A program made the translations under genes and the position numbers. Below the pieces are notes generated by a model that was given only the letters and a program-made list of their open reading frames with translations, made no database searches and had not been told where the DNA came from. A DNA stretch of 64,000 nt from assembly GCA_963703315.1 (NCBI GenBank), contig OY969811.1, positions 2,432,001 to 2,496,000 on the forward strand. Direction: 5' to 3'. Below, in pieces: positions 1-64,000 of the stretch (positions within the stretch are counted from its first letter, which is position 1; each line of letters starts with the position of its first letter). This DNA is from an uncultured cyanobacterium (lineage in GTDB: Bacteria > Cyanobacteriota > Cyanobacteriia > Pseudanabaenales > Pseudanabaenaceae).

Positions 1-309
1 TTACTTCTATTTGCCTGTGGGCGATCGGAAGTTGGTGGCAGAATCGATCTCTGGTGTCGCCAGATTGATGAGAAACTGTTGGAACTATCGATCACGGATT
101 ACGGTGTAGTTGATGCCTCTCTATTGCAAGAGTTACATCAAGGCAGAGCGATCGATCCTCTATCTCCTTCGTTACTGGATCAGCCACCTGGTCTACACCT
201 CGCTATTTGTCAAAGTCTCATGCTCGAAGCAGGGGGCGAACTTTCTCTCTATCAATTAGAAGATAATCGCATCCTCAGTCGGCTCATTTTGCCTCTTTCG
301 AGTTCATAA
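1..309 (+). CDS. C-terminal part of a histidine-kinase-like (HATPase_c) sensor protein; 5' end outside window
   Basis: Frame open from base 1 (LLLFACGRSEVGGRIDLWCRQ...LELSITDYG...GLHLAICQSLMLEAGGEL) with degenerate G1/G2 boxes; convergent with the low-complexity tail membrane protein. Confidence 0.7.
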   Translation, partial: LLLFACGRSEVGGRIDLWCRQIDEKLLELSITDYGVVDASLLQELHQGRAIDPLSPSLLDQPPGLHLAICQSLMLEAGGELSLYQLEDNRILSRLILPLSSS

Positions 310-320
310 ATTTAAAAGTC

Positions 321-368
321 CTGTAGTAGTTGCCATTTTGCCTACGGCAAAATGGCAACTACTACAGC
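321..368. repeat. Perfect palindrome with 3-nt loop (possible bidirectional terminator or REP-like)
   Basis: ctgtagtagttgccattttgcc-tac-ggcaaaatggcaactactacag between convergent genes. Confidence 0.8.
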
Positions 369-477
369 AAAGCAAGTTTTGCTTAGGACATAAAACAAGA
401 AGTGAGTGGCGGCGCAAAGCGCCGCCACTCACTTCTTGGGTTTTGGTTTGTACTAGCTAACTCTTTATTTTGCTATA
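363..477. mobile_element. MITE-like hairpin element, family A
   Basis: TACAGC...GCTATA ends, central GC hairpin; homologous copies at 20983-21096, 26046-26158, 7203-7311 and partial at 18034. Confidence 0.7.
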
Positions 478-479
478 TA

Positions 480-3098
480 TTACTCTGCGGAATTTTCAGG
501 AAATAGCTTACGATCTAGAAGTGCTTCAAGGTCAGCAAACTCATCAATATTAGGTTCTGAAGTATTAGGATTAGGCTCTACGGAACTTTCTACAGGTTGT
601 TCATTGGCGGCTTTATTGGATTTGTCCACATTGTTGAGTTCTTCTAATCTTGCTAAAAACTTATCAACTAGAAATTCTTGAACTAAGTACTTAGAATCTT
701 TCGCGGCTTGATCATTACTGATTTCTTCAGAACTATCTTGAGAAACTGGAGTCTCCAAGTCTGGTAGATTTTCGCTAACCGTCTGCACATTGTCTGTGGC
801 GATCGCTTCTATAACAGCCTCATCCGTTACTATCGATGCGGAAATATCATCGGCATTAGTATTTTCAGTTTCTTCGTCAGCATCTTCGAGATATTCTTGG
901 AGAATATTTTCAACATAATTGTTGAAGGCAATCAACTCATCCAATTCATCATCAAAATCTTGAATTTTGTCATCTACTAGTTCTTGCTCAATAGGTGCAG
1001 CGATCGCTTCAATCTCAGTTTTTTCAAAACCCTCATTTATTATTTCTAGCTCTGAGATCGTCGGTGAAACATCTTCTAGCGCAATCTCAACTGCATCTTC
1101 TGCGATAACAGGCTCATTAGTTTGAAACTGATCAGATATTTTTGTAGCATCAGATTCTGTGTTTTCTGGACTGGATTCAACATTGTGATGCCGTTTAACG
1201 GATTTGCCAAACCCATGTTTTTTCTGGGAAATCCCTGATTTGCGTGTCTTTTTTAGAAAATCTAGTGCTTTTCGTTCAGGGCTTTGTGCTGTATTATTCA
1301 AATCCTTAGTTAAAGATTCCTCACTAGCGATCGCCTCTATCTCTAATTCTTCACTTTGTTCAACCCGTAGTTCTGTTTCAGGAATTCCTGAAACTATCTC
1401 AGTGGAAGATATATCAGTTTCTGAGGCTAAATTAATTTTAGTTTCTGAGATATCTGCTACTACTTCAGAATCTGCAATAGGATCACTAGGTTCTAAAACT
1501 GCTTCGACTAAAGCTTCTTCAATATTTTCTAAGGGATTTACCTCTTCAGATTCTTGAATAGTTTCTTCTGCTAAAATCACCTCAGTAGGTTCTAAATTTA
1601 CTTCAACTAGAGATTCTTCAGCAACAATTTCACTTATTTCTAGCTCTTCAGCCTCTTCCACAAGTTGATCATTAGCCTGTTCTGAAATAGTTTCAGATGC
1701 GATCGCTTCAGGCTTAATCTCTAAGATAGGCTCTAAAGATGTCTCAACTTCAGGTTCTACAAAAACATTCAAACTTTCATCTAAATCTTCAGATTCTTGA
1801 GCAATTTCGCCCTCTAGTAAAGACTCAACCTCTATTATTTCAACAGATTGATCAACTTCATCCTCAGAAAACTCATCAACTAAAGACTCTTCAGCAATAA
1901 TTTCACTTATCTCTAATTCGTCACCTTCTTCTTCAACTTGCTCATCTAAATTGATATCAAGCAATTCTGAAGTAATTTCAGCATTAGGTTCTTGAGACAA
2001 ATCAGAAACTTGAGATAAATCAGGCTCTTCAGTTTCTGGCTCCGAGGTCGTCTCAGTGTCTAAGACTTCATCGATTTCAGGTTCTAAAATCAAGGCTAAA
2101 GGCTCTAACACCTCATCTGGTTGACTAGCTTCTGTATCCAGAACTATCTCAGTAGGTGCTAGATTCTCATCAAGATCAGGATCTATAGTCAATTCCAAAG
2201 ATGTTAATTCTTCTGAATTCTGAATTATTTCATCGCCTGTCGCATCTTGAGTTATTTCAATCGGTTCTAATTCAGCAATCGGTTCTTCTGGATTATCAGC
2301 GATCGCCTCTTGTTCCAATTCTTGTTCTAATAACGTTTCTACAGACTCATCAGAGTCATTAATTTCTAAATCTGCATCGGTCTGCTCATCAGCAACTGCC
2401 GAATTTTCTTCTTGAGACGGATCAGTGAAGACAATCGCCTCTTCTTCAAAAAACTTCAATAACTCAGGCGATCGCCAACCAATATTTGTAAAACTGTTTT
2501 TGACTTTTTCGGCTGTAAAGGGCTGCAAATTGTTTAACTCTGACGCATCAGTTAGCAGTACTCGTAAATTAGAAATTCCTGATTGCAGCAAAACATTACT
2601 TAACAAAAAGAAAAATTCAGCCCAGATAATGCCAAACAAGCGTAGTCCCGAAGGAAATGGGGCAATCACCTCCGCTAAAGGTGCAGCTACATAAATCTTG
2701 CAAAACATAGCGATGGTTACGACTGCAACCGCGATCGCCATCCACCCTGTTGTATACCAACCGTTACTATTTTGCTTAATTAAGGTCAGGATGCGGCGAT
2801 CGCTTTCACTGAGGCTTTCTGGAGGCTTAGCCAAAACCCATAAACTAAAGGGAGAAAAAGGCTGTTGCCACTGTACCCAAGTGACTAAAGCGATCGCAGG
2901 GAATCCTAATATAAAAATTTCAAACCATGCAGGAAATACAGGATCACCGACTGCCAATCCCGCCATACTCATGACTAATAACCAAGGTACACCTGCGATG
3001 AGGGCAATGTTTCCCAAAATAAAAAAATTATTTTGGGGATTACTTTTGGGATTATTTTTTACAGTTATGTCGTCTGTGATGGGATTGGGGGATGTCAT
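480..3098 (-). CDS. Cyanobacterial low-complexity tail membrane protein with very long acidic tail
   Basis: N-terminal ~215 aa with 4 TM segments (GLAVGDP...WVQWQQPF...RRIL), then ~650 aa Glu/Asp-rich tail with internal repeats (ELEISEIxAEESLV). Confidence 0.8.
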   Translation of the reverse strand: MTSPNPITDDITVKNNPKSNPQNNFFILGNIALIAGVPWLLVMSMAGLAVGDPVFPAWFEIFILGFPAIALVTWVQWQQPFSPFSLWVLAKPPESLSESDRRILTLIKQNSNGWYTTGWMAIAVAVVTIAMFCKIYVAAPLAEVIAPFPSGLRLFGIIWAEFFFLLSNVLLQSGISNLRVLLTDASELNNLQPFTAEKVKNSFTNIGWRSPELLKFFEEEAIVFTDPSQEENSAVADEQTDADLEINDSDESVETLLEQELEQEAIADNPEEPIAELEPIEITQDATGDEIIQNSEELTSLELTIDPDLDENLAPTEIVLDTEASQPDEVLEPLALILEPEIDEVLDTETTSEPETEEPDLSQVSDLSQEPNAEITSELLDINLDEQVEEEGDELEISEIIAEESLVDEFSEDEVDQSVEIIEVESLLEGEIAQESEDLDESLNVFVEPEVETSLEPILEIKPEAIASETISEQANDQLVEEAEELEISEIVAEESLVEVNLEPTEVILAEETIQESEEVNPLENIEEALVEAVLEPSDPIADSEVVADISETKINLASETDISSTEIVSGIPETELRVEQSEELEIEAIASEESLTKDLNNTAQSPERKALDFLKKTRKSGISQKKHGFGKSVKRHHNVESSPENTESDATKISDQFQTNEPVIAEDAVEIALEDVSPTISELEIINEGFEKTEIEAIAAPIEQELVDDKIQDFDDELDELIAFNNYVENILQEYLEDADEETENTNADDISASIVTDEAVIEAIATDNVQTVSENLPDLETPVSQDSSEEISNDQAAKDSKYLVQEFLVDKFLARLEELNNVDKSNKAANEQPVESSVEPNPNTSEPNIDEFADLEALLDRKLFPENSAE

Positions 3099-3103
3099 AG
3101 TAT

Positions 3104-4246
3104 TTATCCTAAACCTGTGGTTAAGCGTGTCCAGAAACCTTCATAAATTTGGAGAACTTCAGCATCGAGCTTAGCAATGCGATCGCTTTTAGCAACAATT
3201 GCTTCTGATGGTTCTAGCGCCTTAATTGCTTTTAAGTCATCAGGGAGCATTGATTTTGCCAATTTGTTAGTTGTACCAAAACTATTAGAATCACTAATTT
3301 TGGCAGCTACGTCAGGTCGCATTACATAATTGATCCATGCATGAGCGCCTTCGATATTTGCGGCTCCCCTAGGTATTGCCATCGTATCTGTCCAAATTGA
3401 TGTCCCGTTACTTGGCAAAACATACTTAATATTAGGATTTTGTCTTGCCAAACTAATTCCGTCTCCCGAAAATGCCATACACATCATCAAATCACCTGAA
3501 GCCAGAGGATCGCGCCATGCATCCGTCGTAAAATTGGCGATCGCAGGCATCAGTTCCCGTAATTTTTGAAAAGCTAACTCAATCTTTGCGGGTTCTTTGG
3601 TGTTGTATGAGCTACCAAGAATATGTAACGCCATTCCCATCACTTCACGAGGGTCATTAACGAGCGTAATGCGTAAATTATCTTTATGTTCCCAAAGGTA
3701 ACTCCAATCAGTTGGCTCTTCCCCAATGATGGACTTAACCGCCTCGACATTATAAGCAATCCCTGTTGTCCCTAAACTGACAGGGATACTGAATATAGCA
3801 CCGCGATCGTGGGGGAGATCTAGGTAATTTGCCGCAATATTATTGATATTTGGTAATAACTTTTTATTAAGCGGGGCAAGGAGCTTGAGATCCCGCATCT
3901 GTGTCACCATATAGTCGCTAGGATAAATGACGCTATAGCCCGATCGCCCACCTGAAGCTTCTAACTTGGCGAGCATCACTTCATTGGAGTCATAGGCATC
4001 CCCCACAACTTTAATGCCAGTCTCCTTAGTAAATCCTTCTAAAACTTCTTGGTTGTTAACATAAGTCGCCCAACCATAGAGATACAAAGTGCGCTTATCT
4101 TGCGTAACAGGTCGCGGCACTTCATCCGTGTTCTCATTAGCATTTGGCTTATCAAAAATGCCACAGGATGTAAGCGTTGATACCCCTGCTAGTGCTGATG
4201 TTGCATAGACAGTCTGTTTAAGAAATTTACGCCGAGAGATACTCAT
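3104..4246 (-). CDS. potD: Spermidine/putrescine ABC transporter substrate-binding lipoprotein
   Basis: Tat signal SRRKFLK, lipobox LTSC, PotD motifs (YDSNEVMLAKL, PSDYMV, WTDTMAIP). Confidence 0.88.
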   Translation of the reverse strand: MSISRRKFLKQTVYATSALAGVSTLTSCGIFDKPNANENTDEVPRPVTQDKRTLYLYGWATYVNNQEVLEGFTKETGIKVVGDAYDSNEVMLAKLEASGGRSGYSVIYPSDYMVTQMRDLKLLAPLNKKLLPNINNIAANYLDLPHDRGAIFSIPVSLGTTGIAYNVEAVKSIIGEEPTDWSYLWEHKDNLRITLVNDPREVMGMALHILGSSYNTKEPAKIELAFQKLRELMPAIANFTTDAWRDPLASGDLMMCMAFSGDGISLARQNPNIKYVLPSNGTSIWTDTMAIPRGAANIEGAHAWINYVMRPDVAAKISDSNSFGTTNKLAKSMLPDDLKAIKALEPSEAIVAKSDRIAKLDAEVLQIYEGFWTRLTTGLG

Positions 4247-4263
4247 ATATTAATGATTATTAA

Positions 4264-5424
4264 TCATGTAGCTGTAGCGATCGCAGTTTTGGGAAGAGCC
4301 ACACAGTCTTCAGGTAGCCATGACACATATACCTGACTATCAAAGGGTGGTGTTTTTTCGCCCTGATGATTGGAACGTACCAGCATGACCCTCACAGGTG
4401 GGACATTCTCACTAGCGTGTAAGTCCACTACAAACTGCGAGTGATCACCTAAATACAACACATTATTGAGAATACCGCGATAGGTATTGTAAGGCTGGTT
4501 TGGATATTCGGTAGAGAGGCGAATTTTTTCGGGACGGACACTAACGACGGCTTCAGCAATGGGGAGCCAGTGTCTTGGCTTGGCAGCAACGATCGCGAGA
4601 CCTGTTGAAGAGCGCAACTCTACAAAAGCGCCATCCTGCTCAATCACCCGACATTCAAACAAATTAGTCTCACCGACAAAATCGGCGACAAATGCGGAGG
4701 CAGGGCGATCGTAAACCTCTGATGGTGTGCCGATCTGCTCGATCCTGCCTTGATTCATCACCGCAATTCTCGAAGAAATTGCCAGAGCCTCACTTTGATC
4801 GTGGGTCACCATAATGAAGGAAATGCCCAGCTTATACTGCAAATTCGATAGTTCTACTTGCAGTTCTTTGCGGAGTTTAAAGTCAAGGGCGGCTAATGGC
4901 TCATCTAGCAAAATCACTTTCGGACGATTGACGAGGGCGCGAGCAAGGGCTACCCGTTGCTGTTGACCGCCAGAGATTTGACTAGGATAGCGATCGCTTA
5001 AATGATCGAGCCGCACTTGTTTGAGCGCATCTTTTACCCGTTGTTGAATTTCTGGTTTCGCTACCCCTTTGACCGATAAACCAAAGGCAACATTATTAAA
5101 AATGGTCATGTGACCAAAGAGAGCATAGCTTTGAAAAACTGTATTGACAGGGCGCTGATAGGCGGGAATATAGGTCATCGGCTTACCTTGAATCAGCACT
5201 TCACCTGCTGACGGCTCCTCAAAACCTGCAACTAGTCTTAGTAGCGTTGTTTTGCCACAACCTGACGGACCTAAAATACTAAAAAGCTCACCTCGCTGAA
5301 CTTGCAGATCGACACCTTGGACAACGGTATTTGTCCCGAACATTTTAAATACTCGTTGTAGCTCCACATCAGGGATCGTCCCCGTTGATGTGTCTAACGG
5401 TTTAGCAGTGGTTGACTGTGCCAT
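4264..5424 (-). CDS. potA: Spermidine/putrescine ABC transporter ATP-binding protein
   Basis: GPSGCGKT Walker A, RPVNTVFQSYALF, ISGGQQQR, TOBE-like C-terminus. Confidence 0.9.
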   Translation of the reverse strand: MAQSTTAKPLDTSTGTIPDVELQRVFKMFGTNTVVQGVDLQVQRGELFSILGPSGCGKTTLLRLVAGFEEPSAGEVLIQGKPMTYIPAYQRPVNTVFQSYALFGHMTIFNNVAFGLSVKGVAKPEIQQRVKDALKQVRLDHLSDRYPSQISGGQQQRVALARALVNRPKVILLDEPLAALDFKLRKELQVELSNLQYKLGISFIMVTHDQSEALAISSRIAVMNQGRIEQIGTPSEVYDRPASAFVADFVGETNLFECRVIEQDGAFVELRSSTGLAIVAAKPRHWLPIAEAVVSVRPEKIRLSTEYPNQPYNTYRGILNNVLYLGDHSQFVVDLHASENVPPVRVMLVRSNHQGEKTPPFDSQVYVSWLPEDCVALPKTAIATAT

Positions 5425-5466
5425 GTTATGTTCAAGCGTCTACTAATTTGTCACTTAATTTTGTCA

Positions 5467-7071
5467 CTAAGTCTCTCGCATTTTAGCGCGTTGTAGCTGA
5501 TAAATGAGTTGTAATGCTAGAGCAATTATTATGAAAATTTGTCCCGCAAATGCCAAAATAATATCGGAAAGTTTGACGTTTGACACGACAACCCAAGGAA
5601 ATCCAAAAAACAACCATAGTCCTGCATAGCGATCGGGACTTAGGGACAAGCTCAGCATTATCAAAACTGGTACAAAAATTAATGCTGCAATTGTTCCTGT
5701 CACCCATGCTGAGGGGTTGCGGGTTTTAAGTAAGTGAATTAGCTGAGCAATTACTGCAAACACCAACATGGAAAGGGCAAAGGAAATCACAATGATTAAA
5801 CCTTTAAGACGAGTTTCCGCATCAGTCCATGAATTCAACCAAATGATAATTGGCACTTGGGTAATGACGAGATTGATCGCGATCGCGATTGGTGCTGGAC
5901 TTTTATCTGCCCAAACTAGATCCCGTAATATATAGCCAAACCCTGATGGATGCTCTTCGGTAGTTGACAAAGCTCCAAATCTTACCCAGTCTAGTACCGC
6001 TTGTCTTTGGGGTGTCAAAGCCGCGATCGCCGCCAAAAATACAAAGAAGTTCGCAATATAAAGTATCAGTAATAGAATCAGTTGAATTTCTGAAGGATTA
6101 GAGACTTTGGCGTTTGCAATTCCTGACTGTAAACAAAATCCCAACATCAGGATCTCTACATAGGCAGTGATGAGATAGCTTTGCCTTTTACTAACTAAAG
6201 TGGCAGTGGGATTATGGAAACGTCGTTCTAAAATTCGCCAAATGGTAAAACTGACAATCACCAAGCTGGTAATTGTAAAAATATGTGAAGTCCAAATATT
6301 CGATGTGATGGGTAAATACCACCATTCTGTTTGAATAGGATCGAGTTTACCACCCACTAAAACCTTGCTAAAGGAACTCCATGTAGTGAAGATATTCCAC
6401 CACATAAAGGCGGGGGCAATCCAGATAAAGGTCAAAAAGGCAAAAACTAAGGCTCCTGCGGCGACTTGACCACCAAATTTAGCTTGCCAACCACTTAGTA
6501 GAGCAAGCAACAGTGCGGCACTAAATAACAGAAATGCTGTCCCAATTAGCAATATGTAAAAGCTGAATAAAAAGGCGATCGGCACATTGGCAGCGATCGC
6601 GGCGGTGAGTTGATAGGGAATTAATAAGCCCAAACCAATATAGGTCAGCAATGGCACACCCATGATTTTGCCCATCAGAATATTGAGGCTTGATCGGGGG
6701 CTAATCCGAATGAAGTTGAGTGTACCTTTGTAGTCCTCAAGCGAAAGATCGGCAACTAAACCATAGACACCAGCCAGAAACAGCACAAATGGCTCAGTCC
6801 AAGTAATAAATCGAAACTGCTCCAACCACCAGTTTTGCCAAGACGTAGCACAGCCAAAACCACGTACCTGTACATAACAATCTTCAGCGGGGATGCGTTG
6901 ACTATAAAACAACAGCAAGAGAATCTGGAATAGTGCAGACAAGCCGATCGCAACCATCAGATTACGCAATTTCAGCTTGCCCCGAATCTCCCGCAATAGC
7001 TGCGGATTCCAGTTGCCAATCTGATCAAGCCAAGATATTGCTTTTGGGGCATTGGGTGGAGAATTATGCAT
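5467..7071 (-). CDS. Multi-pass membrane protein, ABC-2 permease-like cyanobacterial family
   Basis: About 12 hydrophobic segments; WNPQLLRE and GTLNFIRISP motifs. Confidence 0.65.
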   Translation of the reverse strand: MHNSPPNAPKAISWLDQIGNWNPQLLREIRGKLKLRNLMVAIGLSALFQILLLLFYSQRIPAEDCYVQVRGFGCATSWQNWWLEQFRFITWTEPFVLFLAGVYGLVADLSLEDYKGTLNFIRISPRSSLNILMGKIMGVPLLTYIGLGLLIPYQLTAAIAANVPIAFLFSFYILLIGTAFLLFSAALLLALLSGWQAKFGGQVAAGALVFAFLTFIWIAPAFMWWNIFTTWSSFSKVLVGGKLDPIQTEWWYLPITSNIWTSHIFTITSLVIVSFTIWRILERRFHNPTATLVSKRQSYLITAYVEILMLGFCLQSGIANAKVSNPSEIQLILLLILYIANFFVFLAAIAALTPQRQAVLDWVRFGALSTTEEHPSGFGYILRDLVWADKSPAPIAIAINLVITQVPIIIWLNSWTDAETRLKGLIIVISFALSMLVFAVIAQLIHLLKTRNPSAWVTGTIAALIFVPVLIMLSLSLSPDRYAGLWLFFGFPWVVVSNVKLSDIILAFAGQIFIIIALALQLIYQLQRAKMRET

Positions 7072-7100
7072 AGGTTATTTTACTGCGAGTTTCTTATGCA

Positions 7101-7473
7101 TAAGTAGCTAGGCTTAAAACCAGAGCTTGTGCCGCCAACTATGCGGGCGACACAAGCTCTGGTTTTTGGGTTTAACTATGCTGAGCTACTTAAGTTAGAT
7201 TTTATAGCCATAGCTAAGCAAGTTAAGACATAAAACCCAAAAGAGAGTGGCGGCGCCCGCCACTCTCTTTTGGGTTTTGGTTTTGTCCTAACATAACTGA
7301 CTACAGCTATATAATCGTTGATGTTTGGTATTACCATCAGCCTGTAAAAAAATTACATAAGAAATTACATAAGTATTTGGGCGCAATTAAATATAAAATC
7401 CAAAAACCTGTGGCGCTCGCTGCGCGAGCGCCACAGGTTTTTACTCTAGTTTTTAATTATGCCCAGCTACTTA
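7101..7473. mobile_element. Cluster of three MITE-like hairpin elements (B 7101-7192, A 7203-7311, B 7370-7473)
   Basis: TAAGTAGC...GCTACTTA and TATAGC...GCTATA termini, each with central GC hairpin; homologous copies elsewhere in window. Confidence 0.7.
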
Positions 7474-7479
7474 ACTAAT

Positions 7480-8244
7480 ATGGAAAACGAAGTAGATCAG
7501 TCTGACTTAAAGGATAAGGATTTAGTGGTAGAGATAGATTCTCAAAATGATCAAAGTCCTCACAGTCACAAATTTCGCTTCGGATTGCTTGCTGTCTTAT
7601 TTGGTAGTAGTTTATTGATTTTGGGGCGATCGCTGATTGATAGCAATATTGGCAAACCGTCTCCTTTTACCTTTCCTGAGCAGATTGAATTTGCAAAAAC
7701 ACTAAAGGTTGTAGAACCTCAAAAATCAGAGGTAATTATTGATCATAAAAGCTTTTATGGCAAACCGAAGTATTTATATGGACAAAAATATAGCTATGTA
7801 ATCGAGAACATTCCTGTAGAGATTTCTTTACGGTATTTAGTGGGAACTGAAGCCGATCTTTTTATCTTTCTCAAAGAGCTAGGCAATATTGATCTTAAAG
7901 AAGATGAACTACGTCAAAAAGTTGTCCGTAAAGATCCTATCGGCTTCTATACTGCTTTTACCTATCAGGATCAGGCATATCTAAGCGCCTGTATTAATCC
8001 TCGTGGTATCTCTACAGTCACTCAAGAACAGTTTAATGATAATGCCAGCGATCGCGCCTTGGATCGAGAGGTGATCATAAGTTGGTTACTAGGACAGACA
8101 GATCTACGCGATCGGCGTTGTCTATGGACTTTGATCTCGACACCAATCACAGCCGATAGCAATCTCAAGGACACTAATCAAAAATTAGAGAAAATTTGGA
8201 TTTCATGGTATGAATGGTGGAAACCTCGGTTTCCTCAGCCTTAA
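7480..8244 (+). CDS. Cyanoexosortase A system-associated protein
   Basis: One N-terminal TM; YLSACINPRG...TVT..QF and WLLG..DLRDRRCLW motifs; start moved to ATG 7480 because 7459 lies in a repeat. Confidence 0.78.
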   Translation: MENEVDQSDLKDKDLVVEIDSQNDQSPHSHKFRFGLLAVLFGSSLLILGRSLIDSNIGKPSPFTFPEQIEFAKTLKVVEPQKSEVIIDHKSFYGKPKYLYGQKYSYVIENIPVEISLRYLVGTEADLFIFLKELGNIDLKEDELRQKVVRKDPIGFYTAFTYQDQAYLSACINPRGISTVTQEQFNDNASDRALDREVIISWLLGQTDLRDRRCLWTLISTPITADSNLKDTNQKLEKIWISWYEWWKPRFPQP

Positions 8245-8313
8245 AATATCTTGTTTCTAAAGAGACGAGTGCTATTATTTCTCACTCCAATTTATGATGT
8301 TTCTTTAAAAAAT

Positions 8314-9111
8314 ATGACTAATACCAATTCAAATTCTACTGAGGTAATTACCGCCAATCTCCTGCGTTTTGCTGGTTATGGACTGTTGTTACTGGCACTA
8401 TCCAATTTTGCTGATGCCCTCATTCCCCCAAGATTTGGTAAAGACGCGACATGGGAATTTACGACATTGGGGAAACTAGTCGGTACTTCTCCAGTCCCAA
8501 TCATCGGTCTAGTTTTAGTATTTTATGGAGAATCAACAGCCCGTTCCGCGATCGGTAAAAATGTTCTTAAGTTTTTATCATGGCTCTCTTTATTGCTAAG
8601 TATTTTCTATGCTGTTTTTCTGCTGATCGGTATTAGTGCGGCAATTCGGATTAACAATGACAACAATACCCAAGCTAGTTTCACATTGTCTCAGCAAATT
8701 GCTCAATTCAATACGGCTAGGGAAAGTTTAAAAAATACTAATAATGCCAATTTAATTAAAGCGGCAGAATTTATTGAAAGGCGATCGCCAAATATTAAAT
8801 TGAATAAAACCAATCCAACAGAACTTAGAACGCAACTAGAAGCAGAAATCCTTAAAAATGAAAATGCCATCAAAAACAGTGTTCAGGATAGTCAAACTAA
8901 GGCATCTCGACAACTAGTTAAACAAGGAGTCAAATGGTATTTTGAAGCTATAGTATCAGCCTTTATTTTGTTTGGAATTTGGAGTCAAACTAAATGGACA
9001 AGAACCTCAGTTCGTCGCAAGAAAAAAGGATCTAAAAATGCAACTAGTCTGGGTGATATTGCCAGTACACCTACCCTTGATGTTGAATCCTCTAATTCTC
9101 AAGAAGACTAA
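8314..9111 (+). CDS. HpsJ-like membrane protein (cyanoexosortase A-associated)
   Basis: LRFAGYGLLLL...ALIPP....WEF..LGKLV...PVPIIGLVLVFYGE; adjacent to the exosortase-associated gene; ATG 8314 preferred. Confidence 0.72.
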   Translation: MTNTNSNSTEVITANLLRFAGYGLLLLALSNFADALIPPRFGKDATWEFTTLGKLVGTSPVPIIGLVLVFYGESTARSAIGKNVLKFLSWLSLLLSIFYAVFLLIGISAAIRINNDNNTQASFTLSQQIAQFNTARESLKNTNNANLIKAAEFIERRSPNIKLNKTNPTELRTQLEAEILKNENAIKNSVQDSQTKASRQLVKQGVKWYFEAIVSAFILFGIWSQTKWTRTSVRRKKKGSKNATSLGDIASTPTLDVESSNSQED

Positions 9112-9214
9112 AAAATGGCTAGCACAAAACGTTGTATATCGCATTTTATATTCTAGTGAAGAGATTATTTACCCTTTACAAGGCGTGTCTGTTTCAAGAA
9201 ATAACCCTGCCTTA

Positions 9215-9319
9215 TAACTAGCTGGGTGCAATTAAATATAAAACCCCAAAACTTGTGGCGCACGCGCAGCGTGCGCCACAAGTTTTGGATTTGATTTTTT
9301 AATTATGCCCAACTACTTA
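9215..9319. mobile_element. MITE-like hairpin element, family B
   Basis: Core gtggcgcacgc-gca-gcgtgcgccac, also at 13390-13466 and 53455-53546; variants at 20355-20449 and 56077-56131. Confidence 0.7.
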
Positions 9320-9417
9320 AAGAGACTAGGGGTATCTCTTAATTAATGTTAGGTTGTGGTCAATTGCTATAGAATACTAGATCTAGTATTTAACCAAGCA
9401 TTACAAGATTTCGACTC

Positions 9418-10569
9418 ATGGAAGATAAGTTGATGTTGATGATTCCAGGTCCAACACCTGTGCCTGAACAGGCGTTGTTGGCTCTGGCAAAAGCTCCGAT
9501 CGGACACCGTAGCGGCGATTTTAGCAAAATCATGGCAGATGTGACTGCTAAGCTCAAATGGCTGCACCAAACCAACAATGATGTATTGATTCTCACCACA
9601 AGCGGAACGGGAGCGATCGAAGCAGGCATCATTAATTTCTTAAGCAAAGGCGATCGCGTCCTGATTGGTGATAATGGCAAGTTCGGCGAACGCTGGGTGG
9701 AAGTCGGTCAAGCCTATGGACTAAATGTTGAAGTAGTTAAAGCAGAATGGGGCAAACCCCTGAATCCTGAAGATTTCCGCGTCAAGCTAGAGGCTGATAC
9801 TAACAAGGAAATCAAAGCAGTAATCATCACCCATAGCGAGACTTCTACTGGTGTTCTCAACGATCTCGTTGCTATTAACCGCCATGTTAAAGCCCATGAA
9901 AAGGCACTGATCATCGTTGATGCTGTGACTAGCTTGGGTGCAATGAATGTTCCCATTGACGAATTAGGCTTAGATGTAGTTGGATCTGGTTCGCAAAAAG
10001 GCTACATGATTCCTCCTGGTTTAGGATTTGTATCGGTCAGTCCGAAAGCATGGGAAGCCTACAAAACCGCCGATCTACCTAAGTACTATCTCGACTTGGG
10101 TAAAGCTCGTAAGGATGCCGCTAAAAATTCCACTCCTTTCACCACTTCCGTGAATATGGTAATGGCGTTGCAAGCTTCCTTAGAAATCATGCAGCGTGAA
10201 GGTTTAGAAAATATCTTTGCTCGTCATATCCGCCATCGGGATGCGACTCGTGCAGCGATCAAGGCACTGAACCTCGGACTATTAGCTCCCGATGATGCCG
10301 CTAGTGCTTCGATTACTTCCGTTGTGCCTCCCGAAGGTCTAGAAGCAGAGAAGATTCGCGCCACGATTAAGAAGAAGTTCGATATTGTCATGGCAGGTGG
10401 ACAAGATCACCTCAATGGCAAGATCTTCCGTATTGGTCACTTGGGCTTTGTCAGCGATCGCGATATTCTCACGGCAATTGCTGCTCTCGAAGCATCCATT
10501 GCTGCACTGGGTTATACCAATTTCACCTACGGTGCTGGTGTCAAGGCAGCGATCGAGGTTCTCGGTTAA
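9418..10569 (+). CDS. Class V PLP-dependent aminotransferase (alanine-glyoxylate/serine-pyruvate family)
   Basis: MIPGPTPVP, HSETSTG, VDAVTS, GSQKG PLP-lysine, FRIGHLG. Confidence 0.9.
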   Translation: MEDKLMLMIPGPTPVPEQALLALAKAPIGHRSGDFSKIMADVTAKLKWLHQTNNDVLILTTSGTGAIEAGIINFLSKGDRVLIGDNGKFGERWVEVGQAYGLNVEVVKAEWGKPLNPEDFRVKLEADTNKEIKAVIITHSETSTGVLNDLVAINRHVKAHEKALIIVDAVTSLGAMNVPIDELGLDVVGSGSQKGYMIPPGLGFVSVSPKAWEAYKTADLPKYYLDLGKARKDAAKNSTPFTTSVNMVMALQASLEIMQREGLENIFARHIRHRDATRAAIKALNLGLLAPDDAASASITSVVPPEGLEAEKIRATIKKKFDIVMAGGQDHLNGKIFRIGHLGFVSDRDILTAIAALEASIAALGYTNFTYGAGVKAAIEVLG

Positions 10570-10631
10570 ATTTTAAAGTTTGGCTACGCCAAACTTTAAA
10601 ATAAAAAAGCCTCGCATTGCGAGGCTTTTTT
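10570..10631. terminator. Two tandem hairpins; likely bidirectional intrinsic terminator
   Basis: aaagtttggc-tac-gccaaacttt and aaaaaagcctcgc-att-gcgaggctttttt between convergent genes. Confidence 0.65.
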
Positions 10632-11565
10632 AGGGATTAATTGTGATGTAAGCGTCTGGACAGCTATAGCCTTCATCTTGAATTTTAGGATTAGCTGGAA
10701 TTGTTTTGGTGGGAATATTACTTTCACAGAAAAGAGCCTTAGTATTTTTGGGATTAGCATCAGAACTCGCGATCGCATAGACAATGCCCGTATAAGCTTT
10801 CAGTCCATCCTTTAAGGGAATCGCACTGTTTTGTACCAATAACCCTGAAGCCTTATCTAGCAACGTAATTTTGTAACTATAGAATTCTGAATTTAGCGAT
10901 AATCCTGATCCCAATTGATTAATATCGGTTGAAAATTTTTCTGTCTCTTGAAATATTTGCTGCTGCGATCGCATGATGGCGCGAATATAGGACTTACTCT
11001 CGGCTTCACGGATTAATGTCGATGAACTTTCCAAATCAGGCGATCGCAAAATTTGGATATCACTAGCAAGATTTGTACTATCAGAAACTTTGGTTAATTG
11101 TTGGGGTTGTGGCTCTAACGTAATGGGGCGAGGCTGATCAGGCAGAGTATTCGCAATTTTTAACTGTCCACTACTATCCAATTCGTAAATGGTTTGAGTC
11201 GTGAGATTGCCAAAGTTAAGATCGAGTTGTCGTGGATTAGCACTATCGTTGACCTTATATTTCCCAGCGATCGCTGTCTTACCTGAAGGCAAATCATTAC
11301 TCAAGATATAAACATCGCCATCAATTCCATTTTTAGAATCAAAAATTGCCTTCCCTGTTTTGACTCCCTCTTGAGTTTTAAATTCCCACGTTCCCGATAG
11401 CTTTTGACTGTTTGCACCTTGAGAATCCTTTCCTAAATTATTACAGCCAATTAATAATTCCACAACGATCAATGGAATAAGCACAAAACAAACTGATCTA
11501 ACCGATCTTCTAACCGATCTAGTTGATCTATTGGTAAAAATCTTGCTAAAAATAAGTCTTTGCAT
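10630..11565 (-). CDS. Lipoprotein with C-terminal type IV pilin-like G/H domain
   Basis: Lipobox LLIGC; N-terminal LSGTW beta-barrel-like domain; C-terminal EAESKSYIRAIMRSQQ...GLKAYTG...LFCES...CP. Confidence 0.65.
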   Translation of the reverse strand: MQRLIFSKIFTNRSTRSVRRSVRSVCFVLIPLIVVELLIGCNNLGKDSQGANSQKLSGTWEFKTQEGVKTGKAIFDSKNGIDGDVYILSNDLPSGKTAIAGKYKVNDSANPRQLDLNFGNLTTQTIYELDSSGQLKIANTLPDQPRPITLEPQPQQLTKVSDSTNLASDIQILRSPDLESSSTLIREAESKSYIRAIMRSQQQIFQETEKFSTDINQLGSGLSLNSEFYSYKITLLDKASGLLVQNSAIPLKDGLKAYTGIVYAIASSDANPKNTKALFCESNIPTKTIPANPKIQDEGYSCPDAYITINP

Positions 11566-11612
11566 ATCGTTATATAATTTAGCCTGATTAGATTTGATTT
11601 GAGAAGATACTT

Positions 11613-12398
11613 ATGGAGAACAGCTTTATACAAGGATTTTCTGAATATTTGGGGGGAGACAGATTCTTAGATCTAGTGAATATACCTGAAGGAAAGTTCA
11701 TCATGGGAACTCCTTATAATCAGGAAGGTTACGCCAATGAAAAACCATCACAGTTAGTTAGTATATCTTCGTTTTATTTGGGGAAATTTCCAGTTACTCA
11801 ACGACAGTGGCAAGCAATTGCTAAATTACCTAAAATCAATGTTTCTCTTAATGCTGATGTTTCCCATTTTAAGAATGAAGTTGCTCCTGTTGACAATGTT
11901 TCATGGGTTGATGCGATCGAGTTTTGCGATCGCCTTCGCGTACTGACTGGCAAGAATTATCGCTTACCGAGTGAGGCAGAATGGGAATATGCCTGTCTTG
12001 GTGGCAAATCCACCCGCTATTATTTTGGAGATAAGATTAGCTCAGATTTTGCTAACTATGACGGCAGACTCCAATATGAATCCGAGGCTTCCGTAAAATA
12101 TCGCGAAAAAACTACTCCCGTTGGCATTTTTCCTCCTAACAATTTTGGCTTATATGACATGCATGGCAATGTCTGGGAATGGTGTGCCGATCCTTGGCAT
12201 GAAGACTATCGAGGTAGACCGACAAACAGCTCGGTGTGGGAATTTGGCGGAGATCCCCAATATCGTGTCTTAAGAGGTGGATCTTGGAAAGACGATGCAT
12301 GGGAATGTCGGGCGACTAATCGCCGCAAAGATCCTATTGTAAATTGGTACAACTATTATGGATTTCGGATAGCATTGTCTAACAAGTTAGCCAAATAA
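11613..12398 (+). CDS. Formylglycine-generating enzyme (FGE-sulfatase/SUMF1) family protein
   Basis: YRLPSEAEWEYAC, FGLYDMHGNVWEWC, RVLRGGSW, GFRI. Confidence 0.9.
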   Translation: MENSFIQGFSEYLGGDRFLDLVNIPEGKFIMGTPYNQEGYANEKPSQLVSISSFYLGKFPVTQRQWQAIAKLPKINVSLNADVSHFKNEVAPVDNVSWVDAIEFCDRLRVLTGKNYRLPSEAEWEYACLGGKSTRYYFGDKISSDFANYDGRLQYESEASVKYREKTTPVGIFPPNNFGLYDMHGNVWEWCADPWHEDYRGRPTNSSVWEFGGDPQYRVLRGGSWKDDAWECRATNRRKDPIVNWYNYYGFRIALSNKLAK

Positions 12399-12944
12399 GC
12401 GTAATTCAGAGGTTGGTGAATTAAGAAATAAATCGGCTCTTTTCAGGACTGATGGCGAAATAGTAATTTGCTTGAGCATAACTAAGCCTTCATCAATAAA
12501 GGACTGACAAAGCGCTGCATTATTCCCTTTATTGAAGGTAGTCTCGTAGTAAACTTCGCGAATACCCGATGATACTACTAACTTTAAGCAAGAAATACAG
12601 GGTTCCAAAGTTACATAAATACTCGCACCATCAGTGGAAATACCATGTTTTGCGGCTTGGGCGATCGCGTTGGCTTCTGCATGAACTGCCCTTGAGGGAA
12701 ACTCCTTACTAGCATCACAGGTACTAACATTTGGATAGCAATATCCTTGAGTAGTGCAATGGACCGATCCTGATGGTGAGCCGTTGTAACCTGTAGCTAA
12801 TACTTGTTTGTCCTTAACAATCACTGCCCCCACAGGAAAGGCTAAGCAAGTTGATCGCATGGCAGCAAGTTTGGTCAGCAACATAAAGTATTCGTCCCAC
12901 GTGGGACGTTGTTGGAATGCTGCATTGTCGATCAATTCGGACAT
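12387..12944 (-). CDS. dCMP deaminase family protein
   Basis: RPTWDEYF, TGYNG, HAEANA, PCISC zinc motif. Confidence 0.9.
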   Translation of the reverse strand: MSELIDNAAFQQRPTWDEYFMLLTKLAAMRSTCLAFPVGAVIVKDKQVLATGYNGSPSGSVHCTTQGYCYPNVSTCDASKEFPSRAVHAEANAIAQAAKHGISTDGASIYVTLEPCISCLKLVVSSGIREVYYETTFNKGNNAALCQSFIDEGLVMLKQITISPSVLKRADLFLNSPTSELRLFG

Positions 12945-13088
12945 GGGTAATAAATGATTGTTGTTGAGCTATAGCCCAAAACAGTTTACCGTAACCTTGG
13001 AAGTTATAGTTGTCGTCATTTGCATAGAGTTGTGGCGCTTCGCGCCGCCACTCTATTTGAGGTTTGTTAAAGTAGCGATCGCTAGAAC

Positions 13089-13265
13089 TTAAGGTAAGTC
13101 AAATTTATTCAATAATTTTAAAATGGCTGCCGTACCCACAATTTGGACAATTACCTGTACGGGACTTTGAGCATTACCACCGCCTTCTCCTGATTGAGCA
13201 AAAGCAGGAGAAGCAATACTTAGCAATAGCATTAGTACAATAATAAATTTGAGTCTAGTAAGCAT
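13089..13265 (-). CDS. Small secreted peptide, 58 aa (not in ORF track)
   Basis: MLTRLKFIIVLMLLLSIASPAFA|QSGEGGGNAQSPVQVIVQIVGTAAILKLLNKFDLP*; classic Sec signal with AFA cleavage site; in otherwise empty intergenic space. Confidence 0.6.
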   Translation of the reverse strand: MLTRLKFIIVLMLLLSIASPAFAQSGEGGGNAQSPVQVIVQIVGTAAILKLLNKFDLP

Positions 13266-13389
13266 TTGATTTTAAGGATTACAGATTGCCAATATTATTA
13301 AAAAAACACAGATTATGCTGGGAGATTGACCAATAGTACTAGTAAGTCCTACAAATTATAAACAAATTCCAGTACAGCGCTTTGCGCTA

Positions 13390-13466
13390 AATTAAAACCC
13401 CAAAACCTGTGGCGCACGCGCAGCGTGCGCCACAGGTTTTGGGGTTTTAATTATGCCAGCTACTTA
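13390..13466. mobile_element. MITE-like hairpin element, family B (partial)
   Basis: aattaaaaccccaaaacctgtggcgcacgc-gca-gcgtgcgccacaggttttggggttttaatt...gctactta. Confidence 0.7.
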
Positions 13467-13557
13467 TAAGACACAAAAATCACTGTAGGATGTTAAAAAG
13501 TGCAGATTTTAGGCTGTGCAGATTAAACCTATAAATTTAGAATACTGAAGCAAATCA

Positions 13558-14208
13558 ATGGCTCCTCAACTGCGTGTCTATGTCCCACCTCATCCAATTA
13601 TTCGTCACTGGATTACCATTGCGAGAGAAAAACATACACCAGTCCCCCTATTTCGCACAGCGATGAGTGAGATGGGTAAATGGCTTACCTACGAGGCAGT
13701 TCGTGAATTTTTGCCCGTACAGGAAGTGGATATCGAAACTCCATTGGCAAATGCATCAGGACAATTGATCGATGCTTCTATCCCTTTAGCTTTTGTACCA
13801 ATTTTACGGGCTGGTTTATCCATGCTCGAAGGATGCCAGACCCTTTTACCAACAGCAAGTGTTTACCATCTGGGCTTAGTGCGTAACGAAGAAACCCTTG
13901 AGGCTAGTTGCTATCTCAATCGTTTACCCGATCGCTTTGAACCCCAAACCCATATTTTCATTGTTGAACCAATGCTAGCTACAGGGGGATCGATTATTAC
14001 AACCTTAAAATTACTTACAGAAAGAGGAGCCGATCCTTCCTTAATTCGGATTATTAACGCCCTCTGTGCGCCGCCAGCATTACAATTAGTCAATCAACAG
14101 TTTCCTACAGTACAAATCTATTCTGCTTGTATTGATGAAGTTGTCAATGAGAAAGGATGGATTGTCCCTGGATTAGGAGATGCAGGAGATCGCTCTTTTG
14201 GAACCTAA
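13558..14208 (+). CDS. upp: Uracil phosphoribosyltransferase
   Basis: VPILRAG, EPMLATGGS PRPP motif, IVPGLGDAGDR. Confidence 0.95.
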   Translation: MAPQLRVYVPPHPIIRHWITIAREKHTPVPLFRTAMSEMGKWLTYEAVREFLPVQEVDIETPLANASGQLIDASIPLAFVPILRAGLSMLEGCQTLLPTASVYHLGLVRNEETLEASCYLNRLPDRFEPQTHIFIVEPMLATGGSIITTLKLLTERGADPSLIRIINALCAPPALQLVNQQFPTVQIYSACIDEVVNEKGWIVPGLGDAGDRSFGT

Positions 14209-14210
14209 AT

Positions 14211-14246
14211 AAAAAAGAAGACACGCTTTGCGTGTCTTCTTTTTTT
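14211..14246. terminator. Bidirectional intrinsic terminator
   Basis: aaaaaagaagacacgc-ttt-gcgtgtcttcttttttt between convergent upp and trpD. Confidence 0.7.
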
Positions 14247-15291
14247 ATTGCAGAAACTTAATCAAAGCTTCGGCTTTGTCCCATGCAGCACCACTTTTCA
14301 GGATTTCTGATGCTAGCTTCACACCTTCAGTCCAAGTGCTAGCTGCACCACCAATGCGTAATGCCAAGCTACTATTCAATGCGACACAATCAGTTTGAGC
14401 GCGATCGCCTTTACCTTGCAACACCGCACGTAAGATCTCGGCATTTTCCTGAACATTCCCACCCTTGAGACTTGTCAATGGTGCAGGAGTTAATCCTAAC
14501 TCCTGAGGACTCAGTACTTCTTCGGTCACTTGACCATTACTTAAAAAGGAAATATCCGTTAGATCCCCTAAACCCGCTTCATCCATACCTTCACGGCTAT
14601 GTAAGACCACAGCTTGCTGGCGATCGAGTAATCTTAGAGCTTCTGCTACAGTATGCGTTAATTTCCTATTGTAAACCCCTAAAACCTGAGCAGTGGGATG
14701 CAGAGGATTTACTAAGGGACCTATCAAATTAAAAACAGTACGGACTCCTAAACTCTTGCGAATAGCACCTACTGATTTCATCGCTGGATGCCAATTAGGA
14801 GCAAATAGGAAGGTAATTCCCACCGCAGCGAGTGCTTCGTAAATCTTTTCAGTCGGTGATGCTAAATGAATTCCAATCGCCTCTAATACATCCGCCGATC
14901 CAGAGCGACTAGAAACTGCACGATTACCATGCTTTGCTACAGGTATGCCCGCCGCCGCCGTTACAAAGGCAACAGAGGTAGAAATATTAAAAGTTGAAGC
15001 CCCATCACCACCAGTACCACAGGTATCAATCAAAGGCTTGGAGCGATCGACAATATGACCAAACTGCTCCTTCGATTTCTGTCCTTCACTTTGGGATTGT
15101 AAGACATTAGCCATCGCTGCTAATTCAGAAGCTTCCACACCTTTAAATTGCAAAGCTGTCAAAATTGCCCCCGATAGTTCTGGGGCGATCGCACCTTCTA
15201 ACCATCCTTGCATCAAGGCTGTTGATTGTTCACTAGTTAGGGTTTGGCAATCAATAAGCTGTTTCAGCAGTTGTGACCAGTTTTGTTCCAT
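14245..15291 (-). CDS. trpD: Anthranilate phosphoribosyltransferase
   Basis: [40 protein letters not shown]. Confidence 0.96.
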
Positions 15292-15348
15292 AGCTCTCTT
15301 TGGATAACGCTTTATATTGCTTCAAGGATACATTACTGCGATCGCTTA

Positions 15349-15443
15349 TATAGCGTTTCACAGTTTAGTGAGGTACGGGATTGTTGCCCCGCCGAAGGCG
15401 GGGCAACAATCCTCTGTACCTCGCTTGCTTGAAAAGCGCTATA
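15349..15443. mobile_element. MITE-like hairpin element, family C
   Basis: TATAGC...GCTATA ends, gccccgcc-gaa-ggcggggc core; inverted homologue at 56164-56258; supplies the TAG stop of the neighbouring gene. Confidence 0.68.
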
Positions 15444-17589
15444 CTGCCTTATTATTTTTATCAAATAGAACTAGAACAGTTTGCACAATCAGTGTTAGAT
15501 CATACCAAACGCTCCAGTTCTTACGGTATTCAATGTCATAATTGACTACTTCCGCAAAACTTCTGACACTAGAACGCCCATTTACTTGCCATACTCCTGT
15601 AATTCCTGGTCTGACATCGAGGCGATTCCATTCGGTATAGCGTTCATCTTGATACTCAACCTCTAACTCATAGGAATTAATTTCGTTAAAAGTTGGTGGA
15701 CGAGTACCTACTAAACTCATATCCCCGATCAAAACATTCCAAAATTGAGGGAATTCATCCAGACTAGTTTTTCGCAAAAACTTACCGATTTTAGTGACAC
15801 GGGGATCGGCGGCATTTTTGAAAAACTTGTCATTCGCACTGGTGTTGGGTTGACCATTAGCTTGTGAATTGCCCGACTGTGTGGTTGCTGCAACTTGATT
15901 GGCAACTTTACCCTTGAGTTGCTCTGCATTCTGCACCATAGAGCGAAATTTCCAAATCTTAAAAGGTTTACTCAGTAATCCACAACGAACTTGGGCAAAC
16001 AAAACACCTCCTTCGCTTTCTACGATAATTAGAATTGCGATCGGAATGAACAAAATAGCGGTAAAGCCTAGTCCAATTAATGAGCCAACTATATCAATTA
16101 ATCTCTTAAGAGGGTCACGCACAGAAGGATGTACAGGTATCCCAGGATCGATATCAATACAGGGAAAGAAAAACTTGAGTATGGGATAAAAAACTCTGAG
16201 TACAGGAATTTTTTTGATAAGCCTCTGAAGGCGGAATAGAAACAAATTAAATGGGGTAATGTTACTGACTCTAGTTTTCTGAATTGAGTCAGAAAATCGA
16301 AAGGTATTCGTATCTTTCTCAATGATGAACAAATTGCTAAGGGAGGAAAGAGAAATCAAAGAATTTACAGCTTCACTCACACTCCATAGGACTAATTCAG
16401 TTTGGTTGACTGTAGCAATTCTCAAACAATTAGTTAAAGCTCCTAAGCCTGCACCATCCATAAAAGTGGTATGACTCATGTCAATAACAATCCTTGTATA
16501 ATATTCATCAGGATTGCAAATAGTCTGAAAATCGCCCAAAAATTCTCTAGCAGTAGAAAATTCTAGTCTTTCTGGACTATAAATAAATGCGACTTCATCA
16601 AAGGTAACGATGGAAGCTTGCTTATAGTCTCTACTTCTTTCTTTGCGCCCTTGAGTTGTGTCATCATTAACGGGAATGTAAACAGTTTGAGGATAAAGAT
16701 CGGCGATCGCCTGACTTCTAACTACTAGAAGATCAAGAATCCCTAATTTTAATAACAACCAAGCAGGTAAACTGAGATCTTGTAGTCTTGTTCTCGACTC
16801 TATATAAACAACTTCACTACGATAAAACCACTTGGCAATCATTAGATACGGAATCGCAAAACCTGACCCTGTAGAAAAAACTAATTCTGGTTTTTCACGC
16901 GGTACTACCTTAAACGCTAATATAAAATTGCGAATTATATTTGGGAAGTTATCCTTAACAGGAATATATGCCCAGTATCTACGATTATCTGTTATTTCTC
17001 TTTCAGTCGTAGGATTTTGAATTGATACCCAACTGCGATCGCGATGCTTTTCCCAAAATGGTTTTAGGCTTTGCATATAGCGAAAGAAACCACCCAAGGA
17101 GCAAACCAACATAATGCTCTGGGTTGGATATCTATTTTGCAAATATGCACATAATTTAGCCTCATCAACTTTAGGTGTTACCGATGAAGTTTGTTGTAAC
17201 TTAATAAACTTAACTAAATCCCCAGGGGAACGAGCGATCGCTACACCTCGACGTTCAAAATCATCAGCAACTTCCATTTGATGATTATCAATATGTTCTC
17301 GAAATCTTTGTAAACGTGGCACTAAAACAAAGGGAGTGTCTCTATCTTCTAATAACTGGACAACACCCTCATCACAATGGCTAATAACTAGGCTGATCCT
17401 GTCGATTATACTTAATAATTCTTGTTCGGATAAGTTGCTATAAGCTTTTACGCCATCAGGTAAATATGTTGAATAACCATGCTGCACTAATACGTCTTCG
17501 TTAATTAGTTGATACTTGATTAGCAGTTCAATCCAATGCATCAAGGCATTGAATTGGTATTGCTCTGTACCAACTGTGACTAAAAGCAT
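15439..17589 (-). CDS. Fused polysaccharide-initiation protein: PssE/Cps14G + PssD/Cps14F(Alg14) + STAS + priming sugar transferase
   Basis: LVTVGT...EHIDNHQ (PssE); LVCSLGG...FSTGSGFAIP...YIES (PssD); IVIDMSHTTFMDGAGLGAL (STAS); KRLIDI...KFRSM...DPRVT...RKTSLDEFPQ...GDMSLVGTRP...PGITGVWQV (Bac_transf). Confidence 0.85.
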   Translation of the reverse strand: MLLVTVGTEQYQFNALMHWIELLIKYQLINEDVLVQHGYSTYLPDGVKAYSNLSEQELLSIIDRISLVISHCDEGVVQLLEDRDTPFVLVPRLQRFREHIDNHQMEVADDFERRGVAIARSPGDLVKFIKLQQTSSVTPKVDEAKLCAYLQNRYPTQSIMLVCSLGGFFRYMQSLKPFWEKHRDRSWVSIQNPTTEREITDNRRYWAYIPVKDNFPNIIRNFILAFKVVPREKPELVFSTGSGFAIPYLMIAKWFYRSEVVYIESRTRLQDLSLPAWLLLKLGILDLLVVRSQAIADLYPQTVYIPVNDDTTQGRKERSRDYKQASIVTFDEVAFIYSPERLEFSTAREFLGDFQTICNPDEYYTRIVIDMSHTTFMDGAGLGALTNCLRIATVNQTELVLWSVSEAVNSLISLSSLSNLFIIEKDTNTFRFSDSIQKTRVSNITPFNLFLFRLQRLIKKIPVLRVFYPILKFFFPCIDIDPGIPVHPSVRDPLKRLIDIVGSLIGLGFTAILFIPIAILIIVESEGGVLFAQVRCGLLSKPFKIWKFRSMVQNAEQLKGKVANQVAATTQSGNSQANGQPNTSANDKFFKNAADPRVTKIGKFLRKTSLDEFPQFWNVLIGDMSLVGTRPPTFNEINSYELEVEYQDERYTEWNRLDVRPGITGVWQVNGRSSVRSFAEVVNYDIEYRKNWSVWYDLTLIVQTVLVLFDKNNKAV

Positions 17590-17753
17590 ATCTCAATTCC
17601 TATTACATCTAAACAGAACAATATCCAAACAAGATCATTTTTTAGTATGCCTAGCATTTTATGCTTAGGACATTATAGTAACGCTAAAGTTATCCAGCTA
17701 AGTCTATCAAACATTACAATAACAAATGAAATACTTGTAAAAAACTCAAATTT

Positions 17754-18038
17754 ATGACCAAAGCTATTTGGAATGGGGCTGTCCTTGCTGAAAGCGATCG
17801 CTGTGAAGTTGTAGAGGGAAATCAATACTTCCCTGAGGACTCATTGAATCCAGAATATTTTAAACCTAGTAGTACCCATACAACCTGTGGCTGGAAAGGA
17901 GTAGCAAGCTATTACAGTATTGAAGTTAATGGCGAAACTAATAAAGATGCCGCTTGGTACTATCCCGAGCCAAAGGATGCGGCTAAACAAATTAAAGGTC
18001 ATGTCGCTTTTTGGCGCGGTGTAAAAGTTGAACTATAG
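17754..18038 (+). CDS. DUF427 domain protein
   Basis: VEGNQYFP, TTCGWKGVASYY, AAWYYPEPK, IKGHVAFW. Confidence 0.88.
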   Translation: MTKAIWNGAVLAESDRCEVVEGNQYFPEDSLNPEYFKPSSTHTTCGWKGVASYYSIEVNGETNKDAAWYYPEPKDAAKQIKGHVAFWRGVKVEL

Positions 18039-18200
18039 CAAGGCAGGTTTTGTTTAGGACATTAAACCCAAATAAATAAAGGCGGTGCTTCGCACCGCCT
18101 TTATTTATTTGGGTTTTAATCAAAGCCATGCAAAGCGTGGCTTTGGTTATGGTTCTATGATTTATTTTTTGTGGCGCGGCTTGCCGCGCCACAAAAAATC
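18034..18200. repeat. Family A-like element end plus two hairpins
   Basis: tatagcaagg...aaaggcggtgc-ttc-gcaccgccttt and ttttttgtggcgcggc-tt-gccgcgccacaaaaaa. Confidence 0.65.
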
Positions 18201-18216
18201 TAGTTCTGCGAGTCCC

Positions 18217-19905
18217 TTATGAATTGATGGCTTTGATATGGGCTTGGCGTAAGGTGGGGGATACCACTCGATGCAAGGCACTGCGCGGTAAGACTCGCAA
18301 CACTTCTTCGCTGGTAGTTATGCCCAGATTTAGTTTGTCGATCGCCGCCACTCGGAACGAATTAAACTCAATTTCGTTGAGATAGCGATTCATTTGGGCG
18401 ATCGTACCTTCATAAATCATTTGCCGAAAAGCATCATCAATGTCAATTAGCTCAACTACAGCTTCACGTCCGATATAACCAGTGAAGAAGCATTTTTTGC
18501 AACCTTTGCCTTTGCGCCAACGACTGGGATCAATATCTTCAGGATCGAGCCGCAGAGCTTGTAATTCTGATGTAGTCGGACGGTAAGCAACTGAACAATG
18601 AGGACAGTTTTTGCGAACTAGTCGCTGGGCAATGACACCTAAAAGTGCATCACTGATTAGCCCAGGGTCGGGTCCTAGATCTTTGAGTCGGGGAATCGCG
18701 CTAGCAGCATCATTGGTGTGCATCGTGGAGAGGACTAAATGTCCCGTGAGGGCAGCACGGACAACGGTTTCTGCCGTTTCAGGATCGCGGACTTCGCCCA
18801 CCATCACTATGTCTGGATCTTGGCGCAGAATAGCCCGTAGTCCTGCGGCAAAGGTCATGCCTGCGGGTTCACAGACTTGAGTTTGGGTGATATTTGGCAA
18901 GATATATTCAACGGGATCTTCTACGGTGATCACGTTGACGTGTTCTTGGGCGATCGCCTGCAAGCTGGTATAGAGAGTACTGGTTTTACCCGATCCCGTT
19001 GGTCCTGTCATAATGATCAAGCCTTGGGGTTGTCGTAGCCAACTGTCATAAATTTTGAGGGCGCGATCGCTAAAGCCGAGACATTCTAAATGATTAGAAA
19101 AAGGATTATCACGGGGTAACAAACGAATTACGGCTTTCTCTCCACAGACGCAGGGTAATGTACTCACCCGCATATCCAGATTGAGATGCAAACTTTCTTC
19201 GCTAGTATATGCTTTACCGATCCGTCCATCTTGAGGGCGACGACTATCAGCAATGTCCATGTCAGACATTACCTTAAGTGCCACAATAATTTTGCGACTG
19301 ATTTCAAGGGGCAATGTTTTAATATCGCGCAAAATGCCATCAATCCGATAGCGCACCCGCAAACCTGTAGGTGTCGGCTCTAGGTGAATATCACTGGCGC
19401 GATGTTGCAAGGCGATCGAAATTAGGGCATTAATGCGGCGAGTCTGATCAACGGCTTGGGATAGATATAAGTCTGTGGCTTCGCCAATATCAACCTGTTC
19501 GGTTTCGCCAGTGAGGGGATTAATCGGCTGGGCAGAATGGATCTCATTAGGATTCGGAATATTTTGACGGCGGAACCATGTCCGATAGCTATCGGTAGAA
19601 ATCTTGATCACTTTAATTTCGGTCAAAGTGCGATCGCTGATTAGCTTGATCTGATCATTACTGACAGTTTGAGGACTACCAATATAAAAGCAATTGCGCC
19701 AGAGTAAGAGGGGAATTACTGGAGGCAAAATGTTGCGATCTTCAAATTCGCGAAAAAATCGATGGTTTAAATCTTGATCTAGCCAATCTAGATGGACATT
19801 GCCATCAATATCAATCAGAAACTGCAAAGCTTCTTCACAGGAAGCAATATTTCCATGACGTAAACGTTTCCAGACTGATTCCCCTACTGAAGGTGTTTGG
19901 CTCAT
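18217..19905 (-). CDS. GspE/PulE/PilB-family secretion ATPase
   Basis: ASDIHLEP, GPTGSGKT, TVEDPVEY, LRQDPD, TGHLVLSTMHTND, CxxC...CxxC. Confidence 0.92.
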   Translation of the reverse strand: MSQTPSVGESVWKRLRHGNIASCEEALQFLIDIDGNVHLDWLDQDLNHRFFREFEDRNILPPVIPLLLWRNCFYIGSPQTVSNDQIKLISDRTLTEIKVIKISTDSYRTWFRRQNIPNPNEIHSAQPINPLTGETEQVDIGEATDLYLSQAVDQTRRINALISIALQHRASDIHLEPTPTGLRVRYRIDGILRDIKTLPLEISRKIIVALKVMSDMDIADSRRPQDGRIGKAYTSEESLHLNLDMRVSTLPCVCGEKAVIRLLPRDNPFSNHLECLGFSDRALKIYDSWLRQPQGLIIMTGPTGSGKTSTLYTSLQAIAQEHVNVITVEDPVEYILPNITQTQVCEPAGMTFAAGLRAILRQDPDIVMVGEVRDPETAETVVRAALTGHLVLSTMHTNDAASAIPRLKDLGPDPGLISDALLGVIAQRLVRKNCPHCSVAYRPTTSELQALRLDPEDIDPSRWRKGKGCKKCFFTGYIGREAVVELIDIDDAFRQMIYEGTIAQMNRYLNEIEFNSFRVAAIDKLNLGITTSEEVLRVLPRSALHRVVSPTLRQAHIKAINS

Positions 19906-20012
19906 TCCCGTTAGCCCATGATAGAACTTGCCAACATCTTAACAGCAATCCCAAAACTAAAAAGGGCTACGCCCTTTTTAGTTTTGGGATTGCTAGATTT
20001 GTTTATACAAAT

Positions 20013-20201
20013 TCACTTCATCTCGTTATATTTTTTGTTGAACTGCTTCTTCGCCTGTTCATAAACCTCAAGGGTAATTTCCGAAAAATTATTGTCTTGA
20101 GCATATTTTTCAATCTTTTTAAAAGCAAAAGGTCTGACAAAAAAAGGAATGTCCTTGAGTTTTGCTTCGGCTTCGGCAGTCCATATAATTTTTTCACTCA
20201 T
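20013..20201 (-). CDS. PCP_red domain small protein
   Basis: WTAEAEAKLKDIPFFVR...IEKYA...ITLEV. Confidence 0.8.
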   Translation of the reverse strand: MSEKIIWTAEAEAKLKDIPFFVRPFAFKKIEKYAQDNNFSEITLEVYEQAKKQFNKKYNEMK

Positions 20202-20354
20202 TGATTTTTGGGTTGTATTTTGAAAGGTCGATTTTGAGAGGTTACTTAATTCTTTACAAAGTTTAAAGCATTACCTTTATTTGTTTTCATGCCAAGTTGC
20301 TAAAAGTTGCCATACCTCATCACCCCAATCAATCTAGCTTTTTTAATAGAAAAT

Positions 20355-20449
20355 CAGTAGCTGGGCATAATTAAAACTCAGAGCTAAAACCTGTGGCGAT
20401 CGCGCAGCGATCGCCACAGGTTTTGGCTCTGGTTTTATATTTGCTACTT
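20355..20449. mobile_element. MITE-like hairpin element, family B
   Basis: agtagctgggcataatt...gtggcgatcgc-gca-gcgatcgccac...gctactt. Confidence 0.68.
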
Positions 20450-20472
20450 CTCATAAATTATCATCAAAACCT

Positions 20473-20937
20473 ATGAATATCATTGATCCTAGCCAAGTCC
20501 CTAGCCGCACAGGTTCTAACTATCCAGATATTTTTAAACCCGTAGTCGCTGGACGTGAAAAAAAACGTCTCGGTGATGCCGCAGGAATCAAAAACTTTGG
20601 TGTAAATCTAACCACACTCCCGCCGAAATCACGTTCGGCACTTCGTCATTGGCATACTAAACAAGATGAATTTATCTATGTGCTATCGGGAGAAATGACT
20701 TTGCTTACTGATGAAGGAAAATCAATTTTACAGGCTGGTCAAGCGGTTGGATTCCTTGCAGGAGAGGCAAATGGTCATTGTCTTTATAACCATACTGAGG
20801 CGATCGCTACCTATCTAGAAATAGGCGATCGCTCTCTCGATGATCAAGTAACCTATCCCGATGATGATCTAATGGCACACATGACAGAACAAGGATGGCA
20901 GTTTACTCATAAAGATGGAACATCTTATTTTTCATAA
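20473..20937 (+). CDS. Cupin domain protein
   Basis: SALRHWHTKQDEFIYVLSGE, NGHCLYN, YPDDDL. Confidence 0.88.
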   Translation: MNIIDPSQVPSRTGSNYPDIFKPVVAGREKKRLGDAAGIKNFGVNLTTLPPKSRSALRHWHTKQDEFIYVLSGEMTLLTDEGKSILQAGQAVGFLAGEANGHCLYNHTEAIATYLEIGDRSLDDQVTYPDDDLMAHMTEQGWQFTHKDGTSYFS

Positions 20938-20982
20938 ATATCGCGATCGCCTTGCTTGTCTGGACAATCAAGGTGATTAAGA

Positions 20983-21096
20983 TACAGCAAAGCAAGAGTT
21001 AGCTAGTACAAGTCAAAACCCAAGAAGTGAGTTGCAGCGCTTCGCGCTGCAACTCACTTCTTGTTTTATGTCCTAAGCAAAACTTGCATTGCTATA
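20983..21096. mobile_element. MITE-like hairpin element, family A
   Basis: Inverted homologue of 363-477. Confidence 0.72.
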
Positions 21097-21167
21097 ATCT
21101 AAAATCAATTAATGATGTTAGATTATTTTCTTTTGCCACAATCTAACAAATTTGTTGATAGTAAAAG

Positions 21168-21584
21168 ATGCCACCAAGGTTACAGCTTAAAACTGAAGAT
21201 TGTTCACCACTAGGGCTATACGTTCTGCAATATTTAGAAGAACAAGACATTAGTATGAACCATCTCGCCGAGTTGGCTGGTGTCCCCCAACCAAGACTAC
21301 GTGGTGCTTGCTTTAAAGGAACTTGTCCCACACCTGAAACTTTGCGAAAGTTGGCAAAAATTATGGGGAAGCACCATTTAGAGCTTTACACATTGGCATA
21401 TCAAGGCAGGATTGAAATGATTCCTGAAGATGTCGATGATAATTTGCTAGATATTTTAATCAGGCAAATGCTAGAAACTGCCCGCGAGTTAAACTTAGCA
21501 ATGCCTAAAGTCCAGCCATCAAAGGCAAAAATCCGTAAAGCATTAATAGAACTAGGCTTTAGAGAGAAGCGAGAAGAACTATAA
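21168..21584 (+). CDS. XRE-family helix-turn-helix regulator
   Basis: ISMNHLAELAGVPQPRL...PTPETLRKLAK. Confidence 0.75.
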   Translation: MPPRLQLKTEDCSPLGLYVLQYLEEQDISMNHLAELAGVPQPRLRGACFKGTCPTPETLRKLAKIMGKHHLELYTLAYQGRIEMIPEDVDDNLLDILIRQMLETARELNLAMPKVQPSKAKIRKALIELGFREKREEL

Positions 21585-21618
21585 CAAAGAAGGCTCGCTT
21601 TGCGAGCCTTCTTTGTTA
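21582..21618. terminator. Hairpin between convergent genes
   Basis: taacaaagaaggctcgc-ttt-gcgagccttctttgtta. Confidence 0.65.
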
Positions 21619-22431
21619 ATTAGCTTGCACGACCATAGCAGCTAGTTTCTGAAAACGCCGTGGATCACCTTCCTCTAAATTTGCTGCACGTTCCAGACGT
21701 TTAATTTCGTAAAGCTGATTGAGAATATCTTGCCAATCATCAGGGGTTAAAGGGGATTTTTTCGCTTCCGTTGTGGTTACTTCTGTAGAAATATGAGTAT
21801 TTGCTTGAATATTCTGTAGAGCAAGCCAAACACGAGCGCGAACAGCTACAGTTTCTTCACTATTTGCCATCTGTTCAAGTTGTGATTGAATTTGCGATCG
21901 CCATTGCGGATATGTATCAGCGATCGTAAGTGCCAAAGCCTGCAACCCAACAACCGCAGCATAGCGGACTACCCATTCATCATCCTGTTTCGCCACAAAT
22001 AGCAATGCTTCTAGTGCTTCCTCTTGGGCAATCTCGCGCAGTTCATCAGGGAACCAATGCCACTTCATCAAACCTAAACCCTTAACAGCAGCACGGCGCA
22101 CACTAAAAGCGAAATCCGCAGTTGCTACACCTAGCAAAGTGACTAATCCGCGCGGATCACCAATCCCTGCTAAAGCCCGAATTGCCCACGATCGCGCAGT
22201 GTAGTTGTGCCGATCCAACAGTTCTAACAAAGCGGGAACAGATGGATCACCTAGCCAAATCAGTCCATCGACAGCAGCAACGGCGGCTCCAGGATTGTTG
22301 TAGCTCAAAGCTTCAATCAAGGTGGAAATAGCTCCTTCTAATCGAGCGTTTGCTAGATTTTGAACTGCTTCGAGTAGTCGGCTAGAAGAATCTGCTTCGT
22401 CTACAGCCTGAATGAGTTGAGAAAGAGACAT
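21616..22431 (-). CDS. cpcF: Phycocyanobilin lyase beta subunit
   Basis: HEAT repeats; YNNPGAAVAAVDGL, DFAFSVRRAA, DEWVVRYAA; follows cpcE. Confidence 0.9.
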   Translation of the reverse strand: MSLSQLIQAVDEADSSSRLLEAVQNLANARLEGAISTLIEALSYNNPGAAVAAVDGLIWLGDPSVPALLELLDRHNYTARSWAIRALAGIGDPRGLVTLLGVATADFAFSVRRAAVKGLGLMKWHWFPDELREIAQEEALEALLFVAKQDDEWVVRYAAVVGLQALALTIADTYPQWRSQIQSQLEQMANSEETVAVRARVWLALQNIQANTHISTEVTTTEAKKSPLTPDDWQDILNQLYEIKRLERAANLEEGDPRRFQKLAAMVVQAN

Positions 22432-22470
22432 ATATGAGTAAAGTAATGGAACGCTTTACGCTTCTCTACT

Positions 22471-23286
22471 TTACAATAAATCATCCATCAGTGCCATGAT
22501 CCTAATTGCCCCTTCCGTAAGATTGGGCGGCGTAGTCAGGAGAATCTGTTTTTCTAATAGACCTTTTAGAGAAATTAACTTGAGGCTATTTTCTGCCATC
22601 GTATTGCTAATTGCTTCTGCTGCGCCCAAATAACCGATCGCCCCTAAATCTGAAAGTACTGTCCGCCGTAGTTGTAAGTCATCATTGGCAAGAGCCTTAA
22701 CCAAAATATCCCCATACTGATTTGCAAGTTCAGGCTCCGATGAAAGCTGATACATGGCACGCGCCGCCGCATACTTCACTCTAGGAATAGGATGTTCTAA
22801 AAAAGGCAAAATATGGGGAATTGCTGCTACTGCTCCTAAAGTTCCTAAAGCTTCAAGAACGGCATCGAAGGGTTGTTCTGTTTCGACACCCGATATATCT
22901 GATGTAATTGGAGTATTGAGCATTGACAATAATTTGGGGACACAAGCTACATCCCCCAGCATTTCCAATGACTGTGCCGCCGCCTCCCGCACATAAAAAT
23001 CGTCAGATTCCAATGATCGGATTAAGGCTGGTACAGCACTGCGATCGCTTAGTTTTCCTAAAGCTCTAGCCGCATTACGTCGTAATGGATAGCCCCCTGC
23101 TTCAGTGCGATCGGCTTCATCATCAAGAGCAGCAATTAAAAGAGCGATCGCTCTAGCATCTTTCACTCGAAACCGTCCTAACCACCATGCTGCATAAATC
23201 CGCAGCCCCAAATCTTCACATTGCAAATTAATGAGCGCCTGTTCTAAGGTCAACTGATTATCATCTGGAAGTTCGGATTCGCTCAT
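22471..23286 (-). CDS. cpcE: Phycocyanobilin lyase alpha subunit
   Basis: RIYAAWWLG, GGYPLRRNAARALG, AENSLKLISLKGLLE, MDDLL. Confidence 0.93.
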   Translation of the reverse strand: MSESELPDDNQLTLEQALINLQCEDLGLRIYAAWWLGRFRVKDARAIALLIAALDDEADRTEAGGYPLRRNAARALGKLSDRSAVPALIRSLESDDFYVREAAAQSLEMLGDVACVPKLLSMLNTPITSDISGVETEQPFDAVLEALGTLGAVAAIPHILPFLEHPIPRVKYAAARAMYQLSSEPELANQYGDILVKALANDDLQLRRTVLSDLGAIGYLGAAEAISNTMAENSLKLISLKGLLEKQILLTTPPNLTEGAIRIMALMDDLL

Positions 23287-23371
23287 AGCTCTATCATTAA
23301 CAGGGTTTTAAGTCTTCATTTTAATAGTTTTTTGTAGCGCGACTTTGCCGCACGACAAAAAAAGTGGAATT

Positions 23372-23401
23372 AAAAAAGCACCCCTTGCGAGGTGCCTTTT
23401 T
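23372..23401 (-). terminator. Intrinsic terminator/stabilising hairpin after cpcA
   Basis: Minus strand ggcacctc-gcaa-ggggtgc followed by T-run just downstream of cpcA stop. Confidence 0.65.
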
Positions 23402-23432
23402 GTTAATCTGAAGAATCTACTTCAAGATAAAA

Positions 23433-23924
23433 CTAGATCAATGCGTTGATAGCATAATCGAGGTAGGAGTTTGCTTCGGAAGCAGCGTCACCGCTTAGAC
23501 CGTGGTTAGCCTTGATGAACTTCAAAGCTTCAACATACCAGCTAGGAGACAATTCAAAAGTACGGTTGATTTCAGCCAAACCACTGATGAGGTAGTCATC
23601 AAGAGGACCTGTACCACCAACAACCAACGCATAGGTTACGATGCGGAGGTAGTAGCCGATGTCTCTGGCGCACTTGTCCTTACCGCGTTGGTCGGCAGCA
23701 TAGTTAGCACCAGGAGTGCTGGTGGTGTAAGGGAATTTTTGGTAAACAGCATTAGCAGCACCAGATACCAATGAATCAGCCTTAGCGGTCAAAGCACGAG
23801 CAGCTTCTAAACCAGATGCTGCTTGACGGAAACGACCGAAAGCAACCTGCAATTCGCTGGAGCTGAGGAAACGACCTTGAGAATCTGCTGTAGCTAGAGC
23901 TTCGGTTAAAGGGGTCTTCGACAT
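23433..23924 (-). CDS. cpcA: Phycocyanin alpha subunit
   Basis: [29 protein letters not shown] chromophore Cys. Confidence 0.97.
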
Positions 23925-23973
23925 GATTTACAATATCTCCAAATAAATTTTTTAAACAATCAAAAGATTCAGA

Positions 23974-24495
23974 CTAAGCAACTGCTGCTGCTGCTCTATC
24001 AAAGTAGCTGCCGAGTTCAGCAATCAGGCTGCTGCAATCACCACGGGTAATGCCATTAGGATCGTTAGCGATTGCGATCGCTGCTTCCTTCATCTTTTGA
24101 ACGCCAACTGCAACTGAAGCACCAGGAGTACCAAGAGCCAAGTAGGTTTCTCTCAAACCGTTCAAGCAACGATCATCCAAGATGCTAGAATCGCCAGCGA
24201 ATACTGCATAGGTTACATAGCGCAAGATGATTTCCATGTCGCGCAAGCAAGCAGCCATACGACGGTTGGTGTAAGCATTTCCACCAGGAGCGATCAATGC
24301 AGGTTGCTCAGCGAACAAAGCACGAGCAGCGTTAGCAACGATTGTGGAAGAGCTACCAGTAATACGGTTTACTACGTCAATACGCTTGCTGCCATCAGCA
24401 ACAAGTGCATTCAAAGCATCTAGCTGAGAAGAGCTGAGGTATGCGCCACGTGAATCAGCTTGGGATACTACCTTGGCAAATGCATCTAATGTCAT
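23974..24495 (-). CDS. cpcB: Phycocyanin beta subunit
   Basis: [23 protein letters not shown] second chromophore Cys. Confidence 0.97.
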
Positions 24496-24729
24496 GTTAC
24501 GTTTATCTCCAAATATGTTTAAGTGTCTTTTTAAAGACTAAGACTTGGCAAAGCCAGATCTATTTAATATCTAAACCCATAACATATTTCTGAATTTCAA
24601 TCATTTTTTAGTTAGAGTGAAAAATCAGAGCAGGCTAGGGAAAGTTTTTATTTTTAAATAGTTGGACTCGCTAGCTCAACCAGTTAAAGTCTTATCTTTA
24701 GCTCGTTTCGCTGGTTCGATTTCCAACTT

Positions 24730-24785
24730 CTATGTTTATACTATGTCGTTGGATCGTTTTTTGTTACGGATTGTCACAATTTATG
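24730..24785 (-). promoter_or_regulatory. Putative cpcBA promoter with HLR1-like (RpaB) direct repeat
   Basis: GTTACGGA-tt-GTCACAAT (24763-24780) resembles HLR1 (G/T)TTACA(T/A)(T/A)-N2 repeat; minus-strand TATAAA -10-like box near 24735-24740; implies long 5' leader. Confidence 0.4.
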
Positions 24786-25080
24786 ACAGCTTATTTCAGC
24801 AATTGTATTTTCTGTATCATCTAGATACTTTTAAAACAAGTAAGTATAATTACTAAACTCTTTCTGGGTAAGTCTTTAAAGGTGATCATAAATGTTAAGA
24901 AACTTGAATATGATTTTTTTATAAAAGTATTTCTGAGTCAGCTAGGAAGCGATCTATATAATCTTCTGTTCACTAAGAACTATGCACTGCATAGATTTCA
25001 GAACTCATAACATAAAACCCTAAAAGTTTTAGAGCAGCTTGCTCTAAAACTTTTAGGGTTTTATATTTCATCAAGGGTTT

Positions 25081-25995
25081 TCAAACAGGTACTTTTAGCT
25101 CAGCACCTAGAGGAAAGCCCAAGGCTTCTCTTTGGTTGTAGTAGAGTTTGGCAACCTGTCGCGCAAGGTTACGGATACGTCCAATATATCGAGTGCGCTC
25201 AGTTACAGAGATTACGCCTCTAGCATCAAGCAAGTTAAAAGAATGCGAACATTTCAACACGTAATCAAAGGCGGGTAATACTAATTCAGAAGCTATTAAA
25301 TGTCCTGCTTCTTTTTCGTATTGCAAGAATAGTTGGAACAATAAATCAGAATCCTGTGGCTTGCCGCCAAAGTTACCGAAATTGTAGCCACTATGCTCAA
25401 CTTCGCTTTGGTGATGCACTTGACCATATTTAATGTCGCCGAGGGTGGGGTGCGATCGCCACACAATGTCATACACCGAGTCCACACCTTGCAAATACAT
25501 CACCAGCCGTTCCAGACCATAGGTGATTTCCGCAGAAACAGGACGACAGTCTAAACCTCCAACCTGTTGAAAATAAGTAAATTGGGTAACTTCCATTCCA
25601 TCAAGCCATACTTCCCAGCCTACGCCCCATGCGCCGAGGGTGGGAGATTCCCAATCATCTTCGACAAAACGTACGTCATGATCGGCGGGATCTATGCCTA
25701 AATGTTTGAGGCTATTCAGATATAGCTCTAAGACATCATCGGGAGATGGCTTGAGAATTACTTGAAATTGATAGTAATGCTGTAAGCGGTTAGGGTTTTC
25801 GCCATAGCGTCCGTCAGTGGGGCGGCGACATGGTTCCACGTATGCGACACTCCAAGGTTCAGGACCGATCGCTCTTAAGAAAGTATGCGGACTCATCGTG
25901 CCAGCGCCTTTCTCAATATCGTAGGGCTGAGCAATCAGACATCCGCGATCGCTCCAATATTTTTGCAACGCTAAAATAACCGACTGAAAATCCAT
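25081..25995 (-). CDS. glyQ: Glycine--tRNA ligase alpha subunit
   Basis: [38 protein letters not shown]; start at MDFQSV. Confidence 0.96.
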
Positions 25996-26045
25996 GCTGT
26001 ACAGGGCAATAACACTAGTGTTTTTTATCCTATCAGCGATCGTCA

Positions 26046-26158
26046 TATAGCAAAAAAGTTTTGCTTAGGACACAAAACCAGAAGCGAGTTGCGGCGCTCC
26101 GCGCCGCAACTCGCTTCTGGGGTTTTAGTTTGTACTAACCCACTCTTGCTTTGCTATA
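26046..26158. mobile_element. MITE-like hairpin element, family A
   Basis: Homologue of 363-477 with gcggcgc-tcc-gcgccgc core. Confidence 0.72.
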
Positions 26159-26206
26159 GGAAGTGCGGTAATGCTTTAGGCTATTAGGATAATTTTTTGG
26201 GGAAAA

Positions 26207-26833
26207 GTGATGAGTCTTTTTTTACAAACCCTTGCTAGTGCTGATGCTATTTATGTCAGCCAAAAATTTGAACTTGCCGAAATATTTGGCTTTGAAACCC
26301 GCAATCGTTATGTCATCAAAACCGATGATGGTCAACAATTTGGATACTGCGCTGAACCAAAGGTAGGTTTTTTAGATGCGATCATGCGGCAGTTTTTAGG
26401 ACATTGGCGAGTTTTTAATATCGTGGGAACCGATATGCATAATCAACAGGTTTTTCGCGCTCATCATCCTTTTCGGTGGTTTTTCCAGCATCTTGATGTT
26501 TTTGGTGCAGGCGATCGCCCCTTAGGAAGTTTGCAACAAAGATTTGCGTGGTTCAACAAAAAATTTGATTTTCTTGATACTAGAGGTAGGGTGATCATGA
26601 CCATGAATTCCCCGATTTGGAAAATTTGGACATTTCCGATCCAAAAAGATAGTAGAGATGTATCAGTAATTGAGAAAAAATGGTCAGGATTTTCTAAAGA
26701 ACTATTTACAGATGCCGATAATTTTAGAGTGCGATTCACCGACCTCAAATTAACCTCTGACGAAAGGTTGTTGTTATTGGCTGGTGCAGTATTTGTCGAT
26801 CTTCTCTACTTTGAGACTAAAGCTTCTTCATAG
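26207..26833 (+). CDS. Phospholipid scramblase/LURP-one-like protein
   Basis: FGFETRNRYVI, IEKKWSG..KELFTDADNF, LLLAGAVFVD. Confidence 0.8.
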   Translation: MMSLFLQTLASADAIYVSQKFELAEIFGFETRNRYVIKTDDGQQFGYCAEPKVGFLDAIMRQFLGHWRVFNIVGTDMHNQQVFRAHHPFRWFFQHLDVFGAGDRPLGSLQQRFAWFNKKFDFLDTRGRVIMTMNSPIWKIWTFPIQKDSRDVSVIEKKWSGFSKELFTDADNFRVRFTDLKLTSDERLLLLAGAVFVDLLYFETKASS

Positions 26834-26887
26834 AGATAGTGTTTTCAAAGCTAAAAATGGCGTTGCCATTTTTAGCTTTGGTATTAC

Positions 26888-26936
26888 TAGGTTACTTGCG
26901 ATTCGATCGCACCTTTAGCATCATTAGCGATCGCCT
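26888..26936 (-). pseudogene. Displaced duplicate of the cobN 3' end
   Basis: 26896-26936 matches 31543-31583 at 39/41 nt; reads AIANDAKGAIESQVT* versus cobN AIANDAEGAIESQT*. Confidence 0.85.
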
Positions 26937-27883
26937 AAATCCATCATCACAAATTAGTAAGGCGATCGCTATATGTCTCAATCATTTGATCGCTCAATTT
27001 ATTCGTAATTTCATCTGTTTGTGGATATCGTTCCTTTATTTCTTGTGCAAAAGAGAATTTTCATCCATTCACTAATTGCTGAAAGCGACTATCTTCTCTA
27101 ATTCCATTAAACTCAGGATCTCGTCTTGCTCGTTTTCTAGTCATATTTGGCTTCTGAGCAATAGCTAAATCCAGATATTTAACTGAATCTTCAACATTGT
27201 TCTGTAAGGCGTAACAACAAGATTTTGCATAGAGAACATCAACGTTATTAGGATTATTATCCAAAGCTATATCGCAAATTTCTAGAGATTTTTTGTGTTG
27301 ATCTATCCAAGCAAACAAAACGCCACGACTAACTTGTAATCTAATGTCATCTGGTGCTATTTCTAAAGCTTTATTGAAATCATTGAGAGCTTCCTTATAT
27401 CGGTTAAGCCTTGTCAGTGTAATAGCCCTATGAAGCCAAGCTTCAGCATGGTTTTCTTGCAGTTTTATGGCTATATCATATCTATACAAAGCTTCTTCAT
27501 ATTTTTCTAATAATGTAAAAACATACCCAGTATTCATAAATGCTTTATTATTGTCAGGCTTTAGCTTAATAGCTTTATCAAAATCCGCAATTGCCTCTTG
27601 GTATTTTTCTAAATTAGCCTTTGCTAAACCTCGATTATTCCAAGCGTCAATAAAATCTGCTTTTAACTTAATAGCTTCATTAAAGTCTATAATTGCTTCT
27701 TGATATTTTTCTAGATCAGCTTTTGCTAAGCCTCGATTATTCCAAACATCAATATAGCCTATTTTTAGATTAATTGCTTCATCATAATCCGAGATTGCTT
27801 CTTGATATCTCCCTAAATTAGCTTTTGCAACACCTCGATTATTCCAAGCTTCAGGAAGGTTTGACTTTAGCCTAATAGCTTCG

Positions 27884-28950
27884 GGCACTGGTCAGTTAAA
27901 TCGTGAGGGAGTGAAAGCCTCGTAGTGAAAGCAACTCCAGCATGGAAAGCGGTCGATGATATAGCCCGATCGCCATAACTGGAGTCTTATTCTTCCCTAA
28001 GCCCACATGAGGTCTCACCCAGTTGTGAACTAATCTTTGCACAGTGACTGCTCGTTGTAATCCTTCGGTATTCTTCGCATATAGGTTTTGTCTGCGACGA
28101 TAAGCACTACATCTCCTTCTCAAAGCACTGTTGTTAGCTTCATTGTGATTGGCATGAATGTCACACTTGTCGCTAATAGCCGTATAGGGATGCTCAGGTT
28201 TGAGCCATTCGACCCGACGATTTCCCTGTGAACTTTTAATTTTGATCGCAACTTCTAAGCCATGTCGCCATACCTTGCGATGTCTATACTCACGACTTAC
28301 TTCAGTGGATTTGAGGCGCACACTTGCCATTTGCCATAGTTGTTGGGCATAGCGTCTTTCGCCATCGGTAAACCATCGGATGTATTGACTTGCCTTTGCC
28401 CATTGCCATGCTGTTTTGGTTGCTTTAGTAAATAATTCAGTGGTTTTGAGTCCTACCCTTGCCTCAATCCAATAGCGACTCTTACGCTCAATGAATGTCA
28501 CTGTCCATCCTTTTGACTTTGAGGGGGGGAAGGTTCTCGCCTACGCGAGTGTAAACCTCATCTCCCTCGACTGTTATATCTCCTCCTGCTGGGGCATCTG
28601 GACTCCATTGCTGTGACTGGGTTGCCAATTTTTGCTCCCATCTCATGATGCTGACATGGGATTTTTCGAGGACTCTGCCACTGGCTCTGATTCCCATCCC
28701 TTCACTCCTCATCTTTAGCGCTAAGGATACGACACTCGCTGGTGTTCTCAGCCTTGACATTGGCGTTCCTGTCCTTTCACTAAATCTCTTGCCGCATCCT
28801 TTACACAAATAGTTCTGGATAGCTTTGCCATCTTGGTGATGATGTTTGCCATTTTTGATGATCTTTTGGCTCTGGCAGTGGGGGCATTCCATAGCTTTCT
28901 CCTTTCCTCTGCCTCTATTTTCTCATACCACTAATTCAATGACCAGTGCC
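27884..28950 (-). mobile_element. IS1-family insertion sequence, 1067 bp, 8-bp target duplication TAGCTTCG
   Basis: IRs GGCACTGGTCAGTTAAAT / GGCACTGGTCATTGAATT; TSD at 27876-27883 and 28951-28958. Confidence 0.93.
27896..28892 (-). CDS. IS1-family transposase in two frames (28488-28892 zinc ribbon/HTH; 27896-28501 DDE part)
   Basis: CPHC...CKGC, EGDEVYT, FTDGERRY, NHNEANNSALRRR; frames join at a C7 run (plus-strand G7, 28523-28529). Confidence 0.85.
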
Positions 28951-31536
28951 TAGCTTCGTCATAATCGGCAATCGCTTCCTCAAATTTTTTTAAATTACTC
29001 TTTACATTTCCTCGATTAGACCAAGCTTCAGAAAAGTCTGATTTTAACTTAATAGCTTCGTCATAATCATCGATTGCTTCTTCATGTTTGTTTAAATTAG
29101 CCTTTGCTAGACCTCGATTACTCCAAGTCTCAGGAAGGTTTGGCTGTAGCTTAATAGCTACATCGTAATTTGAGATCGCTTCTTCATACTTTTCCAAATT
29201 ATTTTTTGCAATTCCTCGATTATTCCAAGCATCAATAAGATTCGATTTTAGCTTAATAGCTTCATTGTAATCTATAATAGCTTCTTCATATTTCTCTAAG
29301 TTGGCTTTTGCAACCCCTCGATTGTTCCAAACTTCAGAAATATCTGGTTTTAGATTAATGGATTCGTTAAAACTAATACTTGCTTCTTCATATCTATGTA
29401 AACTCAAGTAAATAAGACCAACAAAATAAAATATGTGGCTGCTATATTCAGGTTTAATTTTGTTTTTAAGGAATTTAGATTGAATTTCTAAGTGCTTTAC
29501 TATTTCGATTTTTTGGAACTCATTACAACGAGATAATTTGCCAGCTAATCCCATATACTTGGATAATCCGTCAGGCAAGAAGTCTACATATTGCAAAAAC
29601 ATTTTTATAATATCTTCTATTTTCTCCACATCTCCTCGTGTTAACTGAGTCTCATCGACTTTGATCCCAGAAACAGGCTGTGAAATTATCATGAACCAGA
29701 CAACAGAGAAATATGGAGATATACTTTCTATGTTTTCTAAAAATTTTCGATTCTCATGGCTCAATAAATGATTGTTCGCTACTTCTGCTTCTGCGATAAT
29801 CGCAGCAACAGGAGCGAGCGCAACCTCAGTTTGATTGAAATATCGAGAGCTTAAGAAATGGTGGAGAAAACAAAGCTTTCCATCTTCTCCACGCAAACTA
29901 AAAAATGCGTGATAAATTGCTTCAGAAGTATATCTAATCCAATCAAAGTTTCCATATTTTTCTGATTCACAACTATTTAGCGGAACTTCTTGATTCGCTT
30001 CACCCTCAAAATGCTCTCTCAAAAGATAATGGATTGCTCGGAATTTACTACGGTCATCACTATATAAGGATTTTCTAATAGCATCTCGTGCTACATCTTT
30101 TAGACAATATTTGCCATCACTGTCTCTAATATATTCAACTGCATTAAACCGCTTCAGCCAGTCAAAGCAATCAAAAATCGGATCAACATCTGCTTTAAAG
30201 TCTAGATCTTGATAAGTAACCAATTTTTTTATCAACGATTTATCAAACCAACGACAACAAGCCGCTAGCTCAATTAGACGCTTTTGATTATCAGTTAGTC
30301 TCTTGAGTAATCGCTCAAAAATTTCTTCAGTGTAGTTAATCGATTCACCATCTTGATTATCTTGTCTAACTAGATCTAAGTGAAATGGGAATCCTTTAGT
30401 TGTATTGTGAAGACTGTTAATGATTCTTCTGTCAGAAATTCCGATAGATTCTAAGTATTTTGTTGTTTCCTCTTTCTTGAATAGTTCTAATTGAGCCTGT
30501 TGAACTAACTTTGTTCTTGATATTAATTCTTTCCAATTATCATTTTTAGATATATTGTCTTGACCAGCTATAACCAAGCGAATTTTGCTGGCTTTCAAAG
30601 CTTTATTTGTCAAAAATAATTGCCGTAGCCAAATGTCAATATCTGCCGAAGCTTTCTCATATGTATCTAAAATCAGTATAATAGGAGTATGTTTAGCTTT
30701 ACACACTATGCTTTCAACAAATGCCTGAGTTATTTTAGGCAAAGGATCTATTATCAATTCTCGTAATTTTTGTTCCGCTTTTGTTGCCTGATGTTTGAGT
30801 AAAAGATCTTTAAGGGATAAAGCACTAACAGCCCCATCTATGGCAAAATCCACAGTCTGATCAACATTTGTTTTTGTAGAAGTTGCAAACAAAGCCAAGG
30901 GGTTTCCTAAACCGCCTAAAAGGGCTTGACCTGCCAAAAAAGTATTGGCTCCAAGCTTGCTTAGTTTCTTAAATAGATCAATCTGCTCTTTTGTGACTAC
31001 ACCATTAGTCTCAACAGGCTGTGTACCTAGAGCATTAAGAGTTTTCTTGTAATTTTCACAAATTTTTTCAAACGGATCGCTCTGTCGTATTTTTGATATA
31101 TCTTTCTCGAAAAGCCCAAGCTGTGGAATCTCCTTGTAGAGCTTTTCCATAACACTCAAGGGATTTTCATCAACAGAGTTGAAATCAAATCTATCGAAAG
31201 AGATTTTAGCAAAACAAATTTTCTCTTTGTCTGTGCCATAAAGTTCTTCTTCAAGTTTGTCTAGCAACGTGGACTTACCGACACCACCAATCCCCCAAAC
31301 ATAAAACATAACAGGAGATGACTCTGGCTGAGCGATCGCCTTTTTGACATTATTTATTAAACTTTCTTCTTGCGGACGGACAATGTGTGGCTTTTGATTA
31401 GTCATCTAAGAAATTGCGGCTAAGTCACAAACTATTTTTGAAATTCTTGTATAAGTAATTCTAACCTGATTTTTATATGTTTGCTATGCATTAGCCTCTT
31501 ATACACAGCAAACATTAGTAATTATGGAAAGAACAT

Positions 31537-34500
31537 TTATGTTTGCGATTCGATCGCACCTTCGGCATCATTAGCGATCGCCTTTAAGCGATCCAACATA
31601 TCCGCAGTCACATCTTGCCACATCCCACGCTGATTCGCTTCTAGCAAGCGTTCCGACATATCTCGCAAAGCCCAAGGATTGCTAGATTTAATAAAATTCT
31701 GGACTTCAGGATTAAAGATATATGCCTCCGCAACCCCCTCATACATAAAGTCGGAAACGCAGTTAGTCGTAGCATCATAGGCAAATAGATAATCGAGCGT
31801 TGCCGACATCTCGAAAGCCCCTTTGTAACCGTGACGCATTGCCCCTGATATCCATTTGGGGTTAACGACACGTGATCGATAAACCCGCGCAATCTCTTCA
31901 CTCAATTTGCGAACCTTTGGCTGCGCCATGCGGGAATTATCGCCGAAGTACACTTCTGGCGCATTACCAGCTATGGATTTGACAGCCGTTGTCATCCCAC
32001 CCTGAAACTGATAATAATCATCGGAATCGAGAATGTCATGCTCACGGTTATCTTGATTTTGCAGCACGATTTGCATATTGCCAAGGCGTTGATTAAAGGC
32101 TTCAGGAGCCGATTTTCCTTCAGATTTGCTGGTGTAGGCGTAGGCACTCCAATTGATATAGGCACGGGCTAGATCCTGCTCACTCTCCCAGTTTTGCGAC
32201 TCGATCAAGCCCTGCAAACCTGCACCATAGGCACTCGGCTTCGAGCCAAATACCCGATAACGCGATCGCTCTTGGGCTTGTTCTAAAGTTAATCCTTCTC
32301 TTTGCCATTGTGCGGATTCTGCTTGGACTTTTGCCGCTAAGGGATTCTGATCGGCAGATTCATCAAGATTCGCAACCGCATTCACCGCACTATCAAATAG
32401 ATCGATCAAATTTGGGAACGCATCTCGAAAGAATCCCGAAATCCTCAAGGTGACATCGATACGAGGACGACCGAGGATTGATAAAGGCAAAATCTCAAAA
32501 TCCACCACTCGCCGCGATACGCCATCCCAAACAGGTTGCACTCCCAGTAAAGCCAGAGCTTCGGCTAGGTCATCACCTCCCGTTCGCATTGTGGAGGTTC
32601 CCCAAATAGATAGCCCTAGGGTTTGCGGATATTCGCCATGTTCTTGGGTATAGGTTTCGATCAGCACATCCGCAGCCTTGCGCCCAATATCCCAAGCGGT
32701 TTCCGTCGGTACGGCGCGAATATCTACAGAATAGAAATTGCGTCCTGTAGGTAATACTTCAGGTCTGCCCCTTGTCGGCGCACCCGATGCACCACTAGGC
32801 ACATATTCGCCATTGAGTCCACGCAGGAGATTGGTGATTTCTTGATTGGTTTTGTAGAGAGATGGTAAAAGGCGATCGCGAATCCATGTTAGTTCTTTTG
32901 GGATTGCAAGACCCTCATCCCCCAGCCCCTTCTCCCATGAAGGGAGAAGGGGAGCAAGATTTTTCCTGTCCCCCTCTCCCCCTTTGGGAGAGGGGCTAGG
33001 GGTGAGGGTATCCACCAAATCCGCCGCATATTCCTCTATAACTTCAACGGCATCGCCAATAATCCGACAATTCGCTAAGCGTGGATGCGAACTTGGCGCA
33101 AGCAACTCCCCTAAATCCGCAGTCAAGGGATCAAAATCTAATTGCCAATCCTGCGCGATCGCCCTAGTCAGTCCCAAACGATTAGCCGTAGGATTGCGGG
33201 CGATCGCTACTACTAAATCCCTTAACTGTCTCCCTTCTGGACATTGCCCGAAAATATGCAACCCGTCGCGAATTTGTGCTTCTTTAATTTCGCAGAGATA
33301 ACCATCGGCTGTCGTGAGAATTGTATTCAGCGAATCCTCTAAACGGTCTAAGGAAATCCCTAAATCATGATAGAGATTTTCCTGTTTGATGGTTTCTATG
33401 AGGCGATCGCGAATCATCCCTAAACGCGAAGGATCTAAAGTTTCTGCTTCGTAATATTCATCGATTAAGCCTTCCAATTGCTGCAAACCACCATACAACT
33501 CGGCGCGAGTCATTGGTGGCGTAAGATGATCGAGAATTACTGCTTGCGATCGCCTTTTTGCTTGAGAGCCTTCGCCGGGGTCGTTGACAATAAAGGGATA
33601 GAAATGGGGCATTGCTCCAAAAGCAGCTTCAGGATAGCAATTTTCTGATAGAGCTACACTTTTTCCGGGAAGCCATTCGAGATTGCCATGTTTGCCGATA
33701 TGGGCGATCGCATGGGCGTTAAACTTGTCGCGCACCCAATGATAGAAAGCCATATAGTCATGGGTCGGTTCTAAATCTGGCGCGTGATAATTGAGGGTAG
33801 GATCAAGGTCATAGCCCCGTGATGGCTGAATACCGACAAAAATATTCCCGAATTGAATGCCAGCGATCGCAAATTCTGTTTCACATTTTGGCTGATTCCA
33901 TCTTGACTGAATTCCATTTTGGACAGGTTCAGGCAAATTCTGAAAATAGTTTTGATAATCTTCTAGCGCTAAAGATTGATTAACTTGACGCAATCCAAAG
34001 GATTCGCGATCGTTAGTCACGCCTTTAGTTAACAACTTCATCAGTTCATCGCTAGTTTCAGGAATCTCACCAACGCTATAGCCCGAACTTCGCAAAGCTT
34101 TGAGAATCTCTAAACAACTAGCTGGCGTATCTAAGCCGACTCCATTGGCTAATCTGCCATCACGATTGGGATAGTTAGCGAGGATTAGAGCTATTTTGCG
34201 ATCGCACACCTCTGTATGCTTTAGCTGTATCCATTTAGCCGCCAGATCCGCCACAAAATTAATGCGCGATCGCACAGGTTCATAGGTCAATACTTCCGTT
34301 TGTAAAGCTAGATTCTGTCCCTGCATCGCTTTAAACGAAACAGCCCTCGTGATAATCCTGCCATCGACTTCAGGCAACACCACATTCATCGCCATATCGC
34401 GAGGATTGAGTCCTTGCGTACCATTTGCCCAAGTTTTCTTCAGTCCACCACTAAAAATCACCTGAAAGACTGGCACATTCAAAGCTTCCCATAGATCCAC

Positions 34501-35328
34501 TTGTGGTGTATCCGTTTTTAAACTCGCTAAAGAGAAGCTAGTCGTATTTAAAATCACATCGACTTTTTGACCAGATTCAGGTAAGCAATAGCGAATTAAT
34601 TCCGCTTGGACATCAGGTTCTTTTAATGATGAAACATAGATGGGTAAAGGCTCTAAATTGCGATCGCGCAAGGCTTCACATAAAGCAGCGATCGCCGCCG
34701 TATTCCCAGATAAATAATGAGCGCGATAAAAAAGAATCGCCACTCGCTCTCCCGATGGGAGAGGGGGCTGGGGGGTGAGGGTCTCATAAATTCCAATCCG
34801 AGGCACTGGTTGCGGAAGTTTATATTCAGACGCGACATCTAAAAATTCTTTAGCAACAAACTTCAATAGATTTTGATAGTTATTAACTCCCGCTTCGATG
34901 AAATATTGCCAAGCTTGATTTACTAAAGTTAGTGAGGTCGTAGAATGGCTAGTCAAACTAGGATCAGGACGCTCATCCCCCGGTAATACGATTAAGACCG
35001 CACCATTATTTAGTACAGTTTCCTTAACTACTTCCAATCCATAACTCCAGTAAGACTGCCCTCCAATTAATCTAACAATAATTACTTTTGCTTGCGATAG
35101 AACCTCTTCTGCATAGGTATCGATCGCGATTTGTTGCTGCAATTGCAATACATTCACTACCCTGATTTGTGGGAAATCTTCAGGTAATTGAGCAGTAGCC
35201 GCCGCAAGAGTCTGGATATCCGTATCGGCGGCAGTAATAATCACAATCGGTGCAGGTTGCTGCTCGACAAAAATTACACTGTCGGTGGACTGATTCCAGC
35301 CCCCTGATATGGTAGCGATACGATGCAT
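31537..35328 (-). CDS. cobN: Cobaltochelatase subunit CobN
   Basis: MHRIAT, GKHGNLEWLPGK, LPTGRNFYSVD, QDNREHD, NPKWI...HGYKGA; carries two in-frame repeat insertions. Confidence 0.95.
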   Translation of the reverse strand: MHRIATISGGWNQSTDSVIFVEQQPAPIVIITAADTDIQTLAAATAQLPEDFPQIRVVNVLQLQQQIAIDTYAEEVLSQAKVIIVRLIGGQSYWSYGLEVVKETVLNNGAVLIVLPGDERPDPSLTSHSTTSLTLVNQAWQYFIEAGVNNYQNLLKFVAKEFLDVASEYKLPQPVPRIGIYETLTPQPPLPSGERVAILFYRAHYLSGNTAAIAALCEALRDRNLEPLPIYVSSLKEPDVQAELIRYCLPESGQKVDVILNTTSFSLASLKTDTPQVDLWEALNVPVFQVIFSGGLKKTWANGTQGLNPRDMAMNVVLPEVDGRIITRAVSFKAMQGQNLALQTEVLTYEPVRSRINFVADLAAKWIQLKHTEVCDRKIALILANYPNRDGRLANGVGLDTPASCLEILKALRSSGYSVGEIPETSDELMKLLTKGVTNDRESFGLRQVNQSLALEDYQNYFQNLPEPVQNGIQSRWNQPKCETEFAIAGIQFGNIFVGIQPSRGYDLDPTLNYHAPDLEPTHDYMAFYHWVRDKFNAHAIAHIGKHGNLEWLPGKSVALSENCYPEAAFGAMPHFYPFIVNDPGEGSQAKRRSQAVILDHLTPPMTRAELYGGLQQLEGLIDEYYEAETLDPSRLGMIRDRLIETIKQENLYHDLGISLDRLEDSLNTILTTADGYLCEIKEAQIRDGLHIFGQCPEGRQLRDLVVAIARNPTANRLGLTRAIAQDWQLDFDPLTADLGELLAPSSHPRLANCRIIGDAVEVIEEYAADLVDTLTPSPSPKGGEGDRKNLAPLLPSWEKGLGDEGLAIPKELTWIRDRLLPSLYKTNQEITNLLRGLNGEYVPSGASGAPTRGRPEVLPTGRNFYSVDIRAVPTETAWDIGRKAADVLIETYTQEHGEYPQTLGLSIWGTSTMRTGGDDLAEALALLGVQPVWDGVSRRVVDFEILPLSILGRPRIDVTLRISGFFRDAFPNLIDLFDSAVNAVANLDESADQNPLAAKVQAESAQWQREGLTLEQAQERSRYRVFGSKPSAYGAGLQGLIESQNWESEQDLARAYINWSAYAYTSKSEGKSAPEAFNQRLGNMQIVLQNQDNREHDILDSDDYYQFQGGMTTAVKSIAGNAPEVYFGDNSRMAQPKVRKLSEEIARVYRSRVVNPKWISGAMRHGYKGAFEMSATLDYLFAYDATTNCVSDFMYEGVAEAYIFNPEVQNFIKSSNPWALRDMSERLLEANQRGMWQDVTADMLDRLKAIANDAEGAIESQT
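32912..33008. repeat. Inverted pair of G/C-rich palindromic repeats inserted in frame in cobN
   Basis: CCCTCATCCCCCAGCCCCTTCTCCC-atgaa-GGGAGAAGGGG and CCCCTCTCCC-ccttt-GGGAGAGGGGCTAGGGGTGAGGG; translated TLTPSPSPKGGEG...LLPSWEKGLGDEG. Confidence 0.85.
34743..34781. repeat. Single G/C-rich palindromic repeat in frame in cobN
   Basis: CTCTCCC-gat-GGGAGAGGGGGCTGGGGGGTGAGGG; translated TLTPQPPLPSGE. Confidence 0.8.
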
Positions 35329-35529
35329 TAGTTATCCAGATATTAGCGATCGGCAGTTATCATTATGTATTAAAGACTCCCTCGAAGCGCGATCGCAGAA
35401 CTTTTAGCATTGTCCGTGCTGTACGGAAATGGCTACGGGAAAGAAGTTAAATGATGAACTTATGACAAAAAGGTGTAAAACCTCCTGTCAAAAAGTAAAC
35501 TAAATCTTCAAGTACTACAGTTTTTTTGT

Positions 35530-36927
35530 ATGAGCCAGCCAACAGCCCCCCAACCTTGGAGTCAGCGTTTCGAGACAGCGCTACATCCTGCGATCGCACT
35601 ATTCAATGCCAGCATTAGTTTTGATATTAATTTAATTGAATACGACATTACTGGATCGCAAGCACACTCACGGATGTTAGCAAAGGTGGGGATCATTAGC
35701 GCCGAAGAAGGGGAATTACTGGTCAATGGGTTAGAGCAGATCCGTCAAGAATATCGTTCTGGCAATTTCAATCCCGGAGTTGATGCTGAGGATGTGCATT
35801 TTGCGGTAGAGCGTCGTCTCACTGAATTAATCGGAGATGTCGGCAAAAAAGTGCATACGGCGCGATCGCGAAATGACCAAGTGGCTACCGATGTGCGTTT
35901 GTATTTGCGTGACCAAATTCGCAAAATTCAAGAGGATCTACGGACTTGGCAAAAAACTTTGGTCACTAAAGCTGAACAGCAAGTCGAGACTTTTATTCCG
36001 GGATATACCCATCTGCAACGCGCCCAGCCGATTAGCCTTGCTCATCATCTCTTGGCATATTTTGAGATGGCGCAACGGGACTGGACAAGACTGGATCAAA
36101 TTTATGAAAGAGTAAATATTTCGCCTCTCGGTTCAGGTGCTTTGGCAGGTACGCCCCACCCGATTGATCGCCATTACAGTGCGGAACTTTTAAATTTTGG
36201 GTCGGTGGGACGCAATAGCCTTGATGGGGTGTCCGATCGCGATTTTGCTGTTGAATTTCTCTGTGCGGCAAGTTTGATCATGGTGCATCTCAGCCGCCTT
36301 TCTGAAGAAGTGATTCTCTGGTCATCACAAGAATTTAGTTTTGTGAAACTCAGCGATCGCGTCAGCACAGGTTCGAGTATCATGCCCCAAAAGAAAAATC
36401 CTGACGTTCCCGAATTGGTACGTGGTAAAACAGGGCGCGTATTTGGACATTTGCAAGGCTTACTGACGATTATCAAGGGCTTACCTCTGGCTTATAACAA
36501 AGATATGCAGGAGGATAAGGAAGGTATCTTTGATGCCGTAGTCACGGTTCGCGCTTGTTTGGAAGCAATGACAATTTTGATTGAAGAAGGAATTGAATTT
36601 CAGCCCAAACGTCTAGCAGAAGCAGTCGCCGAGGACTTCTCGAATGCTACCGATGTTGCTGATTATCTTGCATCTAAAGGCGTTCCTTTCCGTGAGGCAT
36701 ATCAACTAGTTGGAAAGCTGGTAAAAACCTGTACCAGTGAAGGGATTTTACTTAAGGATTTATCAGTTGAACGTTGGAAAACCTTCCATCCTCAATTTGA
36801 GGCAGATATTGTCGAGGCGATCGCCCCTGCCCAAGTCGTTAAGGTGCGTAATAGTTATGGTGGCACTGGTTTTGAGCAAGTCCGAATTCAATTAGAAGCT
36901 GCCAAAAAGCTGATTAATCTAGATTAA
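35530..36927 (+). CDS. argH: Argininosuccinate lyase
   Basis: [32 protein letters not shown]. Confidence 0.97.
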
Positions 36928-37491
36928 ATCTATGGGAAAAGATGTATGCGATCGCGTGATCGCATACATCTTCACATCCCAAGGACGTTCTTTTGTGAAC
37001 ACATAATTATGCAAAATCCCTTCAAACTGCATTCCTGACTTCTCTAAAACTCTCACCGAACCTACATTCTCTACTGCACAAAATGCCTGAATTCGGAGCA
37101 ATTGCATCACATGAAAGCCAAAAGCGATCGCTGCCGTAGCTGCCTCAGTCATTAACCCCTGTCCCCAATAATCCCTTGCTATTACATATCCCAATTCTGC
37201 ACGGCGATGGATCGGCGTAGTATGTAAACTGCAAGTTCCAATTAATTTACCGCTCTCTTTCTCAACGATTCCCCACTTCATCCCTTTTCCAGAACGATAG
37301 ATCGCAAAGGCAACGTTGTTTAAATATTCGTAAGTATCTTTTATTGACTGATGTGCATCCCATAATGTGTAATTTGTGACTTGGGGATCGCTGGCATAGG
37401 CAAAGATATCTTCTGCATCCTCAATGGTTATTTTACGAAGAATCAGTCTTGGTGTTTGTAAGGTCAAAAATTGTTCTGGTAAATCTAGCAT
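36919..37491 (-). CDS. GNAT acetyltransferase, RimJ/RimL family
   Basis: [14 protein letters not shown]...[20 protein letters not shown]. Confidence 0.88.
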
Positions 37492-37637
37492 GGCGATGGT
37501 TCTATAATTTTCTACACAATGCTTTACATTTCACCTAGCATCACAGACTAAATGTAAAGTATTTATTTAGTGATAAACGTTTATAACAAATCCTAATTCC
37601 CATCCCTGAAATATTTAGTAATTAACAAGAAACGACT

Positions 37638-38654
37638 ATGACTATCGCTCCTGTCGCCCCTAGCAAGGTTTTACTCAAAGTTCCTGTTGACTCGAAGACT
37701 CGCGTGAAACAGTTCATGCAAGGCTTGCAAGACAGCATTTGCCAAGGTTTAGAAGAACTAGACGGCAAAGCCAAGTTTAAACAAGATCAGTGGGAACGTC
37801 CTGAAGGCGGTGGCGGGCGATCGCGTGTAATTACCGATGGTGACTATTTTGATAAGGGCGGCGTAAATTTTTCTGAGGTCTATGGCTCTCAGTTACCCCC
37901 CACCATTTTGCGCCATCACCCCGAAGTTGCAGGCGAAACATTCTATGCAACAGGTACTTCGATGGTGTTGCACCCTAAGAATCCTTACGCACCAACAGTG
38001 CATTTAAACTACCGTTATTTTGAAGCAGGTCCAATCTGGTGGTTTGGCGGTGGACTAGACCTCACCCCTTACTATGGATTTGCCGAAGATGCAAAACATT
38101 TGCATACTACTCTGAAAGAAGCTTGCGATCGCCACAATCCTCATTACTATCCTGTTTTCAAGCAATGGTGTGATGATTATTTTTTCCTCAAGCATCGCGG
38201 TGAGACTCGCGGTGTCGGTGGAATTTTCTTTGACTACCAAAATGGTGAAGAAGGACTTTACAAAAATAGTAATGACTCAACAACCGCCCAAGTCATGAGT
38301 GACGAGATCGGTGATGTACCTCGTACTTGGGAAGAGATTTTTGCCTTTGTTAATAGCTGCGGTAACTCTTTCTTGCCAGCCTATACCCCGATCGCCAATC
38401 GTCGCCGCAATATGGAATATGGCGATCGCGAAAAGCAATGGCAACTCTACCGTCGTGGACGCTATGTAGAATTTAACCTCGTCTATGATCGCGGCACAAT
38501 TTTCGGTCTGCAAACCAACGGACGCACCGAATCAATCCTGATGTCTCTACCTCCGCTAGTACGTTGGGACTACGACTATCATCCTGAACCTAATACTCCC
38601 GAAGCTGAACTCAATGAGACTTTCTTAAAGCCTCAAGATTGGGTTAACTGGTAA
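37638..38654 (+). CDS. hemF: Oxygen-dependent coproporphyrinogen III oxidase
   Basis: HPKNPYAPTVHLNYR, WWFGGGLDLTP, RGRYVEFNLVYDRGT. Confidence 0.96.
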   Translation: MTIAPVAPSKVLLKVPVDSKTRVKQFMQGLQDSICQGLEELDGKAKFKQDQWERPEGGGGRSRVITDGDYFDKGGVNFSEVYGSQLPPTILRHHPEVAGETFYATGTSMVLHPKNPYAPTVHLNYRYFEAGPIWWFGGGLDLTPYYGFAEDAKHLHTTLKEACDRHNPHYYPVFKQWCDDYFFLKHRGETRGVGGIFFDYQNGEEGLYKNSNDSTTAQVMSDEIGDVPRTWEEIFAFVNSCGNSFLPAYTPIANRRRNMEYGDREKQWQLYRRGRYVEFNLVYDRGTIFGLQTNGRTESILMSLPPLVRWDYDYHPEPNTPEAELNETFLKPQDWVNW

Positions 38655-38661
38655 GTCTAGT

Positions 38662-38691
38662 AAAAAAGCACCCCGCAAGGGGTGCTTTTTT
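38662..38691. terminator. Bidirectional intrinsic terminator
   Basis: aaaaaagcacccc-gcaa-ggggtgctttttt. Confidence 0.75.
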
Positions 38692-39433
38692 ATTGGTTGG
38701 GGTCGATGCCTTGCGATCGCAAAATTGCCTCTAATCGATCTGCTCTTTGGTTTGCCTTTTCCTTAGCTAAGCGTTCCTGCTCCTCTGGCAATGGAATAAG
38801 TTCACCATCAGCATTAAAATAGCGCAATTGTCTCTCATGGATACCTAGATACAAATGTAATTGATCACTCCATAGATAGCCATTCTCATTAGGGGCGATC
38901 GCCTGATATAAACCATCAACTAAATGGAATCCAGCAAACTCTAATGTCTCTGGATGAAACCAAAAGTAATTAGGCACGCGCCAAATATCTTGATAGAGTT
39001 GTTTTTTTGCACCGCGATCCACTTTAGCTGTCGAATTAGATAATAATTCAATTACTAAATTTGGATACTTGCCATCCTCATCCCAAACTACCCAACTACG
39101 GCGATCGCGTTTCTCTGTACCCATCACCACGAAGATATCTGGTCCCGCGAAGTTTCGTGACTTGAGTTGCTTTTTGTTGTAATAAACCGTCAAGTTGCCA
39201 GAGATATAAAAGTCGGGGCGATCGCGCCAGAAGTATTCTAAAAGACGAATTAATAGGTCAATCTGGCGGCGGTGAAAGTCTGTTTCCAATTGTGGTTCAT
39301 CACTATATAAATTTGTGGGCAGTAGCTGAATTTCATCAATAACATCATCAATCAACTCTTCCCTGATTTCATTATTGATGGTTGTTTCGCTAACAGATGG
39401 TGGATTGACATTCAGTAGAACCATTGCTAGCAC
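38690..39433 (-). CDS. Uma2-family endonuclease
   Basis: SDEPQLET..H, GPDIFVV, PNLVIELLS.ST...DRG.KK, coiled-coil tail. Confidence 0.9.
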   Translation of the reverse strand: MLAMVLLNVNPPSVSETTINNEIREELIDDVIDEIQLLPTNLYSDEPQLETDFHRRQIDLLIRLLEYFWRDRPDFYISGNLTVYYNKKQLKSRNFAGPDIFVVMGTEKRDRRSWVVWDEDGKYPNLVIELLSNSTAKVDRGAKKQLYQDIWRVPNYFWFHPETLEFAGFHLVDGLYQAIAPNENGYLWSDQLHLYLGIHERQLRYFNADGELIPLPEEQERLAKEKANQRADRLEAILRSQGIDPNQ

Positions 39434-39592
39434 TCCATTACAAAAGTAACTTTAGTATAAGCCTAAATTTCGTTTTTAGGTGCGTATTCAGATTGTGAGT
39501 AGATAAGGTACTTTATTTCGCTTATTGAAAGTAATGATATAAATTAGCGATCGCTATATCAAACAATTATTTAACTACATCTATTTTCAAAG

Positions 39593-39994
39593 CTACCAAA
39601 TTGTCTGAATATTTGATAAGTTTCTGATTTTATGGTCTTTTGTAACTAGAGGCAGACCGAGGTATAGAGAAGTTGCAGCAATAATGCGATCGCCCATTTC
39701 TGGAACAATATCACGCGGAATTTGGGTAAAAGCTTTGGCTACTGGGGTATCTAATGGGACAACAACTAATTTTACAAGTGGATCGTCTATGAGTTGTAAA
39801 AGTTGCTCTAGAGAACTTGTGGGAATCCGATTTTTCTCAACTAAATAATTCATTTCTACAAGAGAAATGGCAGATATAAAAATTGATTCGCCATTGTTTA
39901 AGGCATTATCAAGGGAGGTTAATGCATTTGTTGATAATTTTTCTGGGCTTCGCAGATACCAAATAATTGTGTGGGTGTCAGCTACAACGCTCAT
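39593..39994 (-). CDS. vapC: VapC/PIN toxin
   Basis: VADTHTIIW, SAISLVE, DRIIAATS, LVTKD. Confidence 0.88.
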   Translation of the reverse strand: MSVVADTHTIIWYLRSPEKLSTNALTSLDNALNNGESIFISAISLVEMNYLVEKNRIPTSSLEQLLQLIDDPLVKLVVVPLDTPVAKAFTQIPRDIVPEMGDRIIAATSLYLGLPLVTKDHKIRNLSNIQTIW

Positions 39995-40230
39995 AGTTCA
40001 ATATCCTTGGGGAAGTTTGCCCACATTTCTTTTCTGTTTGTAGAAAGTTCTTCTTCGGTGAGGTTAATATCTGCATTTGCCCATAAGCCTTTGATGCTTT
40101 TACTTGGATTTTTAGGTGTTGTCTTAGCTTGCAAAAATTCGGCAAACTCTAACAGTGCTTGCTGTTTTTCGGTTGGTAGGGTTTTGATGACTGCGATTAA
40201 GGTTTCTTCGATTTTAGGTAATGTTTGCAT
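39991..40230 (-). CDS. DUF2281-like antitoxin
   Basis: LPTEKQQALLEFAEFL...KGLW; 4-bp overlap with vapC. Confidence 0.75.
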   Translation of the reverse strand: MQTLPKIEETLIAVIKTLPTEKQQALLEFAEFLQAKTTPKNPSKSIKGLWANADINLTEEELSTNRKEMWANFPKDIEL

Positions 40231-40277
40231 GATTTTGACTCCATTAGATTGTTAGATGACAACAAAAACAGTTCTCT

Positions 40278-43200
40278 TCATTCGTTTTTCTTAACCCGTT
40301 TTTTCTTCTCGACTTTGAGCAATGGCGCACTTAGGGCTTCATAGAGGCTAAATAAATACTCGATGCGGTTTAGTTCGCTAACAAAGGGCTGGGGACGATA
40401 GCAAAGGTCTACGGCTTTGTCTAGGGTTTGATGTGCTTTTACCAAGTCGGGCGGCATGGTAAGAGGATCATAAAGATCGGCGAGGCTGGATCTGACCTCC
40501 CCCTGCCCCTCCTTGCAAGGAGGGGAGTTAGACTCTAGCTCTTGTCTTCCGCTTAGCGAAAGTTTTTCTTGTTCCCCTCCTTGCAAGGAGGGGCTAGGGG
40601 AGGTGTATTTCTCGCGCACCGCCAAAACCAACCGCGCCGCATCTTCCACTTTTTGTTTTTGTTTGTCGCTTGCGTTTTCAGGGAATGGATAGTTGTTGTA
40701 AACGATAGTATTGGAATAGCGAAAACGACTTTCTAATCTTCCACAAACGTACTTAACCCAAGTCATGTGCATTTCAGAAGTGAGAACACCAAATAGATAA
40801 AAGCTAGAATCAGCAATAAAAGAGCAAAGATTGCTTGGCACTATAGTCTTATCAATAAATCCAAAAGGTACATATTTCCTATTCTCTGATGAAACTAATG
40901 GGACGATAATTGCGGAATCTGGATTATGCTTATCTCTGAAAGTTGTAGGATAGTCGGCTAAAAAGCGAGCTTGCTTATCAGGGCTTGCTAATCGTAGCTG
41001 TCTTACATTTTCAATCCTCTTCATCACCAAAGGCATTTTCTTTAATTCCTGTGGCTGTGCGTTAACTAGCCAAAGACACCATCGACTTTTGCCGTTGATA
41101 AACTCTTCTGAACCAATGAATTGCTTAAAATACTTAGCTGATAAAGGCTCTTCTTGAATAAATTGATATTTCTCTTGATCGGTAAAAATCAAGTTTCCAC
41201 CATCTATAGCCTTATTCCCAGCTAACATTGATGGGACATTACAAATCGGCTTAGTTCTTTTCAAAATCACTAAATCATTACCTTCAGTTAGATATGGATT
41301 AATATTTCTAACCTTTCTCTGTGTGGGTTCACCCTTAATATTTAGATAATCAAAGATTCTCTTATTTTCAACATCCTGCAAACCGAAGCCAATAATTACA
41401 CAATGCACAGCAGCATTAGCTTTAGCTTCATTACTCCAACTAAAAGTACGATGAGCAAAATGAATTTTAATCTTGTATTTATTGTAAAGCTCTTGCCAGA
41501 GAATCCCAACTTGTTCACCTTGAGAAATAGAACTCGTACTAACAAAAGCACATTTGACCTCCCCTAGCCCCTCCTTGGAAGGAGGGGAACAAGAATTTAG
41601 ATATTGAGCAGCTTTCAAGTACCAAGCGCAAACATAATCTAGTACACCAGCCCCATTTACCCCAGCAAAAATCATCTCCATATCTGACTTTTGCTCAACA
41701 CTTTGCAGATGCTTCCCTACAAAAGGCGGATTACCCAAAATATAATCAAATAATCCCCCACGTAACTCTTTCTCTTGTCCCCCTCCTTCCAAGGAGGGGC
41801 TAGGGGAGGTTCTTAAATGTTCCCTAATATCCTCCAGCACCCCATCTAAATTCTCGAAAATTAAATTGTTGGCATATCGCAAAACCGTAATCCCAACACC
41901 GCACAAAAATTCATCTCTAATCGCATCATATTCTTGACCCTCCTTCGTAAAATGTTGCCCGCCATCCAACTCGATCGCTAAATTAGCACTCGGACAAAAG
42001 AAATCCAAAATGTAATTACCAATCGAATGCTGTCTTCTAAACTTAAATCCATGCAATTGTTTGCCCTGCAATGCTTTCCACAAAGCCACCTCCGCAGGAG
42101 TTGCATTATTTCGCAACTCTCGTCGAAAATCTTTCTTACTTGCAAGATTACTAATCGCCTTATAAGGAACTTGATCGCCTAAATCTTCTTTTCCTCCTTT
42201 CAAGGAGGGGCTAGGGGAGGTCATACCCCTTTCTCCTTTCAAAGAAAAACTAGAAGAAGTTGTAGAGAACTTTGGAACCACCCCTAACCCCTCCTTTGAA
42301 GGAGGGGAACAAGATCTCCAATCAATCCGCAACGAATTACCATGCACAATCTTCGCCGACTTCTTCAACGGCAACCGCACAAAATACTGCCCAAACTCAT
42401 TACTCACCTTCACATTCATCTGATGGTCGATCAACCACATCGCCACCTCAGCAACCCGCACCGCAAACTCATCATACTCAATCCCCGCAAACTGATCCAC
42501 ATCCACCTGAATAAACAACCGCACATCCAGAAAACTCTTGTGCTTTCTGTACAACTCCTTTAAAATTTCAAGCTCTAAATCTCGCAACTCCCGATAAGTA
42601 ATAATCAAGAAATTGCCACAACCACAAGCAGGATCGAGAAAATGCAAATTTGCAATCTTTTCATGTAACTCCTCTAGCTTGCCCTTACTCCCCTTCGCTT
42701 TCTCAAACTCAACATACAAATCATCCAAAAAAAGCGGTCTAATCAACTTTTGAATATTCTTCTCAGAAGTATAATGCGCCCCCAAATTTCGCCGTTCCGT
42801 CTGATTCATCACCGCCTGAAACATCGACCCAAAAATTGCAGGCGAAATCTTACCCCAATCAAACGCACAAGCTTTTAACAATATTTCACGCATCCCACTG
42901 TCAAACGACGCAGGCTGCAAAGGCTCCGCAAATAGCTTCCCATTCACATAGGGAAACTGTGTCAGATTCTCATCTAAATTTTTTAATCGCCGATCAGGTG
43001 GCGTATTCAATACATGAAAAATCGAAGCAATATGCATCGCCAAATCGCTACCATCTTCCTTAGTATGGCGATCGACATATTCCCAGAAAATCCCCTTATT
43101 AAAAATGCTCGTATCATCGGCAAACAGACAAAATAACAGCCGTACCAGATAGACCTCTAAATCATGCCCACTATAGCCAATCTCCTTGAGGCGATCGTGC

Positions 43201-43700
43201 AGTTCCCCCATCAATTCCGCAGCTTTAATATTGACAGGATCTTCATCCTTATAAACCCGTTTCTCATATCCCGCCATAAAGCCGAATAGATGCACATGGT
43301 CTACAAAACCCTTTAGCTCAAACTCTTTAGTCTCATCCGTATCCAAATCATAGAGTCTGAATTTCTGAAAATCCGACACCAAAATATACTTGGGTAACTC
43401 ATGCTCCTTTAAATTAGGGAAATAATCCTTAGCCTGTTGTGTCGCCTTGTCCAAGTCCTTGCCCCTAGACTTATGCTCCACCAAAATCGTCCCCTTCCAC
43501 AGCAAATCAATAAACCCCTGTTTGTTATCCGCCTTTTTAATCGGTAGCTCAAAACTCCCCACCCGCCGCCGTGAAATGCCAAACACATTAAAAAAATCAT
43601 TCCAAAAAGATTGAGACTCTGACTTCTCTGAAGTTTCACTTTCCCACTCCTTAGAAAAGGCGATCGCTCTTTGCTTAATCTCATTCCAACTTAGCGGCAT
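40278..43700 (-). CDS. MmeI-like type IIL restriction-modification enzyme with inserted DUF559 endonuclease domain
   Basis: N-terminal PD-(D/E)xK (FIDLLW...VEHKS), GAHYTSE, motif I DPACGCGNF, motif IV GNPPF, C-terminal SLADLYDPLTMP; ~189-aa insert between RIDW and FDYILGNPPF. Confidence 0.9.
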   Translation of the reverse strand: MPLSWNEIKQRAIAFSKEWESETSEKSESQSFWNDFFNVFGISRRRVGSFELPIKKADNKQGFIDLLWKGTILVEHKSRGKDLDKATQQAKDYFPNLKEHELPKYILVSDFQKFRLYDLDTDETKEFELKGFVDHVHLFGFMAGYEKRVYKDEDPVNIKAAELMGELHDRLKEIGYSGHDLEVYLVRLLFCLFADDTSIFNKGIFWEYVDRHTKEDGSDLAMHIASIFHVLNTPPDRRLKNLDENLTQFPYVNGKLFAEPLQPASFDSGMREILLKACAFDWGKISPAIFGSMFQAVMNQTERRNLGAHYTSEKNIQKLIRPLFLDDLYVEFEKAKGSKGKLEELHEKIANLHFLDPACGCGNFLIITYRELRDLELEILKELYRKHKSFLDVRLFIQVDVDQFAGIEYDEFAVRVAEVAMWLIDHQMNVKVSNEFGQYFVRLPLKKSAKIVHGNSLRIDWRSCSPPSKEGLGVVPKFSTTSSSFSLKGERGMTSPSPSLKGGKEDLGDQVPYKAISNLASKKDFRRELRNNATPAEVALWKALQGKQLHGFKFRRQHSIGNYILDFFCPSANLAIELDGGQHFTKEGQEYDAIRDEFLCGVGITVLRYANNLIFENLDGVLEDIREHLRTSPSPSLEGGGQEKELRGGLFDYILGNPPFVGKHLQSVEQKSDMEMIFAGVNGAGVLDYVCAWYLKAAQYLNSCSPPSKEGLGEVKCAFVSTSSISQGEQVGILWQELYNKYKIKIHFAHRTFSWSNEAKANAAVHCVIIGFGLQDVENKRIFDYLNIKGEPTQRKVRNINPYLTEGNDLVILKRTKPICNVPSMLAGNKAIDGGNLIFTDQEKYQFIQEEPLSAKYFKQFIGSEEFINGKSRWCLWLVNAQPQELKKMPLVMKRIENVRQLRLASPDKQARFLADYPTTFRDKHNPDSAIIVPLVSSENRKYVPFGFIDKTIVPSNLCSFIADSSFYLFGVLTSEMHMTWVKYVCGRLESRFRYSNTIVYNNYPFPENASDKQKQKVEDAARLVLAVREKYTSPSPSLQGGEQEKLSLSGRQELESNSPPCKEGQGEVRSSLADLYDPLTMPPDLVKAHQTLDKAVDLCYRPQPFVSELNRIEYLFSLYEALSAPLLKVEKKKRVKKNE
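40495..42314. repeat. About seven copies of a ~35-bp palindromic repeat (ACCTCCCCTAGCCCCTCCTT-nn-AAGGAGGGGA) in both orientations, all in frame
   Basis: Copies at 40495-40527, 40572-40604, 41557-41594, 41773-41810, 42191-42221, 42226-42260 (degenerate), 42277-42314. Confidence 0.9.
41811..42150 (-). other. DUF559 (Vsr-like PD-(D/E)xK) endonuclease domain inside the MTase domain
   Basis: RRELRNNATPAEVALWKAL...FKFRRQHSIGNYILDFFC...LAIELDGGQH...D..RD..L...GITVLRY.N. Confidence 0.88.
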
Positions 43701-43913
43701 ATCTGAAAATGTTACGGCATAATTTTAGTTAATATTTACACTAACATTTATTTCGTAAACTTATCTATAATTAACTTTAGGAAAGGAAACAATAGGAAAA
43801 TTGCGATCGCCTTCGTTCTTTAATCTCTGATAAAAAACAAGAATTTGAAAAATCTCTCTCTATTTAATCCAGAGTAAAATCGTCTTAACCTATTCAACAA
43901 GGAATATCTAAAT

Positions 43914-44141
43914 ATGCTACTACAACGCATCACCATAGACTGGAATATCTGTCATGGTAAACCCTGCATCAGAGGTTTGCGATATCCAGTCGAGATGATC
44001 TTAGAACTCCTCAGTTCAGGCATGACCACCGAAGAAATACTAGAAGACTATGAAGATCTAGAGCGAGATGATATTTTTGCAGTCCTAGCCTATGCCACAA
44101 AACTTAGCCAAGTAAAAAGCATCCACAAGGTTCTCGCATGA
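43914..44141 (+). CDS. DUF433 antitoxin-like protein
   Basis: RITID..ICHGKPCIRGLRYPV..ILELL..G.T.EEILEDY.DL. Confidence 0.88.
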   Translation: MLLQRITIDWNICHGKPCIRGLRYPVEMILELLSSGMTTEEILEDYEDLERDDIFAVLAYATKLSQVKSIHKVLA

Positions 44142-44491
44142 AATTTCTCATTGATGCTCAATTACCCGTGCGATTATCCCATCTTTTAAAATCAATGGGA
44201 CATGATGCAATCCATACCAAAGAATTAGCCCTCAAAAATGCCACACCAGACACGGAAATTAATACACTCTCAATTTGTGAACAGAGAATTGTCATTACCA
44301 AAGATTCTGATTTTTGGGATTCTTTTTATGTTAGTCAAGAACCTTATAAACTTCTGCTAGTGACCACAGGAAATATTAGCAACAAAGAATTAGAATCTTT
44401 GTTTGTTAAAAATTTAGAACAATTAGTTAATTTGCTAGAGCAACATTATTTGATTGAAATGTCACGAGATTCAGTCATCGTTCATCAGTAA
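44138..44491 (+). CDS. DUF5615 PIN-like toxin
   Basis: MKFLIDAQLP, D..I, RIVITKDSDF; ATGA overlap with DUF433. Confidence 0.85.
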   Translation: MKFLIDAQLPVRLSHLLKSMGHDAIHTKELALKNATPDTEINTLSICEQRIVITKDSDFWDSFYVSQEPYKLLLVTTGNISNKELESLFVKNLEQLVNLLEQHYLIEMSRDSVIVHQ

Positions 44492-44597
44492 ATCGATAAC
44501 ATGTATCAAATAAGTAGTAAATACATAGCGGTTGACTAATTTCTCTGATTTCTAGCAAAAACAAAAATTTGAAAACACTTTAAGGAGATAAACAACC

Positions 44598-44819
44598 ATG
44601 CTCAAAAGTTATGAAGCGACCTATGAAAATGGACAAATTAAATGGCTTTCCGAACAGCCAGAAATTACCTCAGCACGAATTATCGTAACCATCCTCGAAG
44701 AAACTAAACCCCAAATAAAACACCGTTTTCCCATCCCTGACATGGCTGGTAAAGGCAGAACATTAGGTGATATCGTCAGTCCCATTGTTGATGAAGAGGA
44801 TTGGGAATGTCTGAAATAA
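44598..44819 (+). CDS. Antitoxin-like small protein
   Basis: MLKSYEATYENGQIKW...GDIVSPI...DW; overlaps start of PIN gene. Confidence 0.7.
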   Translation: MLKSYEATYENGQIKWLSEQPEITSARIIVTILEETKPQIKHRFPIPDMAGKGRTLGDIVSPIVDEEDWECLK

Positions 44820-45315
44820 TTGTACTCGATACCCATATTTGGTTTTGGCTAATCAACTCAGACTTTGATCGATTTCCCACATCTTGGCTAGAGCGCTTTG
44901 AGTTAGCCGAGATATTAGCGATATCTCCTCTATTTGGTTTTGGCTAATCAACTCAGACTTTGATCGATTTCCCACATCTTGGCTAGAGCGCTTTGAGTTA
45001 GCCGAGATATTAGCGGTATCTCCTCTATCTTGCTATGAGATTGCCTTAGCCCAAAGTCGAGGTAGATTAGAACTAACCTGTTCATCCGAAGAGTGGTTTA
45101 GCAGAGCATTAGCGCCTGCCAAAATTGAACTATTTCCACTAACTCCCGCAATTACAGTCAGAGCCGTAAACCTATCACCCATCCACAAAGATCCCTTCGA
45201 TCGCCTAATCATTGCCACTGCCTTAGAATATGGCGCAAAACTTGCCAGTGTTGACAGCCTATTTTCTAAATATCCTGAATTAGAAAATCATCTCATCGTA
45301 TCGTCCATAGGATAA
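44807..45315 (+). pseudogene. vapC: VapC/PIN toxin frameshifted by a 95-bp tandem duplication
   Basis: IVLDTHIWFW...SCYEIA...HKDPFDRLIIATA...LASVD; duplication 44836-44930 / 44931-45025 gives a stop at 44945-44947; removing one unit restores 137 aa. Confidence 0.88.
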
Positions 45316-45371
45316 TGATAGGCAGCGCGGAGTGTCACCTATTATTTAAAGAACTTGGGAGATGAGGATCG

Positions 45372-46073
45372 GTGTTAGATATTAATAATCTTAGTGTTAA
45401 CTATGGCGGCATTCAGGCTCTACAGGAAATCAATTTGACTGTTAATGAGGGTGAAATCGTCACTTTAATTGGGGCAAATGGTGCAGGTAAAACGACCACT
45501 TTACGCACTATTTCACAATTGGTATCGCCGCGATCGGGACAAATTATTTATAACGGCAAAAATGTTACAAACTTGCGACCAGATCAAATAGTGCAAGCTG
45601 GTATTGCTCATAGTCCAGAGGGGCGGAGAGTCTTAGCAAGACAAACAGTGTTAGATAATTTGGAACTCGGTGCTTTTTTACGCAGCGATCGCTGGGGAAT
45701 TAAAGCCGATATTGAAAAGCAATTTCAGATTTTTCCGCGCCTCGGTGAGCGTCGCGATCAACTAGCAGGAACTCTAAGCGGCGGTGAACAGCAAATGCTC
45801 GCGATCGCCCGTGCCGTCATGAGTCGCCCCAAATTATTATTGCTTGATGAGCCAAGCTTAGGCTTAGCACCGCAAATCGTCAGAGAAATTTTTAAAACTA
45901 TTGTGAATCTCAATCAATCTGGAGTCACGATTTTATTAGTTGAGCAGAATGCCACCTTAGCTTTACAGCACGCTAATCGTGGTTACGTGATGGAGTCTGG
46001 AGTTGTCACCATTGAGGGGCAAGCATCGGACTTACTAGTTGATGAAAGAGTCCGTCAAGCCTATTTAGGATAA
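45372..46073 (+). CDS. livF: Branched-chain/neutral amino acid ABC transporter ATP-binding protein
   Basis: GANGAGKT, PEGRRV, LSGGEQQMLAI, DEPSLGLAP, VEQNA. Confidence 0.9.
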   Translation: MLDINNLSVNYGGIQALQEINLTVNEGEIVTLIGANGAGKTTTLRTISQLVSPRSGQIIYNGKNVTNLRPDQIVQAGIAHSPEGRRVLARQTVLDNLELGAFLRSDRWGIKADIEKQFQIFPRLGERRDQLAGTLSGGEQQMLAIARAVMSRPKLLLLDEPSLGLAPQIVREIFKTIVNLNQSGVTILLVEQNATLALQHANRGYVMESGVVTIEGQASDLLVDERVRQAYLG

Positions 46074-46169
46074 ATGGCTCTTTAAAGAAAACTTTTCTCG
46101 AATTTACGTTTTAACCAACACTTTTAGCGCACAATTTTAAAAGATACCTAGCGCGTCACATTGTTCCGT

Positions 46170-47264
46170 ATGATTGATACCCTCAATAAACTTCCTCGTT
46201 GGTTTTCAATTGGCTTAACTTTTCCATTGATTTTCCTCAACGGCTGGTTACTGCTAATACTCTGCCGAGAATTGCAACCATTAATCAGTATCCTCATTAC
46301 AGCAACAATTATTTCGTTTTTGCTAGATTATCCAATCCGCTTTCTCAACCAATTGGGTGTAAAGCGTGGTATTGCCGCAGGATTGGTAATTCTTATATTT
46401 TTCATGCTGTTGGGGACATTAGCGATTTTTCTTGTGCCTTTAATTTTGGCACAGGCAAATGAACTCCTTGTACGCTTGCCTGACTGGATTAAGTCTGGTC
46501 AAGAACAACTGCAAATTTTTGAAACTTGGGCGATCGCTCAGCAATTACCGATCGATATTAGTAGCACCTTTAATCAACTCATCGAAAAACTCACAGGAGT
46601 CCTACGATCGCTCACTAGTCAACTTTTTGGCATCGTATTTGGGGCGATCGGCAGTCTTGTCAATGTATTTTTGACCTTAGTATTTTCCATTTTTCTAGTC
46701 TTAAATGGCGAATATCTTTGGAATGGTTTCTTAAGTTGGTTGCCGCAGAAATGGAATGAGCAGGTTCGCCATTTACTTCCCCGCAATTTTGAGCGCTTTA
46801 TCGTTGGACAAGTGACACTGGCAACGATTCTGGGCATTTCTCAAACTACAGCCCTGTTGATTTTAGGTGTTCCCCTCGCTCAACTTTTTGGCTTTGGGAT
46901 TGGTATTGCGAGTTTGATTCCCCTTGGTGGCTCTACATCGATTATTACCATCAGCCTCTTACTAGCCTTACAAAACTTTTGGTTAGGGGTGAAGGTGCTA
47001 ATGGTAGCAGTAGCAGTCATTCAAGTAGTGGAGAATGTACTTGGTCCTCGCATTGTCGGTGGACTGACGGGGGTAAATCCTGTCTGGATGCTAATTTCTC
47101 TGGATATTGGCTTTAAGTTAAATGGAGTTTTAGGTTTATTAGTTGCCGTACCGATCGCAGGTTTTATCAAAGGTACTTTTGATACAATTCGCGGTGTGAA
47201 TAAACAGGCAGAAACACCACCTGAAGCGATCGCTGAAGTCCATACTGAAGTATCGATTAAATAA
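46170..47264 (+). CDS. AI-2E family transporter
   Basis: About 8 TM; FLLDYP, ENVLGPRIVG..TGVNPVW, GLLVAVP. Confidence 0.85.
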   Translation: MIDTLNKLPRWFSIGLTFPLIFLNGWLLLILCRELQPLISILITATIISFLLDYPIRFLNQLGVKRGIAAGLVILIFFMLLGTLAIFLVPLILAQANELLVRLPDWIKSGQEQLQIFETWAIAQQLPIDISSTFNQLIEKLTGVLRSLTSQLFGIVFGAIGSLVNVFLTLVFSIFLVLNGEYLWNGFLSWLPQKWNEQVRHLLPRNFERFIVGQVTLATILGISQTTALLILGVPLAQLFGFGIGIASLIPLGGSTSIITISLLLALQNFWLGVKVLMVAVAVIQVVENVLGPRIVGGLTGVNPVWMLISLDIGFKLNGVLGLLVAVPIAGFIKGTFDTIRGVNKQAETPPEAIAEVHTEVSIK

Positions 47265-47302
47265 TCGATTAAATAAATGATGTGCTACAAAAATCTCTTG
47301 TC

Positions 47303-48058
47303 TTAGGCGATCGCAATTCCCGACCATTGTATTTGTGGCGCTCTGGGATGTGGATGCGGATTTCTGAGAGAATAGCGCCGATAGGAAAAGAAGATTTCCT
47401 CATGCTGCAAAGTGCAGTAAGGGGCGATCGCCACATTTTCTGGAGATATCCCCAATTCCTGTAGCTGTTGTAATTGGACTTGGCGCAAATCCAGTTTGAC
47501 TCTTTCGGGATGCTCATCGGGATGTAAACCCACTGATTGACTGATAGTTGCGGTTACCTGCTGGGCAACATCTTGCGATACTTGATAGGCTTTGCCTGAA
47601 ATCGCAGGACCAAGCGCCACTCGTAAATCTTTTAACTCACTACCCTGATCGCATAATGTCGCGATCGCCTTAGTGACGATTCCTGATGCCGTACCCCGCC
47701 AACCTGCATGGACAGCCGCCACTGAGCCTAACTTGCGATCGCCAATCAATACAGGCACACAATCGGCAGTACAGACCCAAACCGAACGGCTACTATTATT
47801 CTGGTGGTCTTTGGTTGCCCATACACCATCAGCTTCGGGTAAGGGTTTGTTAGTATCGGTGGCAATTTCATCGGCATGGACTAAGCGATTACCATGTACC
47901 TGCTTGACACGATAGGCTTTGCCAGAATTAGCAAGTTGATGATGCAGATCGGTTGGTAGTTTAGGAGCGTGCGATCGCGTAAAAAATCCATGTTGCCAGT
48001 CAGCCAATAGCTCACACGTTAGGACACCATTTCGCCATTGCCATTGATTTGCATTCAT
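47303..48058 (-). CDS. pgeF: Peptidoglycan editing factor PgeF (YfiH family)
   Basis: QVHG, TADCVPVL, VHAGWRG, GPAISG..Y, FFSYRR. Confidence 0.9.
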   Translation of the reverse strand: MNANQWQWRNGVLTCELLADWQHGFFTRSHAPKLPTDLHHQLANSGKAYRVKQVHGNRLVHADEIATDTNKPLPEADGVWATKDHQNNSSRSVWVCTADCVPVLIGDRKLGSVAAVHAGWRGTASGIVTKAIATLCDQGSELKDLRVALGPAISGKAYQVSQDVAQQVTATISQSVGLHPDEHPERVKLDLRQVQLQQLQELGISPENVAIAPYCTLQHEEIFFSYRRYSLRNPHPHPRAPQIQWSGIAIA

Positions 48059-48169
48059 TGATTTAGAGTCTTGAAATTAATGATTATTCAATAGCTTTGA
48101 TCCTAACTCAAAAAAAAGAAGTATGAAAAGTTGCGGCGCAAAGTGGCTCAACTTTTCATACTTACTCAG

Positions 48170-48946
48170 TCAACGATGTAACTGTACAGTTCTTGCATTA
48201 ATGGGCTGAAGAGGACGTGCATCAACTTGATAGATTTTGGCAAATGTTTCAATCTGTTCCTCAGAAGCAGTAATTGGTTCTACAAATAGATTCCATTTCA
48301 CACCTTCGCTGCATGGTGGAGTCGTCAAAGACCCACTGTAGCTATAGTAAGCTTTATTATTAGGTAAAAAACCAGATGCATTAATCAGGTGATCGCTCAC
48401 TTTGTTAGTGACTCCAACATCAGGAATCTGCTTCCAGATCTCCTCAATTAATAGATTCTTTTGACCTTCGTTGATCAGGACTCCTACGACTGCAAGTTTT
48501 CCTGCGGCATTACTATGCACTAAATGGAGTTCCAATGCAGAAGCTTTGTCGTTGATTTGATGTTCGCTCGGAGTATGAAAATGGAACTGAACTAATGAAT
48601 ACTCCTCACCATTAATACTTACTGTACTACCTTGCTCATAGTTCACTTGAATAGTATGACCATTATTGACAATATTTAGAGGCGAAGGTTTGTAGTCAAA
48701 GGTAATGTTTGCAGGAGCGCCTTGCACTGCATTTTTTATATCGATCGGCGATTGATTTTTACCTAATTCACACTGGGCAAAATCCTTGGTGAGCTTCCCC
48801 CATTGAGTAGGATTTTCTGCACCTCCATAGCTCCAATGAGTAGTCCCTGAAGCGGCTAAAACAGGTATTGACAGGAATAATGTTGCCATAACAATTATTA
48901 GTACTAATCCTATCTTCTTAAAAAGACTGTGATTGAGTGTATTCAT
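48170..48946 (-). CDS. Alpha-class carbonic anhydrase, secreted
   Basis: Signal peptide; HWSY, QSPIDI, NNGHT, QFHFH, ELHLVH, GSLTTPPCSEGV; start at MNTLNH. Confidence 0.93.
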   Translation of the reverse strand: MNTLNHSLFKKIGLVLIIVMATLFLSIPVLAASGTTHWSYGGAENPTQWGKLTKDFAQCELGKNQSPIDIKNAVQGAPANITFDYKPSPLNIVNNGHTIQVNYEQGSTVSINGEEYSLVQFHFHTPSEHQINDKASALELHLVHSNAAGKLAVVGVLINEGQKNLLIEEIWKQIPDVGVTNKVSDHLINASGFLPNNKAYYSYSGSLTTPPCSEGVKWNLFVEPITASEEQIETFAKIYQVDARPLQPINARTVQLHR

Positions 48947-49089
48947 ATAAGTATTCAATCCTTCCCTAAATTTAAGTAAATATACAGCACTTTGTAATTT
49001 GCTTAGGATTTCGTATGAATAATTAAAATTTGCTAGTGTCAAGAATTATTCGCGTTCCAGACGATCCCCATGTAAATACTGTCTTTTTG

Positions 49090-49141
49090 GATATTAAAAA
49101 AAGAAATGACGTGCTTGCACGTCATTTCTTTTTTTAATATC
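49090..49141. terminator. Long perfect hairpin / terminator
   Basis: gatattaaaaaaagaaatgacgtgc-tt-gcacgtcatttctttttttaatatc. Confidence 0.65.
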
Positions 49142-49145
49142 AAGA

Positions 49146-49946
49146 TTAAGAACTAAGTTGAAATACAAAACTAACTTTATCGCCTTTACCTAGCGAAATG
49201 CGATCGCCTGCTCTGAGCTTATGGCGATTGCCCGCAGGTAGCGGTAAGTTATTGATATAAGTACCATTGGAGCTACCTGTATCTTCAAAATAAAAAGCTC
49301 CGCCCTCAGCACGAATATCAGCATGAATCCGCGAAACAATATCGGAATCTGGGAACCCAGATACATCAATGTCGGGAGGAATTACGGTATTGGGCTTACC
49401 AATATGCACAACAGGTAAATGGGCAGGAATTTCGATAGTTAGATTTGTCTGTACGTGCAATAAAGATGCCGCAAATTGCTGTAACTGAGTTTTTACACTT
49501 ATGGGTGCTGCTACATTTACAACAGGTTGATTACTTGTCTCTGTTGCTAGCATTGCTTCTATATCAGTAAACTTAGGCAGGGTTGGCACTTCAGAGGCTA
49601 AATTTACAACTAAATTTCCAGAAGAATCACCTTCTGTTGTCTCATTGGGTAAAGAATTTGACATAGTGCTAGAAATGGGTGGTATAGGGAAACCTTCAGT
49701 TGATGGTGAGATAGATGCATTGATCTCACTTTCTGGATAAGCTGGATCAGTATTTTGGAGAGGATTGATCGCAGTTGCCGCACTCAGATTAAACCCACAA
49801 TGTCCGCAAAATTTAGCATCTGACAACACAGTTGCATGGCAACTAGGACATTGAATATTTTTGACAATGGGTAATTCTGTAAAGCAGGCTTCACAGTTTG
49901 TAGCTCCGTCGGGGTTGGAATGAGTACAATTAGGACAAGTAATCAT
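49146..49946 (-). CDS. Double zinc-ribbon + FHA domain protein (FraH-like)
   Basis: CPNC..CEAC, CPSC..CGHC; IGKPN..PPDID, VSRIHA, D.GSSNGTYIN. Confidence 0.85.
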   Translation of the reverse strand: MITCPNCTHSNPDGATNCEACFTELPIVKNIQCPSCHATVLSDAKFCGHCGFNLSAATAINPLQNTDPAYPESEINASISPSTEGFPIPPISSTMSNSLPNETTEGDSSGNLVVNLASEVPTLPKFTDIEAMLATETSNQPVVNVAAPISVKTQLQQFAASLLHVQTNLTIEIPAHLPVVHIGKPNTVIPPDIDVSGFPDSDIVSRIHADIRAEGGAFYFEDTGSSNGTYINNLPLPAGNRHKLRAGDRISLGKGDKVSFVFQLSS

Positions 49947-49963
49947 GAGAAAGGTTAAGAATT

Positions 49964-51229
49964 TTACGGTGATTGCAGTACAGTTTTGGAGGCAATCCTT
50001 GTTTTTTTGCGTTCGGCTTCACTTAGATTTGTGCCTGTTTGGAGACGAGTTGCATTATTCTGCAAGATCGTTGAGGCATTGTGATCGCCCATTTGCAAAG
50101 CTGTTTTTGCAGCAGATTGTAACATTGTCACAGCACCAGCGCGATCGCCTTGTTGCAGTTTCTGCTCTGCAAGCTGGGTTTGACGATATTTAGCCAAAGC
50201 TAGTAAATGATTTTGGACTTGAGGATCGATCTGAGGAGTATAGTCTTGGACGAGATCTGCGGCGATCGCAACTGATGGTGACAGTGCATTAATTTGCCCA
50301 AGTGCAGGAATGTCATAACGTACTTGGGCGGTCAGAATCGGAATTTCGGAGCTACTTGGATAGGCGGTAATGTAGCTAGTAGGACTGATGTAGAGGTTAA
50401 ATATCACTACTCGTTCCACATCAGTCATGAGGTCACCAAGTCGGACAATAATCGCATCACCTTCAGTTTTATAGGATAACTCGATGGTGTCAGGAGCAAC
50501 TTGAGCGATCGGTTTTAACTCAGCTAAGCGCACATGGGGCGCAAGTTGCAAGATCAGATGGGCATTGGTTAGCCCGATCGCTTGGACACGTTTTAATAAT
50601 TTTTGAAATTCTGCACCCGCCGCTTCAGGCGATGGAATATATGACATTGCCCCACCACCAGCGTCAGCAATGCGTTCTAGGACATCTTGATTCCAGCTAT
50701 CACCAAAGCCCAGACTATGCAAAGTCATATTGTATTCAGTGGCTAAGCGTGAAAACTGAAAACATCGCTCATTATCGCCATGTTCATTTTCTCCATCGGT
50801 AAGTACAAAAAGTTGACTCACCGTTCCATCTTTGCCCTTACTAGTTTCCTGTAAACCTAGCTTGATGCCATCATCGATACAAGTACCACCCGACGCTTTA
50901 AGCGATTGAATTTTTCCTTTGATGGATTCGATACTAGTGACTAGTTGATTCTCGACAACTACATGAGCTTTATGGTCAAAACCAATCACACTAATCCGAT
51001 CTTGAGGATACATCTGTTCCACCAGATCACGAGCAGCCCGTTTCACAGTTTCCAATGGTTGTCCCCCCATAGAACCACTGTGATCTAATACGAGGCACAA
51101 ATTTAGTGGCGCATTAGGACTACTTACAGAGGTGTTCGCAGAAATGGCGATCGCTAATTGACGCTGACTACTGTCTTGGGTGCTATCCAGATTGCGATCG
51201 CTTAACTTACAGGTCAAATTGAGGCTCAT
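49964..51229 (-). CDS. vWA domain protein
   Basis: LDHSGSM MIDAS, GGT, LTDGENEHG. Confidence 0.88.
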   Translation of the reverse strand: MSLNLTCKLSDRNLDSTQDSSQRQLAIAISANTSVSSPNAPLNLCLVLDHSGSMGGQPLETVKRAARDLVEQMYPQDRISVIGFDHKAHVVVENQLVTSIESIKGKIQSLKASGGTCIDDGIKLGLQETSKGKDGTVSQLFVLTDGENEHGDNERCFQFSRLATEYNMTLHSLGFGDSWNQDVLERIADAGGGAMSYIPSPEAAGAEFQKLLKRVQAIGLTNAHLILQLAPHVRLAELKPIAQVAPDTIELSYKTEGDAIIVRLGDLMTDVERVVIFNLYISPTSYITAYPSSSEIPILTAQVRYDIPALGQINALSPSVAIAADLVQDYTPQIDPQVQNHLLALAKYRQTQLAEQKLQQGDRAGAVTMLQSAAKTALQMGDHNASTILQNNATRLQTGTNLSEAERKKTRIASKTVLQSP

Positions 51230-51230
51230 T

Positions 51231-51614
51231 TTAAGCTTCTATTCCTAATATTTCGTAAGACTTTTCTAAAATTTCATCTGGGTCAAAGGGTTTGGTCATA
51301 TAGATATCAGCGCCTACATCCTTACCCCAACTGCGATCAAATTCCTGCCCTTTGGCAGTCAGCATAATGATGTAGACATCAGTTAAACCAAGCTCACCTT
51401 TAACTTTTGCACAAACATCATAGCCATTCATCTTCGGCATCATTACATCTAAGAAGACTAAGTTGGGCTTTTCGCGCTCGATAGTTTCCAATGCCTCTAA
51501 ACCATTAGTAGCAGTCAATAACTCCACTTCATGATCTTCTAGCTCTTCTAAAGTTTGCTCTAGTAGTAAACGAATATGCGGTTCATCGTCAACAATTAAT
51601 AGCTTTTTGCTCAT
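51231..51614 (-). CDS. Single-domain response regulator
   Basis: IVDDE, FLDVMMP, MLTA, TKPFD. Confidence 0.92.
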   Translation of the reverse strand: MSKKLLIVDDEPHIRLLLEQTLEELEDHEVELLTATNGLEALETIEREKPNLVFLDVMMPKMNGYDVCAKVKGELGLTDVYIIMLTAKGQEFDRSWGKDVGADIYMTKPFDPDEILEKSYEILGIEA

Positions 51615-51742
51615 CTTTAAGCCTTCAAAGTTTCCCAAAACTACTTAAAACTAATGTATCATTCACAGCCCTTTGCTTTGCATAATAATCTAGGACAGTG
51701 ATTTTTGGTGGGGCAGCAAAGCCGCGCCACCTTAGGTAAGGA

Positions 51743-53209
51743 TTACTCATAAATCACCTCAAAGATTTCGACAAGATTCTTTTTACCTTTGACTGGCAAA
51801 GTTCCAAACTCTTTAAATTGAAAATTATTTTGCGTTGCTTCATAGACACTGCGAGTTACCAAAATTTGCCCTCCCTTAGCTAAACCCTGTAAGCGTGAGG
51901 CAATATTCATCTCATCACCGATCGCCGTGTAGTCCATGTGTTGGGGAGAGCCAATATTTCCGACAATTACTTCCCCAGAGCTAATGCCAATCCCTGTAAT
52001 AAAGTTTTCCCGAATCCATTCAATCGGTAAATTTTTGATACGTTTCTGCATATTGATAGCGGCAGCGATCGCCCAATATTCGCGATCAGCGATCGCTGAA
52101 GGTGCGCCAAACATCGCCACAATCATATCGCCCACAAACTTATTGACGGTTCCCTGATGGTTAAAAACCACATCGACCATTTGCGTAAAATATTCATTTA
52201 GATAAGTGACAAGTTTCTCAGGCTCCAGTTCTTCGCACTTAGTCGTAAAATCACGAATATCCGAAAATAACATCGCAATTTTGCGCTTACTGGTAGTTAG
52301 TGATACGTCTTCATTGGCATTAATTACTGCCTCAGCTACCTGTGGCGATAGATATCGTTCTAGATTATTTTTGATTCTCTGCTCGCGTAACTTATTCTCG
52401 TAAAGAATTGCATTCTCGATCGCTCCAGAAGCTTGGGTAACAATTGCTGTAAATAGCTTGAGATCTTGAGATGTGTAGTTAATCGGCTCAGAATGACTAA
52501 TATTAATTACACCAATAGTTTTATCTTTAGTGAGAATTGGCGCACAAATTATGGCATAGCAATCATTTTCATTAACAATATAACGGGGATCTTGGGGCGC
52601 ATCATTGATCAGTTCAGGTCTGCCTGAGCGAAATACATGACCCGCAATTCCTTGATTAGAAAAAACTGGCAAGCTTTTGACATTCTCCGCAGTACCTCTA
52701 GCACATACTATTTCCAGACAATCAGTCTTTTGATTGTGCAGCATCACTGAGGCACTAGTAGACTTAATAAACCGACTCGCCTCTTCAAGTACCAAAGCAC
52801 TAATTGCTTCGACATCTAAACAGTTTGCCATCTTGCTAGCGATCGTATAGAGAAGATTAATCTCTCGGTATTTGTCTAATGCATCAGCCGCTAGAGTTTT
52901 TTGTTCAAATTCACGTTTGGCTAAATAGCTGAGAAAATTAGCAACCTGTTCAACTTGTTCTTGACCAATCACCCATCCTAATATTTCATCGCCGATCGTT
53001 ATCGGGATTTTATGCAATTCTGTATCGATACTTAAGTTAATATCTTTAGAACTATCTTGATTTGTTGTATCTACACCTAAATCTGCAATTAGAACTTTCC
53101 CTTCCAGATCTTGAACTGCGATTGGGAAATTGAGCTTCCTAACTAGTCCTCTCAACAAGGATACTACTTCTTTTTTGAGGAGTATTTTTTTGAGATTTAC
53201 AGATTGCAT
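51743..53209 (-). CDS. GAF-domain class III adenylate cyclase
   Basis: GAF then FSDIRDFT, NKFVGD, DYTAIGDEMNIASRL, VKGK. Confidence 0.9.
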   Translation of the reverse strand: MQSVNLKKILLKKEVVSLLRGLVRKLNFPIAVQDLEGKVLIADLGVDTTNQDSSKDINLSIDTELHKIPITIGDEILGWVIGQEQVEQVANFLSYLAKREFEQKTLAADALDKYREINLLYTIASKMANCLDVEAISALVLEEASRFIKSTSASVMLHNQKTDCLEIVCARGTAENVKSLPVFSNQGIAGHVFRSGRPELINDAPQDPRYIVNENDCYAIICAPILTKDKTIGVINISHSEPINYTSQDLKLFTAIVTQASGAIENAILYENKLREQRIKNNLERYLSPQVAEAVINANEDVSLTTSKRKIAMLFSDIRDFTTKCEELEPEKLVTYLNEYFTQMVDVVFNHQGTVNKFVGDMIVAMFGAPSAIADREYWAIAAAINMQKRIKNLPIEWIRENFITGIGISSGEVIVGNIGSPQHMDYTAIGDEMNIASRLQGLAKGGQILVTRSVYEATQNNFQFKEFGTLPVKGKKNLVEIFEVIYE

Positions 53210-53341
53210 AGTTTAAGAGCTGTATGGTTATGATATTAAGATGAGAAAATAAAGCAAAAGTTTCCTATCTTAATATCATAGCTACTGACAAAGCAGAAAC
53301 AAACGCCATAATGCTTACCTAAAAATAGAAGCGATCGCATT

Positions 53342-53755
53342 TACAGCAATTTCCGATCAAATGAACCACAGACAAAGGGCTTAAGCTCCTTGTTCAGATA
53401 TCTCCCAAGAAGAGAGTGGCGGCGCGGAGCGCCGCCACTCTCTTCTTGGGTTTTAGGGCGCAATTAAATATAAAACCCCAAGAACTGTGGCGCACGCGCA
53501 GCGTGCGCCACAGTTCTTGGCTCTGGTTTTTAATTATGTCCAGCTAAGTAGCTCAGCATAGTTAAAACCCAAAACCAGAACTTGTGCCGCCCGCTACGCG
53601 GGCGGCACAAGTTTCTAGGTTTTAAGTTTACTTATGCCTAGCTACTTACTTACAGCCATTTCCGATCAAACGAACCACAAGAATAAATTTGAAAGCGTTG
53701 CTTCGCAACGCTTTCAAATTTATTCTTGGTTAGGGTTTGAGCGCAAAGTGCTGTA
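53342..53755. mobile_element. Pile-up of at least five MITE-like/hairpin elements
   Basis: Partial D end 53342; hairpin ~53404-53450; B 53455-53546; B 53545-53648; D 53651-53755 (TACAGC...GCTGTA). Confidence 0.72.
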
Positions 53756-53882
53756 TAAGTAAAAACTACTATAGGTAAAATAGCCGAATTTTGAGCGGAA
53801 AATCTTTTATTGAGCTTACCTTTGCTAGACTGAATTTAACTCTTGAGACATATCAACAATAAAGGAATCGGGTAAGTTTAAT

Positions 53883-54773
53883 ATGCCTTACTCAGCAGAG
53901 ATTAGTCGTCGCCAACCCAGTTGTTTTCTCTTTCTCATCGATCAATCTGGATCGATGGCAGATGCATTTTCTAACGATAGTGCTAGTCAAGGAACAGTCA
54001 AAGGCGCAAATGCAAGCTTACATAAAACTAGTGAACCGATCCAGAAAGCCCAAGCTGTTGCTGATGCGGTAAACCGTTTGCTAGACTCATTGGGACAACG
54101 CTGTGTCAAAGGTAATGAGATTTATGATTACTTTGATGTTGGGGTAATTGGATATAACAGTGAGGTTGCTTCTGCACTGAATGGTGTGGCTGGTGATCAA
54201 GCGATCGCCCCCATTGGCAAAATTTACGAAAACCCAGCCGAATTAGAAAAACGCGCTCAAAAATTGCCTGATGGTATGGGCGGTTTAGTGGAAGTTTATA
54301 ACGACTTCCCAATTTGGTTTAAGCCGATCGCCAGTGGTGGAACTGCTATGTGTAGTGTATTTACTATGGCAAGGCTTCTGCTAGAGGAATGGATTGCCAA
54401 ACATCCCAATAGCTATCCACCAACGATCATTAATATTACCGATGGTGAATCTACCGATGGCGATCCGACTGAGGAAGCGATTAATCTCAAAAAATTGAGT
54501 ACTTCTGATGGTACGGTCTTGCTTTATAACATCCATCTTTCTGCCGAATATACACAGCCTGTGTCTTTCCCAAATACGGCAGAAGTCTTAAGCGATCCTT
54601 ATGCACGTCTGATGTTTGAGCTATCCAGTCCTCTGCCCTATGCTGCTCAAAAAGCTGCTGAAAAAGAAGGGTATAAAGTGACATCTGATTCTAGAGCGTT
54701 TATGTTTAATGCCGATCCTGTAAAGCTCATTCAGTTTTTGGATATTGGTACACGTACAGAAAACTTACGTTAG
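53883..54773 (+). CDS. TerY-like vWA domain protein
   Basis: MPYSAEISR..PSCFLFLIDQSGSM, GGTAM, NITDGE. Confidence 0.75.
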   Translation: MPYSAEISRRQPSCFLFLIDQSGSMADAFSNDSASQGTVKGANASLHKTSEPIQKAQAVADAVNRLLDSLGQRCVKGNEIYDYFDVGVIGYNSEVASALNGVAGDQAIAPIGKIYENPAELEKRAQKLPDGMGGLVEVYNDFPIWFKPIASGGTAMCSVFTMARLLLEEWIAKHPNSYPPTIINITDGESTDGDPTEEAINLKKLSTSDGTVLLYNIHLSAEYTQPVSFPNTAEVLSDPYARLMFELSSPLPYAAQKAAEKEGYKVTSDSRAFMFNADPVKLIQFLDIGTRTENLR

Positions 54774-54793
54774 TTGTGCATTGCTCTTATAAT

Positions 54794-55660
54794 TTAATTG
54801 GTTTTAGATGACGTTAAAACTGTTGCAGTAATTGGAACAACGCCAACTTCATCACTATTGAGCGCGATCGCTGCCGCATGGGATAAATCAAGATTGCGAT
54901 TTCCAAAATAAGGACCGCGATCGTTAATTCTGACGACTACAGACTTGCCATTTTGCTGGTTTGTGACTTTGAGATAGGTGTCAAAGGGTAAGCTGGGATG
55001 AGCTGCTGTAAAGTCTTGCTGTTCAAACTGCTCACCTGAAGCTGTCTGTCTACCTTGGAAATAAGGTCCATACCAAGAAGCAATTCCATCCATTTGTTTA
55101 TCAGTAATTGCTAGCTGATACATTTGCTTTTGGGCTTGGACTAATGTTAGAGGTTCTGCTCCTGCCACAACGCGCAAATTATTAATCCACTGCGTCAAGT
55201 TTAATGAAGGATTCACGACATCGGATTTAGGAATTTTAAATAGGATTGCATTTTTATATTTACCGACGTATTTACCATCGATTACTGATGGCTCTAGTAA
55301 GTTAGGCTCGAAGTCAGGAGCATTCATGATCATGGCAATTTGGGCAGCAGCGATCGCTGCATTTGGTAAATCCTTCACCCAGAATGTTGGCTGATTATTG
55401 ACCATGATCATCCATTTATTTGCAGAATATGCGCGAAACTCAATCTCATAATTTGGACGATTAGATGTTGACAAACTCTTCGTAAAACTATTATTTGCAA
55501 GTAAAATTTTGGGGTGAATTAAAGGGGGATCATAGACAGTTGATTGATTAACAGCACCAGCTAAAAGCATTGGTGATGAAGCACTAGAAATAAGCGAACT
55601 CAAAGAGATCGCCCAGAAAACGGATGATTTAGACATAGATTCTGAGATGTTAAGCAACAA
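54794..55660 (-). CDS. rlpA: Septal ring lytic transglycosylase RlpA family
   Basis: GIASWYG..FQGRQTASGE, TAAHPSLPF, VRINDRGP, DLS; exact start uncertain. Confidence 0.88.
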   Translation of the reverse strand: MLLNISESMSKSSVFWAISLSSLISSASSPMLLAGAVNQSTVYDPPLIHPKILLANNSFTKSLSTSNRPNYEIEFRAYSANKWMIMVNNQPTFWVKDLPNAAIAAAQIAMIMNAPDFEPNLLEPSVIDGKYVGKYKNAILFKIPKSDVVNPSLNLTQWINNLRVVAGAEPLTLVQAQKQMYQLAITDKQMDGIASWYGPYFQGRQTASGEQFEQQDFTAAHPSLPFDTYLKVTNQQNGKSVVVRINDRGPYFGNRNLDLSHAAAIALNSDEVGVVPITATVLTSSKTN

Positions 55661-56076
55661 AGATGTACAGATGTTCGTTAAGCAATTGGTTAAGTCAAAA
55701 CTTAGAAAACCAATTTTTTAATAAGTTTTAAAAACAAAAATTAAGTTAGATATAAATTAAACATTAAATTAACGAATTATAGAGGCTGTTAAATTGATAG
55801 GTGAGTTTTTAGAGTAATTATGAGGTAATGACTATTTCCTAAACTACGGTATTAGCGGGGATCATAAATCATCCTTAAGAAAGAGATAAAACTATTAAGT
55901 ATCAAATTTGACAAAAAAATCAGTTAAAAGTTGTGTGCCAACGCTCTTTTTGTTAAGTTAGCCATCCTAAAACTCATAATAAGGATAGAAAGTAGAAATA
56001 AAACTATTTAAAAATAGTTTAAGAAATATTGACTTTTGCTAAAAAAATTTATAGAGAAATTCAATCTAAGTATCTA

Positions 56077-56258
56077 GAAAAGCCTAAAACTTGTGGCGAT
56101 CGCTGCGCGATCGCCACAAGTTTTAGGCTTTTCTGTTTGATAAAGTTTATAAATCAAGGACTGCTAGTGCTTTTCAAATAAGCAAGGTTATAGAGGGTTA
56201 TTTCCCCATCTTTGATAGGGAAATAACCCCGTAATTTACCAAACTGTGAAACGCTGTA
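56077..56258. mobile_element. Family B core hairpin (56077-56131) and family C element (56164-56258)
   Basis: gtggcgatcgc-tgc-gcgatcgccac; inverted homologue of 15349-15443. Confidence 0.65.
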
Positions 56259-56344
56259 AGCTCTTTTTATTAGTAACTAATAATTCACTTTATTTATTCA
56301 AAAACTGCTATATTTGATCACTATTTTGCAGTCAAAGAAAATCA

Positions 56345-59300
56345 GTGATGAAACAAAAAATTCAATCTGCAATTGTGGTTTCTGTTTGTTCTATGATCGG
56401 TTTGAGCTTTCTCTCAGATGTAAGCCTTGCTCAAAATGCGATCGCCCCTGATAGTACTCTGCCAGTCAATACATTAGTCAACTTTGATAGTGCCTCTCAA
56501 ACCTACACAATTACGGGTGGCACGCAATCTGGTGCGAATCAATTCCACAGCTTCCAAAATTTTTCAGTACCCACTAGCAATACTGCTCATTTTAATAACT
56601 CTGCTCAGACGGCAAATATCATTGGGCGCGTCACAGGTTCCAATAGTTCCAGTATTGACGGTATATTGAGAGCGAATGGTGCAGCAAATCTTTATTTGAT
56701 TAACCCTAATGGCATTGTATTTGGACAAAATGCCAAGTTGGAAATTGGTGGATCGTTTAGTGCCAGTACTGCCAAGAGTATCAAATTTGCTGATGGTAGT
56801 GAGTTTAGTGCCACTAATCCCCAAACACCACCAGTCCTAACTGTAAATGTGCCACTAGGGTTACAGTATGGAACGAGTAATACAGGAGCCACAATTACCA
56901 ATCGCGGTAATCTTTTCGCAGGACAAGATTTAGTTTTAAATGGTGACAAACTAGATTTGCAAGGGACTTTGCAAGCGGGTCGAGATTTAACGCTGCAAGC
57001 GCAAGATCGAATTCAAATTCGTGATACTTCTACTAATACCTTTGTGGCGGCGGCGGGTAGACACCTACTCGTTCAGGGAAATCAAGCAGTCGATATTTTT
57101 GCGCTAAATAATAGCCAGAGCGGTTTGTTTTCTGGTGGAAATATGTTGTTGCGATCGCCTAACTCGGTGATTGGCGATGCCCATTATTACGCAGGCGGCA
57201 ATTTTAAAATTGAGCAGCTAGATGGTAGTTTAGGCAATCTTGAAAGTCCTAATGACCCCATCATTCGCTCTGCGGGTGATGTGACCTTTGGAATCTATGT
57301 AGGTAGTTCTCTGCATATCCTTGCTGGCGGTAGAGTCAATATTGATACTATTTTCATCACTGGAGCAGATACCACTGGTAACACGATTAATCCAACGAGT
57401 ACACCAACTCTATCCAATGTAACTCTATCCAATGGCAAAACATTAACTATTAATGGAAGTACGCAACCGACTGTAGATATTCGTGCGGGCATGAATCCTT
57501 CAGATATAGGTGCGTCTGGAATAACAGGAACACTCAGCACTAACTATTTCAATTGTGTCTTCTTTGGAGCAAACTGTTTTTACAATAGCTTCCCATTTCC
57601 AACATTTCCTCCTAGTACTAGTCAAAGTGCGACTGGCAGTGGAATTACCATTGGTGACATTAAGGTTAATAGCCCTAATGGAATTGTTTTGCTTACAAAT
57701 AATTACAAACCGAATCTAGCCCTAGCAAATGAAGATATCGTCATCACAGGGGCAGGAAGTTTTGGATACCAAGGCATTGATACCTTTAGCGATACAGGTA
57801 ATAGCGGTTCTATATTTGTTGATTCCAGAAGAAGTATTGAATTAACAAAGAATATTTTTACGTTCTCAACTGCTGCATCTGGTATTGGCGGTAATGTCAC
57901 TTTACTTGCTAACAATGATATTCGCTTTGGAGACAATGCTGTAATTAATGCTAATGCTCTTTTTCTGGGTGGACAAATTGATCTTAAAGCTAATGGAATA
58001 ATATCAGGGCAAGGAATAAGTATTCTCAGTAGAAGTGTCGAATCGGCGATCGCTGGTAATAGCGGGGATATTAACATCACCGCAGGATCACTATCCTTAA
58101 AAAATTCTTCAGCAAATCCCTCTGTAATATCTACAAGTACTTCAGGTAAAGCTAATGCTGGTAACATTACCCTAAATATCACTGGCGATGCTACGTTGGC
58201 TGGCGTAGTTAATAATTTCCCAACTCAAATAATAAGCAATGTATCTCTAACTACGACAGATAACGCGGACGCGACAGGTAATGCTGGTTTTGTCAAAGTG
58301 AGTGCAGGAAATCTCAAACTCCAGAATGGCGCTCAAATAAACTCGGTAACAGCAGCTTTGGGGCAATCAGGAGATATGGATATTTCTGCTAATACAATCA
58401 GCATTGATGGTTTAGGTAGTGGTATCAATAACCAAACTCTCATTACTTCACAAGCACATGGTGGCAAACTCACAATCAATACGGGTTCATTAACAGTAAC
58501 CAATGAAGGACAATTAAGTACAATTACTTCAGGAAAGGGAAATGCTGGGGAACTGAAAATCATTGCTACAGGTGATGTGATTTTTGATCGTAGTTCGGCA
58601 TCTTCAGCAATTAACTTCAGTGGAATTGGTCAGGGAGGTAACTTATCGATCACAGCGCGATCGCTGCAATTACTTAATGGCTCTCAAATCAATGCGGCTA
58701 TCTTTGGTCAAGGAAATGGCGGCAAGATAACAGTTACTACAGATAGCATCGCAATTAGTGGCTCAGGTGTTCTTTTTGGAGAGAATTTAAGTAGTGCGAT
58801 CGCTACAGCATTACAGGCAAGTACCTCTATTGGTAATGCAGGTGATATTGATTTAAAAACGCGCATTCTAAATCTTGGATCTGGCACATTTATTTCTGCT
58901 GCAAATAATGGTAAAGGCAATACAGGTAATATCGATATTGTGGCAACAGAATCCATTTTTCTTAATAACAGCAATATTGATAACTTCATCTCCACAACGG
59001 GTCAAGGTAACGGTGGTAATTTGACTATCAATTCACCATCTATTTCTCTGAGTAATAAGGCTAAGCTCAGCGTTCAAACTGCGGGAATAGGCAACGCAGG
59101 CAATCTTAATTTATTTACACAATCTCTCTCGCTAACCGATAATTCTCAACTGCAAGCATTTACTGATGGCATCGGTAATGCAGGTAATATTACAATCGCC
59201 CCAATCAACACTCTGCTCAACCCCAATGCTAAGCCGAACAATATGGTCAGAATCGATGGGAGCATTGTTTCCGTAGATGTAAATACTAATGGACAGGGAA

Positions 59301-60796
59301 ATGCTGGAAAACTCTCAATCACATCCAACTCACTACATTTACTCAATGGCGCTCAAATTGGCGCGAGTGTATTTGGCAAAGGCACTGGTGGTCAAGTTGT
59401 CATCAGTTCTGACACAATTAAGCTAGAAGGAAAAGGTTTGGTATTTGGTCAAGATGTACCTACTGGCATATTCACGTCAGTGGAAGATAATGCGATCGGT
59501 AATGCAGGTAGTTTAGATGTTAGGACTCGTAACCTTGAGATATTAAATGGTGCGATTATTGGCGCAACAACAGAAGGACTAGGCAACGCAGGAAAAATTG
59601 CAATTCGGGCTAGTGATGCAATCTCTTTAAATAATGGGTCAATCCGCAGTAATGTTGGCACAACTGGTCAAGGGGATGGTGGTAGTTTAGAGATTTTTGC
59701 CAACAAACTACAGATTGCTAATCAATCGATTTTAAGCGCCTCAACTGCTAGCGCCAATAGTGGTGGCAATATCACAGTTACTTCTAAGAGTTTGGAAATT
59801 GCTAGCGGTTCCCAATTGCGAACTACGACCTCTAGTAGCGGCTCAGCAGGTAATATCTCTCTATTTCTCACGGATTTATTACAAATAGATGGTACAGATA
59901 GTGGCATTTTTGCTGGTACTACAGCTACTTCCACAGGTCAAAGCGGTACAATTTTTATCGATCCTGAACTTGTCACTTTGACCAATGGTGCCAAGATTTC
60001 TGTGAGTAGTCTCGGTAAAGGTAATGGCGGTAATATTGAGCTAATTGCTGGTTTACTATCGTTGAATGGTGGCTCTCAAATTAGTGCCGAAACCGCGAGT
60101 GGTGAAGGAGGAAATATTGTTTTACGAGTAAGAGACTTATTGTGGTTGAGAAATGGCAGTCTTATTAGCGCTACGGCTGGGAATGATGGCAATGGCGGCA
60201 ATATTGACTTAAATGCCAATTTCATCTTGGCGTTCCCCAAAGAAAACAGTGATATTATTGCCAATGCTTTTAAAGGAAAAGGTGGCAATATCAAAATTAC
60301 TACCCAAGCAATTTTTGGATTGCAATTTCGTCCCCGTTTGACTCCTTTAAGTGATATTACGGCAAGTTCAGACTTCGGGGTAAATGGAACAGTTAATATT
60401 AATACCCCAGGGGTTGACCCTAGCAAAGGGCTAACTAATTTACCAGTAGATATTAGTGATGCAAGCAAACTTGTTACGCAAAAATGTTTAGCCGATCGCC
60501 AAGGTAGTACATTTGTAATTACAGGACGTGGTGGGATTCCTGCTAGTCCAGTGGATGTAATTAGTGGTAATAACTTACAAGAAAATGTGGGTACAACAAC
60601 TAATCAAGTCACAAGTAAATCTAACCAATCTACTAATCAAAAGGCTAATCGCGATCGCTTACCAGATCGCATTGTTGAAGCACAAGGATGGGTTGTTGGC
60701 GATCGCGGGCAAATTTCTTTGATTGCTAAAGTTCTTGCTAGTCCAGCACCAATTTGGTCATCTCAACCTAAATGTATATCCATTTCAAGTAAGTAA
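56345..60796 (+). CDS. Filamentous haemagglutinin N-terminal (TPS) domain beta-helix exoprotein
   Basis: Signal peptide, FHSFQNFSV, RVTG..SSIDG, NPNGIVFG, G(N/D)AG.I repeats, SDITASS..GVNG.V, TGRGGIP, IVEAQGW. Confidence 0.92.
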   Translation: MMKQKIQSAIVVSVCSMIGLSFLSDVSLAQNAIAPDSTLPVNTLVNFDSASQTYTITGGTQSGANQFHSFQNFSVPTSNTAHFNNSAQTANIIGRVTGSNSSSIDGILRANGAANLYLINPNGIVFGQNAKLEIGGSFSASTAKSIKFADGSEFSATNPQTPPVLTVNVPLGLQYGTSNTGATITNRGNLFAGQDLVLNGDKLDLQGTLQAGRDLTLQAQDRIQIRDTSTNTFVAAAGRHLLVQGNQAVDIFALNNSQSGLFSGGNMLLRSPNSVIGDAHYYAGGNFKIEQLDGSLGNLESPNDPIIRSAGDVTFGIYVGSSLHILAGGRVNIDTIFITGADTTGNTINPTSTPTLSNVTLSNGKTLTINGSTQPTVDIRAGMNPSDIGASGITGTLSTNYFNCVFFGANCFYNSFPFPTFPPSTSQSATGSGITIGDIKVNSPNGIVLLTNNYKPNLALANEDIVITGAGSFGYQGIDTFSDTGNSGSIFVDSRRSIELTKNIFTFSTAASGIGGNVTLLANNDIRFGDNAVINANALFLGGQIDLKANGIISGQGISILSRSVESAIAGNSGDINITAGSLSLKNSSANPSVISTSTSGKANAGNITLNITGDATLAGVVNNFPTQIISNVSLTTTDNADATGNAGFVKVSAGNLKLQNGAQINSVTAALGQSGDMDISANTISIDGLGSGINNQTLITSQAHGGKLTINTGSLTVTNEGQLSTITSGKGNAGELKIIATGDVIFDRSSASSAINFSGIGQGGNLSITARSLQLLNGSQINAAIFGQGNGGKITVTTDSIAISGSGVLFGENLSSAIATALQASTSIGNAGDIDLKTRILNLGSGTFISAANNGKGNTGNIDIVATESIFLNNSNIDNFISTTGQGNGGNLTINSPSISLSNKAKLSVQTAGIGNAGNLNLFTQSLSLTDNSQLQAFTDGIGNAGNITIAPINTLLNPNAKPNNMVRIDGSIVSVDVNTNGQGNAGKLSITSNSLHLLNGAQIGASVFGKGTGGQVVISSDTIKLEGKGLVFGQDVPTGIFTSVEDNAIGNAGSLDVRTRNLEILNGAIIGATTEGLGNAGKIAIRASDAISLNNGSIRSNVGTTGQGDGGSLEIFANKLQIANQSILSASTASANSGGNITVTSKSLEIASGSQLRTTTSSSGSAGNISLFLTDLLQIDGTDSGIFAGTTATSTGQSGTIFIDPELVTLTNGAKISVSSLGKGNGGNIELIAGLLSLNGGSQISAETASGEGGNIVLRVRDLLWLRNGSLISATAGNDGNGGNIDLNANFILAFPKENSDIIANAFKGKGGNIKITTQAIFGLQFRPRLTPLSDITASSDFGVNGTVNINTPGVDPSKGLTNLPVDISDASKLVTQKCLADRQGSTFVITGRGGIPASPVDVISGNNLQENVGTTTNQVTSKSNQSTNQKANRDRLPDRIVEAQGWVVGDRGQISLIAKVLASPAPIWSSQPKCISISSK

Positions 60797-60862
60797 TATA
60801 AATCAAAAAGTATGCAATTAGTTATTTAAAGTTACTTAGTTAGTTATTTAAAGTTATTTATA

Positions 60863-60953
60863 TATAGCAATCCTAAATGTTTTGTGTAAGAGCGCTCCTT
60901 TGGAGCGCTCTTACACAAAACTAAAAATCTACAAATGATTTAGGACTGCTATA
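60863..60953. mobile_element. MITE-like element, family E
   Basis: tatagcaatcctaaat...atttaggactgctata terminal IRs with gagcgctcc-ttt-ggagcgctc hairpin. Confidence 0.68.
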
Positions 60954-61104
60954 TTAATAGATATTTTATAATGCTAAGCATAAATGCTGAATGTATTAAA
61001 TTTTATATATTTTTTGATATTTGAATACAGATATATTATTTTTATATATTTATAATATTTAAAAGATTGGCAATCACTCTCATAAAAATATTGAAGGAGC
61101 AGCA

Positions 61105-64000
61105 ATGGCTAGATTTTGGTTAGAGAATAAGAAACTGCTAGCTTACATACTTGTAAGTGTCACCTCGTTGTGTACTTGTTTCCCTAAAGCTAGCCTTGCT
61201 CAAAATGCGATCGCACCAGATAACACTCTTCCCGTCAATACATTAGTCAACTTTGACAGTGCAACTAAGACCTACACAATCACAGGTGGAACGCAGGCTG
61301 GAACAAATCAGTTTCATAGTTTTCAAGATTTCTCAGTTCCCACTGAAAATACTACTCATTTTAATAACTCCCTAACAACGACTAATGTAATCGGGCGAGT
61401 AACTGGCTCAAACATCTCAAATATTGATGGCACATTAAGAACCAATGGAGCAGCAAATTTATATCTAGTTAACCCTAACGGTATTATTTTTGGGGCAAAT
61501 GCCAAATTAGACATTGCTGGCTCATTTAGTGCTAGCACTGCTAACAGCATCAAGTTCTCTGATGGTAGCGAGTTTAGTGCGACGAATCCCCAAGCACCAC
61601 CATTATTACAAGTAAATGTGCCACTGGGTTTACAGTATGGCAATAGTAACGCAGGAGCAACGATTGTCAATCGGGGGAATCTCTCGGCGGGGCAAGATTT
61701 AGTTCTCAATGCCGATAAGTTAGATTTGCAAGGAACTTTGCGATCGGGGCGAGATTTGACATTTCAAGCTCAGGATTCAGTGAAGATTCGGGATACTGTT
61801 ACTAATCCATTTATTGCCACCTCTGCCAGAGACATGAAGATTCAGGGCAATCAGAACATCGATATCTTTGTTCTTAATAACCCCTTAACTCAGATATTGA
61901 GTGGCAGAAACTTAGGTTTAGTCAGCGATGGTGAAATTTCTGGCGATGCTCATTTTTCAAGTGCTGGTAATCTTTCCTTTAGCACGACAATGGGAGGATA
62001 TGCCAACTTCATTAGTAAGTATGATCCAATCATTTATGCTAATGGTGATGTGACATTTGGAAACTATAGTGGTGCATCCCTCAAGATAGAAGCAACAGGG
62101 AGCATTCAAGGTGGGGATATTACCATTACATCTCCTGACACTTCTGGAGCAATTCCAGTAAACGATCCAGATTTTACAGCGTTAACAACTCTTCCGTCTG
62201 TGATTTTGAGAGCAGGTGTTGCTTCTGTCTCCAATAATATTCCCCAAACTACAGGAGGTACAACTTTCTCTTCCTCTAATTTAGGGAATCCAGTAGGAAA
62301 AATTACAGTTGGAAATGTAGATACATCATCATATACAGCAAACGGTGGTTTGATTGAATTTACTGCGACTAATGACATTACCGCAAATAGCCTTAGCTCA
62401 TATTCTTCTTCCGCAAATGCTGGAAATATTAAGCTCACAAGTACTAATGGCAAGATTACAGTCAATAATTCCATTAATGCAAGTACAGGATATAACGCTA
62501 GTCAGGGAGGTGAAGTCAACTTAAATGCTGATGGCGATATCATCACCAATGGCATCAGATCTGACGGTGGTACGGGTGGAAAGAGTGGAGATATTAGGCT
62601 AGAAAGCACTACAGGCACGATAAACATTAATGGCACGATCAATTCTAGTAATTATGCGACTGATGTAGATACTCGTGGCGGCGATATTAGTATTTTTGCT
62701 TGGGGTGGAGCGATTAATATTGGAAATAATGTTAGTTTGAATGCAAAATCGGTAGGTAGTAATATTGCAGGTAACATTACACTTAATGCTCAAGGAGATA
62801 TTAACTTTGGGCTTTCTTCTGAAGTACTTTCCCAAAGTAACAACAGTACTTCTACTAACACTTTTGCTTTTAGTGCTGTAAGATTAACATCAGTTGATGG
62901 TTCGATAACTTTAGACAAGGCAAAAATAAGCGCTGAAAATCTTCATGCTGATAGGGATTCAGGTGATGTTTTTATTGAAGCGGGCAAAAATGTTGTTATA
63001 AAAAATGGTAGCACAGTTGTTAGTAATGGAAATTATGGAAGAATTTTTATTACTGGTGGTACATCTGTTGCTAACTCTTTAGTAGAAGTTCTAGATTCTA
63101 CCCTCACTACTGCAAATCCATTTACCACTAATAAAAACACAATTAAAATTGAATTTGGATCTGCCTCATCAAACAATGGAACTATTAATCTTAAAAATTC
63201 GACATTAACTTCTCTGATTTCTGGGAACGCAATTCGAGCTTTACCTTCTTCTGGTGAAATTATTATTTCTGGCAACCTTATTAATATAGATAATAGCCAG
63301 ATTATTTTTGATACAGAGTCTGCGGGCAATGCTGGCACAATTGAGATTAAAAGCTCAAACAACAATGATATTAATATTACTAATAATAGCCTTGTTTCCT
63401 CTACTTCAAGTAGTTTAGGGAATTCTGGGAATATTATATTAAATGCTAACAAATTAACTCTCGATAACTCTACTCTATCTACATCTACTTCAGGTAGTGG
63501 AATCGGTGGCAGCATTACGATTACTGCACCTCAGTCTGTGACAATCAGTAGTAATGGAAAGATTACTGCTGAGACATCTGGAAGTGCTAATGGTGGTGCG
63601 ATTGAACTTAATACTCAAGTACTCAACCTTCAAAATGGCTCTCAAATATCTGCTTCTACAGACTCTACAAATAGTAGTGTTTTGGGAGGGAATGTATTAG
63701 TCAACGCTTCAACTTTGACGCTGACTCAAGGAAGTAGCATTAAAGCAGATACCTCGTCTGCTGCACAAGGCGGAAGTTTAACTTTTAATCCTTACAATAG
63801 TGACCAAACACTAATATTTACTTTTGCTGATGATTCACTAATATCCACATCTTCTACATTGGTTGCAACTGGGAAAGGAGGTGACATTAAAGTTACAGCG
63901 CCACAATCAATAACATTAAATGGTAATGGCGCGATCGCTGCGGAGACATCTGGAAGTGGTAATGGCGGCAAGATTGAAATTAATACTCAAGTACTCACAC
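61105..64000 (+). CDS. Second filamentous haemagglutinin-type exoprotein (3' end beyond window; absent from ORF track)
   Basis: AAGGAG RBS, ATG 61105, MARFWLENKK...ASLAQNAIAPDNTLPVN...NPNGIIFG; N-terminal ~230 aa paralogous to 56345 gene. Confidence 0.88.
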   Translation, partial: MARFWLENKKLLAYILVSVTSLCTCFPKASLAQNAIAPDNTLPVNTLVNFDSATKTYTITGGTQAGTNQFHSFQDFSVPTENTTHFNNSLTTTNVIGRVTGSNISNIDGTLRTNGAANLYLVNPNGIIFGANAKLDIAGSFSASTANSIKFSDGSEFSATNPQAPPLLQVNVPLGLQYGNSNAGATIVNRGNLSAGQDLVLNADKLDLQGTLRSGRDLTFQAQDSVKIRDTVTNPFIATSARDMKIQGNQNIDIFVLNNPLTQILSGRNLGLVSDGEISGDAHFSSAGNLSFSTTMGGYANFISKYDPIIYANGDVTFGNYSGASLKIEATGSIQGGDITITSPDTSGAIPVNDPDFTALTTLPSVILRAGVASVSNNIPQTTGGTTFSSSNLGNPVGKITVGNVDTSSYTANGGLIEFTATNDITANSLSSYSSSANAGNIKLTSTNGKITVNNSINASTGYNASQGGEVNLNADGDIITNGIRSDGGTGGKSGDIRLESTTGTININGTINSSNYATDVDTRGGDISIFAWGGAINIGNNVSLNAKSVGSNIAGNITLNAQGDINFGLSSEVLSQSNNSTSTNTFAFSAVRLTSVDGSITLDKAKISAENLHADRDSGDVFIEAGKNVVIKNGSTVVSNGNYGRIFITGGTSVANSLVEVLDSTLTTANPFTTNKNTIKIEFGSASSNNGTINLKNSTLTSLISGNAIRALPSSGEIIISGNLINIDNSQIIFDTESAGNAGTIEIKSSNNNDINITNNSLVSSTSSSLGNSGNIILNANKLTLDNSTLSTSTSGSGIGGSITITAPQSVTISSNGKITAETSGSANGGAIELNTQVLNLQNGSQISASTDSTNSSVLGGNVLVNASTLTLTQGSSIKADTSSAAQGGSLTFNPYNSDQTLIFTFADDSLISTSSTLVATGKGGDIKVTAPQSITLNGNGAIAAETSGSGNGGKIEINTQVLT

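Follow-up and report, generated by a model that had tools for sequence, protein, structure and literature searches.

In this cyanobacterium and in many of its relatives, a recurrent compositional pattern is found at silent positions of defence genes, in which a G/T-rich arm, a neutral variable module and a C/A-rich arm follow one another, and the centre of this halo is the variable specificity module. It is also seen at hsdS and next to HEAT, WD40 and TPR arrays, and it is described here from an MmeI-like (type IIL) restriction-modification gene at 40278..43700 on the minus strand (positions are those of the window, that is, the whole stretch of 64,000 nucleotides that was analysed).

Composition and centre of the halo at the MmeI-like gene

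This gene encodes a single chain of 1140 amino acids with N-terminal, spacer, methyltransferase, recognition and C-terminal domains, for which the Pfam families MmeI_N, MmeI_hel, MmeI_Mtase, MmeI_TRD and MmeI_C each score above their cut-off. It has the same full Pfam domain set as MmeI-family type IIL enzymes and differs from them by four repeat-derived loops and an extra in-frame DUF559 insert; the product is predicted to be an MmeI-type restriction-modification enzyme with that insert. The covered pieces of the gene are identical, with zero differences, to an environmental assembly that may come from the source sample itself. Of 20 sequencing runs with matches to the locus, 19 have small shares of it, and the four that were compared consist of contigs, which are unable to reveal rare variants or expression.

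The 5' conserved arm (42318..43700, minus strand) comprises the N-terminal domain, the spacer and the first methyltransferase half, has a mean amino-acid identity of 0.82-0.98 across 16 alleles and is G/T-rich at silent sites of the coding strand, most strongly at 42318-42539. Downstream on the same strand, an in-frame insert (41769..42314), in which inverted hairpin-repeat copies bracket a DUF559 domain (41814-42137; Pfam, amino acids 522-629), has the skew sign of the 5' arm and is missing in 8 of the 16 aligned alleles, while the second methyltransferase half (41301..41744, with a single in-frame hairpin repeat at 41557..41594) is moderately G/T-rich on the coding strand, at a keto fraction of 0.64-0.69 across alleles. 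The target-recognition domain (TRD; 40677..41282, Pfam, amino acids 807-1008) is hypervariable, near neutral in skew and the centre of the halo. An inverted hairpin-repeat pair (40495..40604) stands in frame between it and the 3' conserved arm, the MmeI C-terminal domain (40278..40493, minus strand), whose coding strand is A/C-rich, with a keto fraction of 0.36-0.42 across alleles.

The initial annotation had counted by hand 72 of 74 codons ending in G or T at 42539-42318 and 42 of 70 ending in A or C at 40490-40281, and both counts proved exact (G45 T27 C2 A0 and C24 A18 T17 G11, respectively). Relative to the codon usage of the genome, the excess on the 5' side is extreme (G or T ends 68 of 70 degenerate codons against 38.4 expected, z 7.5; over the whole of 42318-43700, 348 of 444 against 236.9, z 11.2), and the deficit on the 3' side is modest (27 of 69 against 35.8, z 2.2). 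The flip amounts to 0.24, which exceeds chance, random sites having a standard deviation of 0.055 and reaching 0.2 in 10 of 1498 cases; the locus ranks tenth among the same-hand flips of this genome. Neighbouring genes had also been said to follow the strand rather than gene direction, and this applies to the bin of the PIN gene (39501-40000, plus-strand excess +0.094, z 2.2) and to plus-strand genes (43914-44488, -0.126, z -3.6; 44598-45320, -0.122, z -2.1) but not to the Uma2 gene (38690-39433), which shows no skew (z 1.0). A DUF2281 antitoxin-like gene and the PIN-domain gene (39593..40230, minus strand; Pfam), a pair also found downstream of the MmeI-like gene in several other genomes, weakly extend the sign of the 3' arm, and the DUF433 gene, the DUF5615 gene and a small unassigned gene (43914..44819, plus strand; Pfam) continue that of the 5' arm by strand. 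Neighbours on the opposite strand obey strand and not gene direction, both upstream (z 4.9) and downstream (z -6.4).

The geometry first described, strand-based and rotationally symmetric with both strands G/T-rich 5' to 3' toward a centre, was borne out, but the repeats are not that centre. Instead of flipping across the repeat cluster, the sign crosses at about 40,740 (bootstrap 5-95%, 40,554-41,196), at the 3' edge of the TRD and approximately 140 bp away from the two downstream copies (40495-40604), and the 5' sign persists in the DNA between the five upstream copies (41811-42180, z -4.1; 41600-41770, z -2.9). Recurrent breaks or stalled forks at the hairpin repeats, which the initial annotation had proposed, or the same brought about by a DUF559 nuclease, are a highly improbable source of the skew. 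It speaks for them that the crossing lies near two repeat copies and that both MmeI-like genes of this genome with DUF559 and repeats show halos; against them, the sign is unchanged across 5 of 7 copies, the 46 other clusters of this repeat family are flat, although skew centred on repeats had been expected genome-wide, and of the 27 strongest flips that were inspected in this genome, 4 have a family repeat within 2 kb and the other 23 are without it. Homologues lacking the repeats, which had been expected to lack the skew, have the same profile, as in the repeat-free allele L031 (+17 +23 +29 +10 0 -25 per 500 bp); the downstream inverted pair is missing in such alleles and also in the repeat-bearing L043. 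The repeats are therefore ruled out as halo centre by the repeat-free alleles, the flat clusters and the unchanged sign, and together with DUF559 they are refuted as a general cause and may add a small effect; as far as skew is concerned, the DUF559 insert is a passenger. One repeat copy (42226..42260) has indeed decayed mostly by G>A on the plus strand (8 of the 9 differences from the neighbouring copy among 31 core positions), but this lends little support, since decay of this copy is seen in all 9 repeat-bearing alleles, with largely common changes and almost intact adjacent copies.

Among the 16 alleles, amino-acid identity falls to 0.48-0.55 within the TRD (amino acids 840-960), and one environmental contig has 437 other letters in place of 40801-41236. 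Recognition domains are common to otherwise different alleles, with or without repeats: L045 has the same domain type with a 5' arm that is 67-85% identical, and the repeat-bearing L038 and L043 reach 76-96% identity across most windows of the arms but 50-59% in the TRD core, an incongruence read from window identities and not from a tree. Such mosaic alleles point to probable domain exchange between genomes. Being related and exchanging segments, the MmeI alleles are not independent observations.

Recurrence in other genes and genomes

Other halo genes of this genome have a plateau that ends at the start of a HEAT, WD40, HsdS or TaqI_C module. In 19 homologues of one NACHT-HEAT gene, the arm (amino acids 100-400) is mostly 76-95% codon-identical with a skew of +23 to +42, and the array, at an identity of 13-44%, has almost no skew; the boundary in identity and the boundary in skew fall together. 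In three homologues, a divergent block within the arm loses most of the skew. In type I operons with the order M-S-R, hsdM is positive and hsdR negative, and both signs are reversed in the order R-S-M; the sign of hsdM switches with operon order and follows the side of hsdS, not the gene. Of the 30 scored type I loci outside picocyanobacteria, 28 have a positive flip centred on hsdS (z>4 in 23 of 30), which is present in 3 of 3 loci of this genome (z 8-10). It is flat to 2 kb from hsdS, halved by 3-4 kb and nil beyond 6 kb.

The halo is nearly absent from HIP1-poor picocyanobacteria, from 17 non-cyanobacterial control loci, which have no HIP1, and from Bacteroidota MmeI genes. HIP1 sites themselves show a small halo of the same hand, which six other palindromes are without, and no flip was found at the HIP1-rich loci L382 and L385. 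HIP1 sites were not seen as a halo boundary within 4 kb. An origin of the halo from long HIP1-free gaps was unsupported (rank correlation with HIP1 density 0.08), and one of the strongest halo genes carries 4 HIP1 per kb. The link to HIP1 rests largely on one lineage contrast. This genome contains a ComEC-family gene and a MutS-family gene, and for NucS a weak partial match alone (E 7.7e-6).

CHAT domains, tried as a second cross-genome test, gave no general skew in other cyanobacteria (mean -0.01, 14 of 26 negative); two of the three strongly negative CHAT domains come from this genome, and the sign is reversed in the tandem TPR-CHAT genes of G068. Flips also occur, less strongly (z 5.6 and 5.0), in two glutamate synthase genes that have no sensor module. 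A general 5' to 3' codon gradient was rejected as a cause, as none is present in genes shorter than 2 kb; genes longer than 3 kb have an average gradient, in which halo genes are included.

Possible origins of the strand asymmetry

At fourfold sites of the 5' arm the composition is G.44 T.32 A.15 C.09, and it is mirrored in the 3' arm (C.54 A.22 T.17 G.07). The difference of G versus C dominates, both transitions are about equally polarised, with A>G polarity at least as strong as that of C>T, and non-coding DNA leans in the same direction. Arm G+C in this genome is 0.53-0.61 against 0.405 for the genome as a whole, a rise that is clear only here because in the other cyanobacteria arms (0.62-0.66) are near distant genes (0.615). 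The deamination of single-stranded tails (C>T and A>G) proposed in the initial annotation is a poor fit in its plain form: the strength of A>G polarity, the dominance of G versus C and a G+C that is not lowered all argue against plain cytosine deamination.

We tentatively suggest, at somewhat below an even chance, that the halo is the footprint of repeated recombination that swaps TRDs, with opposite polarity in each arm and a bias that arises in the heteroduplex. Recombination would repeatedly exchange the TRD between alleles, the two homology arms would be treated with opposite strand polarity, and phage-driven selection may retain the recombinants whose tracts span the module. If tracts always span the module, every site to its left belongs at all times to a left arm, so that a bias which would average out elsewhere accumulates here; the distance decay from 2 to 6 kb is as expected from recombination tract lengths. 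In one arm of the heteroduplex, G.T-type versus A.C- or C.C-type mismatches could be kept or removed unequally, a step underlain by rankings of mismatch repair and mismatch stability, and the outcome would be fixation of G, and to a lesser degree T, on whichever strand runs 5' to 3' toward the module. The chemistry of the bias may be mismatch-biased conversion or single-strand mutagenesis, and the pathway is likely tied to HIP1 and the natural-transformation system of these cyanobacteria. The lack of a general CHAT skew, the opposite sign in G068, the flips of the glutamate synthase genes, the two flat HIP1-rich loci and the arm G+C of the other cyanobacteria speak against a recombination footprint of this kind. 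The wider proposal, that in HIP1-bearing cyanobacteria polar recombination or mismatch editing writes G on strands facing HIP1 sites and exchanged modules, is possible and rather doubtful.

With the same centre and the same swaps, a mutational bias is a serious if unlikely candidate, in which strands pointing at the module would time and again be left single-stranded by a cut of the non-matching loop and 5' to 3' resection of the opposite strand, suffer C>N and A>N damage and undergo error-prone repair. The polarity of the halo is that of resected 3' tails, the distance decay fits single-strand mutagenesis, C was lost from the pointing strand of the decayed repeat, and at human hotspots (PMC7615360) the flanking mutations of the exposed strand are C>N and A>N, with C>G and A>G among them, which resembles the joint loss of C and A observed here. 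An allele-frequency test at purine sites gave a gamma of 5.1, significant as first fitted, but neutral mutation-bias simulations with rate variation (segment trees) reproduced the allele spectrum and reached this value in 5 of 40 cases; pyrimidine sites did not exceed the simulations, and no significant bias was seen in the Microcystis or the Nostocales set. On the other hand, spontaneous deamination of adenine is far slower than that of cytosine, and A>G polarity is nevertheless no weaker; intact repeat copies adjoin the decayed one, and within the gene silent-site distance is lower in the arms (0.17-0.30) than in the module (0.39-0.49). An improbable account has a cassette copied to new loci by inward synthesis from both ends, or by converging forks, so that the flip marks the cassette middle. 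The MmeI-like gene does sit between different core genes in different genomes, skew often breaks off sharply at core genes, and a spectrum dominated by G over C, as found here, is typical of replication skew. However, in most genes the skew peaks beside the module and falls to zero at its boundary with no slope from cassette ends, the centre tracks hsdS wherever it is placed in the operon, genes with N-terminal TPR or C-terminal arrays flip at the off-centre module and not at the midpoint, and no integrase or transposase was seen among the scanned genes of 38690-44816. Codon usage that is mosaic or inherited, through donors with different preferences, one skewed ancestor or translational selection, would agree with related MmeI alleles exchanging segments and is very unlikely, as unrelated families converge on one hand, opposite-strand neighbours and non-coding DNA lean with the strand, the flip is kept at a third-position G+C from 0.21 to 0.49, and the switch of the hsdM sign with operon order largely refutes it.

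Implications and relation to known systems

The rule added here is that the strand facing an exchanged specificity module is G/T-rich, that the module is neutral and that the sign is set by the side and not by the gene. This rule turns an unexplained skew pattern into a testable prediction. With the halo, one genome could suffice to find hypervariable defence modules and to see where they begin and end, and silent sites close to these modules are no neutral baseline. To our knowledge, intense local skews of the GRINS type have no known mechanism, and we know of no settled function for HIP1. If the polar HIP1 pathway were true, heavily swapped immune sensors would each bear a readable scar, GRINS-type skews would gain a geometry and a cause, domain-swap hotspots could be mapped from one genome, and HIP1 would gain a measurable in vivo footprint.

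We found no description of this halo geometry in the literature, and GRINS are the closest known counterpart, although the halo falls outside their definition. In GRINS, G/C and T/A skews are intense and correlated, peak at third codon positions and switch abruptly from G+T to C+A inside working genes; they have been tied to gene conversion and changed domain specificity, 77% of those in cyanobacteria lie in transposases, and single-copy skewed regions are mentioned (PMC8256042). Correlated G+T versus C+A bias, a maximum at third codon positions and abrupt changes are found here as well. However, GRINS are regions duplicated within one genome (more than 500 bp at more than 80% identity in the same cluster or genome), whereas the MmeI-gene arm is single-copy, as blastn of arm, TRD and C-terminus against the genome yielded no more than short matches (73 bp at 92%, 36 bp at 92%, 124 bp at 70%), and halo arms are common to several genomes; the skews of the 5' arm (|GC| 0.37, |TA| 0.12) also lie outside the definition. 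No rule for sign or centre is given in the available parts of that paper (PMC8256042), while here the hand is fixed and the variable module neutral.

Strand-asymmetric mutation at meiotic break hotspots (Hinch et al. 2023, PMC7615360) is likewise rotationally symmetric over a few kb, and there too the strand whose 3' end faces the centre has lost C and A, but in that case the nuclease is known, repair is eukaryotic and new mutations are slightly in excess, whereas the halo is bacterial, near saturation in composition and known from sequence composition alone. Movement of TRDs in restriction-modification genes, likely by homologous recombination at conserved flanks, has been described in Helicobacter (Furuta and Kobayashi 2012, PMC3467074), with no compositional footprint in the flanks reported in the accessible portion of that work. 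HIP1 has been regarded as a Chi-like or repair-directing site that increases transformation when present in homology arms (Kamoku and Nielsen, 10.1101/2024.09.10.611283; Elhai 2015, PMC4390886); in the sections of these two papers at hand, strand skew is described neither for HIP1 nor for swapped domains, and the large halos are not bounded by HIP1 within 4 kb. A polar process at HIP1 would, on the other hand, yield the small same-handed halo observed here.

Skew within the MmeI-like gene

The MmeI-like restriction-modification enzyme gene (43700-40278, minus strand, by its Pfam domains) lies in a genome of one contig (4.57 Mb; window at C1:2432001-2496000) and has close named relatives in Pseudanabaena, which is therefore the probable genus. 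It is bordered by small toxin-antitoxin-type genes, and the core genes on either side differ from genome to genome. By Pfam, aa 522-629 form an in-frame DUF559 domain and aa 807-1008 the recognition domain (TRD); seven hairpin repeats, six of them near-intact and one decayed, also lie in frame. Nearby, a PIN-like gene has probably been broken by a 95-bp tandem duplication (44836-45025, 99% identical).

When each degenerate third position, in genes from a simple ORF caller, was scored against the genome-wide usage of its own codon box, the 5' part of the gene showed extreme skew (z 11.2) and the 3' end modest skew (z 2.2), with a flip of 0.24 between them; flips of at least 0.2 occurred at just 10 of 1498 random sites. 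The initial annotation had counted 72 of 74 codons ending in G or T on the 5' side and 42 of 70 ending in A or C on the 3' side, figures that a recount reproduced exactly, and its rule that neighbouring genes follow the strand was borne out by the opposite-strand genes. It had placed the flip across the repeat cluster; in fact neither the DUF559 insert nor five of the seven repeat copies change the sign, and the crossing falls at 40,740 (5-95% range 40,554-41,196), where the TRD has its 3' edge. The feature is real, its anchor was wrong and its reach is wider than proposed.

Alleles, repeats and the centre of the halo

Twenty homologous loci were retrieved, of which 15 near-complete ones were aligned with the MmeI-like gene. 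DUF559 and all repeats are missing from 8 of these 16 alleles, 7 of which nevertheless carry the 5'-arm profile. Conservation is lowest in the TRD, and its assortment among alleles is unrelated to that of the repeats; in a repeat-free allele on an environmental contig, 434 bp of the TRD have been exchanged for 437 other bp. Skew is weak in the most divergent allele (L045), as is the 3' arm in L034, L035 and L036, and the L033 sequence ends before that arm.

Across the genome, no flip was found at 46 clusters of the wider repeat family (47 found by pattern, minus the second MmeI-like locus), the pattern being one that misses the gene's own repeat subfamily, and a family repeat lies within 2 kb of only 4 of the 27 strongest same-handed flips inspected, leaving 23 without one. 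Flat clusters, skewed repeat-free alleles and a sign kept through five of seven copies rule out the repeats as the anchor; very probably the halo is centred on the variable module.

Several observations concern the repeats and alleles themselves. DUF559 stands in frame between inverted hairpin repeats in two MmeI-like genes (window 41769-42314; G000:C1:1658381-1661869), which differ in insert position and repeat subfamily, and the core of the first gene's subfamily recurs, at up to three mismatches, in only three places outside it. Repeat-bearing alleles (window 40495-42314; L037-L039, L041-L044, L046) carry near-perfect copies at up to four in-frame sites, with linkers of variable length and decayed tandem upstream copies. 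One of them (L041, G003:C1) lacks the entire recognition domain in frame, and in another (L046, G006:C1) a frame on the opposite strand, probably of a transposase, has been inserted near aa 100 and divides the gene. The cobN gene (31537-35328) has in-frame hairpin repeats of the wider family (G000:C1:2464919-2464992 and 2466764) and no halo. Alleles in records titled Dolichospermum, Planktothrix and Limnoraphis (L152, L163, L181) group with Pseudanabaena alleles at more than 88% DNA identity, which suggests that the gene has moved between families.

Halos elsewhere in the genome and across lineages

Of the 666 genes 1.5 kb or longer, 22 had a within-gene flip of z>4 and 8 one of z<-4. Six of the latter are opposite-handed copies (z about -6.7) of one 1593-bp gene, probably an insertion sequence (G000:C1:3892645, 3133588, 3208568, 345582, 4511377 and 4018647). 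A Pfam scan covered 20 genes, namely 19 of the 22 (the gene under study and two others being left out) and the second MmeI-like gene: six belong to restriction-modification, nine carry NACHT, NB-ARC, WD40, TPR or TPR-CHAT, and the remaining five are a helicase-methylase, a TPS-domain protein, a KAP NTPase and two glutamate synthases. In clear cases the conserved 5' domain scores +25 to +40, the variable module about 0 and the 3' domain -20 to -35, and the skew extends into adjoining genes whatever their orientation. In a NACHT-HEAT gene with 19 homologues, skew and conservation end together at about aa 500. Both glutamate synthase large-subunit genes (G000:C1:1374809-1379413, z 5.6; 1292660-1297291, z 5.0) flip same-handed, and neither has an obvious variable module.

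For 80 named MmeI homologues (5 records lacking a zone), the methyltransferase minus C-terminus contrast was +0.86 in Pseudanabaena-like records (positive in 11/11), +0.52 in other cyanobacteria (20/21), +0.02 in Bacteroidota (20/37) and +0.13 in other phyla (5/6). Type I operons serve as a natural experiment: in M-S-R order hsdM is positive and hsdR negative, the signs being swapped in R-S-M order. Leaving aside this genome and family f2 (small genomes, poor in HIP1, which we infer to be picocyanobacteria), methylase searches gave 45 matches; the 35 loci retrieved account for 37 of them, the eight weakest being left, and 16 were picked with their skew already known and 19 added later. Five were unscorable; 28 of the other 30 were positive and 23 had z>4, counts that overstate the statistical weight because kin are not independent. 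In f2, z>4 was found in 1 of 20 scored loci (mean 0.019 over 19, L330 being additional), and in non-cyanobacterial controls, 17 of 20 scorable, in one (mean -0.018; E. coli K-12, 0.03). The halo keeps its strength over the first 2 kb and has vanished past 6 kb. CHAT domains lack skew on average, and in arrays of genome G068 CHAT-gene skew is reversed. At one such locus (L317, G068:C1:1403000-1422999), tandem TPR-CHAT genes have G/T-rich CHAT ends and C/A-rich TPR starts, which suggests a halo centred at gene junctions.

HIP1 octamers (8231 in this genome) are themselves surrounded by a small, same-handed halo: each strand is G/T-rich over the 15-100 bp that lie 5' of a site, with +0.035 at 15-25 bp on the left and -0.025 on the right. 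It is seen whichever strand the gene is on, for the main classes of codon and outside coding DNA as well. No comparable halo was found at six other palindromes or near-matches; GCTAGC, a seventh, has a weak lean in that direction. The HIP1 halo may have been left by polar repair or recombination at these sites. A HIP1-directed repair model has been published (PMC4390886), HIP1 in homology arms has been reported to boost transformation, with a Chi-like role proposed (10.1101/2024.09.10.611283), and DNA-uptake genes to co-evolve with it (PMC13756078). A simple link with the large halos is weakened, since two HIP1-rich loci have no flip and the large halo is not lowered on passing a HIP1 site within 4 kb.

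Origin of the skew and known phenomena

With the position, hand, mirror symmetry, lineage range and mosaicism of the halo established, the skew is probably a footprint of module swapping, whichever chemistry wrote it. Recombination tracts spanning the module would be retained by selection for new specificities, so that a 5'/3' asymmetry of the recombination pathway would pile up in the arms and cancel elsewhere. Against this picture stand the glutamate synthase flips, the CHAT domains and G068 arrays, halos that are weak or missing in G042, G043, G058 and G060, and an arm G+C rise that is clear in this genome only.

As to the chemistry, biased conversion is a tentative candidate, and single-strand mutagenesis is a somewhat less likely one; at human hotspots a similar spectrum arises when damaged single strands undergo error-prone repair (PMC7615360). 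At fourfold sites of the pointing strand G is about 2.4-fold, T 0.9-fold, A 0.5-0.6-fold and C 0.4-fold, and log-odds shifts at twofold sites are about 1.3 (A>G) and 1.0 (C>T). Because the transitions are near equal and G+C is undiminished, a mismatch-type rule fits better than cytosine deamination. Such a rule, which draws on mismatch rankings, would act on G.T versus A.C and G.G versus C.C, and a fixation bias would require no increase in mutation rate. An allele-frequency test did not tell biased conversion and single-strand mutagenesis apart.

Exchange of TRDs is already known (PMC3467074). Module-centred same-handed halos and HIP1 skew were undescribed in the literature searched, mostly open-access, and gene classes in the GRINS supplement could overlap with them. 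The nearest described phenomenon is GRINS (PMC8256042), regions of intense skew; the halo is not classed with them because it lacks two of their defining features, but it behaves as GRINS-type skew and is a variation on an already known type of phenomenon.

Follow-up and report, generated by a model that had tools for sequence, protein, structure and literature searches.

An MmeI-family gene carries an in-frame DUF559 nuclease domain

The window, that is, the whole 64,000-nt stretch of DNA analysed here, contains on its minus strand a gene (40278..43700) for a 1140-amino-acid single-chain restriction-modification enzyme of the MmeI family. All five MmeI Pfam domains (MmeI_N, MmeI_hel, MmeI_Mtase, MmeI_TRD, and MmeI_C) lie above the Pfam cut-off in one chain, and the MmeI_Mtase match consists of two stretches, the methyltransferase domain being split by an insertion. 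The whole insertion is in frame (41751..42317, minus strand; 189 codons, 567 bp; amino acids 462-650) and takes the place of the 10-residue linker of the empty alleles. The spacing from RIDW to FDYILGNPPF in the host protein is exactly 189 residues, and the insertion point lies 5 residues ahead of the conserved NPPF motif.

The insertion contains a Vsr-like PD-(D/E)xK nuclease domain of the DUF559 family (41814..42137, minus strand; amino acids 522-629; Pfam E 9e-33), which matches PF04480 with 112.9 bits against a cut-off of 20.6 over profile positions 3-108 of 109 and scores E 6.1e-34 in a genome scan for DUF559. The initial annotation, which had described 189 residues with a complete DUF559 domain inside the methyltransferase, is thereby confirmed. 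The NCBIfam model PRK09767 matches with 86 bits, under its equivalog cut-off of 218, and PDB entry 3HRL, whose record as shown gives a structure without describing an activity, aligns to the domain at E 1.5e-20. The nine diverged copies of the genus show no variation in the D, E-x-D-G-x-x-H, and D/R columns, and the core columns D45, E56, D58, G59, and H62 are invariant in these nine, both copies of this genome included; we take the D ... E-x-D-G-x-x-H residues to be the catalytic core. In the eight of ten filled loci from which dN/dS was computed, the ratio is 0.10 for DUF559, 0.11 for the N-terminal part of the host, and 0.07 for the methyltransferase remainder, while the linkers give 0.51 and 0.71 with a lower dS. 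DUF559 is under purifying selection, and the hairpin-coded peptides are free to evolve. The family around this domain is large, with 12,326 cluster representatives matching it at E<=1e-10.

A Pfam profile search of the host protein finds no intein or Hint family at E<=0.01, and His-Asn is absent at the downstream junction, where the insert ends in ...ELRGGL and is followed by FDY. The reading frame is open throughout. Both the intein reading, for which the splicing family and the junction residues are lacking, and the intron reading are ruled out, in agreement with the initial annotation. A separate nuclease from an internal start is also ruled out, because Met is present in only one of ten filled alleles; no internal start codon is conserved, so that DUF559 is translated only within the host protein.

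Hairpin modules flank the nuclease and recur in frame in the same gene

Hairpin repeats on both sides of DUF559, as first described from the sequence, are indeed present as 38-nt inverted modules, all features of the gene being given on the minus strand. The left terminal inverted repeat, at the gene-5' end of the cassette (42277..42314), encodes SCSPPSKEGLGVV and folds as single-stranded DNA at -8.7 kcal/mol (z -4.8); its position and orientation match those of the upstream module of standalone Acidobacteria elements. The right terminal inverted repeat, at the gene-3' end (41773..41810), encodes TSPSPSLEGGGQE and folds at -8.3 kcal/mol, the intact modules ranging from -8.3 to -8.7 kcal/mol as single-stranded DNA. 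Such terminal inverted repeats are expected of a TIR transposon or MITE. Between them lie an internal module in direct orientation relative to the right-end module (42183..42221), encoding TSPSPSLKGGKED, and a degenerate module (42230..42260) with 71% identity to the reference module and no stable fold (-1.1 kcal/mol). The right-end module is followed by a second, inverted module in eight of ten filled alleles, and in the window this second module has decayed to a remnant (41751-41772).

Nuclease-less hairpins elsewhere in the gene, also noted initially, are verified at two in-frame sites. The second site holds a solo module (41557..41594), encoding CSPPSKEGLGEV, and the third a solo double-hairpin unit (40495..40604), encoding TSPSPSLQGGEQE...SPPCKEGQGEV, in which modules 40495-40532 and 40567-40604 form 110 nt that fold at -40.5 kcal/mol (z -11.5). 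The cognate module of the window's cassette is of the CCCCTCCTT type. Its hairpin core, CCCCTCCTTNNAAGGAGGGG, has five copies in the 4.57-Mb genome, and chance is excluded as the origin of the modules because all five sit in this MmeI gene.

The hairpin-coded linkers are predicted to be disordered, with pLDDT below 50 across amino acids 1035-1069 in a whole-protein model that was used for linker disorder only (mean pLDDT 66; DUF559 core 45-65). The proposed survival of the repeats as translated loops agrees with these predicted disordered peptides, which are read in frame.

Filled and empty alleles of the insertion site

Alignment to MmeI-family homologues, suggested in the initial annotation for defining empty-site alleles, yields them in abundance. 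Among 120 close homologues of the host protein, 17 are filled at site 1 and 103 are empty with only 10 residues there, in line with the short linker said to be usual in this family. At the DNA level, the HGN-to-NPPF interval measures 81 nt in all seven empty alleles and 624-726 nt in all ten filled alleles of the genus. The filled state changes at least 6 times on the N-terminal tree and at least 8 times on the TRD tree, counting starred branches only, on host trees that comprise every filled allele (17) and 52 of the 103 empty ones, taken alternately, with one truncated row left off the TRD tree. The filled or empty state of site 1 is out of step with the host tree, as for an EDxHD-type homing endonuclease gene.

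Upstream of the site, the window's allele shares 94-99% DNA identity with an empty allele, and downstream it shares 87-99% with filled alleles. Ordinary recombination between MmeI alleles can also produce such mosaics. In the four public runs compared, all of them as contigs, sequences of relatives depart from the window precisely at 42318 and continue into the linker seen in empty alleles. Empty alleles with breaks at 42318 and 41552 are represented by one relative's RNA contig (X16) and by loose ends in X15 and X2. Contigs from the public run X1 end at hairpins, and the window's allele is present in none of the RNA runs. Of the DUF559-bearing alleles, 16 of 17 are also filled at site 2 (41557-41594) and 10 of the 15 complete ones at site 3 (40495-40604); neither site is filled in any of the 103 empty alleles. 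No target-site duplication is recognisable at site 1 or at the site of the paralogue described below, and the linker of the empty alleles is replaced in the filled ones, being neither duplicated nor cleanly interrupted.

Hairpin type follows nuclease clade across the genus

Of the 48 genomes of the genus, 14 contain the CCCCTCCTTNNAAGGAGGGG core, at 71 sites in total. Every site is at this gene lineage, within <=3 kb, and none lies outside this gene in the 48 genomes; there is therefore no sign of spread past 3 kb. A GC hairpin lies <=250 nt away at 29 of 31 DUF559 loci. Hairpin density near DUF559 is 72 in 15.1 kb, compared with 5 in 14 kb taken 600-850 nt off and 27 in 100 kb of random windows, so that the predicted association of DUF559 domains with flanking hairpins holds at these loci. 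On a DUF559 tree of 51 loci (56 were offered), the five hairpin states require 4 changes, the minimum possible, whereas shuffled states require a mean of 27.8, and 0/200 shuffles are as low as 4. Four changes on a 51-locus tree amount to few events. One clade with one hairpin type is found across Type ISP, HsdR, DUF1156, MmeI-like, and MmeI-B hosts.

The initial annotation also asked whether repeat abundance follows DUF559. The correlation between double-hairpin ends and all DUF559 copies, with clades pooled, is absent in the 48 genomes (rho 0.09, p 0.54), which at first seemed to argue against tracking; the outcome was different once the copies were sorted by nuclease clade. Genomes with the cognate clade (n=17) have a median of 35 CCCCCCTT sites and those without it (n=31) a median of 7 (p 4.6e-6), and for double-hairpin ends the medians are 31 with and 16 without (p 0.003), although these tests, like the clade matching, overstate independence because the genomes of one genus are kin. 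Cross-controls for mismatched subtypes show no association in one case (p 0.85) and an inverse one in the other. DUF559 clades are paired with cognate hairpin types in these related genomes, and hairpin abundance is tied to the nuclease.

Homologues of the Y1 transposase are present in 40 of the 48 genomes, and the sole one of the window's genome lies elsewhere (G000:C1:348969). Y1 transposase was rejected as the mobiliser, since its counts do not track those of double hairpins (rho -0.01).

A second cassette and dispersed double hairpins

An MmeI paralogue of the same genome (P0002) carries a DUF559 domain that is 38% identical to that of the window, at another insertion site, which separates the helicase-spacer domain from the methyltransferase domain. 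Three copies of a 111-nt double-hairpin unit flank this second DUF559. The family of this paralogue (n=121) comprises 35 full, 18 repeat-only, and 68 short alleles. The ORF of P0002-type cassettes is set between complete double-hairpin units, and solo units occur at the same site. Solo repeats at an occupied site can originate by deletion between flanking direct repeats, not transposition.

Relatives of the repeat had also been reported in cobN. The cobN ORF (31537..35328, minus strand) does contain a CCCCTCTCCC-family double hairpin, read in frame, at about 32912-33008, whose subtype is that of the genome's other DUF559 and not that of the window's. This genome has 23 full double hairpins, and a nuclease is present in only 1 of them. 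Most of its dispersed double hairpins are enclosed in a larger MITE-like shell, which has outer inverted repeats of its own and could be what moves them. Four genomes without any DUF559 (G063, G012, G023, and G035) have 26-39 double-hairpin ends each; counted as double hairpins, some DUF559-less genomes keep 29-39.

Relatives in other hosts and as standalone genes

Standalone relatives in Acidobacteria (4 loci) and Emticicia have a left hairpin, an ORF, and a right hairpin, with the ends ACCACCCC...CCCCTCCT...AGGAGGGG in the same order. The same DUF559 subfamily (47-60% identity) is found in frame in tRNA synthetases, HrpA, MutS, Mfd, MetH, methylmalonyl-CoA mutase, a MurA-like protein, and others, and hairpin-like peptides lie on both sides of the domain in all nine DUF559-embedding proteins that were fetched. 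By the criterion used (>=70% GC), a GC hairpin is absent at 50 of 64 standalone relatives in a wide sample, gathered with a single DUF559 domain as query, and at 9 of 25 in the genus. A peptide regular expression for hairpin scars matches 43 of 105 embedded domains and 11 of 249 control windows; because it missed the window's own motif, hairpins were scored in DNA instead. Our literature search on DUF559, PF04480, and EDxHD found no paper that describes hairpin-ended nuclease cassettes of this widespread kind.

Discussion

The sequence comparisons support the view that nuclease and hairpins move together as a single unit: the private hairpin variant is present in every filled cassette of this gene, and sister cassettes with other variants occur in other restriction-modification genes and in standalone genes. 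We regard the chances as even that the cassette is a selfish mobile element, with a nuclease for which we predict activity on the cognate hairpins at the cassette's own ends. In such an element, DUF559, made as a domain of the host protein, would nick or cut its hairpin modules, and this would promote the copying of the cassette or of bare modules into new sites. The insertions that survive would be those that keep the frame and lie in tolerant loops, and recombination between flanking direct repeats may later remove the nuclease, leaving solo hairpins. The autonomous nuclease-plus-repeat element of the initial annotation gains from the empty alleles, the other sites and hosts, and the clade-matched hairpins, but no target-site duplication was found for it.

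A broader proposal, which we put forward tentatively and think somewhat doubtful, is that prokaryotes harbour a new class of mobile elements with DUF559 as the mobilising enzyme, composed of a left hairpin, a Vsr-like nuclease, and a right hairpin, with clade-matched hairpins of ~38 nt, that seed nuclease-less hairpins and double hairpins. Because the ends are open frames coding for disordered linkers, elements of this class could persist as translated parts of proteins.

It is rather unlikely, in our judgement, that the cassette spreads by homing. In that case the target of DUF559 would be the empty allele or a solo double hairpin, the break would be repaired from a filled donor with the cassette copied in, and the hairpins, instead of being transposon ends, would act as portable homology arms or landing pads. 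Homing would fit the filling of the same site in Pseudanabaena, Geminocystis, and Cyanobacterium alleles, just ahead of the conserved NPPF, and the P0002-type ORF between complete units with solo units at the same site. It would also fit the recombination break at the site in the window's allele, with a downstream haplotype common to filled alleles; ordinary allele shuffling accounts equally well for these mosaics. Vsr-like EDxHD nucleases are proven homing endonucleases (PMC3384342). However, one clade with one hairpin type resides in at least five unrelated host genes, so that classical homing would need a new specificity each time, and the scarcity of the nuclease among the full double hairpins of this genome and the replacement of the linker, with no clean interruption, also argue against it.

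A coincidence of two tenants, in which hairpins moved by another enzyme and DUF559 gather in the same tolerant loops and the nuclease has no role in the repeats, seems very improbable. The in-frame nuclease-less hairpins of this gene and cobN, the many double hairpins kept in DUF559-less genomes, the outer MITE-like shell, and the frequent Y1 homologues speak for it. Against it stand the confinement of the window's hairpin variant to the cassette-bearing gene, the tracking of nuclease clade by hairpin type with as few changes as possible, the shared ends, in identical order, around standalone genes of other phyla, and the lack of hairpins at sites 2 and 3 in every empty allele; the Y1 counts, moreover, do not follow those of double hairpins. 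We give equally little credence to DUF559 as a useful accessory nuclease recruited by restriction-modification enzymes on flexible, incidentally hairpin-coded linkers and spread with host genes by ordinary recombination: all embedded hosts found in the genus are restriction-modification proteins, the purifying selection on DUF559 equals that on the host, and no internal start is conserved, but the domain is absent from most close homologues (103/120 and 86/121), its insertion position varies between hosts, standalone copies have the same inverted ends, and the subfamily also resides in tRNA synthetases, MetH, methylmalonyl-CoA mutase, and a MurA-like protein, in which it is hard to see a use for a DNA nuclease.

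The DUF559 family is very large, and we know of no established role for it. Should its members turn out to be selfish nucleases with matching hairpin ends, a gap of long standing in annotation would be filled, a source of bacterial hairpin repeats would become testable, and a third way would be added for a nuclease gene to reside inside an essential or defence gene, spliced neither as RNA nor as protein and tolerated as a domain bounded by disordered linkers. Were the new-class proposal true, one of the largest nuclease families of unknown function would gain a function, and many GC-rich hairpin repeats and 'PSP...GEG' peptide scars would gain an origin. The genus offers a test bed: three nuclease/hairpin pairs occur side by side in it, empty, solo, and full alleles exist naturally, and one hairpin variant is private.

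Comparison with known systems

In REP/RAYT systems and REPINs, a single-copy nuclease gene lies between inverted hairpin repeats and many nuclease-less copies lie elsewhere; each enzyme clade has its own repeat type, and inverted-hairpin doublets occur. The selfish element proposed here shares the flanked single-copy nuclease, the nuclease-less copies, the clade-specific repeats, and the doublets. Unlike RAYT, an HUH/Y1 transposase (PF01797), its enzyme is a Vsr-like PD-(D/E)xK nuclease (DUF559) whose activity on hairpins is predicted, and its cassette and repeats are read through inside proteins. The analogy drawn at the outset holds for the pairing of enzyme clade with repeat type and for the link of repeat abundance to the enzyme, with the caveats that the genomes are kin and that four DUF559-less genomes keep their double-hairpin ends.

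Rickettsia palindromic elements and the small dispersed repeats of Nostocales are palindromes that lie in frame in genes and are translated as peptide loops, and we know of no nuclease gene tied to either; here, by contrast, a nuclease clade co-varies with each hairpin type. Inteins resemble the cassette in being selfish nucleases translated within a host protein at a conserved site, and differ from it in that the cassette has no Hint/splicing domain and no junction residues and stays in the mature protein.

The closest nuclease parallel is with EDxHD (Vsr-like) homing endonucleases, with I-Bth0305I as prototype (PMC3384342; PMC3239194). They share the Vsr-related core, the selfish nuclease at conserved spots of host genes, and the presence or absence among alleles, whereas the window's cassette is unspliced, has hairpin inverted ends, and belongs to a nuclease clade found in many unrelated hosts. 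ShiLan is a non-spliced homing-like insertion in an actinophage DNA methylase, with the host frame kept open and a predicted loop-out, whose nuclease is an HNH enzyme encoded in another frame with its own start and stop (PMC11855218). The window's cassette is likewise an unspliced insertion in a DNA methylase gene with an open host frame; it differs in that its nuclease is a DUF559 domain, encoded in the host frame and bounded by hairpin ends.

Structure of the DUF559 cassette

The minus-strand ORF at 40278..43700 encodes an MmeI-family restriction-modification enzyme of 1140 aa, and its methyltransferase domain is split into two Pfam stretches. An in-frame insert (41751-42317, minus strand) lies between RIDW (aa 458-461) and FDYILGNPPF (aa 651-660). 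It has exactly 189 residues, as the initial annotation had estimated, and contains a complete DUF559 domain (aa 522-629, 112.9 bits), for which 3HRL is the nearest solved structure (E 1.5e-20). A profile scan detected no intein family in the 1140-aa protein, also in line with that annotation. As it had further described, hairpins lie on both sides of DUF559, in 38-nt modules that each combine a C-rich flank with the hairpin CCCCTCCTT-NN-AAGGAGGGG. Repeat comparison places on the minus strand, in gene order, an inverted module (42277-42314), a decayed module (42230-42260), a direct module (42183-42221), the nuclease and another direct module (41773-41810), the two outer modules being the terminal inverted repeats of the cassette. 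Most relatives have a complete double hairpin (an inverted module pair) at the right end; in the window, the second half of this pair is decayed. The repeat claimed at two other in-frame sites of the gene was found there without a nuclease, as a lone module at 41557-41594 and an inverted pair at 40495-40604, both on the minus strand. In a folding computation the modules form DNA hairpins, the 40495-40604 pair at -40.5 kcal/mol. A separate nuclease translated from an internal start was considered and rejected: of the 10 filled alleles, just one has the candidate Met.

Filled and empty alleles

Empty-site alleles were expected among MmeI-family homologues, and 103 of the 120 best homologues indeed carry a 10-residue linker instead of the insert present in 17. 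Hairpins at the two further sites occur in 16/17 and 10/15 filled alleles and in 0/103 empty ones. Within the genus, which the source names of the closest proteins indicate to be Pseudanabaena, the DNA interval from HGN to NPPF measures 81 nt in all 7 empty alleles; in the filled alleles, 10 of 10, it measures 624-726 nt. In trees of the flanking host parts, built from the 17 filled and 52 of the 103 empty rows, the filled state requires no fewer than 6 changes on one tree and no fewer than 8 on the other, counted over well-supported branches. The window allele reads as a mosaic: the part upstream of the site shares 94-99% identity with an empty allele, and the downstream part groups with filled alleles (87-99% identity, versus 50-80% to empty ones). 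Contigs of relatives in public sequencing runs X2, X15 and X16 have the empty linker, with breaks at 42318 and 41552. In X2, a contig of a filled relative spans 41300-42314 with 111 differences, and the run also has loose ends at 42318 that carry the linker of empty alleles, so both states are present in one data set, from two strains or two genes. A homing variant is a possible alternative reading, in which the nuclease would cut empty alleles or solo double hairpins (those without a nuclease), with copying by recombination.

The genome of the window (G000) has three DUF559 matches in total, one of them an ordinary C-terminal domain of a helicase. Another lies outside the window in P0002, a second MmeI-family paralogue of 1162 aa (G000:C1:1658382-1661870, L004:3382-6870, minus strand) with 32-40% identity to the window's MmeI protein. 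Its DUF559 (aa 306-408) separates the helicase-spacer domain from the methyltransferase domain, and a 111-nt double-hairpin unit, present in three direct copies, flanks it. Among P0002 and its best 120 homologues, this site is repeat-nuclease-repeat in 35, repeats only in 18 and a short linker in 68, and the solo and full states are both found within the genus. A solo unit is the product to be expected if the direct repeats on either side recombined. In Limnospira/Arthrospira alleles of this family (P0225-P0228, P0233 and P0256), up to 6 tandem double-hairpin units precede DUF559 and up to 8 follow it, and the proteins therefore reach 1341-1545 aa. In G001 (L035:3400-3560) and in protein P0300, a CCCCCCTT-type hairpin pair is nested in frame inside the solo double-hairpin unit of this second paralogue; thus one subtype's hairpin landed in another subtype's unit.

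Pairing of hairpin type and nuclease

All 71 sites of the window's hairpin variant, in 14 of the 48 genomes of the genus, lie in the window's gene lineage, within at most 3 kb; outside this lineage, the 48 genomes contain none. DUF559 is seen at the variant-bearing gene in 13 of the 14 genomes, and the contig ends there in the remaining one. The expectation of flanking repeats around DUF559 held across the genus, where a perfect GC-rich hairpin lies within 250 nt of 29 of the 31 loci. Near DUF559 there are 72 hairpins in 15.1 kb; 14 kb lying farther away contain 5, and 100 kb of randomly chosen genome sequence contain 27. Mapped onto a tree built from 51 DUF559 domains, the five hairpin states require 4 changes, the smallest number possible, against a mean of 27.8 after shuffling. 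The DUF559 clade with CCCCTCTCCC hairpins is hosted in Type ISP, HsdR, DUF1156-methylase, MmeI-like and MmeI-B (another MmeI-type host) proteins. GC-rich hairpins accompany 16 of the 25 standalone DUF559 genes of the genus; the order in standalone genes (inverted module, ORF, direct module) is that of the window's outer ends, and their ends are recognisably the same in standalone relatives from Acidobacteria and Emticicia.

Repeat abundance was proposed to track DUF559, which failed for all copies pooled and stood when matched by subtype. Across the 48 genomes, one double-hairpin end shows no correlation with all DUF559 copies (rho 0.09); in the ten genomes that lack DUF559 the median number of such ends is 19, and four of these genomes have 26-39. 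With p-values that overstate because the genomes are kin and no species tree was used, CCCCCCTT sites have a median of 35 with their own DUF559 clade (n=17) and 7 without (n=31; p 4.6e-6), and double-hairpin ends 31 with embedded cassettes outside the window's host lineage MmeI-A (n=19) and 16 without (n=29; p 0.003), with clade membership here confirmed by tree at 18 loci and assumed at the others; in the cross-controls, CCCCCCTT sites do not differ with the double-hairpin clade (medians 15 with, n=19, and 12 without, n=29; p 0.85), and double-hairpin ends are inversely related to the CCCCCCTT clade (11 with, n=17; 26 without, n=31; p 0.02). In the genomes of the genus, the number of Y1 transposases shows no relation to the number of double hairpins. 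A mere coincidence of two tenants, hairpins and DUF559, is judged less likely.

Relatives of the repeat had also been placed in cobN. A double hairpin is indeed read through by a 1263-aa cobN-like ORF (31537-35328, minus strand), as one bare unit at about 32912-33008 (...LTPSPSPKGGEGDRKNLAPLLPSWEKGLGDEG...), and it belongs to the CCCCTCTCCC family, not to the window's variant. A second, shorter hairpin-like peptide, LTPQPPLPSGER, occurs near aa 183. G000 has 23 full double hairpins, many of them inside a MITE-like shell of 146-147 nt with its own outer inverted repeats, GGACTTACGCA...TGCGTAAGTCC (for example, G000:C1:2604977-2605122 and 732893-733039). A regex search found 16 paired copies, and the end words 37 and 35 times. 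The shell carries varied internal double hairpins, the DUF559-type being one cargo among several.

Hosts beyond the genus and selection

The window's DUF559 subfamily (47-60% identity) occurs in frame in many hosts (342 matches at E<=1e-10, proteins of 627-1995 aa), including restriction-modification proteins, Leu/Met/Ile-tRNA synthetases, methylmalonyl-CoA mutase, HrpA, MutS, Mfd, PriA, MetH and a MurA-like protein. Hairpin-like peptides lie on both sides of DUF559 in 9/9 host proteins inspected. The DUF559 family is huge and mostly standalone, and among 79 loci sampled broadly at DNA level a GC hairpin is near 12 of 15 embedded copies and near no more than 14 of the 64 standalone ones, so some DUF559 genes form no such cassette or the criterion misses AT-rich ends; the loci lacking one are mostly from low-GC Flavobacteriia. 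In one Opitutia assembly, two standalone DUF559 genes (L114 and L115) each have a further hairpin type, with a CTCCCGCT stem, on either side, which suggests further nuclease and hairpin pairs outside cyanobacteria.

In 8 filled alleles, dN/dS is 0.10 for DUF559, 0.11 for the host N-terminal part, 0.07 for the remaining methyltransferase and 0.24 for the TRD. The hairpin-coded linkers show 0.51 and 0.71 with a lower dS (0.25), which fits a constraint that would act on the hairpin DNA and not on the peptides that it encodes. In 9/9 diverged copies of DUF559, the acidic and histidine columns of the core are invariant. In the whole-protein model (mean pLDDT 66), segments below 50 include 468-532, 631-648, 707-713 and 1035-1069, all over hairpin-coded stretches, and the host domains past the insert reach 80-93. 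DUF559 as a recruited domain is judged less likely.

Comparison with known systems

As far as sequence comparison goes, the results fit a selfish cassette whose ends would be matched to its nuclease. In the literature on DUF559, PF04480 and EDxHD, subscription journals aside, we found neither in-frame DUF559 cassettes nor hairpin ends described. The cassette may be likened to RAYT/REP in its selfish-cassette logic, with a nuclease matched to repeat ends, but it differs in having a Vsr-like fold and in tolerating translation.
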